Part shown: piece after piece, positions 1-64,000 of the stretch
How the letters are laid out: each line of letters starts with the position of its first letter
How positions within the stretch are numbered: position 1 is the first letter of the stretch
Assembly: GCA_964542965.1 (NCBI GenBank)
Contig: CAZIVH010000002.1
Location: forward strand, 487-64,486
DNA: 64,000 nt
DNA from: an uncultured Candidatus Peribacteria bacterium
Lineage (GTDB): Bacteria; Patescibacteriota; Gracilibacteria; Absconditabacterales; Absconditicoccaceae
Reading direction: 5' to 3'
Translations under genes and position numbers: made by a program
Notes under the pieces: model-generated
Databases searched by the model: none
What the model was told of the DNA's origin: nothing
Seen by the model: the letters and a program-made list of their open reading frames with translations, nothing else

Positions 1-236
1 ATACGGTTCTTTCATTGCTCGACGGAGAAAAGATAGACTTCATCGAAGACACCGAAGATCCAATACAGCTTATCAAGAACTGTTTGAAGCCAGCGCAAAT
101 CAACAGTGTAGACCTCGAAGATAACAAAGCTATCGTCATGATGGACGAAAGCCAGAAAGCATTGGCTATCGGTAAGGGAGCTTCCAATGTAAAATTAGCG
201 ACACAATTGACGTGATATCAGATAGAGATCAGATAA
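1..236 (+). CDS. nusA: Transcription factor NusA, C-terminal fragment (5' end outside window)
   Basis: Track ORF 15-215 ends ...ALAIGKGASNVKLATQLT at TGA 213-215. Reading TGA as Gly gives LTGYQIEIR then TAA 234-236, matching the conserved NusA KH-domain tail LTGW..I. Confidence 0.8.
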
Positions 237-253
237 TCATAAATAGTTTCTCA

Positions 254-279
254 AAAAGCCTGTTTCGACGGGCTTTTTC
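254..279 (+). terminator. Rho-independent terminator after nusA
   Basis: aaaaagcc-tgtttcgac-gggcttttt: short GC stem flanked by an A-run and a T-run, 18 nt after the nusA stop. Confidence 0.45.
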
Positions 280-340
280 CTATATAAAAAAAATGGATAA
301 TAGCAATACCTATTATCCATCATTTATCGTGACCGAAAAC

Positions 341-835
341 TTATACAATGACTTCTTGCTTCGATTCCAGGTTTAATACCCTTGCACGTCCCTTGGAAAT
401 TTCCCTTGAAGGGAAACCAAACGAACATGGAGAACTTTGGACAATCTCAAGATGACTTACCACCACAACCACTTCCTTTTCGCAAGATTGAATGAATTCA
501 TCAAGCCAACGCTGATTGTATACAGAAACCTCTTTCTGTTCCTGCTCTTTCAATCGTCTTGCTTCCTTGTTAGCATCACTTCCCGACCAAAGCTCATAGT
601 GTTTCCTGAAATATACATCAATATCATTTTTGAACCAAACATCTTCCATCTCTTTTGCTGTCTGAATTGCACGGTTCGCCATAGAGGTAAGAAATACTAC
701 GTCCTTATCCCTGATCTCAGGTATCAACTTTACAGCTAATCGACGGACTGAAGTTTTACCTTCATCAGAAAGATTGAAGGGTTCAGTCATGATGTACTCA
801 CCATGACGAATAAAAATCACTCTTTTTGTTTTCAT
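341..835 (-). CDS. Histidine phosphatase (phosphoglycerate-mutase-like) family protein
   Basis: 164-aa ORF starting MKTKRVIFIRHGEY (RHG catalytic motif) with a later VVVVSHLE His motif. TAA stop, no internal TGA. Confidence 0.6.
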   Translation of the reverse strand: MKTKRVIFIRHGEYIMTEPFNLSDEGKTSVRRLAVKLIPEIRDKDVVFLTSMANRAIQTAKEMEDVWFKNDIDVYFRKHYELWSGSDANKEARRLKEQEQKEVSVYNQRWLDEFIQSCEKEVVVVVSHLEIVQSSPCSFGFPSREISKGRARVLNLESKQEVIV

Positions 836-926
836 ATGTTTGATGTTTTTTACGATACTATGATAATTACAAGAAAAGTCAATTGTATTTATTAAGGCAT
901 CATATCACCTATAGATATTCTTGCAT

Positions 927-954
927 TTGCAAATTTTCCACTCTCGAGTATACT
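927..954 (+). promoter_or_regulatory. Putative sigma70-type promoter of the 962-1726 gene
   Basis: TTGCAA (927-932), 16-nt spacer, TATACT (949-954), 7 nt before the first ATG. Confidence 0.3.
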
Positions 955-961
955 TAGGTAT

Positions 962-1726
962 ATGTATTTTACCCTACTCTATATATTCATGGGAAAAACC
1001 AATGAACACACATACAATAGAATTTTGCATCCTGATCTCTCCATAAAAGAAGATCTCGATAAATTTTGCAATGACATGAAGGATCATATAGAGGCTACCT
1101 TATCATGGCAATGGAAAGAAAAAGCATGGAAGGAAGACGAAAGAAACACTTTTTTGGATTCTCTACCGGATACGCTCAAAGCCATAGAAGATCTCAAAGA
1201 AAAAAAACTCTCTCCTCTTGATATGAAATTTCTTAGGCTGATCGAAAGATATTATTTTGTAATATCCAACAAACCGAACTTGAAAACCAAAAACCATCCT
1301 GAGCATTATGCATCATACTTATCTATAGTAAGGGACGATATAGCAAAATTTTATCTTGAATGCGCGATACAAAACATTTACGATATAGCGCATAATCCTA
1401 TTGAAAAAATAGAATGATTGCCTGAGATAATCTCTATATGCAATTTTTTTGAGCAAAAATACAAAAATAAACAGTGAGATATCAACTGGAAAGCATACCA
1501 TGATGAGTATTTCAAAAACGAATGAATAAAGCTTTCACGTATGATTGATGATATCCTCAATAAATATCCTACCCAACAAAAGTTTTCCCCCAATATACCG
1601 CTTTTGTTCAAAATTTTTGACTTTCACAACAGATATAGTCTTGAGGTACTCTTTAGCATACTCACCTATCAGCTACACTATTCAAAAGATCAAGCTACCA
1701 AGCTTATAGAAAACCATATAGAATAA
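962..1726 (+). CDS. Hypothetical protein (254 aa after reading 3 TGA as Gly)
   Basis: Track ORFs 962-1417 and 1541-1726 share a frame. The gap contains only TGA (1415, 1475, 1523) and no TAA/TAG. The start could instead be ATG 989. Confidence 0.5.
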
Positions 1727-1734
1727 TCGATATG

Positions 1735-3468
1735 CTATCTATCGAAGAACTTATCGATATCGCTTTTTGGTGTCTTGATAAAGAACGGCCTACCATGCTG
1801 ACAAACAAAAAGTCCTTGAATTGCCTGCAGTCCTTCTCTCACAAGATTCGCCATCTCCGGCAATGAGAGTCTATCTCCCGCTTTGATAGAAACTTTGCAA
1901 GCATGCGTCGCGAAAATCTTATCTAAGATATGGTCGAATGTTATTGTCTCCAGATACAGGATATGATTAAATATTTTTTCCATATCGATCTTGTAGATAG
2001 AAAATACCTGAGGGACGGAATAGATAGCAACTTTATTTTCCCCTATCCTAGAGGCATCAAAGCCCAAAGTATTTATCTGATCCAATTTTTCGTCAATATT
2101 CGGGATGTTCGCAATCTCGATAATGATGGGTTGGAGAAGAATCTCTGAAGATGGTGATTCAGAAGTATTGATTCATTTCTTTATCTTTTCGAAGAGGATC
2201 CTTTCCGCCAATGCGTGCTGATCGATATAGAACAACGAATCATTTGATTCTACAAGGATATACGAATTCCACAATTGCCCTATCACTTTATAATCGCCAA
2301 TTTCCTTATCCCACAATTGTTCTTGCTGCTCCACGGTCGTGAATGCTGCCGTTTGCGTGACTACAGGCTGTGATACGGTTGCAAAGTCGTTTACTCCAAA
2401 CATACTATTCTGCTCTACTACCGGCGTAGGCGATGAAGAAACTTCAAGCCTGGAGAACTGTTGACTGATGGTCGATACTCTCTGTTCTCCGAGCGCTTTC
2501 TGGACATTGGAATAAATCACATCATAGACCTTTCTGGAATCCGCGAATTTCACTTCAAGCTTTCTTGGATGAACGTTGACGTCCACGAAACTCGGTTTTG
2601 CATCGATCATCAAGATCGCTAACGGATATTCATTGGGCGCTATCTGCCTATAATAGGCGTCCATCAACGCTTTCTTGATTACCTTGTCCTGGACCGGCCT
2701 TTTGTTGACGTAAATCTTGATATTCTCTGCAGATCAGAAAAGCAGCTGCGCATTTCATACAACGCCATACAGCGACAATTCCTCTATCGTATGCTGCAAT
2801 TCTTTGACGTGTTGAGATCGATCTTTTTTGTAGATATCCTGCAATCTCTCCATCAGAGAATCTCTCGGCTGTAGATCAAACACTATTTTGTCATTTTTTT
2901 TGAATATAAACGTCTTATCAGGATGCATCAATGCGATATCTACGATATAGTTGTAACAATAGAAAAATTCCGTCTGCGAGGATTTGAGGAATTTGAGTCT
3001 TGCAGGCACATTATAGAACAAATCTTGGATCGTGACGATAGTGCCATGAGCAAACCCTACCGGCTGATGCTTGATGATAGGATCCATTCACAGTTTCGTT
3101 ATTTTCGTCCCTATTTCGCTGTATGCTGTCTTGGAAATCACTGTCGTCTTGCTGACCTCAGCAATACTCGCCAACGCCTCTCCACGGAACCCATAGCTAC
3201 TCAGATTGAAAAGATCTTGTTCGCCATAAATCTTGGAAGTAGCATATCTCTCGAATAATAATTCCATATCTGACAACTCTATCCCGGACCCGTTGTCCTC
3301 GACGCTGATAAGCGATTTCCCGCCATCATGAATATCTATAGTGATCTGTGTAGCTCACGCATCCAAACTATTTTCCACCAATTCTTTGAGTATCGAAGCC
3401 GGTCTTTCTACAATCTCCCCTGCCTTGAGCCTATTGATGAGATATTCCGGTAATCTACGGATAGCCAT
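1735..3468 (-). CDS. mutL: DNA mismatch repair protein MutL
   Basis: Track ORFs 1735-2085, 2173-2667, 2755-3087 and 3088-3276 plus an N-terminal piece are in one frame. N-terminus is [37 protein letters not shown]-[TGA 3355-3357]-ATQI, so TGA lies on the Gly of the GHKL motif LDAGA. All gaps checked: only TGA. TAG stop at 1735. Confidence 0.9.
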
Positions 3469-3472
3469 ACCA

Positions 3473-3655
3473 AATATAATTTTAAATTTTAAATTCTAAA
3501 TTTTTAAACCATTTTTATTAGAATTGTATACTAGTTTTTAGTATTTTGGCTTGAATTTTCAACCACATTACTCATAAATCACGATAATCTACGATAGTTC
3601 ATGAGAAGATAATTCCAGCACTATTCACCATTACCTATTCACTTTTCACTGAAAT
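3473..3655 (-). repeat. Intergenic core + heptad-arm element, copy 1 (core 3571-3621, reverse orientation)
   Basis: rc core is GTGCTGGAATTATCTTCTCATGAACTATCGTAGATTATCGTGATTTATGAG. Flanks are TATTCAC/CATTACC/TATTCAC/TTTTCAC heptads (3622-3649) and TTTAAAT/TTTAAAT/TCTAAAT (3481-3501). It fills the divergent mutL / 3656 spacer. Confidence 0.6.
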
Positions 3656-4069
3656 ATGGAATATATACAGGCTATACTCAGAAAATATCCCAATCGCATC
3701 AAATACGGACTCTTAATCCTAGATGTTTTTGCAATGGTTTTGGCGATCAAAACCTATGTGAATTACGTCTCCATCGAGACTGCTATCGAAAACGCAAGCC
3801 TACAACAACAGATCAAAAGCGATGAGCTGGCATTCACTCAAAATTTCCTCATACCGTATGAAAAATCAGAATATGCCAGTTATTTCCTTCAGCACGAAAA
3901 CAATATGCTGCTCCGCGATGAATATATCGTCAAATTCGAAGAGATGTACCAGAAGCAAGAAGTGAATACCTGAACGACTGTCGACCCTTATATGCAAGAT
4001 AATATCAATGAGGCAAATAGCCCTCAAGAATCTTGGAGGAAATTCATCCTCGAAAAGTTCAATGGATAG
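3656..4069 (+). CDS. Hypothetical membrane-anchored protein (137 aa)
   Basis: Track ORF 3656-3973 has a hydrophobic segment (LLILDVFAMVLAI). It continues through TGA 3971-3973 to TAG 4067-4069 in the same frame. Confidence 0.45.
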
Positions 4070-4152
4070 ATAATTGGAGTTGCATTACTGGTTAGGATGC
4101 GTAAACTATAGTCATTAGGAATACTTTCCTTTTACTCTATAAAAACATAATC

Positions 4153-4671
4153 ATGAAAAAAATCATTACATTTCTCGCTATCACATGACTTTCCTTGTTT
4201 ATCATCGCATGATGTTCCAGTAAAAATAGGATACAAGCTGGAGATCTTGTTTCCATAACCTATACTGCCACGTTCTCAGATTGAGAAATCTTTGATCAAA
4301 ATACCGAGAAAGCGCCCCTTATGTTCATGGTCGGCTCCCATCAAGTCATTCAATGACTGGATGATGCTGTCTTAGGCATGAAAGTGGGAAAGAGAAAAAC
4401 TGTAACGATATCTCCTGAAAACTGATATGGTCCTCTATATAACACTACTCTTGTACAAAAAGTGGGTAAGCTTATCTTTGATAAGCTAGGGATCACGCCA
4501 AAAGTAGGAAGTACGCAAAAATTGGATCAGCTTGAGGGAGTCATCAAAGGCGTAGAAACAGATGGAAGCGGCAATGAATATGTCCTCTTCGATATCAATC
4601 CTAGACAGACATGGGACACATTAACCTACAAAATCACTGTTCTCGCAAAAGAACAACCGATCGAAAAATAG
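4153..4671 (+). CDS. FKBP-type peptidyl-prolyl cis-trans isomerase, predicted lipoprotein
   Basis: ATG 4153 is in frame with track ORF 4462-4671 through five TGA. The product is MKKIITFLAIT-G-LSLFIIA-G-CSSKN... (lipobox IAGC with UGA-encoded Gly), then ...ITYTATFSDGEIFDQN...PLMFMVGSHQVIQGLDDAVLGMKVGKRKTVTISPENGYG, a typical FKBP core. Confidence 0.75.
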
Positions 4672-4692
4672 TTTTACCTGATTATCAGGGAT

Positions 4693-6894
4693 ATGCAATT
4701 ATTCAAGAGAGTCTTATTATCACTTTTTCCTGACGAAATAGTTGCACAGACAATCAACCCTGCAAGCATGTTTATTTCGTTCATCTCGACGAAAGAATTT
4801 TTTTCCGTAATCAATAGAAAAATCGTGGAAAACTATAAACTCAACCTCTTTGATGTAACACTCGACCCTTTCGAATTCAAGATCTGATTCGGAAACAAGC
4901 AAGATATCAAGCCAAAAGATATAGATACGTATTATAGCTATTGCGCGACTGCAAACCTTAATGGATATAGATTCTTTTCGCCGGCGAATATAGGCAACAA
5001 TCTTGCGTTGGTCGTAGGATTATATGTAAAGGATATCTTCAGATCCTATCCGCCAGAATATTATCTCAATTTTTTGTATACCATATTCTTGCTAAATTTT
5101 GTATTCCTCGCGAGGATAAAGGTATTTCCCTACAAAGATAGGGAGAAAAATTACAATCGGTTCGTAGAGATCATGTTCTCTTTCTATGAATTTGTCTTCC
5201 AACAGACCGGGAAAAAGATAGATCCCGCCATCATCAAATCCCTCAAAAAGGAATTGCTCAATCAGATAGAATTGTTTTTCTTATTGTTTGCTGTCTACAA
5301 AAATTTCAACACTATATTTACGAATCCTCATATCAGCGACAAAGACATCTATTCATGGCTTTTCTATGATGAACTCAAATGAGATACCAAAAGCGTCTAT
5401 GCAGAATTCATCGCCAATCACAAAGAGTACACGAGCAAGGCCACCTTCTCTGCCGTAGAGACCAAGATTATGCAATCGGTATTGCCTGCAGACATCTTAC
5501 TCAGATACCTTTTTCTGGATTCTGATATGTTCCTGATCACCAATACCGTGATTGCAAAAGTCTTTGACAAAAAGGTTCTCGATACCTTTATCACGAGTTT
5601 CCGTACCGACGAAAGCCAACTCGAGAACTTCTTGCTCTACATCACGGACTACAGGAATTTCAAAAGGAACTTCTTCTGAGGAGTGCAAAAATACATTGTC
5701 ACCACCTTTAGGGATCATGACAAAAAATCCCCGATCAAGGAAGATCTAGATGATCTCATGTCATCTATCGGCGAAGATGTAGAGAACATCGAAAGCTTCA
5801 AAATCCCAGAAAGAATCAAGAAAGAATCCAAAATGATGGAAAAAATACTGAATTTCTACATCACCTTGATAGGAGGCTCTCGGGTTTCTAGGTGAGATAG
5901 CTTTTTTTTGAGATTATTCAGGAAACCGCTGATCAATGATATCCACACCATCTATGATCAATTGGAAGAAAAAAATTATTCTCTCCTCTACTATGGCTCT
6001 CTCCTCTACCAATACGGGAAAAACGTATTTTTCTATAAGCATACTGCAGAGAATGTCAGAGCTGGGAAACAAAAATTCATTCTTCCTCAGACCACCAACA
6101 TCAAAAACATCTATTCCAATATTTCGCTCCTCAAGTCTTTCGATGATAGCGCATTGGCTACCATTCTCCAAGATATCAATCCAAAAGACGTCAGGTTGTA
6201 TATCAAGAACAAAAAACTCATAGAACTTTTCAAATGACTCATAGGAAATGAGATATCAACTATGGTGAAAAATTCAGACCTTCAATTCATAGCTTCCGCA
6301 TATCAGGAAATGTCCAAACTTTTCTCCCATAAGCATTTTCTCAAGACAATACAACAATCACTGACTGAACAAGACGTCTATCACCTCAAAGAAAATATAT
6401 ATAATCTGGATTTTCGGGTACATAAATTATTTTTAAGATCGATATCCGATCAAAAAATAACGATGAAAAACGACTATTCCGATCTCTCGCTTATGGGCAT
6501 TTTCTCTTCAGCCAGAGAAACAATTTTCTGACTCTTGATCTATCTTACCTTCATCAGAGATCTCTCACAGAACAAGAAAAACGATATCCATAGCGATCTT
6601 CTCATCAAGATCTATGTCCAGGATATCTTGCATATCGATGAATACTATCATCAGAAGCTCATTACCATCATCAATACCCTTCAAGCTGACTTCAATGAAA
6701 TCATCAAACACCGGATTGAAATAGATGACAATAAAGAGTATCTCAAGATAGGATATGACAATCGATCGGCATTCGTAATCAACAAAAGCCTTGAAGATAT
6801 CAAGAAAAATATTATCAGTGAAGACATCCTTCGATTCAAAGGATTCCTCAAGAATATAAGTTATTACAACAAGAGGTTTTTGATGCCACAATAA
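4693..6894 (+). CDS. Large hypothetical protein (733 aa)
   Basis: Seven track ORFs (4693-4887 ... 6535-6894) are all in frame 1. Every junction read by hand contains only TGA. No motif recognised. Confidence 0.6.
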
Positions 6895-6903
6895 ATGCTT
6901 CGC

Positions 6904-7030
6904 AAATTAATAATTGATAATTAATAATGAATAATGTTGGTATTGCTGAAATGGACTATTGTATCTAGCAATAGTAAATAACAAGACAAAACGGAAATCA
7001 TTCATTGTTAATCATTCATCATTCATTTAT
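6904..7030 (+). repeat. Intergenic core + heptad-arm element, copy 2 (core 6936-6985)
   Basis: Left arm AATTAAT/AATTGAT/AATTAAT/AATGAAT. Core GTTGGTATTGCTGAAATGGACTATTGTATCTAGCAATAGTAAATAAC with hairpin ACTATTG (6955-6961) / CAATAGT (6969-6975). Right arm AATCATT/CATTGTT/AATCATT/CATCATT. Confidence 0.65.
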
Positions 7031-7047
7031 ATTTTAGTAATAAAGTA

Positions 7048-7482
7048 ATGAAGTGCCCAAAGTGCCAAAGTATGGAGACCAAAGTCATCGATTCAAGAGT
7101 CATCGAAGACGGTCAAAGTATCAGAAGGAGAAGAGAATGTGAATACTGCCAACATAGATTCACTACATTCGAAAGAAAGTGATTCACCGAATTGGTCGTT
7201 GTCAAAAAAGACGGCAGCAAAGAGATGTACGATAGACAGAAGCTCAAAAAAGCTTTGCTTTTGGCTTTTGCAAAAAGAGAGATAGATAAAGAGCAGATAG
7301 AGAATCTCATCAACAATCTTGAAGCAGAACGGTCTACCGACAAGAATGAGATCACATCAAAAGAGATCGGAGATGATGTCCTCAGAGCATTGAAGAAAAT
7401 AGATCCAGTAGTGTATGTCAGATTCGCTTCTGTATACAAAAAATTTGACAGTCTCAAGGATTTCAAGAAGTTCATCGACTAA
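7048..7482 (+). CDS. nrdR: Transcriptional repressor NrdR
   Basis: [44 protein letters not shown]-[TGA][21 protein letters not shown]...: zinc ribbon plus ATP-cone, in frame with track ORF 7192-7482. Confidence 0.85.
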
Positions 7483-7501
7483 GATAATTTACGAACAAAA
7501 G

Positions 7502-7531
7502 AAAAAAATCAGGTTCACACCTGATTTTTTT
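7502..7531. terminator. Bidirectional terminator between nrdR and the convergent hydrolase gene
   Basis: aaaaaaATCAGGTtcacACCTGATttttttt: perfect 7-bp stem with an A-run and a T-run. Confidence 0.6.
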
Positions 7532-7542
7532 GTATATCGAAT

Positions 7543-8049
7543 TTATTCTACGAATTCTTTGAAATTAGTGAAGTCTATCTCTTCTCTTGTCTGAGCTAGA
7601 TCAAAAAACGTAAATTCCTGGATTTCTGGAGTGTGCGCTGCACAACAATCCTTGATGACGGTGATAGCTAATTCTCTATCGTATGCATCCTGGATAAAAC
7701 TCCTCACGCAAAGGTTAGTCAATATTCCACAGACAATGACGTGTTTTATTCACTGCAACTCCTGATCCAACGAAGTATTGTAGAATGGGCTTATTTTGTT
7801 CTTGATCATGATCGTATCCGTATCCTGTATACCGAGTTCAGGGATAATCTGAGTCTCTGGACCGAAATATTCAAGGGCATCAGGCTCCCTATGTTTTGTT
7901 CGAATGATTTTGTATCCTCTTGCCCTGCAATGATCTGCCAGATATTTTACCTTGGCTAGCATTTCTTGGATATCTCCTACATAATATTCACTCTGAGGAT
8001 CGATCCGTTCTCTCTGAAAATCTATCAACACCAAGGCTGTTTCTGTCAT
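7543..8049 (-). CDS. Isochorismatase/cysteine-hydrolase family protein (nicotinamidase-like)
   Basis: MTETALVLIDFQ... continues through TGA 7750-7752 to ...HVIVCGILTNLCVRSFIQDAY... (catalytic Cys motif). TAA stop at 7543. Confidence 0.65.
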
Positions 8050-8116
8050 CTATTGCATAACAAAATAAAGAGGTAATGGAGAGCATAGTGATTTATTTCT
8101 CATTTTCAAATAAAAG

Positions 8117-8147
8117 CAAAAAAGAGCTCGGAAATTCCGTGGCTCTT
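8117..8147 (-). terminator. Putative terminator of the 8169-8609 gene
   Basis: On the minus strand AAGAGCcacggaatttccgAGCTCTT is followed by TTTTTG. Confidence 0.4.
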
Positions 8148-8168
8148 TCATAGCTTTACTAGCTCGTG

Positions 8169-8609
8169 TTACATAGGTTGCGTTTCGTCTACTTTATCTC
8201 TCAGGAATATATTTTTCATCCCTTTGATTTGGAATTCTCCGTACTCCATGTTGAGATAATTAATGAAGTTAAGAATTTCTTCATTGTCTTCAAAAAGTTT
8301 CTTAAAGTCCTTGTAAGGGAACATTCGTTGATCCACATGTGTGCTAGATCTATGGAACGTATCCTTGAAATTGGACATACCATTACCGTTGATGGTTATG
8401 GCAATACCTGCATACTTCACACATCCTTTTTCTTCCATTCGTTGCACGATGGGATGCTCTTTTATGAACGCACACTCCTTATTGAAGATAAGGATAAAAA
8501 ACTTTTTTGATGAGACAACCTGGAGGATTCTCTCTCTTACTTCTGCATGTTGCAGATTACAGACGTCAAACACGCCTATGTTTACATTCTCTTGTTTTAC
8601 TTCTACCAT
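8169..8609 (-). CDS. Hypothetical protein (146 aa)
   Basis: Intact track ORF with a TAA stop. No motif recognised. Confidence 0.5.
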   Translation of the reverse strand: MVEVKQENVNIGVFDVCNLQHAEVRERILQVVSSKKFFILIFNKECAFIKEHPIVQRMEEKGCVKYAGIAITINGNGMSNFKDTFHRSSTHVDQRMFPYKDFKKLFEDNEEILNFINYLNMEYGEFQIKGMKNIFLRDKVDETQPM

Positions 8610-8693
8610 AAATGCTTATTATTTTTTGATTTTGTTTTATGCCAAAAAATGGCCTGTTATTATTAATTATTTGGCTTCTAAATTCAAGTCTTT

Positions 8694-9341
8694 CTATTTA
8701 CGCTTGATATATTTCACAAGTTTTATGCTTCATCGAATCACTATAGCCATCATAGCTCCTGTCACTAGTATCATCAATCACACATAGTTCCAAAATATAG
8801 TATATCGTGGCTTTTCAAAAAAAATCGTTTTGAGTGTCGGCATTACTTTATAGGTATTGACCATCTCTTTGAACGGGAAATATTCTTTTTTCCCTATAGC
8901 TAACGCATATTTTCCCTGGTTGTCTGGGTTAGATACCCTGATGGTATAAATACCTGGAGCGACTTGTTTTTCTCGGTTCGGTCACTTAAGATAGTCATCT
9001 CCAGCAAAAGGCTCAAAAAATCATGATCGATGATGGTTGCTTCCATCAAGCCTTGTATAGACTATATCATTATTTCCTTCTATGATATCAACAGCAAAAT
9101 CTGTCCTACTTGCGGGAAGATCAGGAACAAGAATATTTATATACAATGAAAATCCCGTATCTGCAATAATCGTATAGAGATCTTCTTGTCACGAAAGATT
9201 CCCATAAAATGCCTGAGATATTTCAGGATTCTGTACATTTATTCACTGCCCTACCGGTTGCTTGAAAACTAGCCTTGGCTGATGTGCAAACGTTCGTCAA
9301 AAGAACAGTACCGCTAGTATTGGCAATAGGATTTTTTTCAT
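8694..9341 (-). CDS. Hypothetical secreted/membrane protein (215 aa)
   Basis: ATG at 9341 gives MKKILLPILAVLFF-G-RTFAHQ (signal-like) and a C-terminal hydrophobic LMILVTGAMMAIVI. All 11 sequence lines checked in frame: 7 TGA, no TAA/TAG until TAG 8694. Invisible in the standard-code track. Confidence 0.55.
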
Positions 9342-9363
9342 AGAAAAAGATGAATAAATAAAA

Positions 9364-10761
9364 TTATGCTAATTCTTTGATATATTGCTGGAATAGATAA
9401 CCTTTCTCTTCGAAATTTTTCCATAGCGTATAACTTGGCGAAGCGGTAGAAAGTAGACAGATCTTCCCGTTTTTGGTATATTTGTAAGCGAATTTCACTG
9501 CTTCTTTCATATCATTAGTCTGGAACATCTTTATCCGCACGATATCTTTCCCGGCTGGCGTCTCTTCATCTTTTATCGCCTGAGCAATCCTCTTCCCTGA
9601 ATCAGGGAATAAGACTACATTTCTAATTCCATATTTACGGATACATGCGATAAGATCTTCAAAAACATATCCTCTATCCGTTCATCATAGGAATATCGTA
9701 TCTATCTTTTCGCCGAATGTCTGTATCGCTTGGATAGTGCTTTCAGGAGTCGTCGAAATTGCATCGTCTACCCACACAATGCCACCATATGTTCAGACAT
9801 TCTCCATCCTATGGGGTAATCATTTGAACGATGCCAATGTCTCCTGGAGAACTACTGGATCGATATTCATGATATCGCAAATACCCAAGACCGCAGAGAT
9901 GTTCATCATATTATGTTCTCACTGGAGTATGATGGTAGTATTCTGGAATGTCTGATTATTCATGATATAAAAAGCACCATCATGATAACTATATTCACCC
10001 GTATGGCCAAATGTATGGATGTGAAGTTCTTTTAGCTCTTGAGTTGTAAAATCATGTTTATCAAGGATTTCGTCCCTCAAAAGATTATACTGACTACCAT
10101 TGAGCAGATTGAGTTTTGCGTTTTTGTAATTTTCAAATCCATCATGTCGATCAATATGATCCGAATAGATATTTAGCAAGACACTGATGTAATTTTTCTT
10201 TGTCAATCCTTCCAGCATATAGCTTGATACCTCAAAAACAACATAGGTATCCTTTTGCGATTCAAGATTTTTGAGATCAAGATAATCAAGCACAGGATTG
10301 CCGATATTTCCAATCAATTGCACCTCTTTTTTTGCATGTTTCAAGGTTTCGTAGATAAGCGTGGATGTTGTCGATTTTCCTTTGGTACCGGATACCGCAA
10401 TAATCTTTCCCTGATAATAGTCAAAGAAAATCTGTGCCTGAGAAGTTATTTTTTCCCTGTACGGATAGATCTTGCTATGATAGAGCGATATCCCTGGAGT
10501 CTTGATGATGATATCATATTTTTTGAGATTATCGAGATAATTATCTCAAAACACCATATCGAACGTGGGATCTATAGCAAATGTTGTACTGATATGTTCG
10601 AGGTTCTGCGCCAATCATTCGATCTTCTTCGCTCCATCAAGGATGGTGATGTGTGTAGGAGGAATGCCGATCTTCAGGAGAAATTGCAGTGAAGATTTTC
10701 CCTCCCTCCCATATCAGAGAATAGCTATTTTCTTATTTTGGAATTTTTCAAAACTTATCAT
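9364..10761 (-). CDS. murD: UDP-N-acetylmuramoylalanine--glutamate ligase (MurD-type Mur ligase)
   Basis: MISFEKFQNKKIAIL-[TGA]-YGREGKS... (Rossmann GxGxxG with UGA Gly), ...GKIIAVSGTKGKSTTSTLIYETL (Mur ligase P-loop), in frame with track ORF 9919-10344 and a C-terminal domain ...LPHRMENV... Confidence 0.8.
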
Positions 10762-10828
10762 ATACCGCGATAATGATATAAGACTTTTATCGCCTTGAAC
10801 ATACTCTTTTTGCTTTTGAATGCAATTT

Positions 10829-10859
10829 AAAAAAAAACAGTGACGAAAACGCCACCTGT
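10829..10859 (-). terminator. Putative terminator downstream of the small ORF at 10867-11007
   Basis: rc ACAGGTGGCGttttCGTCACTGT followed by T9. Confidence 0.4.
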
Positions 10860-10866
10860 TTAGTTT

Positions 10867-11007
10867 TTATCGACTTCTTTGGTAATCTTTTGACATCCTC
10901 CGATGGGAGAGTAATGTAGCCTTGCTCATTAGCCAGCTAAATACTAGATACATAAGAGATAAGGACAATAATACCATCATTCCGTAGAACACATACACAT
11001 TTGCCAT
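10867..11007 (-). CDS. Small hydrophobic protein (46 aa), speculative
   Basis: MANVYVFYGMMVLLSLSLMYLVFSWLMSKATLLSHRRMSKDYQRSR; ATG to TAA with a terminator just downstream. Confidence 0.3.
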   Translation of the reverse strand: MANVYVFYGMMVLLSLSLMYLVFSWLMSKATLLSHRRMSKDYQRSR

Positions 11008-11084
11008 AATTACATTAATTAATGAATATTTACTCTTTACGCCATTACGTAGATTGCATATTTCTGATGCAACTCATTATAGAT

Positions 11085-11225
11085 CTATTGAATCTCCGGA
11101 TTATTTTTCTCCATCTGTTTCAAGGCTTTGTTCATTGCCCAAGATTCGATAAGACCATTTGCTACATAGAGAAGCATTCCTCCTCCTGTTACAGCAATAA
11201 TTCCGATAAAAAACAATGTTTCCAT
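11085..11225 (-). CDS. Small hydrophobic protein (46 aa), speculative
   Basis: METLFFIGIIAVTGGGMLLYVANGLIESWAMNKALKQMEKNNPEIQ; preceded by a TTGACA-type promoter. Confidence 0.3.
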   Translation of the reverse strand: METLFFIGIIAVTGGGMLLYVANGLIESWAMNKALKQMEKNNPEIQ

Positions 11226-11245
11226 TTTTTCTTTATTTCTTTTTT

Positions 11246-11275
11246 ATCTTATATATATTTTATATAAAATGTCAA
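11246..11275 (-). promoter_or_regulatory. Putative promoter (minus strand)
   Basis: rc TTGACA (11270-11275), about 18 nt, then TAAGAT. Same TTGACAtttwata...atatat architecture as the promoters at 56592 and 57555. Confidence 0.35.
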
Positions 11276-11359
11276 TACAATTTAAGCGTAAAGCATTATC
11301 CTTGATTTTCCTCCTCCGATGGCTATGGTGAAGATGACTTTATTTTTCCATTTTATGGA

Positions 11360-12715
11360 ATGAAAGCTTTTCAGACCTTCTATTTCACATGATATACCTT
11401 TGATCCCAAATCCCTCAAAGCATCTTTTTTTTATTCATTTGATAAGGAAGTCTCATTTACAGAAACTATAGATTTTGCCTGCCCCGGATTTCAACCTATC
11501 AATGATCTGGATCCTGAAGTTATTCATACCCTCCTTTTCCATCTTTCCTTGGCGCTCGGTATCAGCTATTATAAGCTTTATCCCACCAAAGATCTCGTCA
11601 TAGAGACCGGATCGCTCAATGAAGACCAGAGAATCTTTTGGAAAACCTTCTATACCCAATGACTCGGTGAATTTTTCTTTAGGAATCAGATTTCTCCCAA
11701 AGAACTCCTCAATTTTGTCAATGGCACTCTACCCGCCCCTCAGAAATTATTTTCCTGCAGTTCAAACACTCCTATGATCGCTTTGGGATGAGGAAAAGAT
11801 AGTATCGTAAGCGTCGAACTTATCAAAAAGCTCAATATCCCTTTCTATACCTCTACATTTGGCAAAGATTACTACCTTCACCAAGTGGTCGGCGAGAAGA
11901 TTTGAGCTCCCAGACTCCTCATGCAAAGGACCATGGATCCTCAGCTCTTTGCCATGAATGAACAAGGATATTACAATGGCCATGTACCTATCAGCGGCAT
12001 CATCGCTTTTGTTCTCACGACGGCAGCATATCTGTACGATTATCGCTATATTATCATGTCCAACGAAAAAAGCGCCAACGAAGGGAATACCTTCATGGAT
12101 GGTATAGAAATCAATCATCAACGGAGCAAAAGCTATCAATTCGAATCAGATTTTTCTTTGTATCTCAAAAGATATATCTCTCCTGATCTCGTATATTTCA
12201 GTCTCCTCAGAGGCATGTACGAACTCATGATCGCCAGGCTTTTTTCCAAATATCCGCAATATTTCACCACTTTCAGCAGCTGCAACAACAATTTCAAGAT
12301 CATAGAAAAAAATAAGACCACTGATCATCGTCGATGCGGACATTGTCCGAAATGCGCATTCGTCTATTCGACACTAAGACCATTTATCAGTGACGAAGAT
12401 ACCCAAAAAATCTTTGGCCAAGAACTCTATGACAATGCCGGACTTATCCCGCTCTACAAGGAACTGCTCGGTATCGATGGCATCAAGCCATTTGAATGCG
12501 TGGGGACGAACGAAGAGGTGACCTATGCCATGTATCTCCATTATGAAAATATCAAAACCAGATCAGAGCTCCCTCCGATCATGGAATTCTTCAAAAGAAC
12601 CGTATTGCCTACCCTCTCATCAGACGACCTTATCGCCCTCAAAGAGAAACTTTTGAGAAGATATCAAGAAGAGACTAATATACCACAGATATTCCACGCA
12701 ATTTTACCTGAATAG
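11360..12715 (+). CDS. PP-loop ATP pyrophosphatase superfamily protein, divergent from murD (possible MurL-like epimerase)
   Basis: ATG 11360 is in frame with track ORF 11921-12715. Lines 11341-11881 checked: 4 TGA, no TAA/TAG. Motif NTPMIALG-[TGA 11789-11791]-GKDSIVS matches the PP-loop SGGxDS. Later RRCGHCPKCAFVY cysteine cluster. Confidence 0.6.
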
Positions 12716-12897
12716 CGTTCATAATCGTACAAAAAAAACCTATTCTTGAGTATCTAAATACCTTATATTACATATTAAATATATTTTCATAACACTGTCA
12801 ACTTAATATAGAAGAGAAGACGGTGTTTTTTTGATTATTTATAGGCCGGGGTTATAATAGTAACGTACAATATTTCTTTACTGTTTGAACTCCAGCA

Positions 12898-15648
12898 ATG
12901 ATCAAGACACTCACGAAACACTACCACAACCTCTCAGGTCTCAAGAAATTCTTCTTTGGGATTGCCTTTCTTTTGGGAGTATTCACAACAACACTCCTGT
13001 TTTCCCAGGCAAACACCATACCATTTGAGGATGACCTTCCTACCATTTTTTCGTCATGGTTCAATTCTGGATATTATTCCAACACCCGGTTCAAATACGG
13101 AGGAAATAATTTCGTCGGCATTGTTTTTCGACAAAACAAAGAGCCGCTTTCCTTGCCGGAAGATGTACTCATCAATAGCTGAGCACAGCATATTCAATGC
13201 TATAGCCGTCTAAGAGGCATATATTACAACAACCAAAGAGGATGGAGAATCCGACCATTAGATACGGGAAATCTTGCAATTTTGAGTTGATCCGCATTAG
13301 CTTCAGGATACGATACCATGACTATGAGTGGTTGATTATACACTGATTGCATATGAATTACTTGATATACGCCTCAGTCCAATCAAGTCTATGGACAGAT
13401 CACCCATTCGCTCTATGGATTAACTTATCATATGTTTGCTTGAGTTGCTTATGACTTTACGGGAAATCACATCATCAGTTGAAGCACATTTTCTCCGACT
13501 TTGATTATCGGTACAGGAGGCATTCATCATGGATATATTTTCGATACCGATGGAGGAATCGCTGAACTCAGCATGACTGCTCCACGATGCGAATACTTTG
13601 CCATGACTCCAGTAAATACCATTTCTGAATGAGATGACGTAAATTTCACCTGTTCTGCAATAAATGTTTCCGGGTATCGTCTTCAATTCTTCCTTTCAGG
13701 ATCTAGTTCTCCTTTTGCAGAAGACTTTAGCAATCGGAATGCCACTCCTGGAATGCGAGCAACCGGGAACGCACTACCTCAAGGACAATACCGAGTGACA
13801 TGCACTCCTAGAGATGCGGTATGATGATTACTCCCTCAATGTGGTGATCAGCTATTGCTTACCGTAATAGGATCAGGCACCACTCCTTCAGGAAGTTGAT
13901 GTAATCCTGATTTCCAATGAGAGATCACTTTTGCGGCATTATCAGGAAGTATCGTATTTCAATCACCACTCTACCTGGGAACCTACTATACCAACAAAAC
14001 AGGTATCAAACTTCAATGGGCAGCTACCGAACCGAATACCATCAATATCTCATGAGATTTCATAGGATCTCCTATCACATGATCATATACAGGAACAGAT
14101 TTTTACAACCATATTGGTATGACGCCTATTACGCTTAGCTGAACCAATATGCGAAATAATTTCAACAGCACCTATACTGTCAACAATGGATCAGGAACCT
14201 GCACCTATACAGATGCTATGAAAAGGGTGTATGTAGATACTACTCCTCCTACCGCCCCTGTCGTCACCGTTCCATGAAGTGGTGCCGGTATATGCCCTAC
14301 GACAGGAATCACTATCACACGAACAGCATCTACTGACGGCTTGGGATCTCAACTCTCTCATTACAGTTATGAAATCTATACGAATAGCGGAATGACTGTA
14401 TCATGATTATTGCTTAGCGGGAATGTTCCCGCAGGGACTACTACCATAAACATTCCACAATTTACCTATTTCCCGTTAGGAACCTATTATATCAGAGTGA
14501 ATGCTGTAGATAATGTAGGATTGAGCACTTCTTCAATTACCTCAAGTTTTACTACTTCTCAGCAATACTGTGCAGGAACTACTGGTGTCGTTATCGTCAC
14601 TCCTACTCTATGGCTCAGAAACGTAAATCTTGATACTGCTTATAGATCAGATCCTATTCGAATCCTCGGATTGACTGGACCTACATTGGTAAGCGTATCC
14701 AAAGGCATGCTCTTCATCGATTCGGGATTACAGACAGGGACAAACACCAGTAACCAAACAGGGGTGGGAACAACCGGCATAATAACATCAAACGACACTC
14801 TCTATATAGAGTTGATCTCTAGCGATGAATATGACACTACCGTGACCTCTGAATTGCGTGTTGCCTGAATGACGGGAACATTCTCTGTCACAACCAAAAA
14901 AAGCAGCTGTACCCTAAGTACCGCAGAAAAGCTTATGATCCAGAATATCTATGAAGATATCAAAGATGAATACAACAATGATATGTCCAAACTCGCCGAG
15001 TTTTTGAACACCTTTAGAAATATGGTAGAAGACGAATTAGAGCTTAGCGATAGTTGCACACTGGAATATCTTCTTTCCCTCATTGAAGATGAATATGACG
15101 TAGATGGTATCGATACCAGCAAACACATCTGTCCTAACTGCAAGGAATATAGTATAGCGTATGATTATGATCAAAGAGCATACTACGCTCCCGAGATGAT
15201 GAACAGATATTACTTCATCAATCGTGAATCACTCATCAGACATCTCGATTACTATAATCCTGGAGATTGTCACGTCAACACCTACAATACTAACACTCGG
15301 TCACAATCTTCAGACCCTATGACTCACATTGCACCTAACGGCAAGATCTATCATCTCGTAGGACAATACGGTGGATTCTCCGCTACGGAATTCGCTACAC
15401 CGAAATATTTCGATTCGCTTTCGAACATCATCCAATATATCAATCTAAAAAACCCTCCAAAAACCATTTGGGATCATCATCTCGATGTAACGTTTATGCC
15501 TATCGTCTATGCAGCACCTAACGGAAAAGAATATAAGATAAGGAAAGCCACTAATCTTTGATTTTTCTCCTACAGACTCATGAAAGTACAATACTTCTCT
15601 AGCCTATCAGCATTAAAAAGCTTCATCGACAAAAATAATCCACGATAA
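12898..15648 (+). CDS. Giant cell-surface protein A (916 aa), N-terminal signal anchor, Ig/FN3-like middle, shared C-terminal module
   Basis: Track ORFs 12898-13182, 14410-14868 and 14869-15561 share frame 1. Every line from 13141 to 14401 checked: only TGA (about 25). Has a TTPPTAPVVTVP linker. C-terminal 230 aa are paralogous to protein B. Confidence 0.75.
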
Positions 15649-15686
15649 TCAATAGCTAAGATCATTATTTACCCATTAGTATCATT

Positions 15687-18600
15687 ATGATGAAATCACC
15701 ATTCCACCACATCAGACACGCACAGGAGCTCTTTGATCACTTCCATAGGAACGTGCATCATGCTTTTGTCATATTCGTGCTGGCAATGATAGGTATGTTG
15801 CGATGAGTCTCTCATATCCTTACCCCAACTTCGGCAAGCCGACAACGATGAGGATTTATCACAAGCGATTTCCGGGATCAAAATCCGACTAACGAAAACA
15901 TCACCTATGCTTTATTTGGCGATGGAACTCCAGGATCTACGGCTTATACAAGATTACGGGATTCTAGTTGTATCCCTACTAATGTGCAAATATTACCTTC
16001 GAACTTTTCATGATGAGTAGGGAATACCAATACTATATATATCCTCAATCCATGAACGTATACGATTACTACCTCTATTTCTTCAAATACTTGTTCAGCA
16101 TTGATTGGGAGAGGCGACGTATACTTAAGGCCTGCAAGTGGTAGTGTTGTTCCTGTGTCAATAGGACATTCTAATGTCATCATCGACAACATCAAAATCA
16201 ACGGAAACAATCAAACCTATACAGGTATGACTGTGGGTCATTTGCAGAACGTAACAATAAATAATATCGATATCTATCAAAGCTTATGACAAGGTTTGTA
16301 TACAAACAGTCAAATGGCTAATGTAGCATTACATAATTCTCGTATTTATAATAATACTAATTGAATTTTACTTCAAGCTAATTTATCATTAGGTCTTACT
16401 TCTAATCCTTCCTATATAACTATCAATAATTCACATATATACAACAATACTAATTGAATTCAGGCATACAATTATAAAGCAGAAAATATGAGCATCAACA
16501 ACAGTCAGATTTATAATAATGGTTACGGAATAATTTTTGGACATTATGTTTCTATGCCGTGTGTTGCTCTGACTACATCATATCCCACAACAAGAGATTA
16601 TAATAATAGCATCAATAATTCTGCTATCTATAACAATGGATATGGCATTTACACATACAATTGTTACGAGTTAGATGACTGATCTACCACAAGTTATACA
16701 TACACATATAATCTCAACAATACGTATATTTATAACAACACTTATTGAATCTGGGCATGAGTACCGCATATGCCTTACTATTGAACACTTAAGTTTTTTT
16801 CCAATAGTAACAATACGTGAGGAACAGCTATTTTAACACCATGAGCATGATCACCTATTCGAAGTGACTGAATACTAGATGACTCATCTGCTACTATAGA
16901 TTATGACTATGTAACCAATCCACAAAACGGTAGTTGATTACGATTGCTTAGTTGAAACCTACTATCACTAAGATGAGTAAGAGCATTTAATGCCGTATTG
17001 AAACCCATTAGATATATTTTTGGATTACATATCCCTAAACAAGGAACTCCCGTATGGTATAATAATAGCATACTGACAACATATGGCAGCAATCAATCTG
17101 ACTATTTCACAACAAGGTATATCGCAGAACCAGAATCCGCTTTATCTATTCCAGATCAATCTATAGTAAATCAATATTTTGGTTCTGGATCGATATACAC
17201 CCAAAATCGGTCAACCAATGGATGTTCACTCTCTGCATTCCAAGTAAAAACACTCAATCCATGAACATTCAATAATACGAACAATACCTTTGAAGATCAT
17301 ACCATATATATTCTCAGTGGCGGAGAGTATAAATCTGCTGCCACCTGAAATGCTTTTGTCTTCAATGGAAACTGCATAGCGTTGGTCGGTGCCGATGATA
17401 CAATATTCACCAAACTTGTAGCAACTAACATGTTGTATGCAAATAATAAGCGCAACATCATCCTTGATAATATCAAAATAGATTGAACTCACATAGTCGT
17501 TTGAAGCACTATGCTTCCCAACAACAGCGTCGTAACAGCAATCAAATTTGACGGGACTACCAATAACAATACCATCAACGATGTTCAAGCATACAATACC
17601 GCTGCATATGGAATCTATCTCGGACTTGGATCGCATCATAACACGCTGATGAACGTCCAAACATTCAATAACAATGAAGCAGGTATCCATCTCTATTATG
17701 CATCCAATTACAATGTCATAAACAATACTCAAAGCTACAATAATTGATCCTACGGAATACGGTTCGCTAACGGATCAAGCAGGAATACGATGAACAACTT
17801 CCAAACCTACAACAACGGAATCGGGCTTTTCTGAGACTTGACGACCCAAGAGAATATCCTCAATAGAGCTGTTATCTACAATAATAGCGATGCAGGGATC
17901 TATTTCAAAAACTCTTCCGGGAACATACTCAACGATGTAAGGATATACAACAATACCATAGGAATCAGAACACTCTATAGTTCTCCTGGAAACAAATATT
18001 ATGGAGAGCTCCAAATGTTTGCTAACGCAAACGGTAACTTTGAAGGCACCACAGGCAACGATATATCTTTTGCCCCATGAAGTTCAGCGCTTTTCTCTCT
18101 TCCAGGAACCTTGAATACCGGAGGGACTATGTCGTGTCTCTATGCGACCAACCCTACTCTTTCATGAACTACGCTCTTAAATAGTTCATGTTCAAACACC
18201 GGTCATAATATCGCTTGATTCATCTCTCCATATAATAGAAATGTAAATTACGCATTCGGATTACATATCTACAAACAAGCGCTACCAAAAAGATACGAAA
18301 CCGGAGGAGCATTGACGTCGATCCCATCACAATACGATGCCAACAAATATATCGCCGAAGTATTCGCTATCTGGGATGATGAGCCAGAAGGAGTATATTT
18401 TGATTCTACATGAGCTGCAGAGTTGAATACGCGATATAGCACGAATATCTATACTGCCGGAGTCTTGAATATTGCTATCCCTATCACCTTGACCCTTAGC
18501 CCATCAACCGCTACCGGATATCTTGTCATCAGCTGAACAAGCGTATGAACCACAGGGATGATAAGTAATGGAGATACTATACAAGTTAAGGTATTGAGCG

Positions 18601-20396
18601 CTACCGGATACAATAAAACAATTACCGGAACCTTGACGATCGGATCGATAGTAACATGATTTACCGTCACTACAAGAGGCATTAATCAGTTACCGACTAC
18701 GGGTTCGTTCGCATTCACCAATATGACAAGCATACCATTGAACACTATAACCGGTGGCTCTACTATAGTATCGGGCCTAGAAACCGGTGTCTACGCAGCC
18801 ATCAATTTCTTGCCAACCACAACAACAGGACGATTGGAAATCTACTCATGAGGTATCTTCATCAATTCATGAACAACAGGATTATTAGTCAATAACGGAA
18901 ATAGGATTCTTGCGCTCGCTCAGAGCAGTTCAGGATATGCTCAGACAGTCACAGGAAACGTTACGATATGACTAGGAGCATGATCATTCACGATTACGAC
19001 CAAATGATCGGACACCACTCCTCCTACCATACCTACCCTCACTTACCCTATGAGTTGAGAGGAAATGTTCTTTATTACCTTTGAATGGGCTGCTAGTACA
19101 GACACAGGAGCATGAATCGCATGATATGAATATCAAATAGCTGAAGACATGAACTTCCTCGATATCATCAACACTGGATTCATCGCTACAACTACGACAT
19201 GAACAGCATGATCGCCAAATACCTCATTCGACGAGACTTCATGACTCTACTACCGAAGGATCAGAGCAAAGGATAGGGATGATAACGTATCCAGCCGAAG
19301 CAACACCTGAATGTTTGAAGTCACTGCATTCGATTGACGGGAATTCGCTGAGCAAACAAACGCCAATCTAAGAACATATTATGAATCAGATGAAATCACC
19401 CTGGAAGGCATCAAAGCTGGCATTTCTGTATGGGCAAGCGTCGATAATGACGGAACCATCTACAAGAACGGAACCGACAGATGAACAGGCGTATACGTAC
19501 AGAATGACGATGAACTCTACCTCTCTGTCAGATCTAGCAATAATTATGATAGAACCATCTCTGCAACACTCAAAATAGCGAATAGGATATTGGATTTTGA
19601 CGTCACCACAAAAGATGAATCAGATGACGGATGTACGCTCACTTCAGACGATGAAGAGACCATACAGACAATCTTCGATAGTCTAGTCAACAACTATTCT
19701 TGAGACGAGGATAGATATGATGAATTCTTGACTACCATGCAGAGCATGTTGGAAGACGAGATAGATTTCACGAACGATTGCAATCTCGAATATCTTCAGA
19801 ATCTCATCGAAGAAGAGCTGGGGATCCCTACATGATGAAATACAGGATGATGAACTATTTCTACCTGATCACATATTGCGCCTAACTGCAAGGAATATGC
19901 AATTACCTACGACGCAGCTATCATGGGATACACATCTCCTAATCTCAGCATAACTACGTTCTTCGCTAACCGCGATTCGCTCACGAGATATATCGATAGC
20001 AAGAACCCTGGTGATTGTCATATCAATACCTACGGTGTCGCATCACGAGCATTCACCAACACTGATCCAAATAAGCATATTGCTCCAAACGGAAAGATCT
20101 ATTTCATCACCATGGAAGCCGGCAAATACACTTCAAGCAACTTTATCTACAGGAAATATTTCACTACACTCGCTGAATTGCGCACCTATATCGACAGGAA
20201 TAACATCACAAGCCAAGTCCGAAGTCATCAAGTAGATACGAGTTTCACTCCACAAACCTTCACTGCCCCTAATATGAAGGAATATAAGATCTACAAGACT
20301 GATAGATGATATATGTCATACAAGCTCATGAAAGTTCAGTACTTCTCTAGCTTGACGGACATCCAATCTTATATCAACAGGAATAATCCGAGATAA
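15687..20396 (+). CDS. Giant cell-surface protein B (1569 aa) with parallel beta-helix (PbH1-like) repeats and shared C-terminal module
   Basis: Track ORFs 16101-16289, 16488-16682, 16998-17264, 17511-17747, 17838-18080 and 19923-20309 share frame 0. All 79 sequence lines checked: about 53 TGA, no TAA/TAG. Repeats of the type NNSxIYNNxxxGI. N-terminal TM segment FVIFVLAMIGML. Confidence 0.8.
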
Positions 20397-20422
20397 TTTC
20401 TCATTTTCAATTTCTCATTTCT

Positions 20423-20456
20423 AAAAAAAACCTGGCTATGATCGCCGGGTTTTTTT
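20423..20456. terminator. Bidirectional terminator between surface protein B and nusB
   Basis: aaaaaaaaCCTGGCtatgatcGCCGGGttttttt. Confidence 0.55.
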
Positions 20457-20473
20457 CATATTTCTGCAATGAA

Positions 20474-21010
20474 TTAATTCACTATCTTGTGCATGATACC
20501 GTTAATAAGCTTAGGTGCTCATTCGTCTGAATAACGCTTTGCGAGCTCTATCATTTCATTGAGCAGCACTTCTTTGGGTGTATCTAATTCTTTCCATTCT
20601 GTATATCATAGCAAGAATATCGCTTGGTCCAACGGATCCATCTGTTCATAATCGAACGTCTGAATATGCTCGTCAACTTTAGCTTTCACTTCATCCATAT
20701 ATTTCGTGAAATGGATGCCAACCTTGGAAATATAATCGAAATCGATATCTTCTGCCTTCCGTTCATCGAAGAAACAGTCGACAAATTCTTTGAAATCCTC
20801 TAAGCTATAAATCTGAACATGCGTTTGGATCTTTTCCTTGAGCTTCTCTTTTTCCTTATCGTACATACCCTCGTCAGTCTTGAAGATATAATCGATAAAA
20901 AGCGACTCCGTAAGCACTTTTTCCTGTCTAAGCAGATTAACAAAAAAACAATGCTGATACAAATAGGAAAGTACTATTTTTCTCGCATTGATTCTTTGTT
21001 TGATATTCAT
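20474..21010 (-). CDS. nusB: Transcription antitermination factor NusB
   Basis: Track ORF 20606-21010 continues through TGA: ...DQAIFLL-G-YTEWKELDTPKEVLLNEMIELAKRYSDE-G-APKLINGIMHKIVN, the conserved NusB C-terminus. Confidence 0.8.
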
Positions 21011-21047
21011 GATGGGAAAATAAGGAACTAAAGATCTACTTCATTAT

Positions 21048-21115
21048 GATTGAAATATGCAAGGATTGAAATATTGAAAGATTATTTTTCCATTTCTCCA
21101 TTTTCAATTCTCCAC
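21048..21115. repeat. Heptad/octad-arm inverted repeat (ATTGAAA flavour), no core
   Basis: gattgaaatatgcaaggattgaaatattgaaagatt / tttttccatttctccattttcaattctccac. Fills most of the nusB-rpmF spacer. Confidence 0.55.
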
Positions 21116-21118
21116 ATA

Positions 21119-21349
21119 TTACGCGTCGACTACCTTGTCCTTTGTTTTGCTCTTGATGGTCAAAACCTGTTTTCCTTTGTAATATCCGCATACTGGACAT
21201 ACTCTGTGAGAAAGCTTTTTAGCTCCACAGTTCTTGCACACAGAAATCTTGTAGGTATCTACCATCCTCTGAATATTTAACCCTTCCCATGTTGAATGCC
21301 TCTGGCGTCCTTTCGCTTGGGAAATTTTCTTTTTTGGTCCGATTGTCAT
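21119..21349 (-). CDS. rpmF: 50S ribosomal protein L32
   Basis: 76-aa ORF with CKNCGAKKLSHRVCPVCGYYKG zinc ribbon typical of L32. Confidence 0.85.
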   Translation of the reverse strand: MTIGPKKKISQAKGRQRHSTWEGLNIQRMVDTYKISVCKNCGAKKLSHRVCPVCGYYKGKQVLTIKSKTKDKVVDA

Positions 21350-21353
21350 AACT

Positions 21354-21437
21354 AACGATGAATTGATAAAATGATGAGGCGATGAAACGACCTACCGATA
21401 AAGCATTTAAGCATTTATTCGTTTAGTCGTTTAATCT
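21354..21437. repeat. Heptad-arm inverted repeat (GATGAAACGAC / GTCGTTTAATC flavour)
   Basis: aacgatgaattgataaaatgatgaggcgatgaaacgac ... atttattcgtttagtcgtttaatc. Fills the rpmF-rpmA spacer. Confidence 0.5.
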
Positions 21438-21438
21438 A

Positions 21439-21711
21439 TTATTTTACATCAACTACTGTCTTGAGGTATTTTCTTCCGTCAAATCTTCCTACTTTTTTCT
21501 GTTTGAAGGTAACGGTTCCATCTACTTTTGCATGAACAGAGAAATCACTACCCAAATAGGTGTTTTTTCCACATTCATATTTAGATCCTTTCTGTCTGAT
21601 GATAATATTGCCTGCGACAGCTTTCTGTCCTCCAAAAACCTTGACTCAACGATACTTTGGCTTCGAATCCCTGAGGTTTTTTGCCGATCAACCGGCTTTT
21701 TTGTGTGCCAT
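21439..21711 (-). CDS. rpmA: 50S ribosomal protein L27
   Basis: MAHKKAG-[TGA 21688-21690]-SAKNLRDSKPKYR-[TGA]-VKVFGGQKAVAGNIIIRQKGSKYECGKN...; both TGA lie on conserved L27 glycines. Absent from the standard-code track. Confidence 0.85.
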
Positions 21712-21792
21712 TGTAAATTATAACTAACGAGTAAAATACGTAACATAATTCAGCGGGGTTGTATATATGGATTTCCCTACTGTTTTCAAGCT

Positions 21793-25611
<3,819 letters not shown>

Positions 25612-25647
25612 ACGCCGATGTTTAGTAAGAAAATAAACGACTTAACT

Positions 25648-25725
25648 ATTGGGACATGGGACTAGGTATTTGGAATGTGGAAATTTTTCTATTCCTTTGC
25701 CCCTTGTCCCTTGTTCCTTGTTCCT
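25648..25725. repeat. Heptad-arm inverted repeat (GGGACAT / CCTTGTC flavour) in the rpoB-rpoC spacer
   Basis: attgggacatgggactaggtatttggaatgtggaaa ... ctattcctttgccccttgtcccttgttccttgttcc. Contains TAGGTATTTG, which resembles the 5' end of the conserved core. Confidence 0.5.
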
Positions 25726-25730
25726 ATGTA

Positions 25731-29522
<3,792 letters not shown>

Positions 29523-29624
29523 ACGATTATCTGTGATAAGAAAATAAACAATGAATATTAATCTATGCGTTGGTATTCAAACATTTTCTTCATCCAAAAA
29601 CAAAAAAATTCAAAAACCGTAGGG

Positions 29625-29780
29625 TTACGATCTTTGAACAGTCAATTGTTTTCTGCCTTTTCTTCTCCTTCTGCTCAGCAACGCCCTTCATCCGGCTGTT
29701 TGCATTCTTTCTCTGAATCCATGTTTGGTTATTCTCTTCCTTCGAGAATATTTTCTCACCCTTCTTAATTTACTAGCCAT
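29625..29780 (-). CDS. rpmH: 50S ribosomal protein L34
   Basis: MASKLRRVRKYSRRKRITKHGFRERMQTAG-[TGA 29688-29690]-RALLSRRRRKGRKQLTVQRS. Too short for, and split in, the standard-code track. Confidence 0.85.
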
Positions 29781-29820
29781 CGTAGTATACTGTTAAATGG
29801 TAAATTCCTTTTTGGTATCA

Positions 29821-29877
29821 GGTAGAAGGTGAAAGGTAGAAGGCCTCGTCCCTTATCCCTGTTTATTTATCCCTTAT
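29821..29877. repeat. Heptad arms (GGTAGAA/GGTGAAA vs CCCTTAT) between rpmH and the S6/S18 gene
   Basis: ggtagaaggtgaaaggtagaagg cctcgt cccttatccctgtttatttatcccttatt. Confidence 0.4.
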
Positions 29878-29879
29878 TA

Positions 29880-30446
29880 TTATTTCTTATATTCCACGAA
29901 TCCGAGTTCTCTCGCTCTCAACACAACAGTCTTAAGCTTTTTCTGTGTGGATACTGGATTATTTGTATATGCCCTTGGTTTGATATCACCAAACCTTGTT
30001 ATATATTTTTTGAGCATCGCTACTGACTTTCGGTTAAGATATTTTTCATTTTTCTTGTCAGCGAAAAAAGCAACCTTTTGTCAAAGTTTCTTAGGATCCC
30101 GTGAGTCTATGATGGTTTTGAGTTCATCATTTACCTTTGCAAACTTCAAAAACTCTTCGTTCTTATCCATCTTGAAGATGTAATATCTCTTGATTGCCTT
30201 ATTATACAACAAATTCTTTTTGATTACATCCAAATCTTCGGCTTCTGCCTGAATATAATATGAATACACATATGCCTTGTCATTTCAAGACTTATTGCTC
30301 AAATTATACATTAGTTGCTGGAGTCCCATATCGTCCTGATCGACGATAGTTTTCTTGATGAGCTTTTCAAATTCAGAAACCGTTTCTTTGCGGTTAGTCT
30401 CTGATAAAGACGCATCAACCAACAACACTACATCATACTTTTGCAT
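29880..30446 (-). CDS. rpsF/rpsR: Fused 30S ribosomal proteins S6 (N-terminal) and S18 (C-terminal), 188 aa
   Basis: Hand translation: MQKYDVVLLVDASLSETNRKETVSEFEKLIKK...GLQQLMYNLSNKS-G-NDKAYVYSYYIQAEAEDLDVIKKNLLYNKAIKRYYIFKMD (S6-like). Then ...DPKKL-[TGA 30081-30083]-QKVAFFADKKNEKYLNRKSVAMLKKYITRFGDIKPRAYTNNPVSTQKKLKTVVLRARELGFVEYKK (S18-like). One frame; no ATG is available for a separate S18. Confidence 0.7.
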
Positions 30447-30473
30447 GAGTTTACTTATGTAAGGTAGTAAAAA

Positions 30474-31274
30474 TTACGATCCGATAGCCATTCTAACAAA
30501 CGCAATGACTTTCATATCAGCTGGCAAGATTTCCTTTACTTTTTTAGCGCCATCCCTGATATATTCCTGTTCCAAAAGGACAAAATCAGCCAACGTCTTT
30601 TTGATTTTTCCATCGACAATCTGAGCAATCATAGCTTCAGGCTTTCCTGCAGCCTTGAGTTCGGCTCAAAACTCTTCTTTCATCCTTGCTATTTCATTTT
30701 CATCCACTTGTTCAAAAGACACATAGGTAGGATTCATAGCAGTCACTTGCAATGCCACTTCCTTGGCCGCTTCATCATTTCCTCATTCGAAGAAAATCAA
30801 TGTAGCTACCTTATTTCCTGGATGATTGTAGATATATGCTTTTTTACTTGTTACCAACACTCCTCCAATCTTCATATTCTCTCCTGTCTTGCCCATAAAT
30901 TCTTTCACTTCATTTTCTACCTCTTCAGCTATTGCAGGATCAAGATGTTCTAAAGCAGATATTTCTTTGTCTCCCTGCGCAATCTTATTGAGTACGGAAT
31001 CAAACAACGCTTGGAAATTTTCATTTTTAGCGACAAAGTCGGTTTCACACAAAAGCTTCAGTCCAACTGTTTTACCATTGAGCTCCGTTATCTTGACAAT
31101 ACCTTCTTTGGTCTCTCTTTCTGCTCTACTTCCTGCTTTCGCGATACCCTTTTTTCTAAGCACTTCCTGTGCCTTTTCCAAATCATCTCCTGCCTCAGCC
31201 AATGCTTCTTTACAATCTTTGAGGGGAGCAAAAGTGATATCTCTTAGTTGTTTCAATAATTCTATGTTTGACAT
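30474..31274 (-). CDS. tsf: Elongation factor Ts
   Basis: MSNIELLKQLRDITFAPLKDCKEALAEAGDDLEKAQEVLRKKG (UBA-like N-terminus). Track ORF 30783-31274 is extended through 2 TGA to TAA 30474; gaps checked. Confidence 0.85.
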
Positions 31275-31277
31275 GAG

Positions 31278-31303
31278 AATAATGATAAATGATAAATGAT
31301 ATA
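31278..31303. repeat. Tandem heptad AATGATA x3 between tsf and the upstream membrane-protein gene
   Basis: aataatgataaatgataaatgatata. Confidence 0.4.
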
Positions 31304-31307
31304 TTGA

Positions 31308-31769
31308 TTATGGATTTTTCTGTTGGGGAATCTGTTGTTTCTCAGATTCTTTTTCCTCCTTGATTTCGAAGAGCGTCATAATCCATCCTCATAGAGCATA
31401 GAATATCGCTAACTTATTTTCTTCGGCTATGTTGTATTTTCCGTCTCGAGCACGCTTGATAAATATTCCTAGGAATATCACCATGATAATCACAGCAAAG
31501 ATGGGGATATATTTTATCAATGGCAAGAGCATCATTACAGACGTCGCAACGATCAGAAGAAGGAAGACCGCTCGCCATCACAACGATTGTTTGAGATGAA
31601 AGGTTTCAAAATCATTCTTTTTCTGATTATTGAGTGCGACGACAATGATACCTATAAGAAGATACATCATCACTGCTCTCTTTTTCTCCGTACTACTAGG
31701 GATATACGCCTCTGTGGAAGCTTGAGCCGCCGTCTGAACGACCGCTTCTGGCATTTTTGTTTCTTCCAT
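31308..31769 (-). CDS. Small integral membrane protein (153 aa)
   Basis: Track ORF 31578-31769 extended through 2 TGA. Several hydrophobic spans: MMYLLIGIIVVAL, AVFLLLIVATSVMMLLPL, IFAVIIMVIFLGIF. Confidence 0.5.
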
Positions 31770-31820
31770 CTACATCAAAGAGAAGATAAATTGCTTTTTG
31801 GCAATTCTATGGTATGAAAA

Positions 31821-32483
31821 TTATTTGAACATACTATTTAAGACAAAATCAACGCTCTTATGACTTCCCATATTAGCGATAATTATGCTATCTTCAGCCC
31901 GTCGTCTAGAGAAATTCGTACCTGCGATAACGATATTTTGGATTCCAGGAGTCTTTTCTATCTCGTTAATGAAATTATCCATCATCTGTCCATCAAGCAC
32001 GATGATCAATTCTGGCTTTCTGGTTAGATTCTTTACTCCTTTATAAATCTTCAATACTCTAGCAAGTTTTCTCTTGTAGACTAACTGTTCTTTTTTCGTC
32101 AATGACAAATATGCTTCGCTATCAATGAAACGAGCCATACTATTCATAGACTCTATCCTCTTCTTGAGCGTCTCGAAATTCGTCAAGAATCCGGAAGGAA
32201 GTTTGTAGTTGAGGTAATTGACTCCGTATTTTTCACCGAGCGTTTCAAGTTCATCAGCATACATCTTTTTTTCGGAAACGATCAAAATCTCTTTTCCATC
32301 AGCTTTTGCTTGTTGGATTTTCTTTTTCGCGTTCTCGATCTGCTCTATGATGATTTCGGGATTGATCACTGCTATATTGTTTACTACCCCAGCCCGATAT
32401 TTGTTGGTCTTTGGGTGAGCTTCGCTTTTGAGCGTACCAATATGAGCTTGCGCCTCAATCACATCGTTTACAGATATACTCAT
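31821..32483 (-). CDS. rpsB: 30S ribosomal protein S2
   Basis: Intact 220-aa ORF with ...AQAHIGTLKSEAHPKTNKY... and the ...IIVLDGQMMDNFINEIEKTPGIQNIVIAGTN... pattern. No TGA. Confidence 0.85.
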   Translation of the reverse strand: MSISVNDVIEAQAHIGTLKSEAHPKTNKYRAGVVNNIAVINPEIIIEQIENAKKKIQQAKADGKEILIVSEKKMYADELETLGEKYGVNYLNYKLPSGFLTNFETLKKRIESMNSMARFIDSEAYLSLTKKEQLVYKRKLARVLKIYKGVKNLTRKPELIIVLDGQMMDNFINEIEKTPGIQNIVIAGTNFSRRRAEDSIIIANMGSHKSVDFVLNSMFK

Positions 32484-32508
32484 AATGTTTACGATTTGAT
32501 AAAATAAA

Positions 32509-32595
32509 GTGAAATTTGAAATTTACAATTTGAAATTTGAAAACGTAAATACGCGATTTCAAAATTTTAAATTTCGCCTTTCAAATTCAAAATTC
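32509..32595. repeat. Heptad-arm inverted repeat (TTTGAAA flavour) filling the rplL-rpsB spacer
   Basis: gtgaaatttgaaatttacaatttgaaatttgaaaacg taaatacg cgatttcaaaattttaaatttcgcctttcaaattcaaaattc. Confidence 0.55.
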
Positions 32596-32985
32596 TTACT
32601 TAAGGGTGATAGTAGCTCCTTCAGCCTCCAATTTAGCCTTAATACCTTCAGCCTCTTCGTACTTAACTTTTTCCTTGATGACAGTAGGTGCCTTTTCTAC
32701 AAGGTCTTTAGCTTCCTTAAGTCCGAGTCCAAGAACTTCCTTAACAACCTTGATAACTCCGATCTTTTGCTGTCCGATATCTGTCAATTCGATATTGACG
32801 GAATCAGCATTTCCACCAGCAGCTCCTGCATCTGCAGCTCCACCAGCAGCTCCTGCAACTACCATAGCAGCTGCGCTTACGCCAAATTCTTCTTCTAAAG
32901 CTTTAACCAATTGGTTTAGTTCGACTGCACCCATCCCTTTGACGAGATCCATTATCTTCTGTGCATTTCCTGATAATTCTGCCAT
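32596..32985 (-). CDS. rplL: 50S ribosomal protein L7/L12
   Basis: 129 aa: ...[15 protein letters not shown]..., Ala/Gly hinge, then ...[27 protein letters not shown]... Confidence 0.9.
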
Positions 32986-33024
32986 TGTTGTATAAAATAA
33001 AGTAATAAAATACTAGATATGTTT

Positions 33025-33140
33025 GAACGATTAAACGATGAAACGCTTAAACGCTTAAACGACTAATAAGATTGGAATATTGAAAGATGTAAAAATTGAA
33101 CAATTAATTTTTCCATTCTCCATATCTCCATTCTTCCATG
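33025..33140. repeat. Two heptad/octad arrays (TTAAACGC flavour, then ATTGAAAGATG / TCCATTCTCC inverted pair) in the rplJ-rplL spacer
   Basis: gaacgattaaacgatgaaacgcttaaacgcttaaacgac; gattggaatattgaaagatgtaaaaattgaacaatt / tttttccattctccatatctccattcttccatgg. Confidence 0.55.
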
Positions 33141-33141
33141 G

Positions 33142-33765
33142 TTATTCAGCTGGTGTTTCTACCGGTGCTGCTTCTTCAGCCTTTGGCTCTTCTTTTGTTT
33201 CTTCTTTCACTTCTTCTTTTGGCTCCTCTACTTTTTCTTCCTTAACCTCAGCTACTTCACCATCTTTCTTCGCGATTTCACTAAGTGCAACAGCGAATGA
33301 TTGCAATGGATAGTTGAAGAGATAACAAAGCTTTGAGATCAATTCTTCTTTTGAAGGAACATTAGCAAGTTCATTAACATACTCTCCATCTTGCCGTTTC
33401 TTCTCGAACCGTCCTCCAATAAAAGATAATGCTGGTTTCTTATTCTCTTTCTTGAATTCCTTCAGATATTTGTTGATCACTTTGAGCGGAGCATATTCAT
33501 CGTTTTGCGCATACAACGCAAACACAGGCCCTTCCAAGGCATCGACACCGACTTCTTCAAGTCCTGCGTCTTTGAGTGCTCTCAGGAAGATTCTCTTCTT
33601 GATGATATTCATCTTTCCTTCAGCATTACTCAGCTCTATCCTCATCTTGTTCGCAAGCGTAACAGGAATAGCCGATTGTTTTACAATCACTGCATTCTTT
33701 GCATTTTCAAGATCAGTTACATATCATTTCAATAACTGTGTCTTCTTGTCTTTGGTGATAGCCAT
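33142..33765 (-). CDS. rplJ: 50S ribosomal protein L10 with acidic/Lys-rich C-terminal tail
   Basis: MAITKDKKTQLLK-[TGA]-YVTDLENAKNAVIVKQSAIPV... is in frame with track ORF 33142-33690. Confidence 0.8.
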
Positions 33766-33958
33766 TGTCCTACTATTATAAAGTATAAATTTTCTTGATG
33801 AAAACAAAAAGACCCATTTTCAAGGTCCATACAAAAAAGAATGTTTGTATCTGAACCTCGGTAGGAATTGGTATTTTATGCGTTTTAGCAACCTACTGTC
33901 TTTGGTGTTTCAGTGAGTGTTATAGAAAAATTGGGAGAGAATGCAAGAGAAAATTATC
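33766..33958 (-). promoter_or_regulatory. rplJ upstream region: putative promoter plus structured leader with a terminator-like hairpin
   Basis: On the minus strand: TTGCAT, 16 nt, TATAAC. Then hairpins AGTAGG...CCTAC and ATACAAAcattcttTTTGTAT, and GACCttgaaaatGGTC followed by TTTTTGTTTT. Could be an L10-leader-type attenuator, but unverified. Confidence 0.25.
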
Positions 33959-34756
33959 TTATTTCTTTCATATTTCAAGAAAATATCATATAAGTGCGCT
34001 CAATTCGTTATATAGATCAAGACATTGTCATTTGATCTTTATGTCTTGAATTTGATCTATTACTCTCTTTACCTGCAATGAATAGCTAAGAATAAACCAT
34101 TTTTGCTCTTCAAATCATGCATTGAATTTTTCCCAGATTGCCGGTCCATTTTCTTCCAATCATTTTATCATACCCCTCAAATTATGTATCCTATCAGATA
34201 AGGACAAAATCAAGGACTTACCTGATACCGTATCTAAATGCTTGATGTATGCAACCTTCCTCTCTTTTCGTGGTAATGATTTATCTTGCTCTGTAACATC
34301 ATCCACTAGCCCCAGAATATCTCCAGTATATTTTGATTCCAATAACATTCTTCAGCCTTCAACATCTTCTATCACATCATGCAACAATCAAGCTATTATT
34401 AACTTTTTATCATTTGTCACACGACTTATTATTTTTGCTACGGCGATTGGATGATCCGTATATGGAATATTTCCTATTTTTCTGTATTGATCTTTGTGAA
34501 ACTCCATTATATCCTTTAGTGCATTTTGAATATCTCCATCCTCTGAAACCATTTCAAAAGTCTTTTCCTCTAATTCTAGGTTTTTCTGAAAACTATCATA
34601 TGTATCTTTTATCTTCTCTGTACGATGTTTTTCGAATGCCTTTATTTGTTCTTCTGTAGGATCTCCATCATATCCTTGATCAAAATTATTCGCCATCGTC
34701 TCAAGTGTCTTTTTATCTTCTTTATTAGCGTCATATGTAGTCATGTCGTTTTTCAT
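33959..34756 (-). CDS. HD-domain protein, RelA/SpoT-type hydrolase only (small-alarmone-hydrolase/Mesh1-like)
   Basis: ...FHKDQYRKIGNIPYTDHPIAVAKIISRVTNDKKLIIA-G-LLHDVIEDVEG-G-RML...LVDDVTEQDKSLPRKERKVAYIKHLDTVSGKSLILSLSDRIHNLRGM, the classical HD_4 motifs. Every codon down to TAA 33959 was read by hand. ATG 34756 preferred over the track's TTG 34774. Confidence 0.75.
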
Positions 34757-34789
34757 TTTTACTATAGTAAACAATTAAAAATAGTATAT

Positions 34790-37700
34790 TTATTTATATT
34801 TTCAAAGCAAATCTTCTTTTTGCTGATCTGTTATATATCATTTTTGATAAGCCTCTTCTATGGATAATATAGACGCATCTCTATCAAATACATCATTTTT
34901 TATCTTATTATGTACATACTCGAAATCATATTGATATACATATAACGGTTGTCATTTTGAGGTAGCCATCTTATTTAATATCCCATCCCCTATCGACAGA
35001 TCTACATCTCATCATCAATAGAATTTCACGACATCGGGTCAATATTTATTATATAATTCAATTATTGTATTTCTAGCACCATTATGTCCCGATTCGAATA
35101 TTTCTAAAGGAACCGTTCTTCATAATCATTCTTCTCAATACTCACTAAGCATCCTGGTATTCTGACTAATCGTTCTTTTGAGCACTCCATTTATAAAACA
35201 TTCATTGAAATCTCTCATTACAAATTCAACCCTAACATTATATCAAAGTTCTTTTGCTTTTTCTATATTCTTATTTGCATTTTTATATGTTTTGAATGTT
35301 CAATCTAAAACAACTGCATATTCATTATTTGGAGATAGATCATCAATAGATGATTTACCACTTCATGCTCATCATGCCAAGAATTTCACTGTATTATTAT
35401 ATTTTCATTTATTCTGGATCAATAGATCTTCAAAATAAGTATCTGCTAAATATGACGCAGCTTCATGAGTTTTATTAGCATCTATTCAGACCTTTCATCC
35501 CACAAAATCTCTAAAATCATCAACATTCACTACATTACCCATTTTTTCTTTGTACTTTTCTATAATTTCTGCATAATTGTTTTTTGCATATTCTGTGATT
35601 TGTTCTGCTGTCATAGATTCAAAGAACACTTTTTCTTGCTTGAATTCCACTTTTATATCTATATCTTCATTTCAATCAATCCATGGATCTAATTCTGATG
35701 TATTATTCTCAGACACTGCATCCACAGTATTTTCTTCTATAGGAATATCCATTTCTTCAATTAGATTTGTTTCATTAGTAATATCACCAGTTCATTCATT
35801 ATCCTCTATTTCTCTATCAGATTCTGTCGATACATCCCCTTCCAACAAAACCATTTTAGCATATTCATACTCACTTTTAAGCGCCTCCAGTTGTGACAGC
35901 ACCTTTTCATCTCCTGTTCATTTGGCTATTTTATCTTTTTCTTCTTGTATTTTTTGATCAACTATCGTCATTCTTTCTTCTATCATCTGTGTAGGCGTCA
36001 GGTATCCATTAATCAATCACAGCCTAAAGAATATTCCTTTCTTATCCTTCGGATTTTGTATCATCTCTTGTTGTTTGATCTTCAGCTCTTCCAAGGCTAT
36101 GAGATTTTCCCTTTTCAGTGTCTCCATCTTCTGGAGCAATGTGGTTAATTGCCCTATTCTTGGATCGGTTTCTGCAATAGGGAGACGAGTATTTGCATCA
36201 ACGAATGATTGCGTATTTGAGTCAACTATAATATTGTTTTGCGACAAAAATATATTCATATCATTTAATGCATCTTGAGAATTCTTTGTAGTAAGCTCAA
36301 ATTTACCTACTTCCGTAGGCGACATATATGTCTTTATTTTACCTATACCAAGACTTCATCATTCCAAGAGTCATCCATACGCAACCGTATTGAAAAATAC
36401 CTGACAGAGATTATCGAAAGAAAAGTTTTGCTCTGTTGCATCTTTCATAGACAATAATGCATCCAAAAAATTTCATGACTCATATTGTTTATTTCATCAT
36501 GATGATGTTTCATTTCCTAATGCCGTCTGTCACACAATAGGTCATTCGCCTATTCCTGCAAAGGTATATACTCCCGTCTGTAAGATATTTAATGGGATAT
36601 CCACCAAAAAGGATTCTATGAATAGTTCTTCTATTCCGAAGACCATAACTTTTCATCATAATCATCACAATCCTCTTATTTTTTCCATAAAAGGAGCAAA
36701 CTTACTTCCTATTCAAAAGGTGGCAACCGTGGAAATATAATCGAATCACAGCCCTCATATAAAACTCGCTGTCCCTACTCGTTCATCCTTATCGTTGTAT
36801 GCTCATACACCCCTCATAAATCACACACCAAAAGGATCTACTTTATTGTTTGTGCCACTCATTTCTCATCATGCACTTTCATATAACCACTCCCCAGTAT
36901 TCCATACTTCTTGTCCTATACCATTTCACAATCTCAATCACACAGTGAATCCGGCTGAAGTAGCCCAAACATTCTTAGTAAAAATTCATGCAATAGCTGC
37001 TCACGCTATTCATCCGACCATACCCGTAAAGCTTCCAAATGCTCTCTGCCTATTATTATACAGATCATCTACAAACTGATCCCATTGATCTGAAAGATTT
37101 TCTCCAAAACTATTCCTTACAATATCATCCGGATTGGGTCATTGAGAAAAATCAAGGCTCACTTTTCATGACAAACTAGGTATCTTCCCTGTCGGTTTAG
37201 GGTTTCTCAATTGCAAAAGCTCTACATATCTCGTTTCCAATGCTATAGTCGCATCATATATCTTACCTGAATATTTATTTATTATCCTTTTATTATTTGA
37301 GTCAAATCAAGCTATAGCGCCATCTCATCACATCATCACACCATCTTCACCATGATAGAGATCAAAATTTTCTTTCAATTCTCTCTCCTTAGCATTCTCA
37401 AAGTCAGTTATCCTTTTATTTTGTTCTTCAAAATACTTATAAAAACCCATGATATCATTTATAGGTATCGATGCATCTATACCCAACTGCTTTCCTTGCT
37501 CATAAAACTTTGTGGTATATACATAGAGGTTATCTATATCTTGATTTCCTCTTCCTATAAATCTGTCGTATTTTGATTTTGCGTTAATATCTAACATAGT
37601 ATAGGATCATACTTCTTTTTCTGCTCATGACGTATTTCGTCGATTTTTTTCCGTTATTTTACCCGAAAGAATATATGGCTGAACTTTGGAAAAAATGTAT

Positions 37701-39130
37701 CCGCTATTCAATCGGCCAATAATCGTATCCTTATTAGCATTTGCAAACAATCATTTTTCACTCAAACCCTCTGCTGTCCATCATGCAAATATGTTTTCCA
37801 AAAAAACATTTATTTCTGTGCCACTCTTGCCATCTATATTATTCAACACATATAGTTTAAACGCATCCTTTCGTAAAGGATTTGAGAGATCAAGCGTTCA
37901 CGCCAATAATTTTTTTTCGGTTGCAGATCCTTTAGTCTGTAATTTTTCTACGCATCATATAACGCTTGTATAATATGCAATACTATTATCCATATTCACC
38001 AAATTCACTCATGTCATCAATCATGTATCCTTCAATTGTATCTCTCATGTAGATGATTTTTCCATTTTCAGCAACAAAGGAGATGTATATCACGGGAACA
38101 AGGTGATATATTGCAGTAATAACGACTTAAAATTGAGACATATATACGATTTATCGCTTTCTTTCACTGTTTCTGGCAGTGGTAGATACTCTCAGATATT
38201 GTCTACCTTTATTTTCGATATATCTTCTGAAGTCACTATATCAGTAAGTATTTTTATCCAATTAGGCTTTGTTTTCCCAGTAATTCAGAATTTTTCTAAA
38301 TTTTCTGTGAAATCTTGGATATTTATCTCCTTACTTATCTCATTATTAATCTTCATTCTTTCTTCCATGTCCTTTTTCTTCTCTGCAAGCTCCGTTTCAT
38401 ACACCGTTCTCTGTTCCGAAATGACCGAAATAATATCCATTTTATCTGATATGTTTGCGATATCTATATTCTTTTCCATCTGGATATCTCGTTCATCATC
38501 GATAATATTTATATACATGATTCCTGAATCAGACAATGTTATTGCTTCTCATTGTCTATTTTTGATATTGTTTGCCTCAAGAAAATCACAAAAAGCTCAT
38601 TGCCTTTTTTTATTCAAAAATTCCTGACAATTTGTTGCATTATCAATTATCGTATATGGTTCCTGTACAATCTCTCTATGCGTATCGAATATTTTTGTTG
38701 TAAACACAAGACTTTCTGTTGTTTCATCATATTCCAAAGATTCACCTGGCAATAATCCAACTCATTGTGTCTTATAGAGCTCTACCCTATCATAAATAAG
38801 TTCCTGTCATATTTTACCATCGATGATCATATCTTTATCGCCCTCCAATATCCTACACAACTGATATACCTTTATGGTATTTTCATCATATTTGGATATA
38901 TCAATCTCTTCATCAATAATATCGTGCATAATTCCTTTACTATCAAATGCATATTTTTTTTGTTCTTTTTTATCTATATTTTTTTCTAATGCTTTTATCA
39001 ATTTAGCTATCTGTCTCTCATCATTTTTCTTATCTTTTGTTATATCATCAAAATGTTTCTCTAACTCTTGCAGCGAGATCTCATTTTCATTTCATTCTGT
39101 TTTGGCGATTTTCTCTAAAATCTCTGCCAT
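34790..39130 (-). CDS. Giant protein (1446 aa, about 69 in-frame UGA) with Gly-zipper hydrophobic core, coiled-coil/acidic region and C-terminal zeta-toxin/AAA_33-like P-loop kinase
   Basis: All 73 sequence lines checked in the frame shared by track ORFs 36017-36325, 37328-37597, 38285-38536 and 38807-39001: no TAA/TAG between ATG 39130 and TAA 34790. Walker A VKFLA-G-G-A-G-SGKSSIDD (35351-35374) has three UGA glycines. Followed by AVVLD-G-TFK...GYNVRVEFVMRD...LGRTVPLEI. Central segment FGSFTGMVGGIAGAAIAGIFTKNVWATSAGFTVGLRLGNGIGQ. Confidence 0.8.
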
Positions 39131-39135
39131 GAAGC

Positions 39136-39420
39136 TTACATACTATCTAAAAGTTTATCCAGTTCTTCGTCCGTCATTTTCATTTCTTGATCTTCTTTTG
39201 ATTTGATCTTCTTGATTAGCTTAAGTCCCTTTTTGAACGTATCTTTTTCTTTCTCTGCTTTTACTGTCTCTATTGCCTCTTGCAATGCGCCTATCAGTTT
39301 ATCCATAATTTCATCCGTGATATATTTACTTTCTAGCAACGCCAAAAAACCATCCGCAAGATTCCGATGAGGCTTGAGTTTCGTGAGCACTTTGACGAGC
39401 AATTGTTTCTTTTTTTCCAT
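39136..39420 (-). CDS. Small helical protein (94 aa) translationally coupled to the giant gene
   Basis: Intact ORF MEKKKQLLVKVLTKLKPHRNLADGFLALLESKYITDEIMDKLIGALQEAIETVK...; its TAA lies 5 nt before the giant gene's ATG. Confidence 0.6.
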   Translation of the reverse strand: MEKKKQLLVKVLTKLKPHRNLADGFLALLESKYITDEIMDKLIGALQEAIETVKAEKEKDTFKKGLKLIKKIKSKEDQEMKMTDEELDKLLDSM

Positions 39421-39642
39421 AGTCAGGTAAATACATAAAATTTGCTATCATAAGTATATCCCAAACCACTTCTCAATATAAAAAAAACGTTCCAAAGAAC
39501 GCTTTTCTAGATGACATTTTCTATTTTTATGATATATTATTTATTGAGGAATATTTCATAAAAAACAACGAACATATCTCTTCTCTTGTATTTTTCATCA
39601 AAATCCATATACGAATAAGCGATTTTATCGTCTCTCAACGCT

Positions 39643-40548
39643 ATGATAGAGGCCAAGATGGCGAAAGATTTTTTGCGTACCGTATCATCGGAGTATCCAA
39701 ACTTCATGAGCCATTTTGATATTATCACTGCCGCTTGTGACTTTGCCGTCCACGCACACAAGGGACAGAAAAGAAAATATTCCGGTGAACCGTATCTTAT
39801 CCACCCCCTTAGCGTCGCTCTGCTCTGCGCCAAGAATTTCAATGATATCGATCTCTTTATTGCAGCTATTCTTCACGATTGCGTTGAAGACAACAATAAT
39901 ATCGAAATGAAACAAATCTACGAGACGTTTTGAGAAAAGATAGGCTTCATAGTAGATTCCGTCACCGACACCACTACCTATTTCTTGAATGCTCCACATA
40001 CGATATACAACGATAGGATAGAAAAAATCCTAGCATGAGGAATGCTCGACATCAGATGCATTCTTCTTAAGCTCTACGACAGGGAACACAACATCGATAC
40101 ACTCAGTGGCTTAGAACCACATAAACAGATCAGAATGAGTTTCGAAACGCAAGCGATCTATGAACCGCTCAAAAAGCTCTTCGGCGGATATCAAGACACG
40201 CCTCTAACCATCGAATCCTGTGAAAGTATTCTGTACCATTATCTTCGTGCCAATCGCATCACTACGCCGACATGACTCAAGGAAGCATTACTCAACCAAG
40301 CGTTTTTCGCTTTCGATAATGACACGTTTACCATCGTCTACAAGAACACTAACCGCATCTTCCGACAGATCGATAACAAGAAAGTTTTTGAGAAACTGGT
40401 GGAAAGCAAGAATTTCGACGAAAAGATAGAAGTTATCTCTATACAACAGGACAGCCAAGGAAAATTCCTCGCCGTTTTCAAATATAAAAGAGGGAATATT
40501 TTTGAAGATCTCGACAGCAAGTTCAGGATACATACCAACTTCTCATAA
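39643..40548 (+). CDS. RelA/SpoT-homologue hydrolase-only protein (HD domain plus ~130-aa C-terminal domain)
   Basis: ...FAVHAHKGQKRKYSGEPYLIHPLSVALLCAKNFNDIDLFIAAILHDCVEDNNN...FGEKIGFIVDSVTD...DIRCILLKLYDREHNIDTL; canonical SpoT hydrolase motifs, no synthetase domain. Track ORFs 39643-39933 and 40042-40275 joined through 3 TGA; gaps checked. Confidence 0.8.
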
Positions 40549-40589
40549 TATATTTATGATTTACCATTTTATCGTCTTATCGTTAATCT

Positions 40590-41549
40590 ATGAATAATCA
40601 GATCTACAATCTCATTTCCGATGCTACATTGAGCGACGAGCTTTCATTCTGTCTGAGGAATAGGACACTCGAACAGAAGTTTCTCTATCTCCAGAAAGGC
40701 GCAACAAAATATTACGATGTCGTCAATACCGATGCGGTCTATTATAGTGCATATCCGTATGAGCTTTTCGTAGATTTCGGGACAAAATATATTTTCTCCA
40801 AGACCAAAAAAATGGCTATCATCAGTCTCGGATGCGGGAATTCCGATATTGAATCCTACATATTCGAGCATCTAAACCACAAATATCACATCGATTACTA
40901 TGGCGTCGATTCGTCTAAGGATATGCTTGAGCTATCCATCCAAAGAATGAAAAGCATTACCAATATCGAAAAGAATTTTATCTGCGCCGATTTTTCAACC
41001 AATGAATTCAAGAGAGAATTGAGCCAACTAACCGCCAATGACGATATCAAGATCTTTACCTTCTTCAGTAATACGTTTGGGAACATAAATCCCAACAACA
41101 TCATAGATATTCTCTACAATCTTTTGAAATCGGGAGAAAAGATACGGCTTGATATCCGTTTGAGATCAGGAAAATCAACAAAAGAGAATCTGAAGGATTT
41201 TGAAAAATACTACAGCTATCTCTCCAACGAGGAGATGACCAATCTTTTCCTTGGACCCATCGAAAGCATGAACATCGATAAGGACTCAGGCGAATTTGCA
41301 CTCAAGACAACGAATATCGAGCCATTGGAAGCGATCAACTATCAATACAGTTTTGTTTTCAACAAGAAAGTCAGCGTTACCATCAAAAACGAAACAACGA
41401 CAATACTTCCTGGTGAAGAGCTTCAGATCGTAAATATCTGCACCTACGATCCTGATGGACTCATCAATTTCTTTGAAGGGCATAATTTCAAACTTATCCA
41501 AAAGTTCATCAAAGACTCCAGAGGACAATTTCTTTTTGAAAAAATTTAG
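40590..41549 (+). CDS. SAM-dependent methyltransferase, EgtD-like (histidine-N-alpha-methyltransferase family fold)
   Basis: Intact 319-aa ORF: ...YYDVVNTDAVYYSAYPYELF...IISLGCGNSDIES...YYGVDSSKDML...FFSNTFGNINP...; no TGA codon. Confidence 0.55.
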   Translation: MNNQIYNLISDATLSDELSFCLRNRTLEQKFLYLQKGATKYYDVVNTDAVYYSAYPYELFVDFGTKYIFSKTKKMAIISLGCGNSDIESYIFEHLNHKYHIDYYGVDSSKDMLELSIQRMKSITNIEKNFICADFSTNEFKRELSQLTANDDIKIFTFFSNTFGNINPNNIIDILYNLLKSGEKIRLDIRLRSGKSTKENLKDFEKYYSYLSNEEMTNLFLGPIESMNIDKDSGEFALKTTNIEPLEAINYQYSFVFNKKVSVTIKNETTTILPGEELQIVNICTYDPDGLINFFEGHNFKLIQKFIKDSRGQFLFEKI

Positions 41550-41592
41550 TATAAAAAAACCCCCTAAAACAGGAGGTAATGACATAAAAGCA

Positions 41593-42021
41593 CTAAAGTG
41601 TCTCTTCATGTTCTATTATACGATGATGTTTATCCTTGGTGCGATACTGAATTTTCGCTTGGCCCGAAGGGAAACACGTAATAGAGGTAAGTATGAAGAA
41701 TGCATTTTTTCTTCTGAGACAAACACCATTTTGCTGGAAAAACAAAGATAGTTCTTCAGCATCACGACGGTAAAGAAAACGCGAAATATCTTCCGACGAT
41801 ATCCTTTTGGTAGCATCATGCAAGACAGCAAGATCGCTTTCTTTGACTACTGCTCGATGATTTCGAGCAAATCTCTTCACATGAACATCGACTCTTTCAT
41901 TAATTTTTGAAAGATTCTTTTCATGTATCCTTTTTTGATACTCATCACCTGCAGAAACGCTTTTTTTGACAGGATCTTTTCGCTTAGTCCTTTTGAAGAA
42001 AGGGAAAAAATTGATTTTCAT
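41593..42021 (-). CDS. Hypothetical basic protein (142 aa)
   Basis: Intact ORF ending in TAG. No motif recognised. Confidence 0.45.
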   Translation of the reverse strand: MKINFFPFFKRTKRKDPVKKSVSAGDEYQKRIHEKNLSKINERVDVHVKRFARNHRAVVKESDLAVLHDATKRISSEDISRFLYRRDAEELSLFFQQNGVCLRRKNAFFILTSITCFPSGQAKIQYRTKDKHHRIIEHEETL

Positions 42022-42080
42022 AGGATTTTTGTTTTTTGGAGAGGTACATATACTCTTTTTTATATTATTGTCAATGTATT

Positions 42081-43253
42081 TTATTTTTGTCTCAATTCAT
42101 TGATCTTGGATCTGGTCTTTGGTCAGAGATACCCTCTCAAAGCAAGTGAATCCGAATCGGAAATCAGTCCGTATTGTTTTTGGAATGCATAGACAGCATC
42201 GGTTGTCGCTTTTGAATACACACCATCTATAGTTCAGCTATAGAGTCATTGCGACTGCAGAAATTTCTGGAGTATCTTAATCTCAGAACTTTGTTGTCAT
42301 TTACTATACGCTCTGTAGAACAAGAAAATTTTAGTTTGTTTAGTCTCGACAACCCCCTTTTCGTTTCCCTCAGACTTCGCTGAGGACAAGTTCCCCCTAT
42401 CAGGGGAACTCTCAGTGGGTTTGCCGTTATAGTACTGAGCTAATTCCAATAATGAAGCTATATCGCCTTTTTCATACAGATTTTTGGGAAGCAATCATTT
42501 TTCCTGTATATGGAGCTTCATCACATATCTCGTCATCTTCCCGAACTTCCCGCAATCCGGATTATTTCTCGAAACTATTTTTTTTGCCACTTGATAATTG
42601 CACAACGCCTTTTTGGTATGGATATCGAAGCTGCCATGCCGATATTGTTTATGAAGATAGCCTAGCTTATTGAGATATTTCTGCAATGTCCGTGTCCGAA
42701 TATCATTCCTTCCTTCTTCCAATTGCTGGATCCGCAGCGCTATATCGAAGAAATATTTCGGTAAATAGACTGCATTATTTTCTAGTCCCACCTTCGCATG
42801 TTTTATGGTATCGGCAGCTGTGCAATACCATCAGGTCATGGTCTTTTTCCCGAATGTCAGTGCTTTGATAAGCCCCTCTTCCCCTCTGCCCATTCGAATA
42901 TCGATACGATCTGCATTTTGCCCTTTCTCTCAAGAAAGCACTATTGCTCCTCCTCTATCCGCAATCTCTCCGACACCAACACCTGGAAAGTAAATAATCG
43001 ATCAAAACGCATATGTTTGGGGTCATGCAAGCATACCATTGAAAACTGGTTTGCCTGAGGCTCATGTATACCCCTCTCCGTTGAGCGTAACCTCATCTGC
43101 AAAACTTGATTTATAATAGAATATTTGATTGGGCATTGGAGAATAATATGCCGTCACCGTGAATAGCTTTTCCTCGCAACCGGAAAAATTGAAAGCGCTC
43201 GTGACGCTCACCCACGAAGAACAAAGAACCGTATACAATAGTCGTTTTTTCAT
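42081..43253 (-). CDS. Secreted cell-wall protein: 3D (MltA-like) domain plus two peptidoglycan-binding repeats
   Basis: Signal MKKRLLYTVLCSSWVSVTSA, then VTAYYSPMPNQ...TLNGEGYT-G-ASGKP...IADRGGAI (3D domain). LQKYLNKLGYL...FDIHTKKALCNYQ and LQKFLQSQ-G-LYS-G-TIDGVYSKATTDAVYAFQKQYGL are PG_binding_1-like. Three track ORFs joined; gaps checked; TAA 42081. Confidence 0.7.
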
Positions 43254-43430
43254 ATCTGCAATATGCTTTTTGGATTGATAATTACAAGCGTTTTTTTATA
43301 CTCTAGCCGTATTTACCACTTTCATCCTCATGCGAAAAAAACTCGAAAAGGATTTGAATAGCCGACTGATAGATTGGATTATCTGATGATCATATCTGTG
43401 AGATAATGGACAGAAATTTGCCGAAAAAAT

Positions 43431-43471
43431 AAAAAAAATCGGGCTAGAGGCATATACGCATATCCTAGCCC
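43431..43471 (-). terminator. Terminator downstream of pyk and repeat copy 3
   Basis: rc GGGCTAGG...CCTCTAGCCC followed by GATTTTTTTT. Confidence 0.45.
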
Positions 43472-43500
43472 AATACGAAAGGTTCAAGGAACGATATAGG

Positions 43501-43630
43501 AATTAATGAACAATGAATAATTAATAATGAATAATGTTGGTTGTATCTTCTTATGGACTATTGTAATTTATAATAATCCATCAAAAGACATTCCGTCATT
43601 ATTCATTTTTCATTTTTAATTATTAATTTT
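43501..43630 (+). repeat. Intergenic core + heptad-arm element, copy 3 (core 43536-43595)
   Basis: Arm AATTAAT/GAACAAT/GAATAAT/TAATAAT/GAATAAT. Core GTTGGTTGTATCTTCTTATGGACTATTGTAATTTATAATAATCCATC with a 12-bp hairpin ATGGACTATTGT / ATAATAATCCAT. Arm CATTATT/CATTTTT/CATTTTT/AATTATT abuts the pyk stop. Confidence 0.65.
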
Positions 43631-44633
43631 ATTTATATTTCTGGGCTTCGCTTATCACTTTGTTCATCACTTTGAGGCATTCGATAGGATATTTTCCCAC
43701 TGCAGTCTCTCATGAAAGCATAACATATTCAGCACCTTCACGCACCGCATAAAAAATATCGCTCACTTCCGCTCTTGTAGGCACTGGATTGGAAATCATG
43801 GATTCCAACATCTGTGTCGCTACGATCACGGGAGTGTTTTTTATCTTACACCTTTTGATAATTTCCATCTGATAAAACGGTATTGTCTCTACGGGCAACT
43901 CAGCTCAGAGATCGCCTCTAGCAACCATGACCATATCGCTCGCATCTATAATATCCTCCAAATGGTCTATCCCTTCATGATTCTCTATCTTGGCGATAAT
44001 CTTCACTCCTTTTGCCGATATGTTTTTTAGATATCCCCTCAACTGTTCGATATCTTTCTTACTTCTCGTGAAACTTACGGCTATGTGAGAAAACCTGTTT
44101 TTGATAGCAAATGCGACATCCGATAAATCCGATTCTCCTAAGGTCGGCAATTTGTAATGCACTCCTGGCGTGTTGATATGTCTTCTTGATCATACGGTGA
44201 ACGATGTCAACGCTTCTACAACTAAACTTTCTGATCATTTTTCCACAACCTTTACATCGAACAACCCAGAATCGATCTTGATGATTGTCCCTATCTTTGC
44301 GTCCTTGATCAGTGGTGCATAATCACAGAGCAAATCACGATCTCCTCTTTTGCTCTCTTTGGATACTATCCTAAATTTTTCTCAAACTTCATAAGCAATG
44401 GGCTTTTCAAGGATTCACGTCCTTACCTGCGGTCATGCCGTATCTATCAATAACTCGAATTTCCCTCCAATTTTTTTTTCTGCCTGACGGATTGTTGTGA
44501 GATCTCTTGCAACTGTTGTCTGCGTATAATGAGGAAAATTAAACCTCAATATCCTGACGCCGTTTTTGTAGCATTCGATCAATTGATCCTCCGTATTCGT
44601 CGCTGGTCCTATTGTCATTACAATACCCGTCAT
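43629..44633 (-). CDS. pyk: Pyruvate kinase, short form (334 aa; A and B domains, no C-terminal domain)
   Basis: ...LLIDTA-[TGA 44433-44435]-PQVRT-[TGA]-ILE matches DTKGPEIRTG. ...MVARGDL-G-AELP..., ...VIVATQMLESMISNPVPTRAEVSDIFYAV..., ...MLS-G-ETAVGKYP... Ends 20 aa after the GETA motif. Confidence 0.85.
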
Positions 44634-44678
44634 AGACTACATTAATAAATAAAGCTTAACATTTAGTATTCAACATTG

Positions 44679-46202
44679 TTATTTTACCGTATACATCTTT
44701 TTCTCTCCCAACAATTCCTTCGCCAATCTAATTTTACTTTCATCATTTGCATACATCGTATAGATTACTTCACCTTTTTTGACTGTATCGCCAAGTTTCT
44801 TATGAAGATATAATCCTGCCTGGAGATCCAATGGAGATCCCAATGTCCTTGCCGTAAGATTAACGACTTTCATATCGATATCCTTCACTTTCCCATTCTT
44901 CTCTGCATGAATATCATGCTGTATATCTGCCAATTCCAGTCCTTCAGATTTTACGTTAGGATTGCCATGCTGTGCTTTGATGATTTTTTGCATCATTGTT
45001 CGCGCCTTTCCTGAAACCAATTGCCCATATGCTAATTTCTCCGCCTCTTTGCCTTTTGCCTTGCCTACCATCTCTATGATTTTTGCACACAGATGTATAG
45101 CTTTTTTTTCTAGATCCATAGGTCTATCAGGATGCTGTTGCAACACCCTCAACACTTCTCTCACCTGCAAAACCGCTCCGATACCCGCACCAATAGGTTG
45201 CAATGCATCGGTAATCTCTACGGTCATTTTCATGCCGAGTTTCTTACCCACATATTCGTATTTTTGCTTAAGCCGTTTTGCGGTTTTCATATCAGGCACC
45301 TTGGCGCTTGGACCAACAGGGATATCGATCAATGAATGGTTGATGCCCATCGCATATTTTTTTGCCATGATGCTCACAATAGTCCTAGAGTAGGATTGCA
45401 TAGACAGCGGATATGCTACTTTGATGAGTTTTTCATCTGCAGGAGCGAGGTCCAATCCTCCACCCCAAACCAAACAGCAATTATTTTTCTTCACTAGCGC
45501 TTCGATCTCTTTTTTACTGAACGATATATCCATAAGCACACTTACGCATTCACCGGTAGCAGCCGGCGTCGTAATAGCTTTGGAAAATGTCTTTGGCATC
45601 TTGATGCCCAATGAGGTAAGCAACGGGATCATGATCATTGTTGTCTCATTCCCCGGCACTCCTCACATGCAATGTTTATCCGCTACTATACCTGGGAAAT
45701 GAAGCATTTCCCCCGTCTCAGCCATCGCTTTTGCCATCCGATAGAGATCCTCATCTTTGGAAGGATAAAAGAATCCCATCGCAGAGAAATACGTCGTCAA
45801 GATATCAGTGAATCTATTGTTTGAGATATCTTGCATGATTGCTTTAATCTCCTTTTGATTGAGTCTTTTGCCTGTCAATCATTTCTTGAGCGCGTCCAAC
45901 GATTCAGGCGTATTCTTGGTATATGATACTGTTACGAGTTGTCCTGGCTTGATTTCGTATTTTTCTTGGATATCCCTAAAAATACCTATTTCTCAGCGTT
46001 GCACGATTTTGGAGGTAAGATTGGCATCAAAGACAAATTCCTTGTCATCATAAATCAGCGCTACCTTGTCCATACTCGTGATGCCATGTTCCCAAGCATC
46101 TTGTTCATTGACAAGGACAACTAGATCCTCTCCTTCATGGATATCGATAATCCTTGTCCTCGCAGCAAATAAATCTTTTTTTGTCTTTTTTGTTTTGTTC
46201 AT
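44679..46202 (-). CDS. deoA: AMP phosphorylase (archaeal-type thymidine-phosphorylase family with N-terminal extension)
   Basis: Track ORFs 44679-45659, 45663-45878 and 45993-46202 share a frame; gaps checked. 507 aa with ...DKHCM-G-GVPGNETTMI... and ...CCLVWGGGLDLAPADEKLI... Confidence 0.8.
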
Positions 46203-46228
46203 ATGGGTATATTCATCAAAATAAAATA

Positions 46229-46495
46229 TTATCCAACTAGATCTTCGAGTTCTCTATCATCAAGATAGAAGATAATCAATCACACTATCAATGAAACGAT
46301 CATGCTCCATACGGGGTGATTTGGAAACAAATACATATCTGACAATCACCGTATACCTCTTCGGATAAGTACAACCGCCACTACCATCAACAGCATATAC
46401 ATATTCTTCTTGGTCTTCTTCCGTTGAGAGAAACGAAAACGCACATGCTGAATATGCTTCTTCACAACATTTTTATGCAATGACGCTGTTTTCAT
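46229..46495 (-). CDS. Small membrane protein (88 aa), speculative
   Basis: MKTASLHKNVVKKHIQHVRFRFSQRKKTKKNMYMLLMVVAVVLIRRGIR-G-LSDMYLFPNHPVWSMIVSLIV-G-LIIFYLDDRELEDLVG. Read codon by codon. Lies between RuBisCO and AMP phosphorylase. Confidence 0.35.
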
Positions 46496-46528
46496 CTTCT
46501 TATAGCATATCAAATAAATAAAGAACGG

Positions 46529-47953
46529 TTATTTCTTTCTCTTTTCAAAGAATTCAATCGCCTGAGCTAATTCTTCGTGATCCTTTGCATATTCATGGAT
46601 ATCAATCCCTTTCTGATATGCCTCGCAAGCTTGCACTAGTGCTGTCGCTCCTTTTCTGGTTCCACCCGGATGCGCATGACATCCCGCTCCCATCGTCGTA
46701 ATAAAATCAACATTTCCCATCACATCGATAAATGGTTTGAGCAAAGTAGGATTGAGCCCTCCGGAAATAATCGGCGCACATTTCTTAATCCCTCTCCATG
46801 AGTCATCTTGCAATACTGCATGATGCGCTATATCTTTTTGGATATCTTGTACGAAATTCTCATCGGCTTCAGGGATTGTTCCCCATGATTGATGAAACAT
46901 ATGTCCATCAGCTACGAGATTCAAGATATTATGTGCAGCGGTCACATCCTCTTCAGGCGATCCTGCCATTTTCCCCACACCAGCAGTACCGGTATGGATA
47001 CCTGATGTTCCTGCCAACCTTGCAAATTTAGACAGCACCAATACCGTATATCCGATAGGATTTTCCGGTCTTGTGAAAGCACCATGTCCTGCTCTATGAA
47101 AATGGATGAAAACATCAGGATATTTTCTTCTCAAGGTTTGCACTGCCATCCATCCTGCTGTTGTTCCATCGATAAGGAACGCATATGAACCCTTTTCCAT
47201 GCCGGAGTTGACGATCATTTCACATCTCTTGATCATAGTATCGTAATCAGCTGCAGAGACATTGAACGAGTGAACTTTTTTTTGGCCGGTCTCTTTGACT
47301 GCCTTATCCATAGCTTCTTTGACATTCTTCACCATCTTGTCGTACGGACAAAAATCCTGGTCAGCCTGCGGTTCATCGTTTTTGACAAAATCGCCGCCGC
47401 CTACTCGGAAATCATAGGCTACTTCAGCATATTCCGCTGAGGTAAGTCCCATCTTTGGCTTCACGATAGTTCCCAAGATAGGTCTATCGTAAACATTGAG
47501 ATATTTTCTCATATCGTCCAAGGTATAGCTTGGACCATCGTATTGTTCAAGCATAGCAGGCGGGAATCGTACATCCAGCAGTTTCAATGCTTTTATCTCT
47601 TTCATCCCGAAAATATTTCACGCGATATAGGTCATGATATTCTGTACATTCCCTCACCTATCCCGAAGTCTCCGAGGATACGCGATCCACACAATATTTT
47701 TCTCCATATCCACTTTGTATACGAGAGAATTCATCTCACGTGCAAAAGGCGTTTCCGTCTTGACGGCAAAATTCGTCCCTGTGGAAGATTCTGCAGATAC
47801 TTCACATGCTGCCTGGAGAATATTGAGATTCCCGCCTGGTAATAAGTGAAATGCACAAAGCATATATTCACCATTCTCTGGATCCTTGAGATCTAAGTTT
47901 ACATAGGCTAACTGATGTTCATTGAGCGTAGGTAAGAGTTCTTTAATGTCCAT
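46529..47953 (-). CDS. rbcL: RuBisCO large subunit, form II/III type (474 aa)
   Basis: Track ORFs 46529-47605 and 47654-47953 joined through 2 TGA: ...RDR-G-GNVQNIMTYIA-[TGA 47618-47620]-NIFGMKE... Form-II-like active-site block GGGDFVKNDEPQ. ...HFHRAGHGAF..., ...ISGGLNP... Confidence 0.9.
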
Positions 47954-48023
47954 TTTTGTTTATGTTTATAGAAGATAAAAAGGCTTTTTATAATTATATA
48001 TTCTTTATACTTTTTTGTCAAAT

Positions 48024-50354
48024 CTAGGTGATAGCATCTTCTTGGAAAGCGTTTTCTACATCTGGCAACGCTTCACTCTTATCTATAAATTCATTGAATG
48101 CTAATTGCATATCCGTCCTTTCTAGATAAGATTGGTCTGTACTTATCTCCTGCGTCAATTGATAGCTGAATTTCTCTAATGTCATAGGTTCGATTATAGG
48201 ACGCGCATAGGAATTGTTTTTGAATATAGAGAAGAACCTTGCGTAGGTCTGTAGATATCCATAAGGTTGATCAGCATTCTTCTCTTGAGCAACAATGGTT
48301 TTGTCCATATTTTCCTGAGCATCTTTTGTCATCATAGTTATATTCTCCGTATGCTTATGATCAGTCTGTCCCAACAATCATAGTGCATATCTAGCATCGT
48401 TCGTTCATGCTTTGGACAGGTTGATCATATAGTTTTTTTTCTTCTGTCCCATATCCTGGATACTTTTCCTAAAAGACTCAAGCTGGGCTATCCCATATTC
48501 TCTGAGACTAGCATCTATCAAACTCAGCATTGCGTATACCTCTGCATTGTTTGCCGAAGAAAACGTCTGATTTGGCATCGCTTCAATATCCTGTTCCATG
48601 AAAGTGAATATTTCCTGTACTGCCATATCCTTCATGATATTCCTTTTGAATCGCATTTTTTCCGTCTCCATATTGAAATTTCATGATTTTTTGACAGTTT
48701 CATTCAATGCGCTTGCGACATTTTCTTTGTATTCCTCTACATCATCAGCATTTTCCACTAATTCTTTGTAATCAAGCGATTTCGCACCTATAATGAAATC
48801 ATCGAATGCTGGCAATTGTATGTCAGGGATTTCCATTTTCCCGTTTTTAGGATCTTTGATAAAGAACGGTCCGTTGATTTTTTCTCTTTTCATGAATACT
48901 TCCTGTTCGAGCTTCCCTGTCGTTAAGTTGTAATATAGTTTCAAATTTTTCCCATTCATTTTTCCATCGATATTCAGGATAATATCCTCGCCTTTTTTTT
49001 CAACAAGATCGTTTTCTTCTGATTTTGCACGTCTAAATTGTTCTAATACATTTTCTTCTGTAGATAGATCTATATCCATATACGTTTTCAAAACATCCAA
49101 ACAACTGGTCACCGCTTGTTCTTCAACCGTCTTTTTCGTTTCTTTCATCAAATCATCTTCCGCTCATGATTTTTTGTTCTTTATCTCCATAAGTTTCTGC
49201 AATTTTTCTTTTTCTTTGTCTGTCGGATTCTTGATCTTCATCAATTCCTGTATCTGAGGATCTTCTTGTATAGATGCATCCAATGTCGGATAGAGTTTTC
49301 TCATGCTTTCGTAATATGCAAGGTCTTTTTTTTCATCGCTAACGAGTTGCATGTCCATATATTTATCGAAATACGATTGTACATCCTTATGCTGGACGAC
49401 TTCATTCTTCACTTCATCCATAGGAGATGCCGTCACTTTCTCTGTATACTCCACTACCATGTTTTTCACTTTTTCATAGAGTTCTCACCATGTCTCTTTC
49501 AAAAATTCACCCAACCCGACCGATTCATTATACTCATAATATCTTTTGACCAATGCATCATATTTTTGCTGTTCTTCCTTGGTCATTTTCTCTCTCAAAC
49601 CATTCTTTTCGATAAGTAGCATATCCTGTTCAAGTCCCATAGCCTTATAGATATCCTCTCTATTCCCATATGTTTTATTCAACGCGTTTTTTTCTTCCTG
49701 GGATTTTTTTTCATACGCTATTTGCATATTTTCATTTGTAGACCGCGCTATATTAGGATAATTAGCTTTTATCGTTTCGAAATCTTTAGCAAATTTTTCT
49801 AGCTGGATTCCGTTAGCGATCTGTTCCATTGTCGGATACGCATTCACATTATTCGATGAATTGCTGACTATATTTTTCCCTTTTTCTGCTTGCTGTATAA
49901 TATAAAATCTCAGCCCATCATCTGATACATCATTCAATTTTTTCTTATCCCCATCTTCCAATCCGTTCATATATGACGAAAACGTTTCGTATTTTGCACC
50001 AGGACCCACAAGCTCTTTTATGATTGCCTGTTTGTTTGAGCTAAAACCACTCAATGCTTTGTCCTGTAATCATCAGAGATCAATTTTTTCACCTTTTTCT
50101 ATTTTTGCGGCAACCAATTCACGCATAGCTATATTGTATTTTATATGCGTGTTTTTATCTGTTCAGTTTTTATATGCGTTCAATGCTTTATTGTATTCCT
50201 CTTTTGAGCATACTCCCAATGCTTGCGCTACATATGGCGCGACTTTTTTTCGATCATATCACATATCAGAGATCATCGTATACAATGTTTTCCCTTTTAT
50301 TTTCCCTGTTTCTATATTTCATTTATCGCTATTTTGCCCTTCTGTTCGTTCCAT
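48024..50354 (-). CDS. Large hypothetical protein (776 aa) embedded in the AMP-salvage cluster
   Basis: Track ORFs 48024-48377, 48405-48671, 48681-49151, 49164-49469 and 49485-50054 share one frame. All junctions are TGA. Frame followed upstream to ATG 50354, just after an in-frame TAA. TAG stop at 48024. Lys/Glu-rich, no motif recognised. Confidence 0.65.
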
Positions 50355-50376
50355 GATGAACAATGGTAAATAAAGA

Positions 50377-51318
50377 TTATTTTATCATTCGAGGATAATG
50401 CTTTTTTACTTCTTTTTTTATATCTTTGGGTTTAATGACACCATATTCGGTGATAATTCCGGTAATGAATTTTGCAGGAACGATATCAAATGCGTAGTTC
50501 ACGATTTCTAGTTCTTTCGGAGCATCTGGTCGGAGTTCCTTGCCAGACCTTTGTTCTATCTTGATAGTATTTTCGGCATCTACCTTGAGCAATGATCATG
50601 CGATGTACACAGGAATTTTGGAATGCCAAGCTGCTAATGCTATAGCGAAACTGCCGATTTTATTGAATACATCACCATAAAGAGAAATAGCATCCGATCC
50701 TATGATGACCATATCGATATCCACATCTGATGCGTAGAGATTGTCAACGAAAAACGGTGCAGCCCCATCAACGATCATCGTATTGGGCACTTTTGCTTTG
50801 AGCAGATCCAATGAGGTCTTTCTTCCCTGATACAAAGGCCTTGTCTCCGTATTGTATACATAGATATTTTTCTTTTCTTTGTTATGCGCTTGTACAAGGA
50901 TTTTAATCACCGATCCACTGTGGCAGTGTGTCATGATATTCATGCGTTTCTTGATAAGCTTTGCTCCAATCAATGGCCTTAACGCCTCTTCTGTCTCTAT
51001 ATCTTGAATATAGGATTTACAAGCTTTGTATAATTTTTCTTGGATAGTCTTGATGTCGCTCTTGTTTTTGAGCAATGCCTTGTATTCGAAGAGACAATCC
51101 TTGATTCCATTGAACAACATCGGCTCGGTATCCCTAGATGTTTTGAGCAACACTATGGCCTGTTTGAAAAACGTATCGAATTCCTTGAGATCTTTGAACT
51201 TTTGTCTTTTGATCTCTTTGGCAAGGATATCTATCCCTGCTTTGGCGATATTCGTCGCTCACTGGATCTTGATACTCTTGATATCTTCAGCAACCGCCTT
51301 GATAGGAGTGAGATTCAT
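50377..51318 (-). CDS. e2b2: Ribose-1,5-bisphosphate isomerase (eIF-2B alpha/beta/delta-like)
   Basis: MNLTPIKAVAEDIKSIKIQ-[TGA 51259-51261]-ATNIAKAGIDILA... (the RGA..IA motif), ...MTHCHSGSV..., ...VIIGSDAISLYGDVFNKIGSF... Track ORFs 50377-50592 and 50596-51153 joined. Confidence 0.8.
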
Positions 51319-51320
51319 CA

Positions 51321-51457
51321 TTAGAAATAAATTAAGAATTAAAAATTAATAATGAATAATGTCGGTATTGTTTTATTATCGCCTATTGTAATATACGATA
51401 CTCCATTTCAGCGAATCTTTCATTTTTCATTGTTCATTATTCATCGTTCATTAAAAG
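51321..51457 (+). repeat. Intergenic core + heptad-arm element, copy 4 (core 51361-51417); fills the whole spacer
   Basis: Arm ...TTAAGAA/TTAAAAA/TTAATAA/TGAATAA. Core GTCGGTATTGTTTTATTATCGCCTATTGTAATATACGATACTCC (hairpin TATTGTA ata TACGATA with a G.U pair). Arm TTCATTT/TTCATTG/TTCATTA/TTCATCG/TTCATTA. Confidence 0.65.
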
Positions 51458-51742
51458 TTAAATGTTTTTGTTGTAGAGCGACATAAAGAAAGATTCGAAT
51501 AGATGATATTCTTCTGGGTGGAAGTCTATCACGATAGGATCATCATCATCGATAATATAGATCTTCACTCTCTTGTAGTCATCGAATTGCTCGGTGATGA
51601 TATATTTCACCTGTTGCTCAAAAACAATGAGACATGTTTCCTTGAGCGCGTTGGATTTACCATCGCTAAAACACACTTGAACACATTCTTTGGCTGGATT
51701 CTTTACATCCACCACTCTGAATAAATCGAAATCTAAGGCCAT
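51458..51742 (-). CDS. Hypothetical protein (94 aa)
   Basis: Intact ORF, ATG to TAA. Confidence 0.45.
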   Translation of the reverse strand: MALDFDLFRVVDVKNPAKECVQVCFSDGKSNALKETCLIVFEQQVKYIITEQFDDYKRVKIYIIDDDDPIVIDFHPEEYHLFESFFMSLYNKNI

Positions 51743-51753
51743 GGATCTTTATA

Positions 51754-52737
51754 TTATGAATAAAAAGTTTTTTTTTCGCTCAATTTCTGGATATTGAATT
51801 CCTTGAGCAAATTATACATCTGTTTGATATTTTCTGCAGTCACTTCCTGATCTATATCGATAATCTCTTCTACAATATTTTTCAAGAGCGTAACGATCAC
51901 CTGTTGTGCGGGCGTATGATATTTCTGATCTCTCTTGACTCGTTTCACGAAATCGGCTTTAGACAATCGTTGCAAGGTCTCCATCTCCTGAAGCATTTTT
52001 TCCATGGAGAGCGGCTGCATAAAATTACTTTCACTCATCATCCTCTCTTTTTCCTCATATTCTTTGATTGCCTTTTGGATAGCTGTGTATTGGAGCATCT
52101 TGATCATCTCTTCATGATTCACAATCCCATTGCTTTTTCACAGATCTATAGGATCTTCCCTCTTTTTTGCCGTATCACGGAGTTCTGCCTGCCCTCATTT
52201 CGGTGAATAGATAATGGCGTGGTCATTCAAAAATTTTCTAACGATCGCATGTTTATGGAGAGCTTCTTTCTCTGCCCATTCATACTCTTCTCTCGCTCGA
52301 GCGGTGATGACGAACAACGGCAACGATCCGTAGGACAATCCTTTGAGTTGAGAGACATTCCTTTTTGTAAAAACCTCAGGCGCAAATTCTCCAGTCCCTA
52401 TATGGACCAAAATATCCTCTCCCTCATATTGCATCAATGTATAGAGATATTCGTAATTATTCGTTTTCAGATCATCTTCGGTGTAGGCTCATTCTTCCGT
52501 ATATTTTCCGTAATTGATTATTTTTTCTGTCCCATAGCAATACTTAGCAAGCTTCGCTACCGTATCGATGACATGGTTTTTCATATATTCGGAAGCATCG
52601 TGCAATACTTCCACGATATCATCATTATGGTCGCGGATATTGGTTCTCTTGCCGTATACATGTTCTTTTTCCCTATATCTTTCCATACATGCCATGAGAA
52701 ATAAAAAGCCTATTGATTTAAGTATACTCGCAATCAT
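51754..52737 (-). CDS. Hypothetical protein (up to 327 aa; start uncertain)
   Basis: Track ORFs 51754-52122, 52195-52437 and 52489-52737 share a frame and are joined by TGA only. Alternative ATG starts at 52695 and 52686. Confidence 0.5.
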
Positions 52738-52801
52738 AAAAAAACACTAAAAAAAGACGCCTTTTGAGCGTCTTTCCCTGTACAATTTGCGAAATTATGA
52801 T

Positions 52802-53362
52802 TTACTTAGCTATTTCTATCACATAATAGATCTTTTTGGCTACCATATCGTATAATTCCATTACGGGAACTTCGTTGCTATATCCCATTTCTGTCATATA
52901 TTTTTTCAATGCTGGATAGACTTTGATCACTCCTGCCATATAAGAAACCGCGCTTTTTATAGGAAATTCCGCTACCATACTCATTTTTCCCCCGATATTC
53001 TTGATCTTGATTTCTGCGCTTTGAGGGACTTTGGTGATTTCATCGCCGACAACGATAGCTCATACATCACTTCTGAGATTCTCTCCAGATATCACCGCTG
53101 GATCATCATAATAGATTCCGATACCTGTTGCAGACAAAATTCCGACTCCTGACAATGCTAGATATACTTTATCCATGGATGGTCATACTTTGCTATAATC
53201 ACCTACAAATTCCGTATACGCTATCGTATATGGTCCCACCATCTGTTCTTTTACCTCGACTTTTTTGAATCCACCGAGATACCGCCGATTGATAAGCGCC
53301 AACACGAGGATGATGACAGCCAACCATAAGATGGTTTTGATGAATCTTCTGACAAATTTCAT
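52802..53362 (-). CDS. Membrane-anchored GyrI-like small-molecule-binding domain protein
   Basis: MKFVRRFIKTILWLAVIILVLALI (TM), then ...VGPYTIAYTEFVGDYSKV-G-PSMDKVY...IGIYYDDPAVISGENLRSDV-G-AIV... Gaps checked; extends track ORF 52802-52984. Confidence 0.5.
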
Positions 53363-53370
53363 TTTTTTTA

Positions 53371-53500
53371 TTAGTGAAAAGTTAAAAGTGAATAGTGAAA
53401 AGTGTAGGATAGATATATTATGAACTATTGTATATTACGATAGTTTATGAATATACAATTCTATCGTTTTTCACTTTTAGTTTTTCATTCTTAGTTAAAT
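53371..53500 (+). repeat. Intergenic core + heptad-arm element, copy 6 (core 53404-53466)
   Basis: Arm AGTGAAA/AGTTAAA/AGTGAAT/AGTGAAA. Core GTAGGATAGATATATTATGAACTATTGTATATTACGATAGTT (10-bp hairpin AACTATTGTA tat TACGATAGTT, 53423-53445). Arm TTTTCAC/TTTTAGT/TTTTCAT overlaps the pnp stop. Confidence 0.65.
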
Positions 53501-55627
53501 TTTTACTACTGCTACTTTACCGTCATTATCGATACTCTTGATCTTGACTCTAATGGTCTGGAAGAGTTTGAAATGATTGGTAAGCGGTAAATCATATCTC
53601 TGTCAGAGATTGGAGATATGACAAAGTCCCATCTTGCCTTTTGGTAATGCGACAAAAAGTCAGTAATCTTCTATCCTCTTGATCTTTGCGTCGAATTCCT
53701 GGCCGACTTCCAGATCGGAAGCAATTTCCAAAATAATAGCCTCGACTTCTGCGATAATCTCTGCTCTTGGATGAGTGATATAGCATGTTCCATCATCTTC
53801 GAAATCGATCTTCACGTGATCATGGGTATCAATGATATCGTTGATCACTTCTCCGCCCTTTCCGATCACTTCTCTCACTTTGTCTGGTTTGATGTGGATG
53901 ATCTTGATCTTCGGTGCATATTCTCCGACTTCTTTTCTTGGTTCAGCTATCGTCTGCAACATCACGTCCATGATCTCTGCATATCCTTCGAATGCTCTAT
54001 CAATGGTCTCATGAACGATATCCATAGTCAGCCCTTTCAATTTCGTATCGAGTTGGATAGCGGTCATACCGTCTTTGGTTCCTGCAACCTTGAAATCCAT
54101 ATCTCCGGTGAAATCTTCCGTAGCCATCAAATCGTTCAAGACGATATGCTTGGTAATATTGTCTTCATCATCATGATCTGTCATCAACCCCATAGCAATA
54201 CCCGCTACCGGCTTCTTGATGGGCACTCCTGCTGCCATGAGCGACAAAGTCGATCCACAGACAGATCCCATAGAGGTAGATCCACCTGATCCTAAACATT
54301 CTGAAACCGCTCTGATGGTATAGGGGAATTCTTCCATAGAAGGAAGAACTTTTTCCAATGCTTTTTCTGCCAATCTTCCATGTCAGATTTCTCTTCTTCC
54401 TGTGCCTCTCGTTCCTTTTGCATCACCGACACTGAACGGAGGGAAATTGTAATGATGGAAATATCTCTGATGAACGCCATCATTTTCCATGTCGTCGAGG
54501 ATCAGATATTCTTTTGGTCCTCACAAAGTAACGGTAGTCAATACCTGAGTATCTCCTCTCCGGAACAATCCGCTTCCATGTACTCTTGGTAAGGTATCCA
54601 CTTCACAGTAGATAGGTCTGATATCTTTCTGATCCCTGTCGTCGATCCTTTTTCCTGTATCTAATGTGCGATGACGCAAGAAATATTTGATGACGTTGAA
54701 TACCGCCATTTTCACCTTAGTCTCTGTGAAATCTGTTTGCTCTGCATCAGCGATCTTGTCTTTGCAAAGTTCCAGCACCTCTTTTTCATATTGTGCAGAT
54801 AAGGTATTGAACGGCACTTTGGTATTGCCTGCTAATGCGTCCAATTTATCCTGAGTAAGAATATTTTTGACATATGCGATCAATTCTTCAGAAGGCTTAT
54901 TATAGGTAATCTCTTGCATCGTTGGATTGACGGTCTTGAGAAATTCTGTCTGAAAATCGCATGATGCGTCGATCGCTTTCTGACCGACTACGAACGCTTC
55001 CTTCAGAAGATCCTTGGGAACCTCATTTCCTTCCGCTTCGATCATATTGATAGAGCCTTTCTTTCCTGCGACTAACAATAAGAAGAAACTTTTTTCTGAT
55101 TCTGCTTTGGTCGGATTGATGACAAACTGTCCGTCGATATATCCTATCATCGCTGCGCCTACAGGCCCGTCAAATGGGATACCTGCTGCCATGATAGACA
55201 TAGAGGAACCGATAATAGTCGAGACTCCTAAATCCATAGTATGATCGATTGCCAATGGCGTAATCGTGATGACGACGTCATTGATCATACCCTTAGGAAA
55301 CATAGGTCTGAGCGCTCTATCGGTAAGTCTGCAGTACAAAATGTTTTGGTCGGAAGGTCTACCTTCTCTTCTTCTGTACGCTGCTCCTCCGAGTCTTCCT
55401 GCAGCTGAGAAGCTTTCTCTAAAGTCGATCATCAACGGTAAGAAATCAGAATCTGATCTTGGATTCTTCTCCATGACAGTAGAACACAATAATGCGTTGT
55501 CTTGGAATTTGATTTCTAATGAACAGTCTGCTTGGACTGCTAATTTTCCCGTCTCGAACGAGAGTTTCTTACCTTCTCGATCGAAGGATTGTGCGTGGAG
55601 CGTAAACTCCTTTTTTTTAATAGGCAT
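53495..55627 (-). CDS. pnp: Polyribonucleotide nucleotidyltransferase (PNPase, 710 aa)
   Basis: Track ORFs 53660-54373 and 54521-55627 joined: ...[24 protein letters not shown]-[TGA 54383-54385]-HGRLAEKAL... S1 domain ...[22 protein letters not shown]... TAA 53495. Gaps checked. Confidence 0.9.
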
Positions 55628-55674
55628 GAGAAAAAATAATGAGGGTAAAAAGTCGAAAGAAAATACATGTAATT

Positions 55675-55815
55675 AGACAGATTAAAATAATTAATAATGA
55701 ATAATTAATAGTGAATAATGATGGTATTTGTCTTAGTATGAACTATGGTAATGTACCATAATTTCCATCAACTTTCAACTATAAACTATCAACTATCAAC
55801 TCTTTTAATCTGTCT
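55675..55815 (+). repeat. Intergenic core + heptad-arm element, copy 5, closed by a perfect 13-bp inverted repeat; lies in the pnp 5' region
   Basis: AGACAGATTAAAA (55675-55687) pairs with TTTTAATCTGTCT (55803-55815). Arm AATAATT/AATAATG/AATAATT/AATAGTG/AATAATG. Core GATGGTATTTGTCTTAGTATGAACTATGGTAATGTACCATAATTTCC (hairpin TATGGTA atg TACCATA). Right arm AACTTTC/AACTATA/AACTATC/AACTATC. Confidence 0.7.
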
Positions 55816-55844
55816 TTCTAATTCTCAGTTTTCTTTCATCCGGA

Positions 55845-55872
55845 AATATAGCAATTCTTAGGTAAATTGCAA
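55845..55872 (-). promoter_or_regulatory. Putative pnp promoter upstream of repeat copy 5
   Basis: On the minus strand TTGCAA (55867-55872), 16 nt, TATATT (55845-50). This would place copy 5 in the pnp 5' UTR. Confidence 0.4.
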
Positions 55873-55891
55873 AAGAATCGTGTTTTAAATC

Positions 55892-55923
55892 AAAAAAAAT
55901 CAGCCCGGGGTTACCGGACTGAT
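55892..55923 (-). terminator. Terminator of the 55942-56547 gene
   Basis: rc ATCAGTCCGGtaaccCCGGGCTGAT followed by T8. Confidence 0.6.
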
Positions 55924-55941
55924 CTTGTTACGAACTTCTTG

Positions 55942-56547
55942 TTATTCTACTGTTATGGTCATGTAAGCAGAATCACTGCAACCAACATAATAATTCCTTA
56001 CTATAACACAATACACTCCTGGTTTAGTAGCAACAAAGTCTTTATTTTCTGTACCAGGAAGAGGCATAAAATTATACATCCAGGAGTACATCATTTGTTC
56101 TTCATCACCTACTACGTTGGCATGCAATACGATAGAATCTCCTTGTGAAATTGAGCCTTTATCGGCAGTGATAGTCACCTTAGGACGAGAAGCTACCACT
56201 AAATAAACATCATTTAGCATTGTAGATACATGTCCTGTAGTTACATTTTTTCCTTGTACCGTATACGGACCCATCAATGAACAATATCCTAACGATAACT
56301 GAGAACCGGTGCCCATTACTGGTTGTCCAATCGAAACAAGAACGTTTTTATCAGTAACGTCGTAGAAGAACAACTGATATTCAACTCCTCTTTCCGATCC
56401 GGATAATCGAACAGTAGAGGTTGTCCCTTCACATATAAAAGGATTATCAATCGTTACACCGAACAATACAGGAGCAATCGAATCAGAATCTTGGCCATAA
56501 CTTGCCACCATCGCGGTGATGAAGGCAAAAAAAAGAAATGTTTTCAT
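55942..56547 (-). CDS. Secreted Ig-like-domain protein, paralogue 1 (201 aa)
   Basis: Signal MKTFLFFAFITAMVASYG. Motif VRLSGSERGVEYQLFF...GQPVMGTGSQLSLG is shared with paralogue 2. No TGA codon. Confidence 0.6.
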   Translation of the reverse strand: MKTFLFFAFITAMVASYGQDSDSIAPVLFGVTIDNPFICEGTTSTVRLSGSERGVEYQLFFYDVTDKNVLVSIGQPVMGTGSQLSLGYCSLMGPYTVQGKNVTTGHVSTMLNDVYLVVASRPKVTITADKGSISQGDSIVLHANVVGDEEQMMYSWMYNFMPLPGTENKDFVATKPGVYCVIVRNYYVGCSDSAYMTITVE

Positions 56548-56591
56548 TGTTTTGTGTTTTTATTGTGTTTTTTTGTTTTTTTCGTTATCCA

Positions 56592-56620
56592 TTCTATATA
56601 TATTTTCTATTAAATGTCAA
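56592..56620 (-). promoter_or_regulatory. Promoter of paralogue 1 (33-nt block identical to 57558-57590)
   Basis: rc AAAAAGGTTGACATTTAATAGAAAATATATATA: TTGACA followed 16-18 nt later by TATAGA/TAGAAT. Confidence 0.5.
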
Positions 56621-56718
56621 CCTTTTTATATAAGAAATATATCTCGGGTCGTTTCGAGGCGACAGCCGAGAAACCTACGCTTTATTTCTAGGATTTCTCC
56701 CTTCGGTCGAAATGAAAT

Positions 56719-56749
56719 AAAAAAAATCAGTCCAGAAAACCGGACTGAT
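56719..56749 (-). terminator. Terminator of the 56766-57512 gene
   Basis: rc ATCAGTCCggttttctGGACTGAT followed by T8. The stem is nearly identical to the terminator at 55892-55923. Confidence 0.65.
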
Positions 56750-56765
56750 GTATAGAAAAGATTTT

Positions 56766-57512
56766 TTACTTCCTTTTGTACATCTTGGGAGGATATACTT
56801 TACCCGTACAAGGAGGCTTCATTTCTGTGTGGTTGCCGAAACCTAGCCTTTTACGATTCAAAATCCCATAAACAACAAGTAGGAATACCCCAGCGAACAC
56901 CATGATAGCAATCCAATTAGACGTTTCTGAGCTAGAATCACCAGATGATTCTAAACCGGGATTACCATCTTTTTCATCCATACTTACCGTAGTCTTTTTT
57001 ACGAGATAGTCACCACTCACCTGCTTAGCTATGGTAACATCACCGCTTACGTATTCTACTGGTTTCCATGTCTTTCCACCATCATTAGACGCCTCATAAG
57101 AAGAATGCGATTTCTTATAGCCACGTAATGTTTGGAAAGCCGTCTTGATATCAGATGAAGTGATCATATTTTTCATCTCATATTCTCCGCATGGATTGAA
57201 CGCTTTCACCATACAGGTGATGTTTTCACGACCTTCCGGCAAGGGGAAGCGAATTGGACTGCCTGTTCCGGCGATAGTATTGCCAACAGGTTTGAATTCC
57301 GTTTTCTCTTCATTTCCTTTCACAAAGAGCTGATAACATACATTTTCTTCTGAGCCGGAAAGATTGAGGTAAATGACGGAATCATCCTGAGCTATGCCTA
57401 CTTCCAATTCAAATGTAGTAGGTGCGGCCATAATAATTCTACGGAATGCCTGAGCCTGTGTTGCATTCACCATTCCGGCGAGAAGTGCAACAAACACAAT
57501 AATTTTTTTCAT
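56766..57512 (-). CDS. Secreted/membrane-anchored Ig-like-domain protein, paralogue 2 (248 aa)
   Basis: Signal MKKIIVFVALLAGMVNATQA. LNLSGSEENVCYQLFV...GNTIAGTGSPIRFP. C-terminal TM WIAIMVFAGVFLLVVYGIL plus a basic tail. No TGA codon. Confidence 0.6.
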   Translation of the reverse strand: MKKIIVFVALLAGMVNATQAQAFRRIIMAAPTTFELEVGIAQDDSVIYLNLSGSEENVCYQLFVKGNEEKTEFKPVGNTIAGTGSPIRFPLPEGRENITCMVKAFNPCGEYEMKNMITSSDIKTAFQTLRGYKKSHSSYEASNDGGKTWKPVEYVSGDVTIAKQVSGDYLVKKTTVSMDEKDGNPGLESSGDSSSETSNWIAIMVFAGVFLLVVYGILNRKRLGFGNHTEMKPPCTGKVYPPKMYKRK

Positions 57513-57554
57513 AATCAGATTTTATTTAGTTTGTTTTGTTTACTTTATTATATA

Positions 57555-57583
57555 TCTTATATATATTTTCTATTAAATGTCAA
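57555..57583 (-). promoter_or_regulatory. Promoter of paralogue 2 (duplicate of 56592-56620)
   Basis: The same 33-nt sequence, tatatatattttctattaaatgtcaaccttttt, at 57558-57590. Confidence 0.5.
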
Positions 57584-57670
57584 CCTTTTTTACTCCATCC
57601 CTATCTCTTCCTCTAAAATAAATGAAGGGCAAAATTCCCTCTATTTTAGAGGGCTTTAGGGAGTAATTTT

Positions 57671-58111
57671 TTAGTAATGATAACTCTTTCCCTGCTCTAT
57701 CGTTGAAATCCTATACAGTTGTTCCAACAAGGTCACTTTCGCTAAGCCGTGCGGCAAGGTAATCGCTCAGAAAGAAATCTTACTATCTATATGCTTACTT
57801 AATTCTGGTTCATTCAGCCCGTAGGGTCCGCCGATAACAAACACACAGTTTTGATTCGTAAGCAGTTTGTGTAATGCCAATGTATCCAACTGTTTTCCTT
57901 CCTTACTTAACAAAATTTTTTTATATGCTGAAAATTTTTCAAGCTTAGCGATGATATTCTCTGTATCGGCTTTGATCATCTGTTCGGTATTCCCTTTCCT
58001 CGAGGGGGTAATATTTTCTATTTTCACAGATTTTCATAAACGCTTGGTATACTCCTCGACGACAGCATTCCAGTGTTTATCGCTATCGGAGATACTTAGG
58101 ATAATAAACAT
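57671..58111 (-). CDS. rlmH: 23S rRNA (pseudouridine1915-N3)-methyltransferase RlmH
   Basis: MFIILSISDSDKHWNAVVEEYTKRL-G-KSVKIENI...CVFVIGGPYGLNEPEL...SF-G-AITLPHGLAKVTLLEQLYR: SPOUT family pattern. Extends track ORF 57767-58027. Confidence 0.8.
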
Positions 58112-58116
58112 ACTTT

Positions 58117-58260
58117 CAGTGAAAAACTAAAAACTAAAAGTGAAAAACGAATGATTGATCTTTGTATTAACTATCACCATTTTACAATAGTCAATTTCAG
58201 CAATACCTACACTATTCACTTTTCACTATTCACTATTCACTTTTCACTTTTCACTAATAC
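58117..58260 (-). repeat. Intergenic core + heptad-arm element, copy 7 (core 58150-58212, reverse orientation)
   Basis: rc core GTGTAGGTATTGCTGAAATTGACTATTGTAAAATGGTGATAGTTAATAC (near-identical to copy 2 over GGTATTGCTGAAAT.GACTATTGTA). Arms AGTGAAA/AACTAAA/AACTAAA/AGTGAAA and TATTCAC/TTTTCAC/TATTCAC/TATTCAC/TTTTCAC/TTTTCAC. The last arm overlaps the obg 3' end. Confidence 0.7.
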
Positions 58261-59741
58261 TGTATATATCTCGGCTCCAGTCACTCGTACGGACTCAACA
58301 CTTTCAAAACGTCTCCTTTCTGGATGCCCCTATTCTCGAACTCATCAAGCAAACCTTTACTACTCATCTGTTTCCGGAACCGTGCTTCAGCTTCATCATT
58401 TCCTCGCGGCAACTGCCGAACGAGTTTAGCGATTTCCTCATTATAGATTTCCCGGACATTGACATACTCTGCGTCGGTAGCAGTCAAATATTCATGCTCG
58501 ATCAAGAATGGTTTTTCTATTTCGCTGATATTGGCTATAGAATCTTTTCTCTTTTTTATCTCTCTATGCTGAATATGCTCAAAATGATAAACTTCCTGGG
58601 TATCTGTCTTTTTGATCATTTCTACTACATGATTCAATCGTTCGTCGACACCGAAATGAGTCGCTGCCGAAATCGTGAAGGTATGCTGGGTCAAAAGTTT
58701 TTTCGTAATCTTGGTTCAGATCTTGTTCTTTTTGAAAAATCATAGAATCTCCTTCCAAAGTTGTTCCTGATACTCCTTCAAAATATCCTGATCATTGACC
58801 AGATCATATTTATTGATGAGGAACATCATCCTTTTCTCGATAACAAGATTCCCTTCTTCGTAGGCATAGAACGTAATGAAGCCATCATCCTCCCTAATCT
58901 GCACTTCGAGATATTTATCTTCGCCTCAGAGTTTGGTATTAGCATATGCGACGATTTCCTCTAACAATTCTGGTATCTCGGTGATTCCTTGATCATATCT
59001 GGAGATATCGCACATCAAACAAAAGACCCTCGCTTTGAGCACATGACGGAGGAACGCATTGCCAAGTCCTTTCCCTTCCGCAGCTCCCTTGATCAATCCA
59101 GGGATATCAATGACATTGAAATTCGTCTTCTGTACAGTCACAGAACCTAAGTTAGGAACCAATGTCGTGAACGGATAATCAGCGACTTTTGCTTTGGTGT
59201 TTGAGATGGTATTGATCAACGACGTCTTGCCCACTGAGGGCGTTCAGATCAACGCGACATCAGCCAAAAGCTGGAGTTCAAGCACGATCTCTTTTTTATT
59301 TCCCGGTTCGCCGAGCAAGCAAAATGACGGATATTGATGGACCGCATCCTTGAAATGCATATTCCCCACTCCTCATTCACCGCCATACACCGCTGTTCGC
59401 TGTTCTCCATCCTGAGTGAACGCATGAAGGATCTCATCGGTCTGTTTGTCTCTTATGATAGTTCATACAGGGACAATCAATGTCAGGTTCTCAGCATTGG
59501 CACCATATTGATCCTTTGATTTTCCCGGTTCTCCCGGCAAGGCTTTGAAGTTGGATTTGTACCTATATGCTTGTAGAGTGTTTTCGTCTTTGTCCGCTTG
59601 GAAAACAACTGATCCTCCATCTCCTCCATTTCCTCCCGAAGGACCTCAAAAAGGCACGCCTGCCTCTCTTCTTCAGGTGACTGTTCCATCTCCTCATTTT
59701 CCCGATTGGACGGTAATCGTGATTTCATCATAAAAACGCAT
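58254..59741 (-). CDS. obg: GTPase Obg/CgtA (495 aa)
   Basis: [47 protein letters not shown] (Gly-rich Obg fold). ...LELQLLADVALI-[TGA 59244-59246]-TPSVGKTSLI (Walker A). Every line from 58201 to 59701 checked. Track ORF 59483-59731 is an off-frame artefact. Confidence 0.9.
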
Positions 59742-59754
59742 AACTCGCTTCGCG

Positions 59755-59830
59755 AAATTAATAATTAAAAATTAAGAATTAAGAATGTAGGTAGTATCTT
59801 ATTATGGACTACTGTAATAAAGTCTATGAG
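59755..59830 (+). repeat. Intergenic core + heptad-arm element, copy 8 (left arm plus core only)
   Basis: Arm AATTAAT/AATTAAA/AATTAAG/AATTAAG. Core GTAGGTAGTATCTTATTATGGACTACTGTAATAAAGTCTATGAG (hairpin ATGGACT...AGTCTAT). Confidence 0.6.
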
Positions 59831-59840
59831 AAAAACAATC

Positions 59841-59871
59841 AAAAAAAAGGACGCCGTAAACAACGACGTCC
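59841..59871 (-). terminator. Terminator of the PhoH-like gene
   Basis: rc GGACGtcgttgtttacggCGTCC followed by T8. Confidence 0.5.
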
Positions 59872-59891
59872 CTACTACAAATACATTAGTA

Positions 59892-61385
59892 TTACAACAC
59901 ATTAGCTGCTATCTCTGCAAGCTCACTACGTTCGCCCTTCTCAAGTTTGATATGAGCGAAAAGCGGTTGTCCTACCATTTTGAACACCACATACGATAAT
60001 CCATTGGATCGTGAATCCAAATACGGAGTATCGATCTGTCCCGCATCACCGCAAAGGATAATCTTGGTATTTTCCCCTGCACGAGTCACGATAGTCTTCA
60101 TTTCATGAGGAGTCAGATTCTGTGTCTCATCGATAATGAACACGATATTGTTCAAACTTCGTCCACGGATTGCTGCCAAAGGCTGAATCTTGAGTTTTCC
60201 TTCATCTATCAAGATGGAGACAAAATCATCCTTGATTTCCGGTTCTGCTTTCTGAGGACTCTTTTTCTTCTTTTGTTTCGCTTCAGGTTTCACATCTACA
60301 GGATTTCCCTTTTTACCTCTGTGCAAACTCTTGATCAGATCAAGATTGTCATACAACCCCTGCATAAACGGAGCTACTTTTTCTTTCAGATCGCCAGGCA
60401 ACGCACCGATATCCTTATTACTCAAGGGTACGGTTGCTGCTGCAAGGACTAACATATCGCATTTACCCTGCTTAAGTAGATGAAGACCTACCGCTATCGC
60501 GAGCAACGTCTTACCGGTGCCAGCTATGCCAAACAGGGAAATAAGTTTGATATCGTCCTGTAGCATAAGGTTGATGGCGAAAGTCTGCTCCGCATTTCTG
60601 GGAGTAATCCCAGATATTGGCTGCATTTTTTCCACACGATACATTTTTTTCATTGTGGGATTCAATCGCGCCAATACACTACGATTGTCAGTACTCAGGA
60701 TAAAGCACATGTTGGGTTGCTTATCTTCCGGAAGGAGCTTCAGATGCTCCTCTGTCAATTCTACGCCTTTCTCGATATTTTCCTTGTACAGATCGGAAAT
60801 CAATCCAGAAAGATTTTCATTTTTAACTTCTTTTTTTCCGGTGTAGAGTTCATCAACATTAGCTACCTTGTCATTTTCGTAATCTTGAGCTTCCATATTA
60901 ATCCCTTCCGCTTTCAATCGGAGGTTTATGTCCTTACTCACTAAGATTACCTTCTTGTCCTGATTTTTGTCTATCACGTGACAGACGGCACTGAGAATGC
61001 GATGATCGCCTTTTTCCTCGTGAAAAATGTCTTTTACTCGACTGTGGAGTTTTCTCGGAAAGGTTTTGATATGGATCTTACCCATATTTTCACCCAACGA
61101 AACTCCACCATTGAACAATGCAGACACCTCTTTTTTCTCTTTGCCTTTACCGCCTTTCCCGGTATTGACTTCCTGCGTGATACGGACCTTGCGAAACTCA
61201 TCAAGTTGACGATGAAATTCACGGACATTGAATCCTCTTGCATCGCTGTGCTTCTTGTAGGTATCAAGTTCCTCCAATACCGTCATCGGAATGACTACAT
61301 CATGTTCCTGGAACTTATGGATACATGTATGATCATGCATAATCACGTTCGTATCCAGAACGAATACTTTTTTTTCTTTTGCCAT
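59892..61385 (-). CDS. PIN-domain plus PhoH-like ATPase (YlaK-type), 497 aa
   Basis: Intact ORF: N-terminal VFVLDTNVIMHD (PIN); ...LFGIAGTGKTLLAIAVG (Walker A); ...VFIIDETQNLTPHE (Walker B). No TGA codon. Confidence 0.8.
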   Translation of the reverse strand: MAKEKKVFVLDTNVIMHDHTCIHKFQEHDVVIPMTVLEELDTYKKHSDARGFNVREFHRQLDEFRKVRITQEVNTGKGGKGKEKKEVSALFNGGVSLGENMGKIHIKTFPRKLHSRVKDIFHEEKGDHRILSAVCHVIDKNQDKKVILVSKDINLRLKAEGINMEAQDYENDKVANVDELYTGKKEVKNENLSGLISDLYKENIEKGVELTEEHLKLLPEDKQPNMCFILSTDNRSVLARLNPTMKKMYRVEKMQPISGITPRNAEQTFAINLMLQDDIKLISLFGIAGTGKTLLAIAVGLHLLKQGKCDMLVLAAATVPLSNKDIGALPGDLKEKVAPFMQGLYDNLDLIKSLHRGKKGNPVDVKPEAKQKKKKSPQKAEPEIKDDFVSILIDEGKLKIQPLAAIRGRSLNNIVFIIDETQNLTPHEMKTIVTRAGENTKIILCGDAGQIDTPYLDSRSNGLSYVVFKMVGQPLFAHIKLEKGERSELAEIAANVL

Positions 61386-61483
61386 ATGCGTTAGATTTTG
61401 TTTTTAATTACCATATATATTACCCACAAAAAAACAATATCATTTTCCGTTAAATAAACTTTTTGGGAAATATAAAAATACAG

Positions 61484-61511
61484 TTGATTTTTTACCTATT
61501 ATCACTATAAG
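61484..61511 (+). promoter_or_regulatory. Putative promoter for the tRNA-like leader / GIY-YIG / tRNA-Lys unit
   Basis: TTGATT (61484-61489), 16 nt, TATAAG (61506-61511). Confidence 0.35.
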
Positions 61512-61590
61512 AAGCCCCGCAACAACATGGGTGAGTAGCTCAATTGGTTAGAGCAGTCCCGCTAAAGCGGGAAAGGTTCGGGGCTTTTAT
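61512..61590 (+). pseudogene. Partial tRNA-Lys duplicate (acceptor 5' strand, D-arm, altered anticodon arm, 5' T-stem), enclosed by AAGCCCCG/CGGGGCTT and followed by TTTTAT
   Basis: 61523-61556 is identical over 34 nt to 61841-61874. AAGGTTCGGGG is also shared (61573-61583 vs 61890-61900). The anticodon arm is replaced by TCCCGC-taaa-GCGGGA. No T-loop or 3' acceptor strand. Confidence 0.6.
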
Positions 61591-61605
61591 ACATAAATAA
61601 TCCAT

Positions 61606-61869
61606 ATGTATTATGTATATATCCTGAAATGAGATAAGTACTATGTGTGAATTACGAACAATATACAAAGAAGGTTCGATGAACATAAAAGAGGTAATAG
61701 TTATTTTACAAAAAGGATAGGAAAAAATATTATATTATTATGATGGTTTCAATATTCTACGAAAAAAGAAGCTTTGGAGTTAGAAAGTAAAATTAAAAAA
61801 TCTGGTCATATCGAAAGATGGACCAAAGAAAAAACATTTACAACATGGGTGAGTAGCTCAATTGGTTAG
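61606..61869 (+). CDS. GIY-YIG nuclease superfamily protein (UPF0213/YhbQ-like, 87 aa)
   Basis: MYYVYILK-G-DKYYV-G-ITNNIQRRFDEHKRGNSYFTKRIGKNIILL-G-WFQYSTKKEALELESKIKKSGHIERWTKEK...; GIY...YVG/YIG and R..EH motifs. The last 23 nt overlap the 5' end of tRNA-Lys. Confidence 0.7.
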
Positions 61870-61920
61870 AGCAGGTCCCTCTTAAGGACAAGGTTCGGGG
61901 TTCGATTCCCCGCTCGCCTA
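61847..61920 (+). tRNA. tRNA-Lys (anticodon CUU), no encoded CCA
   Basis: Hand-folded cloverleaf: acceptor GGGTGAG/CTCGCCT (two G.U pairs), D-arm GCTC-AATTGGTTA-GAGC, anticodon arm GGTCC-CTCTTAA-GGACA, variable loop AGGTT, T-arm CGGGG-TTCGATT-CCCCG, discriminator A. Confidence 0.8.
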
Positions 61921-62031
61921 AAGGAAATTAAGATCTGATGGAAGTCGGATTTTTTTTGTTTGAAAACTTTCTCGCTTTGATTATAGTAACCTCATAAATT
62001 TACAATTCACAATTCATAATTTTTTAATTGT

Positions 62032-63858
62032 ATGCATATTATGTTACAATTCGATTCTCTCAAAACATTGGACGCATCCATCACACTCCTGCAAAAAAGA
62101 ATCAAAGATCCGCATACGCTTTTCCTCGTTGGAGGATGCGTCAGAGATCTCCTTTTGGGAATCGAAAAAAAGCCTACTGACATCGACTTCACCATGGCCG
62201 GTGATCCAAAAAAGTTAGATAAACTCATCGACAAAAAAGGCATGTCCTACTTCATGACCGAAAAATTCGGCACGATGACACTCATCAAAAAAATTGAAAA
62301 ATTGAAAAATTGAAAGATGGAAACATTGAATCCTGAAGCAATTAAGTATGAATTGACGCCACTGAGGACAGAAGGTAAATATGATGATTTCAGACACCCG
62401 GGAGAGATTGAACGAAGCAATGATCTCTTACTAGATTCCCATAGAAGAGACTTCACGATCAACTGCATCTATTATGCGAATACGAAACGGACACAAGAGC
62501 ATGAAAAACATATCGCTAAAAAATACATCCACCATTATTCTGACGACGACACGTTCGTCCAGAGATTGAACGACCAGGGATATATTCTCATCAAGGATTT
62601 GAATCTCTTGATACTCCAAGACCATAAACATATCTCCAAACTCTTCAAAGGGTGATGTTTCCATGACGATCATCTCGTAGAGATGTTGAAGTCCGTAACG
62701 ATTTTTTCTACAAAAAAGAATTGAAAATTAAAAATTGAAAATTGAAAATTACTACGTATCGTAGTTGATCCGCACAAAGGGATACAAGATAGTATCTACA
62801 AAAGATTGAGAGCAGTCGGCGATCCGGACAAAAGATTCAATGAAGATGCGTTGAGAATTGTGAGAGCGATTAGGTTTGTGAATGTACTTAATGAAAAATT
62901 GAAAAATTGAAAGATGGGAAAATTGAAAGATGGGAAAAATAGTGATAAAGTAACGTTGTTTGATTTTGAGAAAGCGACATGGAATAGCGTCAAAAAGAAT
63001 CATGAACTCGTAAAAAACGTAGCGAAAGAGAGAATCAAGGAAGAGATCATGAAAGCGTTTACGGTAGGCAATCCGTTCGGTTTCATCGCCTTGCTTGACG
63101 AAGCAAAACTGCTCGAACATTTATTCCCTGCCTTATACGCGACCAAAAATATCGAGCAACCCATCAGATATCATCCGTTTGATGTGTATGTTCACACGCT
63201 CCTCTGCTTGTTTGAATTGCAGAAAATAAATAAAGATCCTCTTGTGAGATTAGCGATGCTCTATCACGATGTCGGCAAGGTGGATCAATTCGGCGCGTAC
63301 GCTGACGGACTGAGCAAAGAAGAGATCAGAGAGATTCTCGCTGGGCCGCTGAATCACAGAAGAAGCTCACCGGAATACGCGAAGAAAGATTTCAAATCGC
63401 TCGGATTCTCCAGCAAAGAGATTACGGAAATAGCTCGATATATCGCCCATCACCACACGCCGGAAGAAATGATTTTCGCCAAAGAGGAAAATAGAGAGAA
63501 AAAAGTGAGATCTTTCCTTAGCGAAGCGGGCTACGAAAGAGCTATGAATGTCTTGGATATTGCGATGGCTGATAGATTGGGACAATATAACCCACTACAG
63601 AATAGTTCTGACATTTCCGATGTAGATGAAATCAGGAAAATCCTAAAAAAACTTCAGAAGCAAGAAGGACAATTCACGATGAAAAACCTCGCTATCGACG
63701 GAGCATATATCATGAAAGAATTAAAACTCCCTGCATGACCGACTATCGGAAAATTACTAAAAAAGACCCTTGAGTGGGTCATGACGGATATCAAAGCAAG
63801 GAATGAGAAGAAGCAGATATTAGGATTTTTGAAGATACAAATGAGACACCTGAAATAA
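62032..63858 (+). CDS. cca: CCA-adding tRNA nucleotidyltransferase with HD domain (608 aa) carrying three in-frame heptad-repeat insertions
   Basis: ...LFLVGGCVRDLLLG...PTDIDF..., ...RRDFTINCIYY..., ...LRAVGDPDKRFNEDALRIVRAIRF..., ...YHPFDVYVHTL...LYHDVGK... Track ORFs 62032-62313, 62317-62655 and 62914-63738 share frame 1. Gaps read by hand: TGA only. TAA 63856. Confidence 0.8.
62287..62330 (+). repeat. ATTGAAA-flavour repeat inside cca, site 1 (encodes KIEKLKN-G-KMETL)
   Basis: aaaaaaattgaaaaattgaaaaattgaaagatggaaacattgaa; shares ATTGAAAGATG with the spacers at 21071-21083 and 33080-33090. Confidence 0.55.
62712..62752 (+). repeat. ATTGAAA-flavour repeat inside cca, site 2 (encodes KKN-G-KLKIEN-G-KL)
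   Basis: aaaaaagaattgaaaattaaaaattgaaaattgaaaattac. Confidence 0.5.
62890..62940 (+). repeat. ATTGAAA-flavour repeat inside cca, site 3 (encodes NEKLKN-G-KMGKLKDGKN)
   Basis: aatgaaaaattgaaaaattgaaagatgggaaaattgaaagatgggaaaaat. Confidence 0.55.
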
Positions 63859-63947
63859 CTCCAAGACGTGCCCTCTTTATTTCCAAAGAGGGAGGTATCC
63901 TTTAGGATGGGAGATTTTATTTAGTCGCAAAATCCTCCACCCTTCAG

Positions 63948-63983
63948 GTTCCCCTCCTTTCAGTAAAGGAGGAACATTTTTTT
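63948..63983 (+). terminator. Rho-independent terminator downstream of cca
   Basis: GTTCCCCTCCTTTcagtAAAGGAGGAAC followed by ATTTTTTT. Confidence 0.6.
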
Positions 63984-64000
63984 ACGACAATTTCCGCACT

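Follow-up and report, generated by a model that had tools for sequence, protein, structure and literature searches.

A putative Ssn-like hairpin and GIY-YIG nuclease cassette at the tRNA-Lys(CUU) gene of an Absconditabacterales bacterium

Organisation of the tRNA-Lys(CUU) locus

The window analysed here is the whole stretch of 64,000 nucleotides, taken from an uncultured Candidatus Peribacteria bacterium of the order Absconditabacterales. The host assembly, called G000 below, measures 1.10 Mb with 38% GC, and has a tRNA with anticodon UCA. Close to the end of the window lies the sole tRNA-Lys(CUU) gene of the assembly, placed at 61846-61921 by ARAGORN and at 61847-61920 by Rfam (64.7 bits). 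The Rfam register, which we retain, is backed by a relative whose gene encodes CCA, and the tRNA was the sole match in an Rfam scan of positions 61300-62100. Between this single gene and its putative native promoter sits a cassette that contains, in this order, a conserved hairpin within a disabled partial tRNA, an AT-rich spacer, a small GIY-YIG gene, and a second leader with 28 nt of tRNA (Table 1). Because its 5' part is duplicated, the tRNA stays intact.

Table 1. Features of the tRNA-Lys(CUU) locus (positions in the window)
Feature	Positions	Strand	Remarks
Promoter-like element TTGATT-16 nt-TATAAG	61484-61511	+	Native tRNA-Lys(CUU) promoter region; putative promoter function
Left repeat copy	61522-61556	+	7 nt of leader and first 28 nt of tRNA-Lys (acceptor 5' strand, D-arm, positions 26-27)
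GC hairpin TCCCGC-TAAA-GCGGGA, similar to an Ssn-related motif	61557-61572		In place of the anticodon stem-loop
11-nt copy of tRNA positions 43-53	61573-61583	+	Variable loop and 5' T-stem; end of the disabled tRNA copy
AT-rich spacer, TTTATAC-type motif before ATG	61584-61605	+	Motif recurs in other cassettes
GIY-YIG nuclease gene	61606-61869	+	87 aa, single domain, code 25; TAG stop in the tRNA D-loop
Right repeat copy	61840-61874	+	Belongs to the intact tRNA and its leader
Intact tRNA-Lys(CUU)	61847-61920	+	ARAGORN, Rfam
Terminator-like hairpin ATCTGA-TGGAAG-TCGGAT, then T8	61933-61957	+	Native to the tRNA locus; putative function
318-nt segment missing in the closest relative	61522-61839		Pairwise alignment of G000 and G008; equally writable as 61557-61874

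A repeat finder returned an exact direct repeat of 35 nt (61522-61556 and 61840-61874), with a spacing of 318 nt. An earlier reading of this DNA, made from the sequence only, had reported the exact duplication and its spacing correctly but gave a length of 34 nt; the copies start at 61522 and 61840. The same reading also described a duplication of the variable loop and 5' T-stem, which was recovered by the repeat finder (AAGGTTCGGGG at 61573-61583 and 61890-61900), as well as the replacement of the anticodon arm in the upstream copy: the 15 nt of GTCCCTCTTAAGGAC give way to the 16 nt of TCCCGC-TAAA-GCGGGA (61557-61572), which is predicted to fold as DNA on both strands. The upstream copy is truncated as it stated, ending after 11 nt of variable loop and 5' T-stem.

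The flanks of the cassette appear to be those of the tRNA gene. The promoter-like element is identical in sequence and equally far from the intact tRNA at sites of two relatives that are empty of the cassette (G008 and G010), and it is conserved in other members of the genus. In G000, it faces the disabled tRNA copy, 318 nt from the real tRNA. Downstream, the terminator-like hairpin (61933-61957) is conserved at the G008 empty site and in G007, a cassette-bearing relative; it is absent from the terminator-scan output because it has only two G-C pairs. Within the spacer of other cassettes, motifs like TTTATAC, TTTATGTAT and TTTATATAC are found upstream of the ORF, and the TTTATAC-type motif may correspond to a promoter -10 box or to a translation start region.

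Read with code 25, the ORF at 61606-61869 encodes a protein beginning with MYYVYILKGDKYYVGIT. It contains three UGA codons, and the proposal that it is native to this code holds, in that the GIY-YIG motifs (YYVYIL...YYVGIT) appear only if TGA is read as Gly. A reading with code 4 (TGA=Trp) was rejected, since it destroys the glycine of YIG. The overlap with the tRNA is likewise as first described: the last 23 nt of the ORF, TAG stop included, are tRNA sequence.

The protein matches Pfam PF01541 (GIY-YIG) with an E value of 1.2e-11, residues Y3, Y5, Y13, R22, R23, E26, H27 and E60 are invariant in 19 relatives, and the AlphaFold model (pLDDT 88) has the GIY-YIG alpha/beta fold. On these three grounds it belongs to the GIY-YIG nuclease superfamily. 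The domain occupies residues 1 to 78 of 87 and is followed by a tRNA-encoded C-terminal tail, whose residues 84-87 are disordered in the model. No second, DNA-binding domain was found in the protein, which is a bare catalytic domain of about 78 aa, and an NCBIfam search with it returned no informative family. Its closest database proteins carry the label Absconditabacteria/SR1. Among solved structures, the best matches in both sequence and fold are the UPF0213 proteins BH0048 and EF2693 and the nuclease domain of Slx1, with weak scores (E 1.5e-4 by sequence, about 0.03 with Foldseek); N-terminal domains of UvrC were also among the best matches of the model. Slx1 works with Slx4 on branched DNA, and we know of no hairpin or tRNA association described for UPF0213 proteins or Slx1.

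Integrative elements that target tRNA genes were also considered. No feature of an integrase-type island (tyrosine or serine integrase) was found in the 318-nt block, which holds the GIY ORF only. The repeat corresponds to the 5' part of the tRNA and not to an att site derived from the 3' end, and there is no integrase, so that an island or prophage of this type was rejected.

Presence, absence and recurrence of the cassette

The tRNA-Lys(CUU) gene was located in 30 genomes of the genus and its flanks were annotated; about 21 loci were assessable, and all compared genomes are metagenome assemblies. Five of the approximately 21 loci carry the cassette (G000 and, with an identical hairpin stem, G007, G042, G023 and G018), and about 16 are without it. 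The closest relative, G008 (median identity of 93% over seven neighbouring proteins), shares with G000 the phoH-like gene, the tRNA and the gene of the CCA-adding enzyme. Its intergenic DNA aligns with that of G000 nearly base for base, apart from a gap of exactly 318 nt, and the junction reads ...AAGAAGCCCCGCA/ACGACATGGGTGAG... at the position of the gap. The sequence-only reading had suggested a comparison of relatives for empty-site alleles, and G008 provides one: the same locus minus exactly 318 nt.

How this difference arose can be viewed in several ways. It could be a simple deletion between the 35-nt repeats, and the polarity may be either a loss in G008 or a gain in G000. Less probably, the empty site is a repeat collapsed during assembly; the GIY gene of the Lys clade was not found anywhere in the G008 assembly, which is about 83% complete. 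In G000 the repeat is perfect and includes a leader base, A at -5, which differs from G008 and G010. The outer boundary of the repeat varies among cassettes, from -7 in G000 to -2 in G007 and about +1 in G042. From the alignments, this perfect repeat and its shifting boundary would fit ongoing gene conversion or re-formation of the junction. Two leader variants are seen, ACAACATG and ACGACATG.

The hairpin deserves particular attention. The block GCAG-TCCCGC-loop-GCGGGA-AAGG is unchanged in all eight copies present in the five cassette-bearing genomes, with TAAA, TTCA or TTTA as the loop. Stem and flanks (GCAG...AAGG) are invariant despite a synonymous divergence of at least 0.76, while divergence is seen in the outer flanks and in the spacer before the ATG of the same five genomes. 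The hairpin is not debris but the most conserved non-coding part of the tRNA-Lys(CUU) cassette. Additional copies occur: in G023 and G018 the gene and the intact tRNA are separated by a second tRNA copy with the hairpin, G023 and G042 have a further one downstream of the tRNA, and in six genomes (G009, G010, G012, G014, G017 and G020) solo hairpin-bearing tRNA-Lys fragments lie beside the tRNA without a GIY gene. Tandem and solo derivatives of the cassette are common in the genus.

Similar arrangements are found at other tRNA genes. The suggestion that further GIY-YIG copies might lie next to tRNA fragments in this genome was borne out by three more small paralogues, in addition to UvrC. One is located between tRNA-Ser and tRNA-Met, with a partial tRNA-Met in which an internal stretch is replaced by CCCCGA-CGTT-TCGGGG; another precedes tRNA-Leu(GAG) and lies amid several scrambled, hairpin-containing pieces of tRNA-Leu; the third, at a contig end, has a tRNA-Lys(UUU) fragment with a hairpin after it. 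Of 67 sampled GIY ORFs, almost all of them from this genus, 43 are no more than 150 nt away from a tRNA called by ARAGORN, a count given without a p-value because related genomes are non-independent. All 43 are co-oriented with the tRNA. For scale, with about 40 tRNA genes per 1.1 Mb, about 1% of random sites would be within 150 nt of one. The tRNA-adjacent ORFs are distributed over at least 17 tRNA species, on either side of the tRNA, and the same layout is present at tRNA-Met in L017, which belongs to another family of the class and uses the standard code.

A maximum-likelihood tree of the GIY proteins contains well-supported clades that are each confined to a single tRNA (Lys-CUU, Arg-UCG, His, Tyr and two Lys-UUU), and a few that span two (Gly-GCC with Lys-UUU, Glu with Val). 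Each clade has its own hairpin, most of them flanked by ...GAGCR and RAGGT..., so that most clade hairpins sit exactly at the place of the anticodon arm. Since each cassette carries fragments of its own tRNA, new tRNAs appear to have been colonised repeatedly.

The question arises as to how old the cassette at tRNA-Lys(CUU) is. In the Lys-CUU clade, the GIY gene has a dN/dS of 0.07 to 0.19. Between G000 and G007, its pS is 0.48, against 0.39 to 0.72 for most well-conserved neighbouring host genes. Protein identities for GIY are 86, 73, 70 and 62%, against genome baselines of 82, 66, 60 and 62%. A test for horizontal transfer, comparing GIY identity and synonymous divergence with host genes, revealed no excess similarity between G000 and G007, and a recent transfer between these two finds no support, synonymous divergence being host-like. 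Purifying selection acts on both gene and hairpin, and the divergence of the gene has kept pace with that of the host. Host-like divergence and low dN/dS indicate that the cassette has resided at tRNA-Lys(CUU), under selection, since before the species split, and such long residence makes a clean deletion between the 35-nt repeats the simplest origin of the G008 empty site, although the perfect repeat of G000 with its differing leader base and the shifting outer boundary speak against it. Together with the tRNA-specific clades, host-like divergence also means that no movement is documented on recent timescales. The G007 copy has TAA at codon 9, where G000 has a UGA-Gly codon, and is probably dead.

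Relationship to the Ssn nucleases

SsnA of Neisseria meningitidis is a 94-aa single-domain GIY-YIG protein whose binding and cleavage are restricted to single-stranded DNA, beside the NTS hairpin CGTCATTCCCGCGMAVGCGGGAATCYRG; it modulates transformation in Neisseria (Chenal et al., Nat Commun 2025, PMC11893778). In 2025, the Ssn family was presented as the first case of site-specific nucleases cutting only single-stranded DNA, and homologues across phyla are flanked by related SRM hairpins; tRNA is not mentioned in that paper (PMC11893778).

Several traits are shared with this family. The ORF product (87 aa) is a single-domain GIY-YIG protein in the range of about 80 to 95 aa, the family criterion being less than about 150 aa. 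A GC hairpin with the same core, TCCCGC-loop-GCGGGA, adjoins the gene, and its resemblance to the published NTS extends to the 3' GGGAA. In both groups nuclease clade and hairpin type go together, and some tRNA-docked cassettes have hairpins on both sides of the gene, as in NTS-ssnA-NTS.

The differences concern mostly the surroundings. Here, the hairpin forms part of a partial tRNA gene, in which it takes the exact place of the anticodon arm, and instead of the conserved 5' flank of the NTS, CGTCAT, it has GAGCAG from the D-stem of the tRNA. The gene is tied to the tRNA and co-oriented with it, and the host genome has no hairpin repeat family of hundreds of copies. The SRM pattern HGTCWYN(0-2)YYVSBRHN(0-5)WNVSBRGN(0-2)RNCYNB has no match at the tRNA-Lys(CUU) locus, because the stem directly follows AGTC, without the W-Y spacer.

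The genus also contains a sister clade of GIY proteins that is not linked to tRNA. Its flanking sequence, CGTCATTCCCGCGAAAGCGGGAATCCAK, agrees with the published NTS consensus throughout or except for the final position. By BLASTP, these proteins have 38 to 45% identity to the ORF protein (E 1e-7 to 1e-10), and they are 57 to 75% identical to proteins from Proteobacteria, Bacteroidota, Planctomycetota, Ignavibacteria and many candidate phyla. A scan of a cross-phylum genome collection was run with this canonical NTS-flanked clade only: the SRM pattern matches at 51 of the 80 loci, on both sides at 20, and a tRNA lies within 700 nt at one. On this sequence evidence, the canonical Ssn family is present in the genus and behaves as published, the ORF protein is a paralogue (about 40% identity) of these same-genus Ssn-type nucleases, and the tRNA-docked proteins probably represent a divergent branch that has taken another harbour.

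Interpretation and competing explanations

We consider it probable that the region is a hairpin-plus-nuclease cassette docked in a tRNA transcription unit, that is, a long-lived selfish or semi-domesticated Ssn-like module for which tRNA genes are the harbour. The first of two alternatives put forward by the sequence-only reading, a tiny GIY-YIG element inserted in tRNA-Lys and carrying a replacement 5' portion, is in essence borne out by the 318-nt presence/absence difference and by the recurrence at many tRNAs. That the region is a tRNA-docked Ssn-like cassette can be held with far more certainty than the molecular steps outlined below.

By analogy with SsnA and the NTS, the nuclease would recognise its own hairpin in single-stranded DNA and nick a few nucleotides 5' of it, inside the D-arm sequence derived from the tRNA. 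The tRNA-derived segments could then act as homology arms, and recombination or repair synthesis against the tRNA gene would copy the cassette in. GIY-YIG enzymes, to our knowledge, make no covalent intermediate, and any insertion step would thus have to come from host recombination or repair, which is our conjecture. Conversely, recombination between the direct repeats would delete the cassette cleanly, and might generate the G008 empty site and the solo hairpin-bearing tRNA fragments. Expression of the GIY gene may be driven by the tRNA promoter, and RNase P, by cutting at the 5' end of the tRNA, would sever the stop codon from the message and so limit expression.

A more ambitious proposal, which we regard as tentative and on the whole doubtful, is that such cassettes form a distinct class of mobile DNA without transposase or integrase, combining a programmable hairpin-specific single-stranded DNA nuclease, a pseudo-tRNA mimic, and tRNA arms that direct copying. 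The nuclease would nick a DNA-level mimic of a tRNA, a pseudo-tRNA whose anticodon arm is its own recognition hairpin. The arms would steer copying into the cognate tRNA gene, partial duplication would let the host tRNA survive, and a change of tRNA target would need a swap of arms only.

The gene could instead be a resident, vertically inherited host gene, a domesticated and immobile Ssn that, for example, restricts or processes incoming single-stranded DNA, G008 having deleted the cassette between the repeats. The agreement of the Lys(CTT)-clade GIY tree with genome relatedness, a host-like pS and strong purifying selection are expected in this case, and SsnA of Neisseria, which modulates transformation, offers a parallel (PMC11893778). 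However, the distribution is patchy (five of about 21 assessable tRNA-Lys(CUU) loci), the G007 copy has a nonsense codon, new tRNAs, of at least 17 species, have been colonised repeatedly, and tandem and solo derivatives are common; moreover, a host function leaves the exchange of a tRNA arm for a hairpin unexplained. We therefore find this scenario unlikely.

A classical free-standing homing endonuclease would cut double-stranded, cassette-free tRNA-Lys genes, and double-strand-break repair would copy the cassette into them. A GIY-YIG domain is indeed present, as is a presence/absence difference at a conserved gene with homology on both sides, and the protein has a weak match (21 bits) to TIGR01453, the group I intron endonuclease model. 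SegB of phages T4/T6, a free-standing GIY-YIG homing endonuclease, sets a precedent in a tRNA cluster: its gene is likewise found among or beside tRNA genes, relatives likewise differ in its presence, and the target of SegB is double-stranded DNA within the tRNA region of phage genomes free of the cassette (PMC2330249). We nevertheless rejected membership of the ORF protein among the Seg-type homing endonucleases, as it has no second domain and its TIGR01453 score falls below the cut-off of 56 bits. SegB reportedly is more than twice as long as the ORF protein and carries a DNA-binding part, and at segB we are aware of neither a hairpin nor a partial duplication or restoration of a tRNA.

Homing also fails to account for the intact tRNA, the would-be target, which persists beside the gene, and gives no role to the conserved hairpin. 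Divergence that tracks the host, with a low dN/dS, is unlike the invasion-decay cycle of homing genes, and the nearest characterised relatives do not cut double-stranded DNA (PMC11893778). Homing at this locus thus seems quite improbable. Homing endonucleases had served as background for the sequence-only reading, and as a model this was probably wrong, the protein being a bare catalytic domain whose nearest characterised kin are the Ssn nucleases.

The second alternative of that reading, a tRNA-like leader or attenuator in which the partial tRNA and an enclosing helix terminate or tune transcription into the GIY-YIG gene and tRNA-Lys, is very improbable. The unit does lie between the native promoter and the tRNA, and the helix between AAGCCCCG (61512-61519) and CGGGGCTT (61579-61586) does form in the predicted RNA fold (z -3.8), but the terminator proposed there was not called by the terminator scan, and CGGGGCTT is followed by four T only, two of these inside the stem. 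Moreover, AAGCCCCG is present at the G008 and G010 empty sites and is therefore native flank, so that the 5' arm pre-existed; the cassettes of G007 and G042 lack the helix, no Rfam family other than tRNA matches, and the whole unit is missing in the sister genome G008. Partial tRNA copies do arise by tandem duplication, but a decayed duplicate adjoining an unrelated small ORF by chance, with no empty sites among relatives, is scarcely credible given the empty site of G008, the hairpin and flanks kept invariant in five genomes beside a diverged spacer, the same architecture at many tRNAs with 43 of 43 ORFs co-oriented, and the canonical Ssn loci across phyla, where a tRNA is nearby in one of 80.

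Returning to the tRNA-docked Ssn-like cassette, its closest parallels among transposable systems are REP/BIME-RAYT and IS200/IS605, to which the Ssn paper itself likens Ssn (PMC11893778). In all of them a small gene is accompanied by short GC-rich hairpins, which also exist as solo, non-autonomous copies. In contrast to the HUH/Y1 transposases of RAYT and IS200/IS605, the enzyme of the cassette is a GIY-YIG hydrolase that would perform no strand transfer itself, and its hairpins, unlike those of REP/BIME, are in register with tRNA arms. Our literature search found the Ssn paper and SegB, and nothing on docking at tRNAs or on pseudo-tRNAs with a hairpin in place of the anticodon arm.

The locus points to an Ssn-like branch living inside tRNA transcription units. 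If the pairing of nuclease and hairpin is true, the clades would constitute a naturally occurring set of small enzymes that differ in hairpin specificity and are of interest as tools for single-stranded DNA. The pairing would also account for the numerous odd tRNA fragments and GC palindromes found close to tRNA genes in genomes of the candidate phyla radiation, and would provide a testable model of a bare nuclease that persists or spreads by using tRNA genes as homology arms. As regards annotation, code 4 in place of code 25 mistranslates such ORFs (W for G), and the partial tRNAs can be miscalled.

Hairpin-broken tRNA fragments elsewhere in the source genome

Two solo copies of a tRNA-Lys(UUU) fragment carrying a hairpin, GGTAGAGCAA-CCCTGC-TAAA-GCAGGG-GTGGTCCC, lie on contig C12 of the source genome (G000), and no GIY gene adjoins either of them there. 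Contig C26 begins with a GIY gene followed by the same fragment, and since this fragment is shared by both contig sequences, C12 and C26 may be neighbours in the chromosome.

The tRNA-Leu(GAG) gene on contig C65 is flanked on either side by its own scrambled fragments (acceptor, variable-arm, D-arm and 3'-end, in an order that is not kept), each of which is broken by its own, different GC hairpin. The 3'-end fragment forms a tandem repeat.

Two repeats of the canonical NTS type, that is, of the published hairpin repeats (PMC11893778), were found in G000, namely CGTCATTCCCGCGAAGGCGGGAATCCAG and a near copy; further hairpins of the ATTCC..GGAAT type adjoin them. A gene of the canonical Ssn clade of ssDNA-specific GIY-YIG nucleases was not found in the G000 assembly, and is present in the relatives G007, G008, G016 and G017.

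Location of the features discussed
Feature	Location	Strand	Remark
Solo hairpin-bearing tRNA-Lys(UUU) fragments	G000 C12:25827-25947		upstream of tRNA-Lys(UUU) 26107-26181
tRNA-Leu(GAG) and scrambled pieces	G000 C65:1590-2300		
Canonical NTS-type repeats	G000 C28:5929-5956; C45 about 279-306	both (-)	outside window
PhoH-like gene	window 59892-61385	(-)	
CCA-adding enzyme gene	window 62032-63858	(+)	
Orthologous GIY gene of G007	L023 / G007:C2 about 59056-59313		

The tRNA-Lys(CUU) unit and its flanking genes

Within the genus, the tRNA-Lys(CUU) unit lies between divergent phoH-like and cca genes in either orientation (loci L021-L043): one type is seen in G000, G008 and G044, the other in G007, G042, G043 and G041. 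Both presence and absence of the GIY-YIG cassette occur in each orientation.

The PhoH-like gene of G000 is 96% identical to that of G008 and only 54% to that of G007, whereas the adjoining genes share 80 to 95% with G007, which suggests replacement of the gene, or a paralogue, in one lineage. The CCA-adding enzyme gene is more diverged between G000 and G008 (85% at the amino acid level, pS 0.54) than its neighbours (91 to 96%). A short peptide, KLKNGK/ENGK, is encoded in frame three times within it, near residue 92, at 229-236 and near 291. The sequence AAATTGAAAAATTGAAA has three copies in the genome, and each of them is on the contig of the window.

Genetic code 25 and the GIY genes

Codon 9 of the orthologous GIY gene is UGA (Gly) in G000 and TAA in G007; in a code-25 genome, a single transition suffices to turn this glycine codon into a stop. 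Many database relatives of the 87-aa GIY-YIG protein (P0001, P0003-P0006 and others) have W at its UGA-Gly positions, the YIG glycine included, evidently from gene prediction under code 4 instead of code 25.
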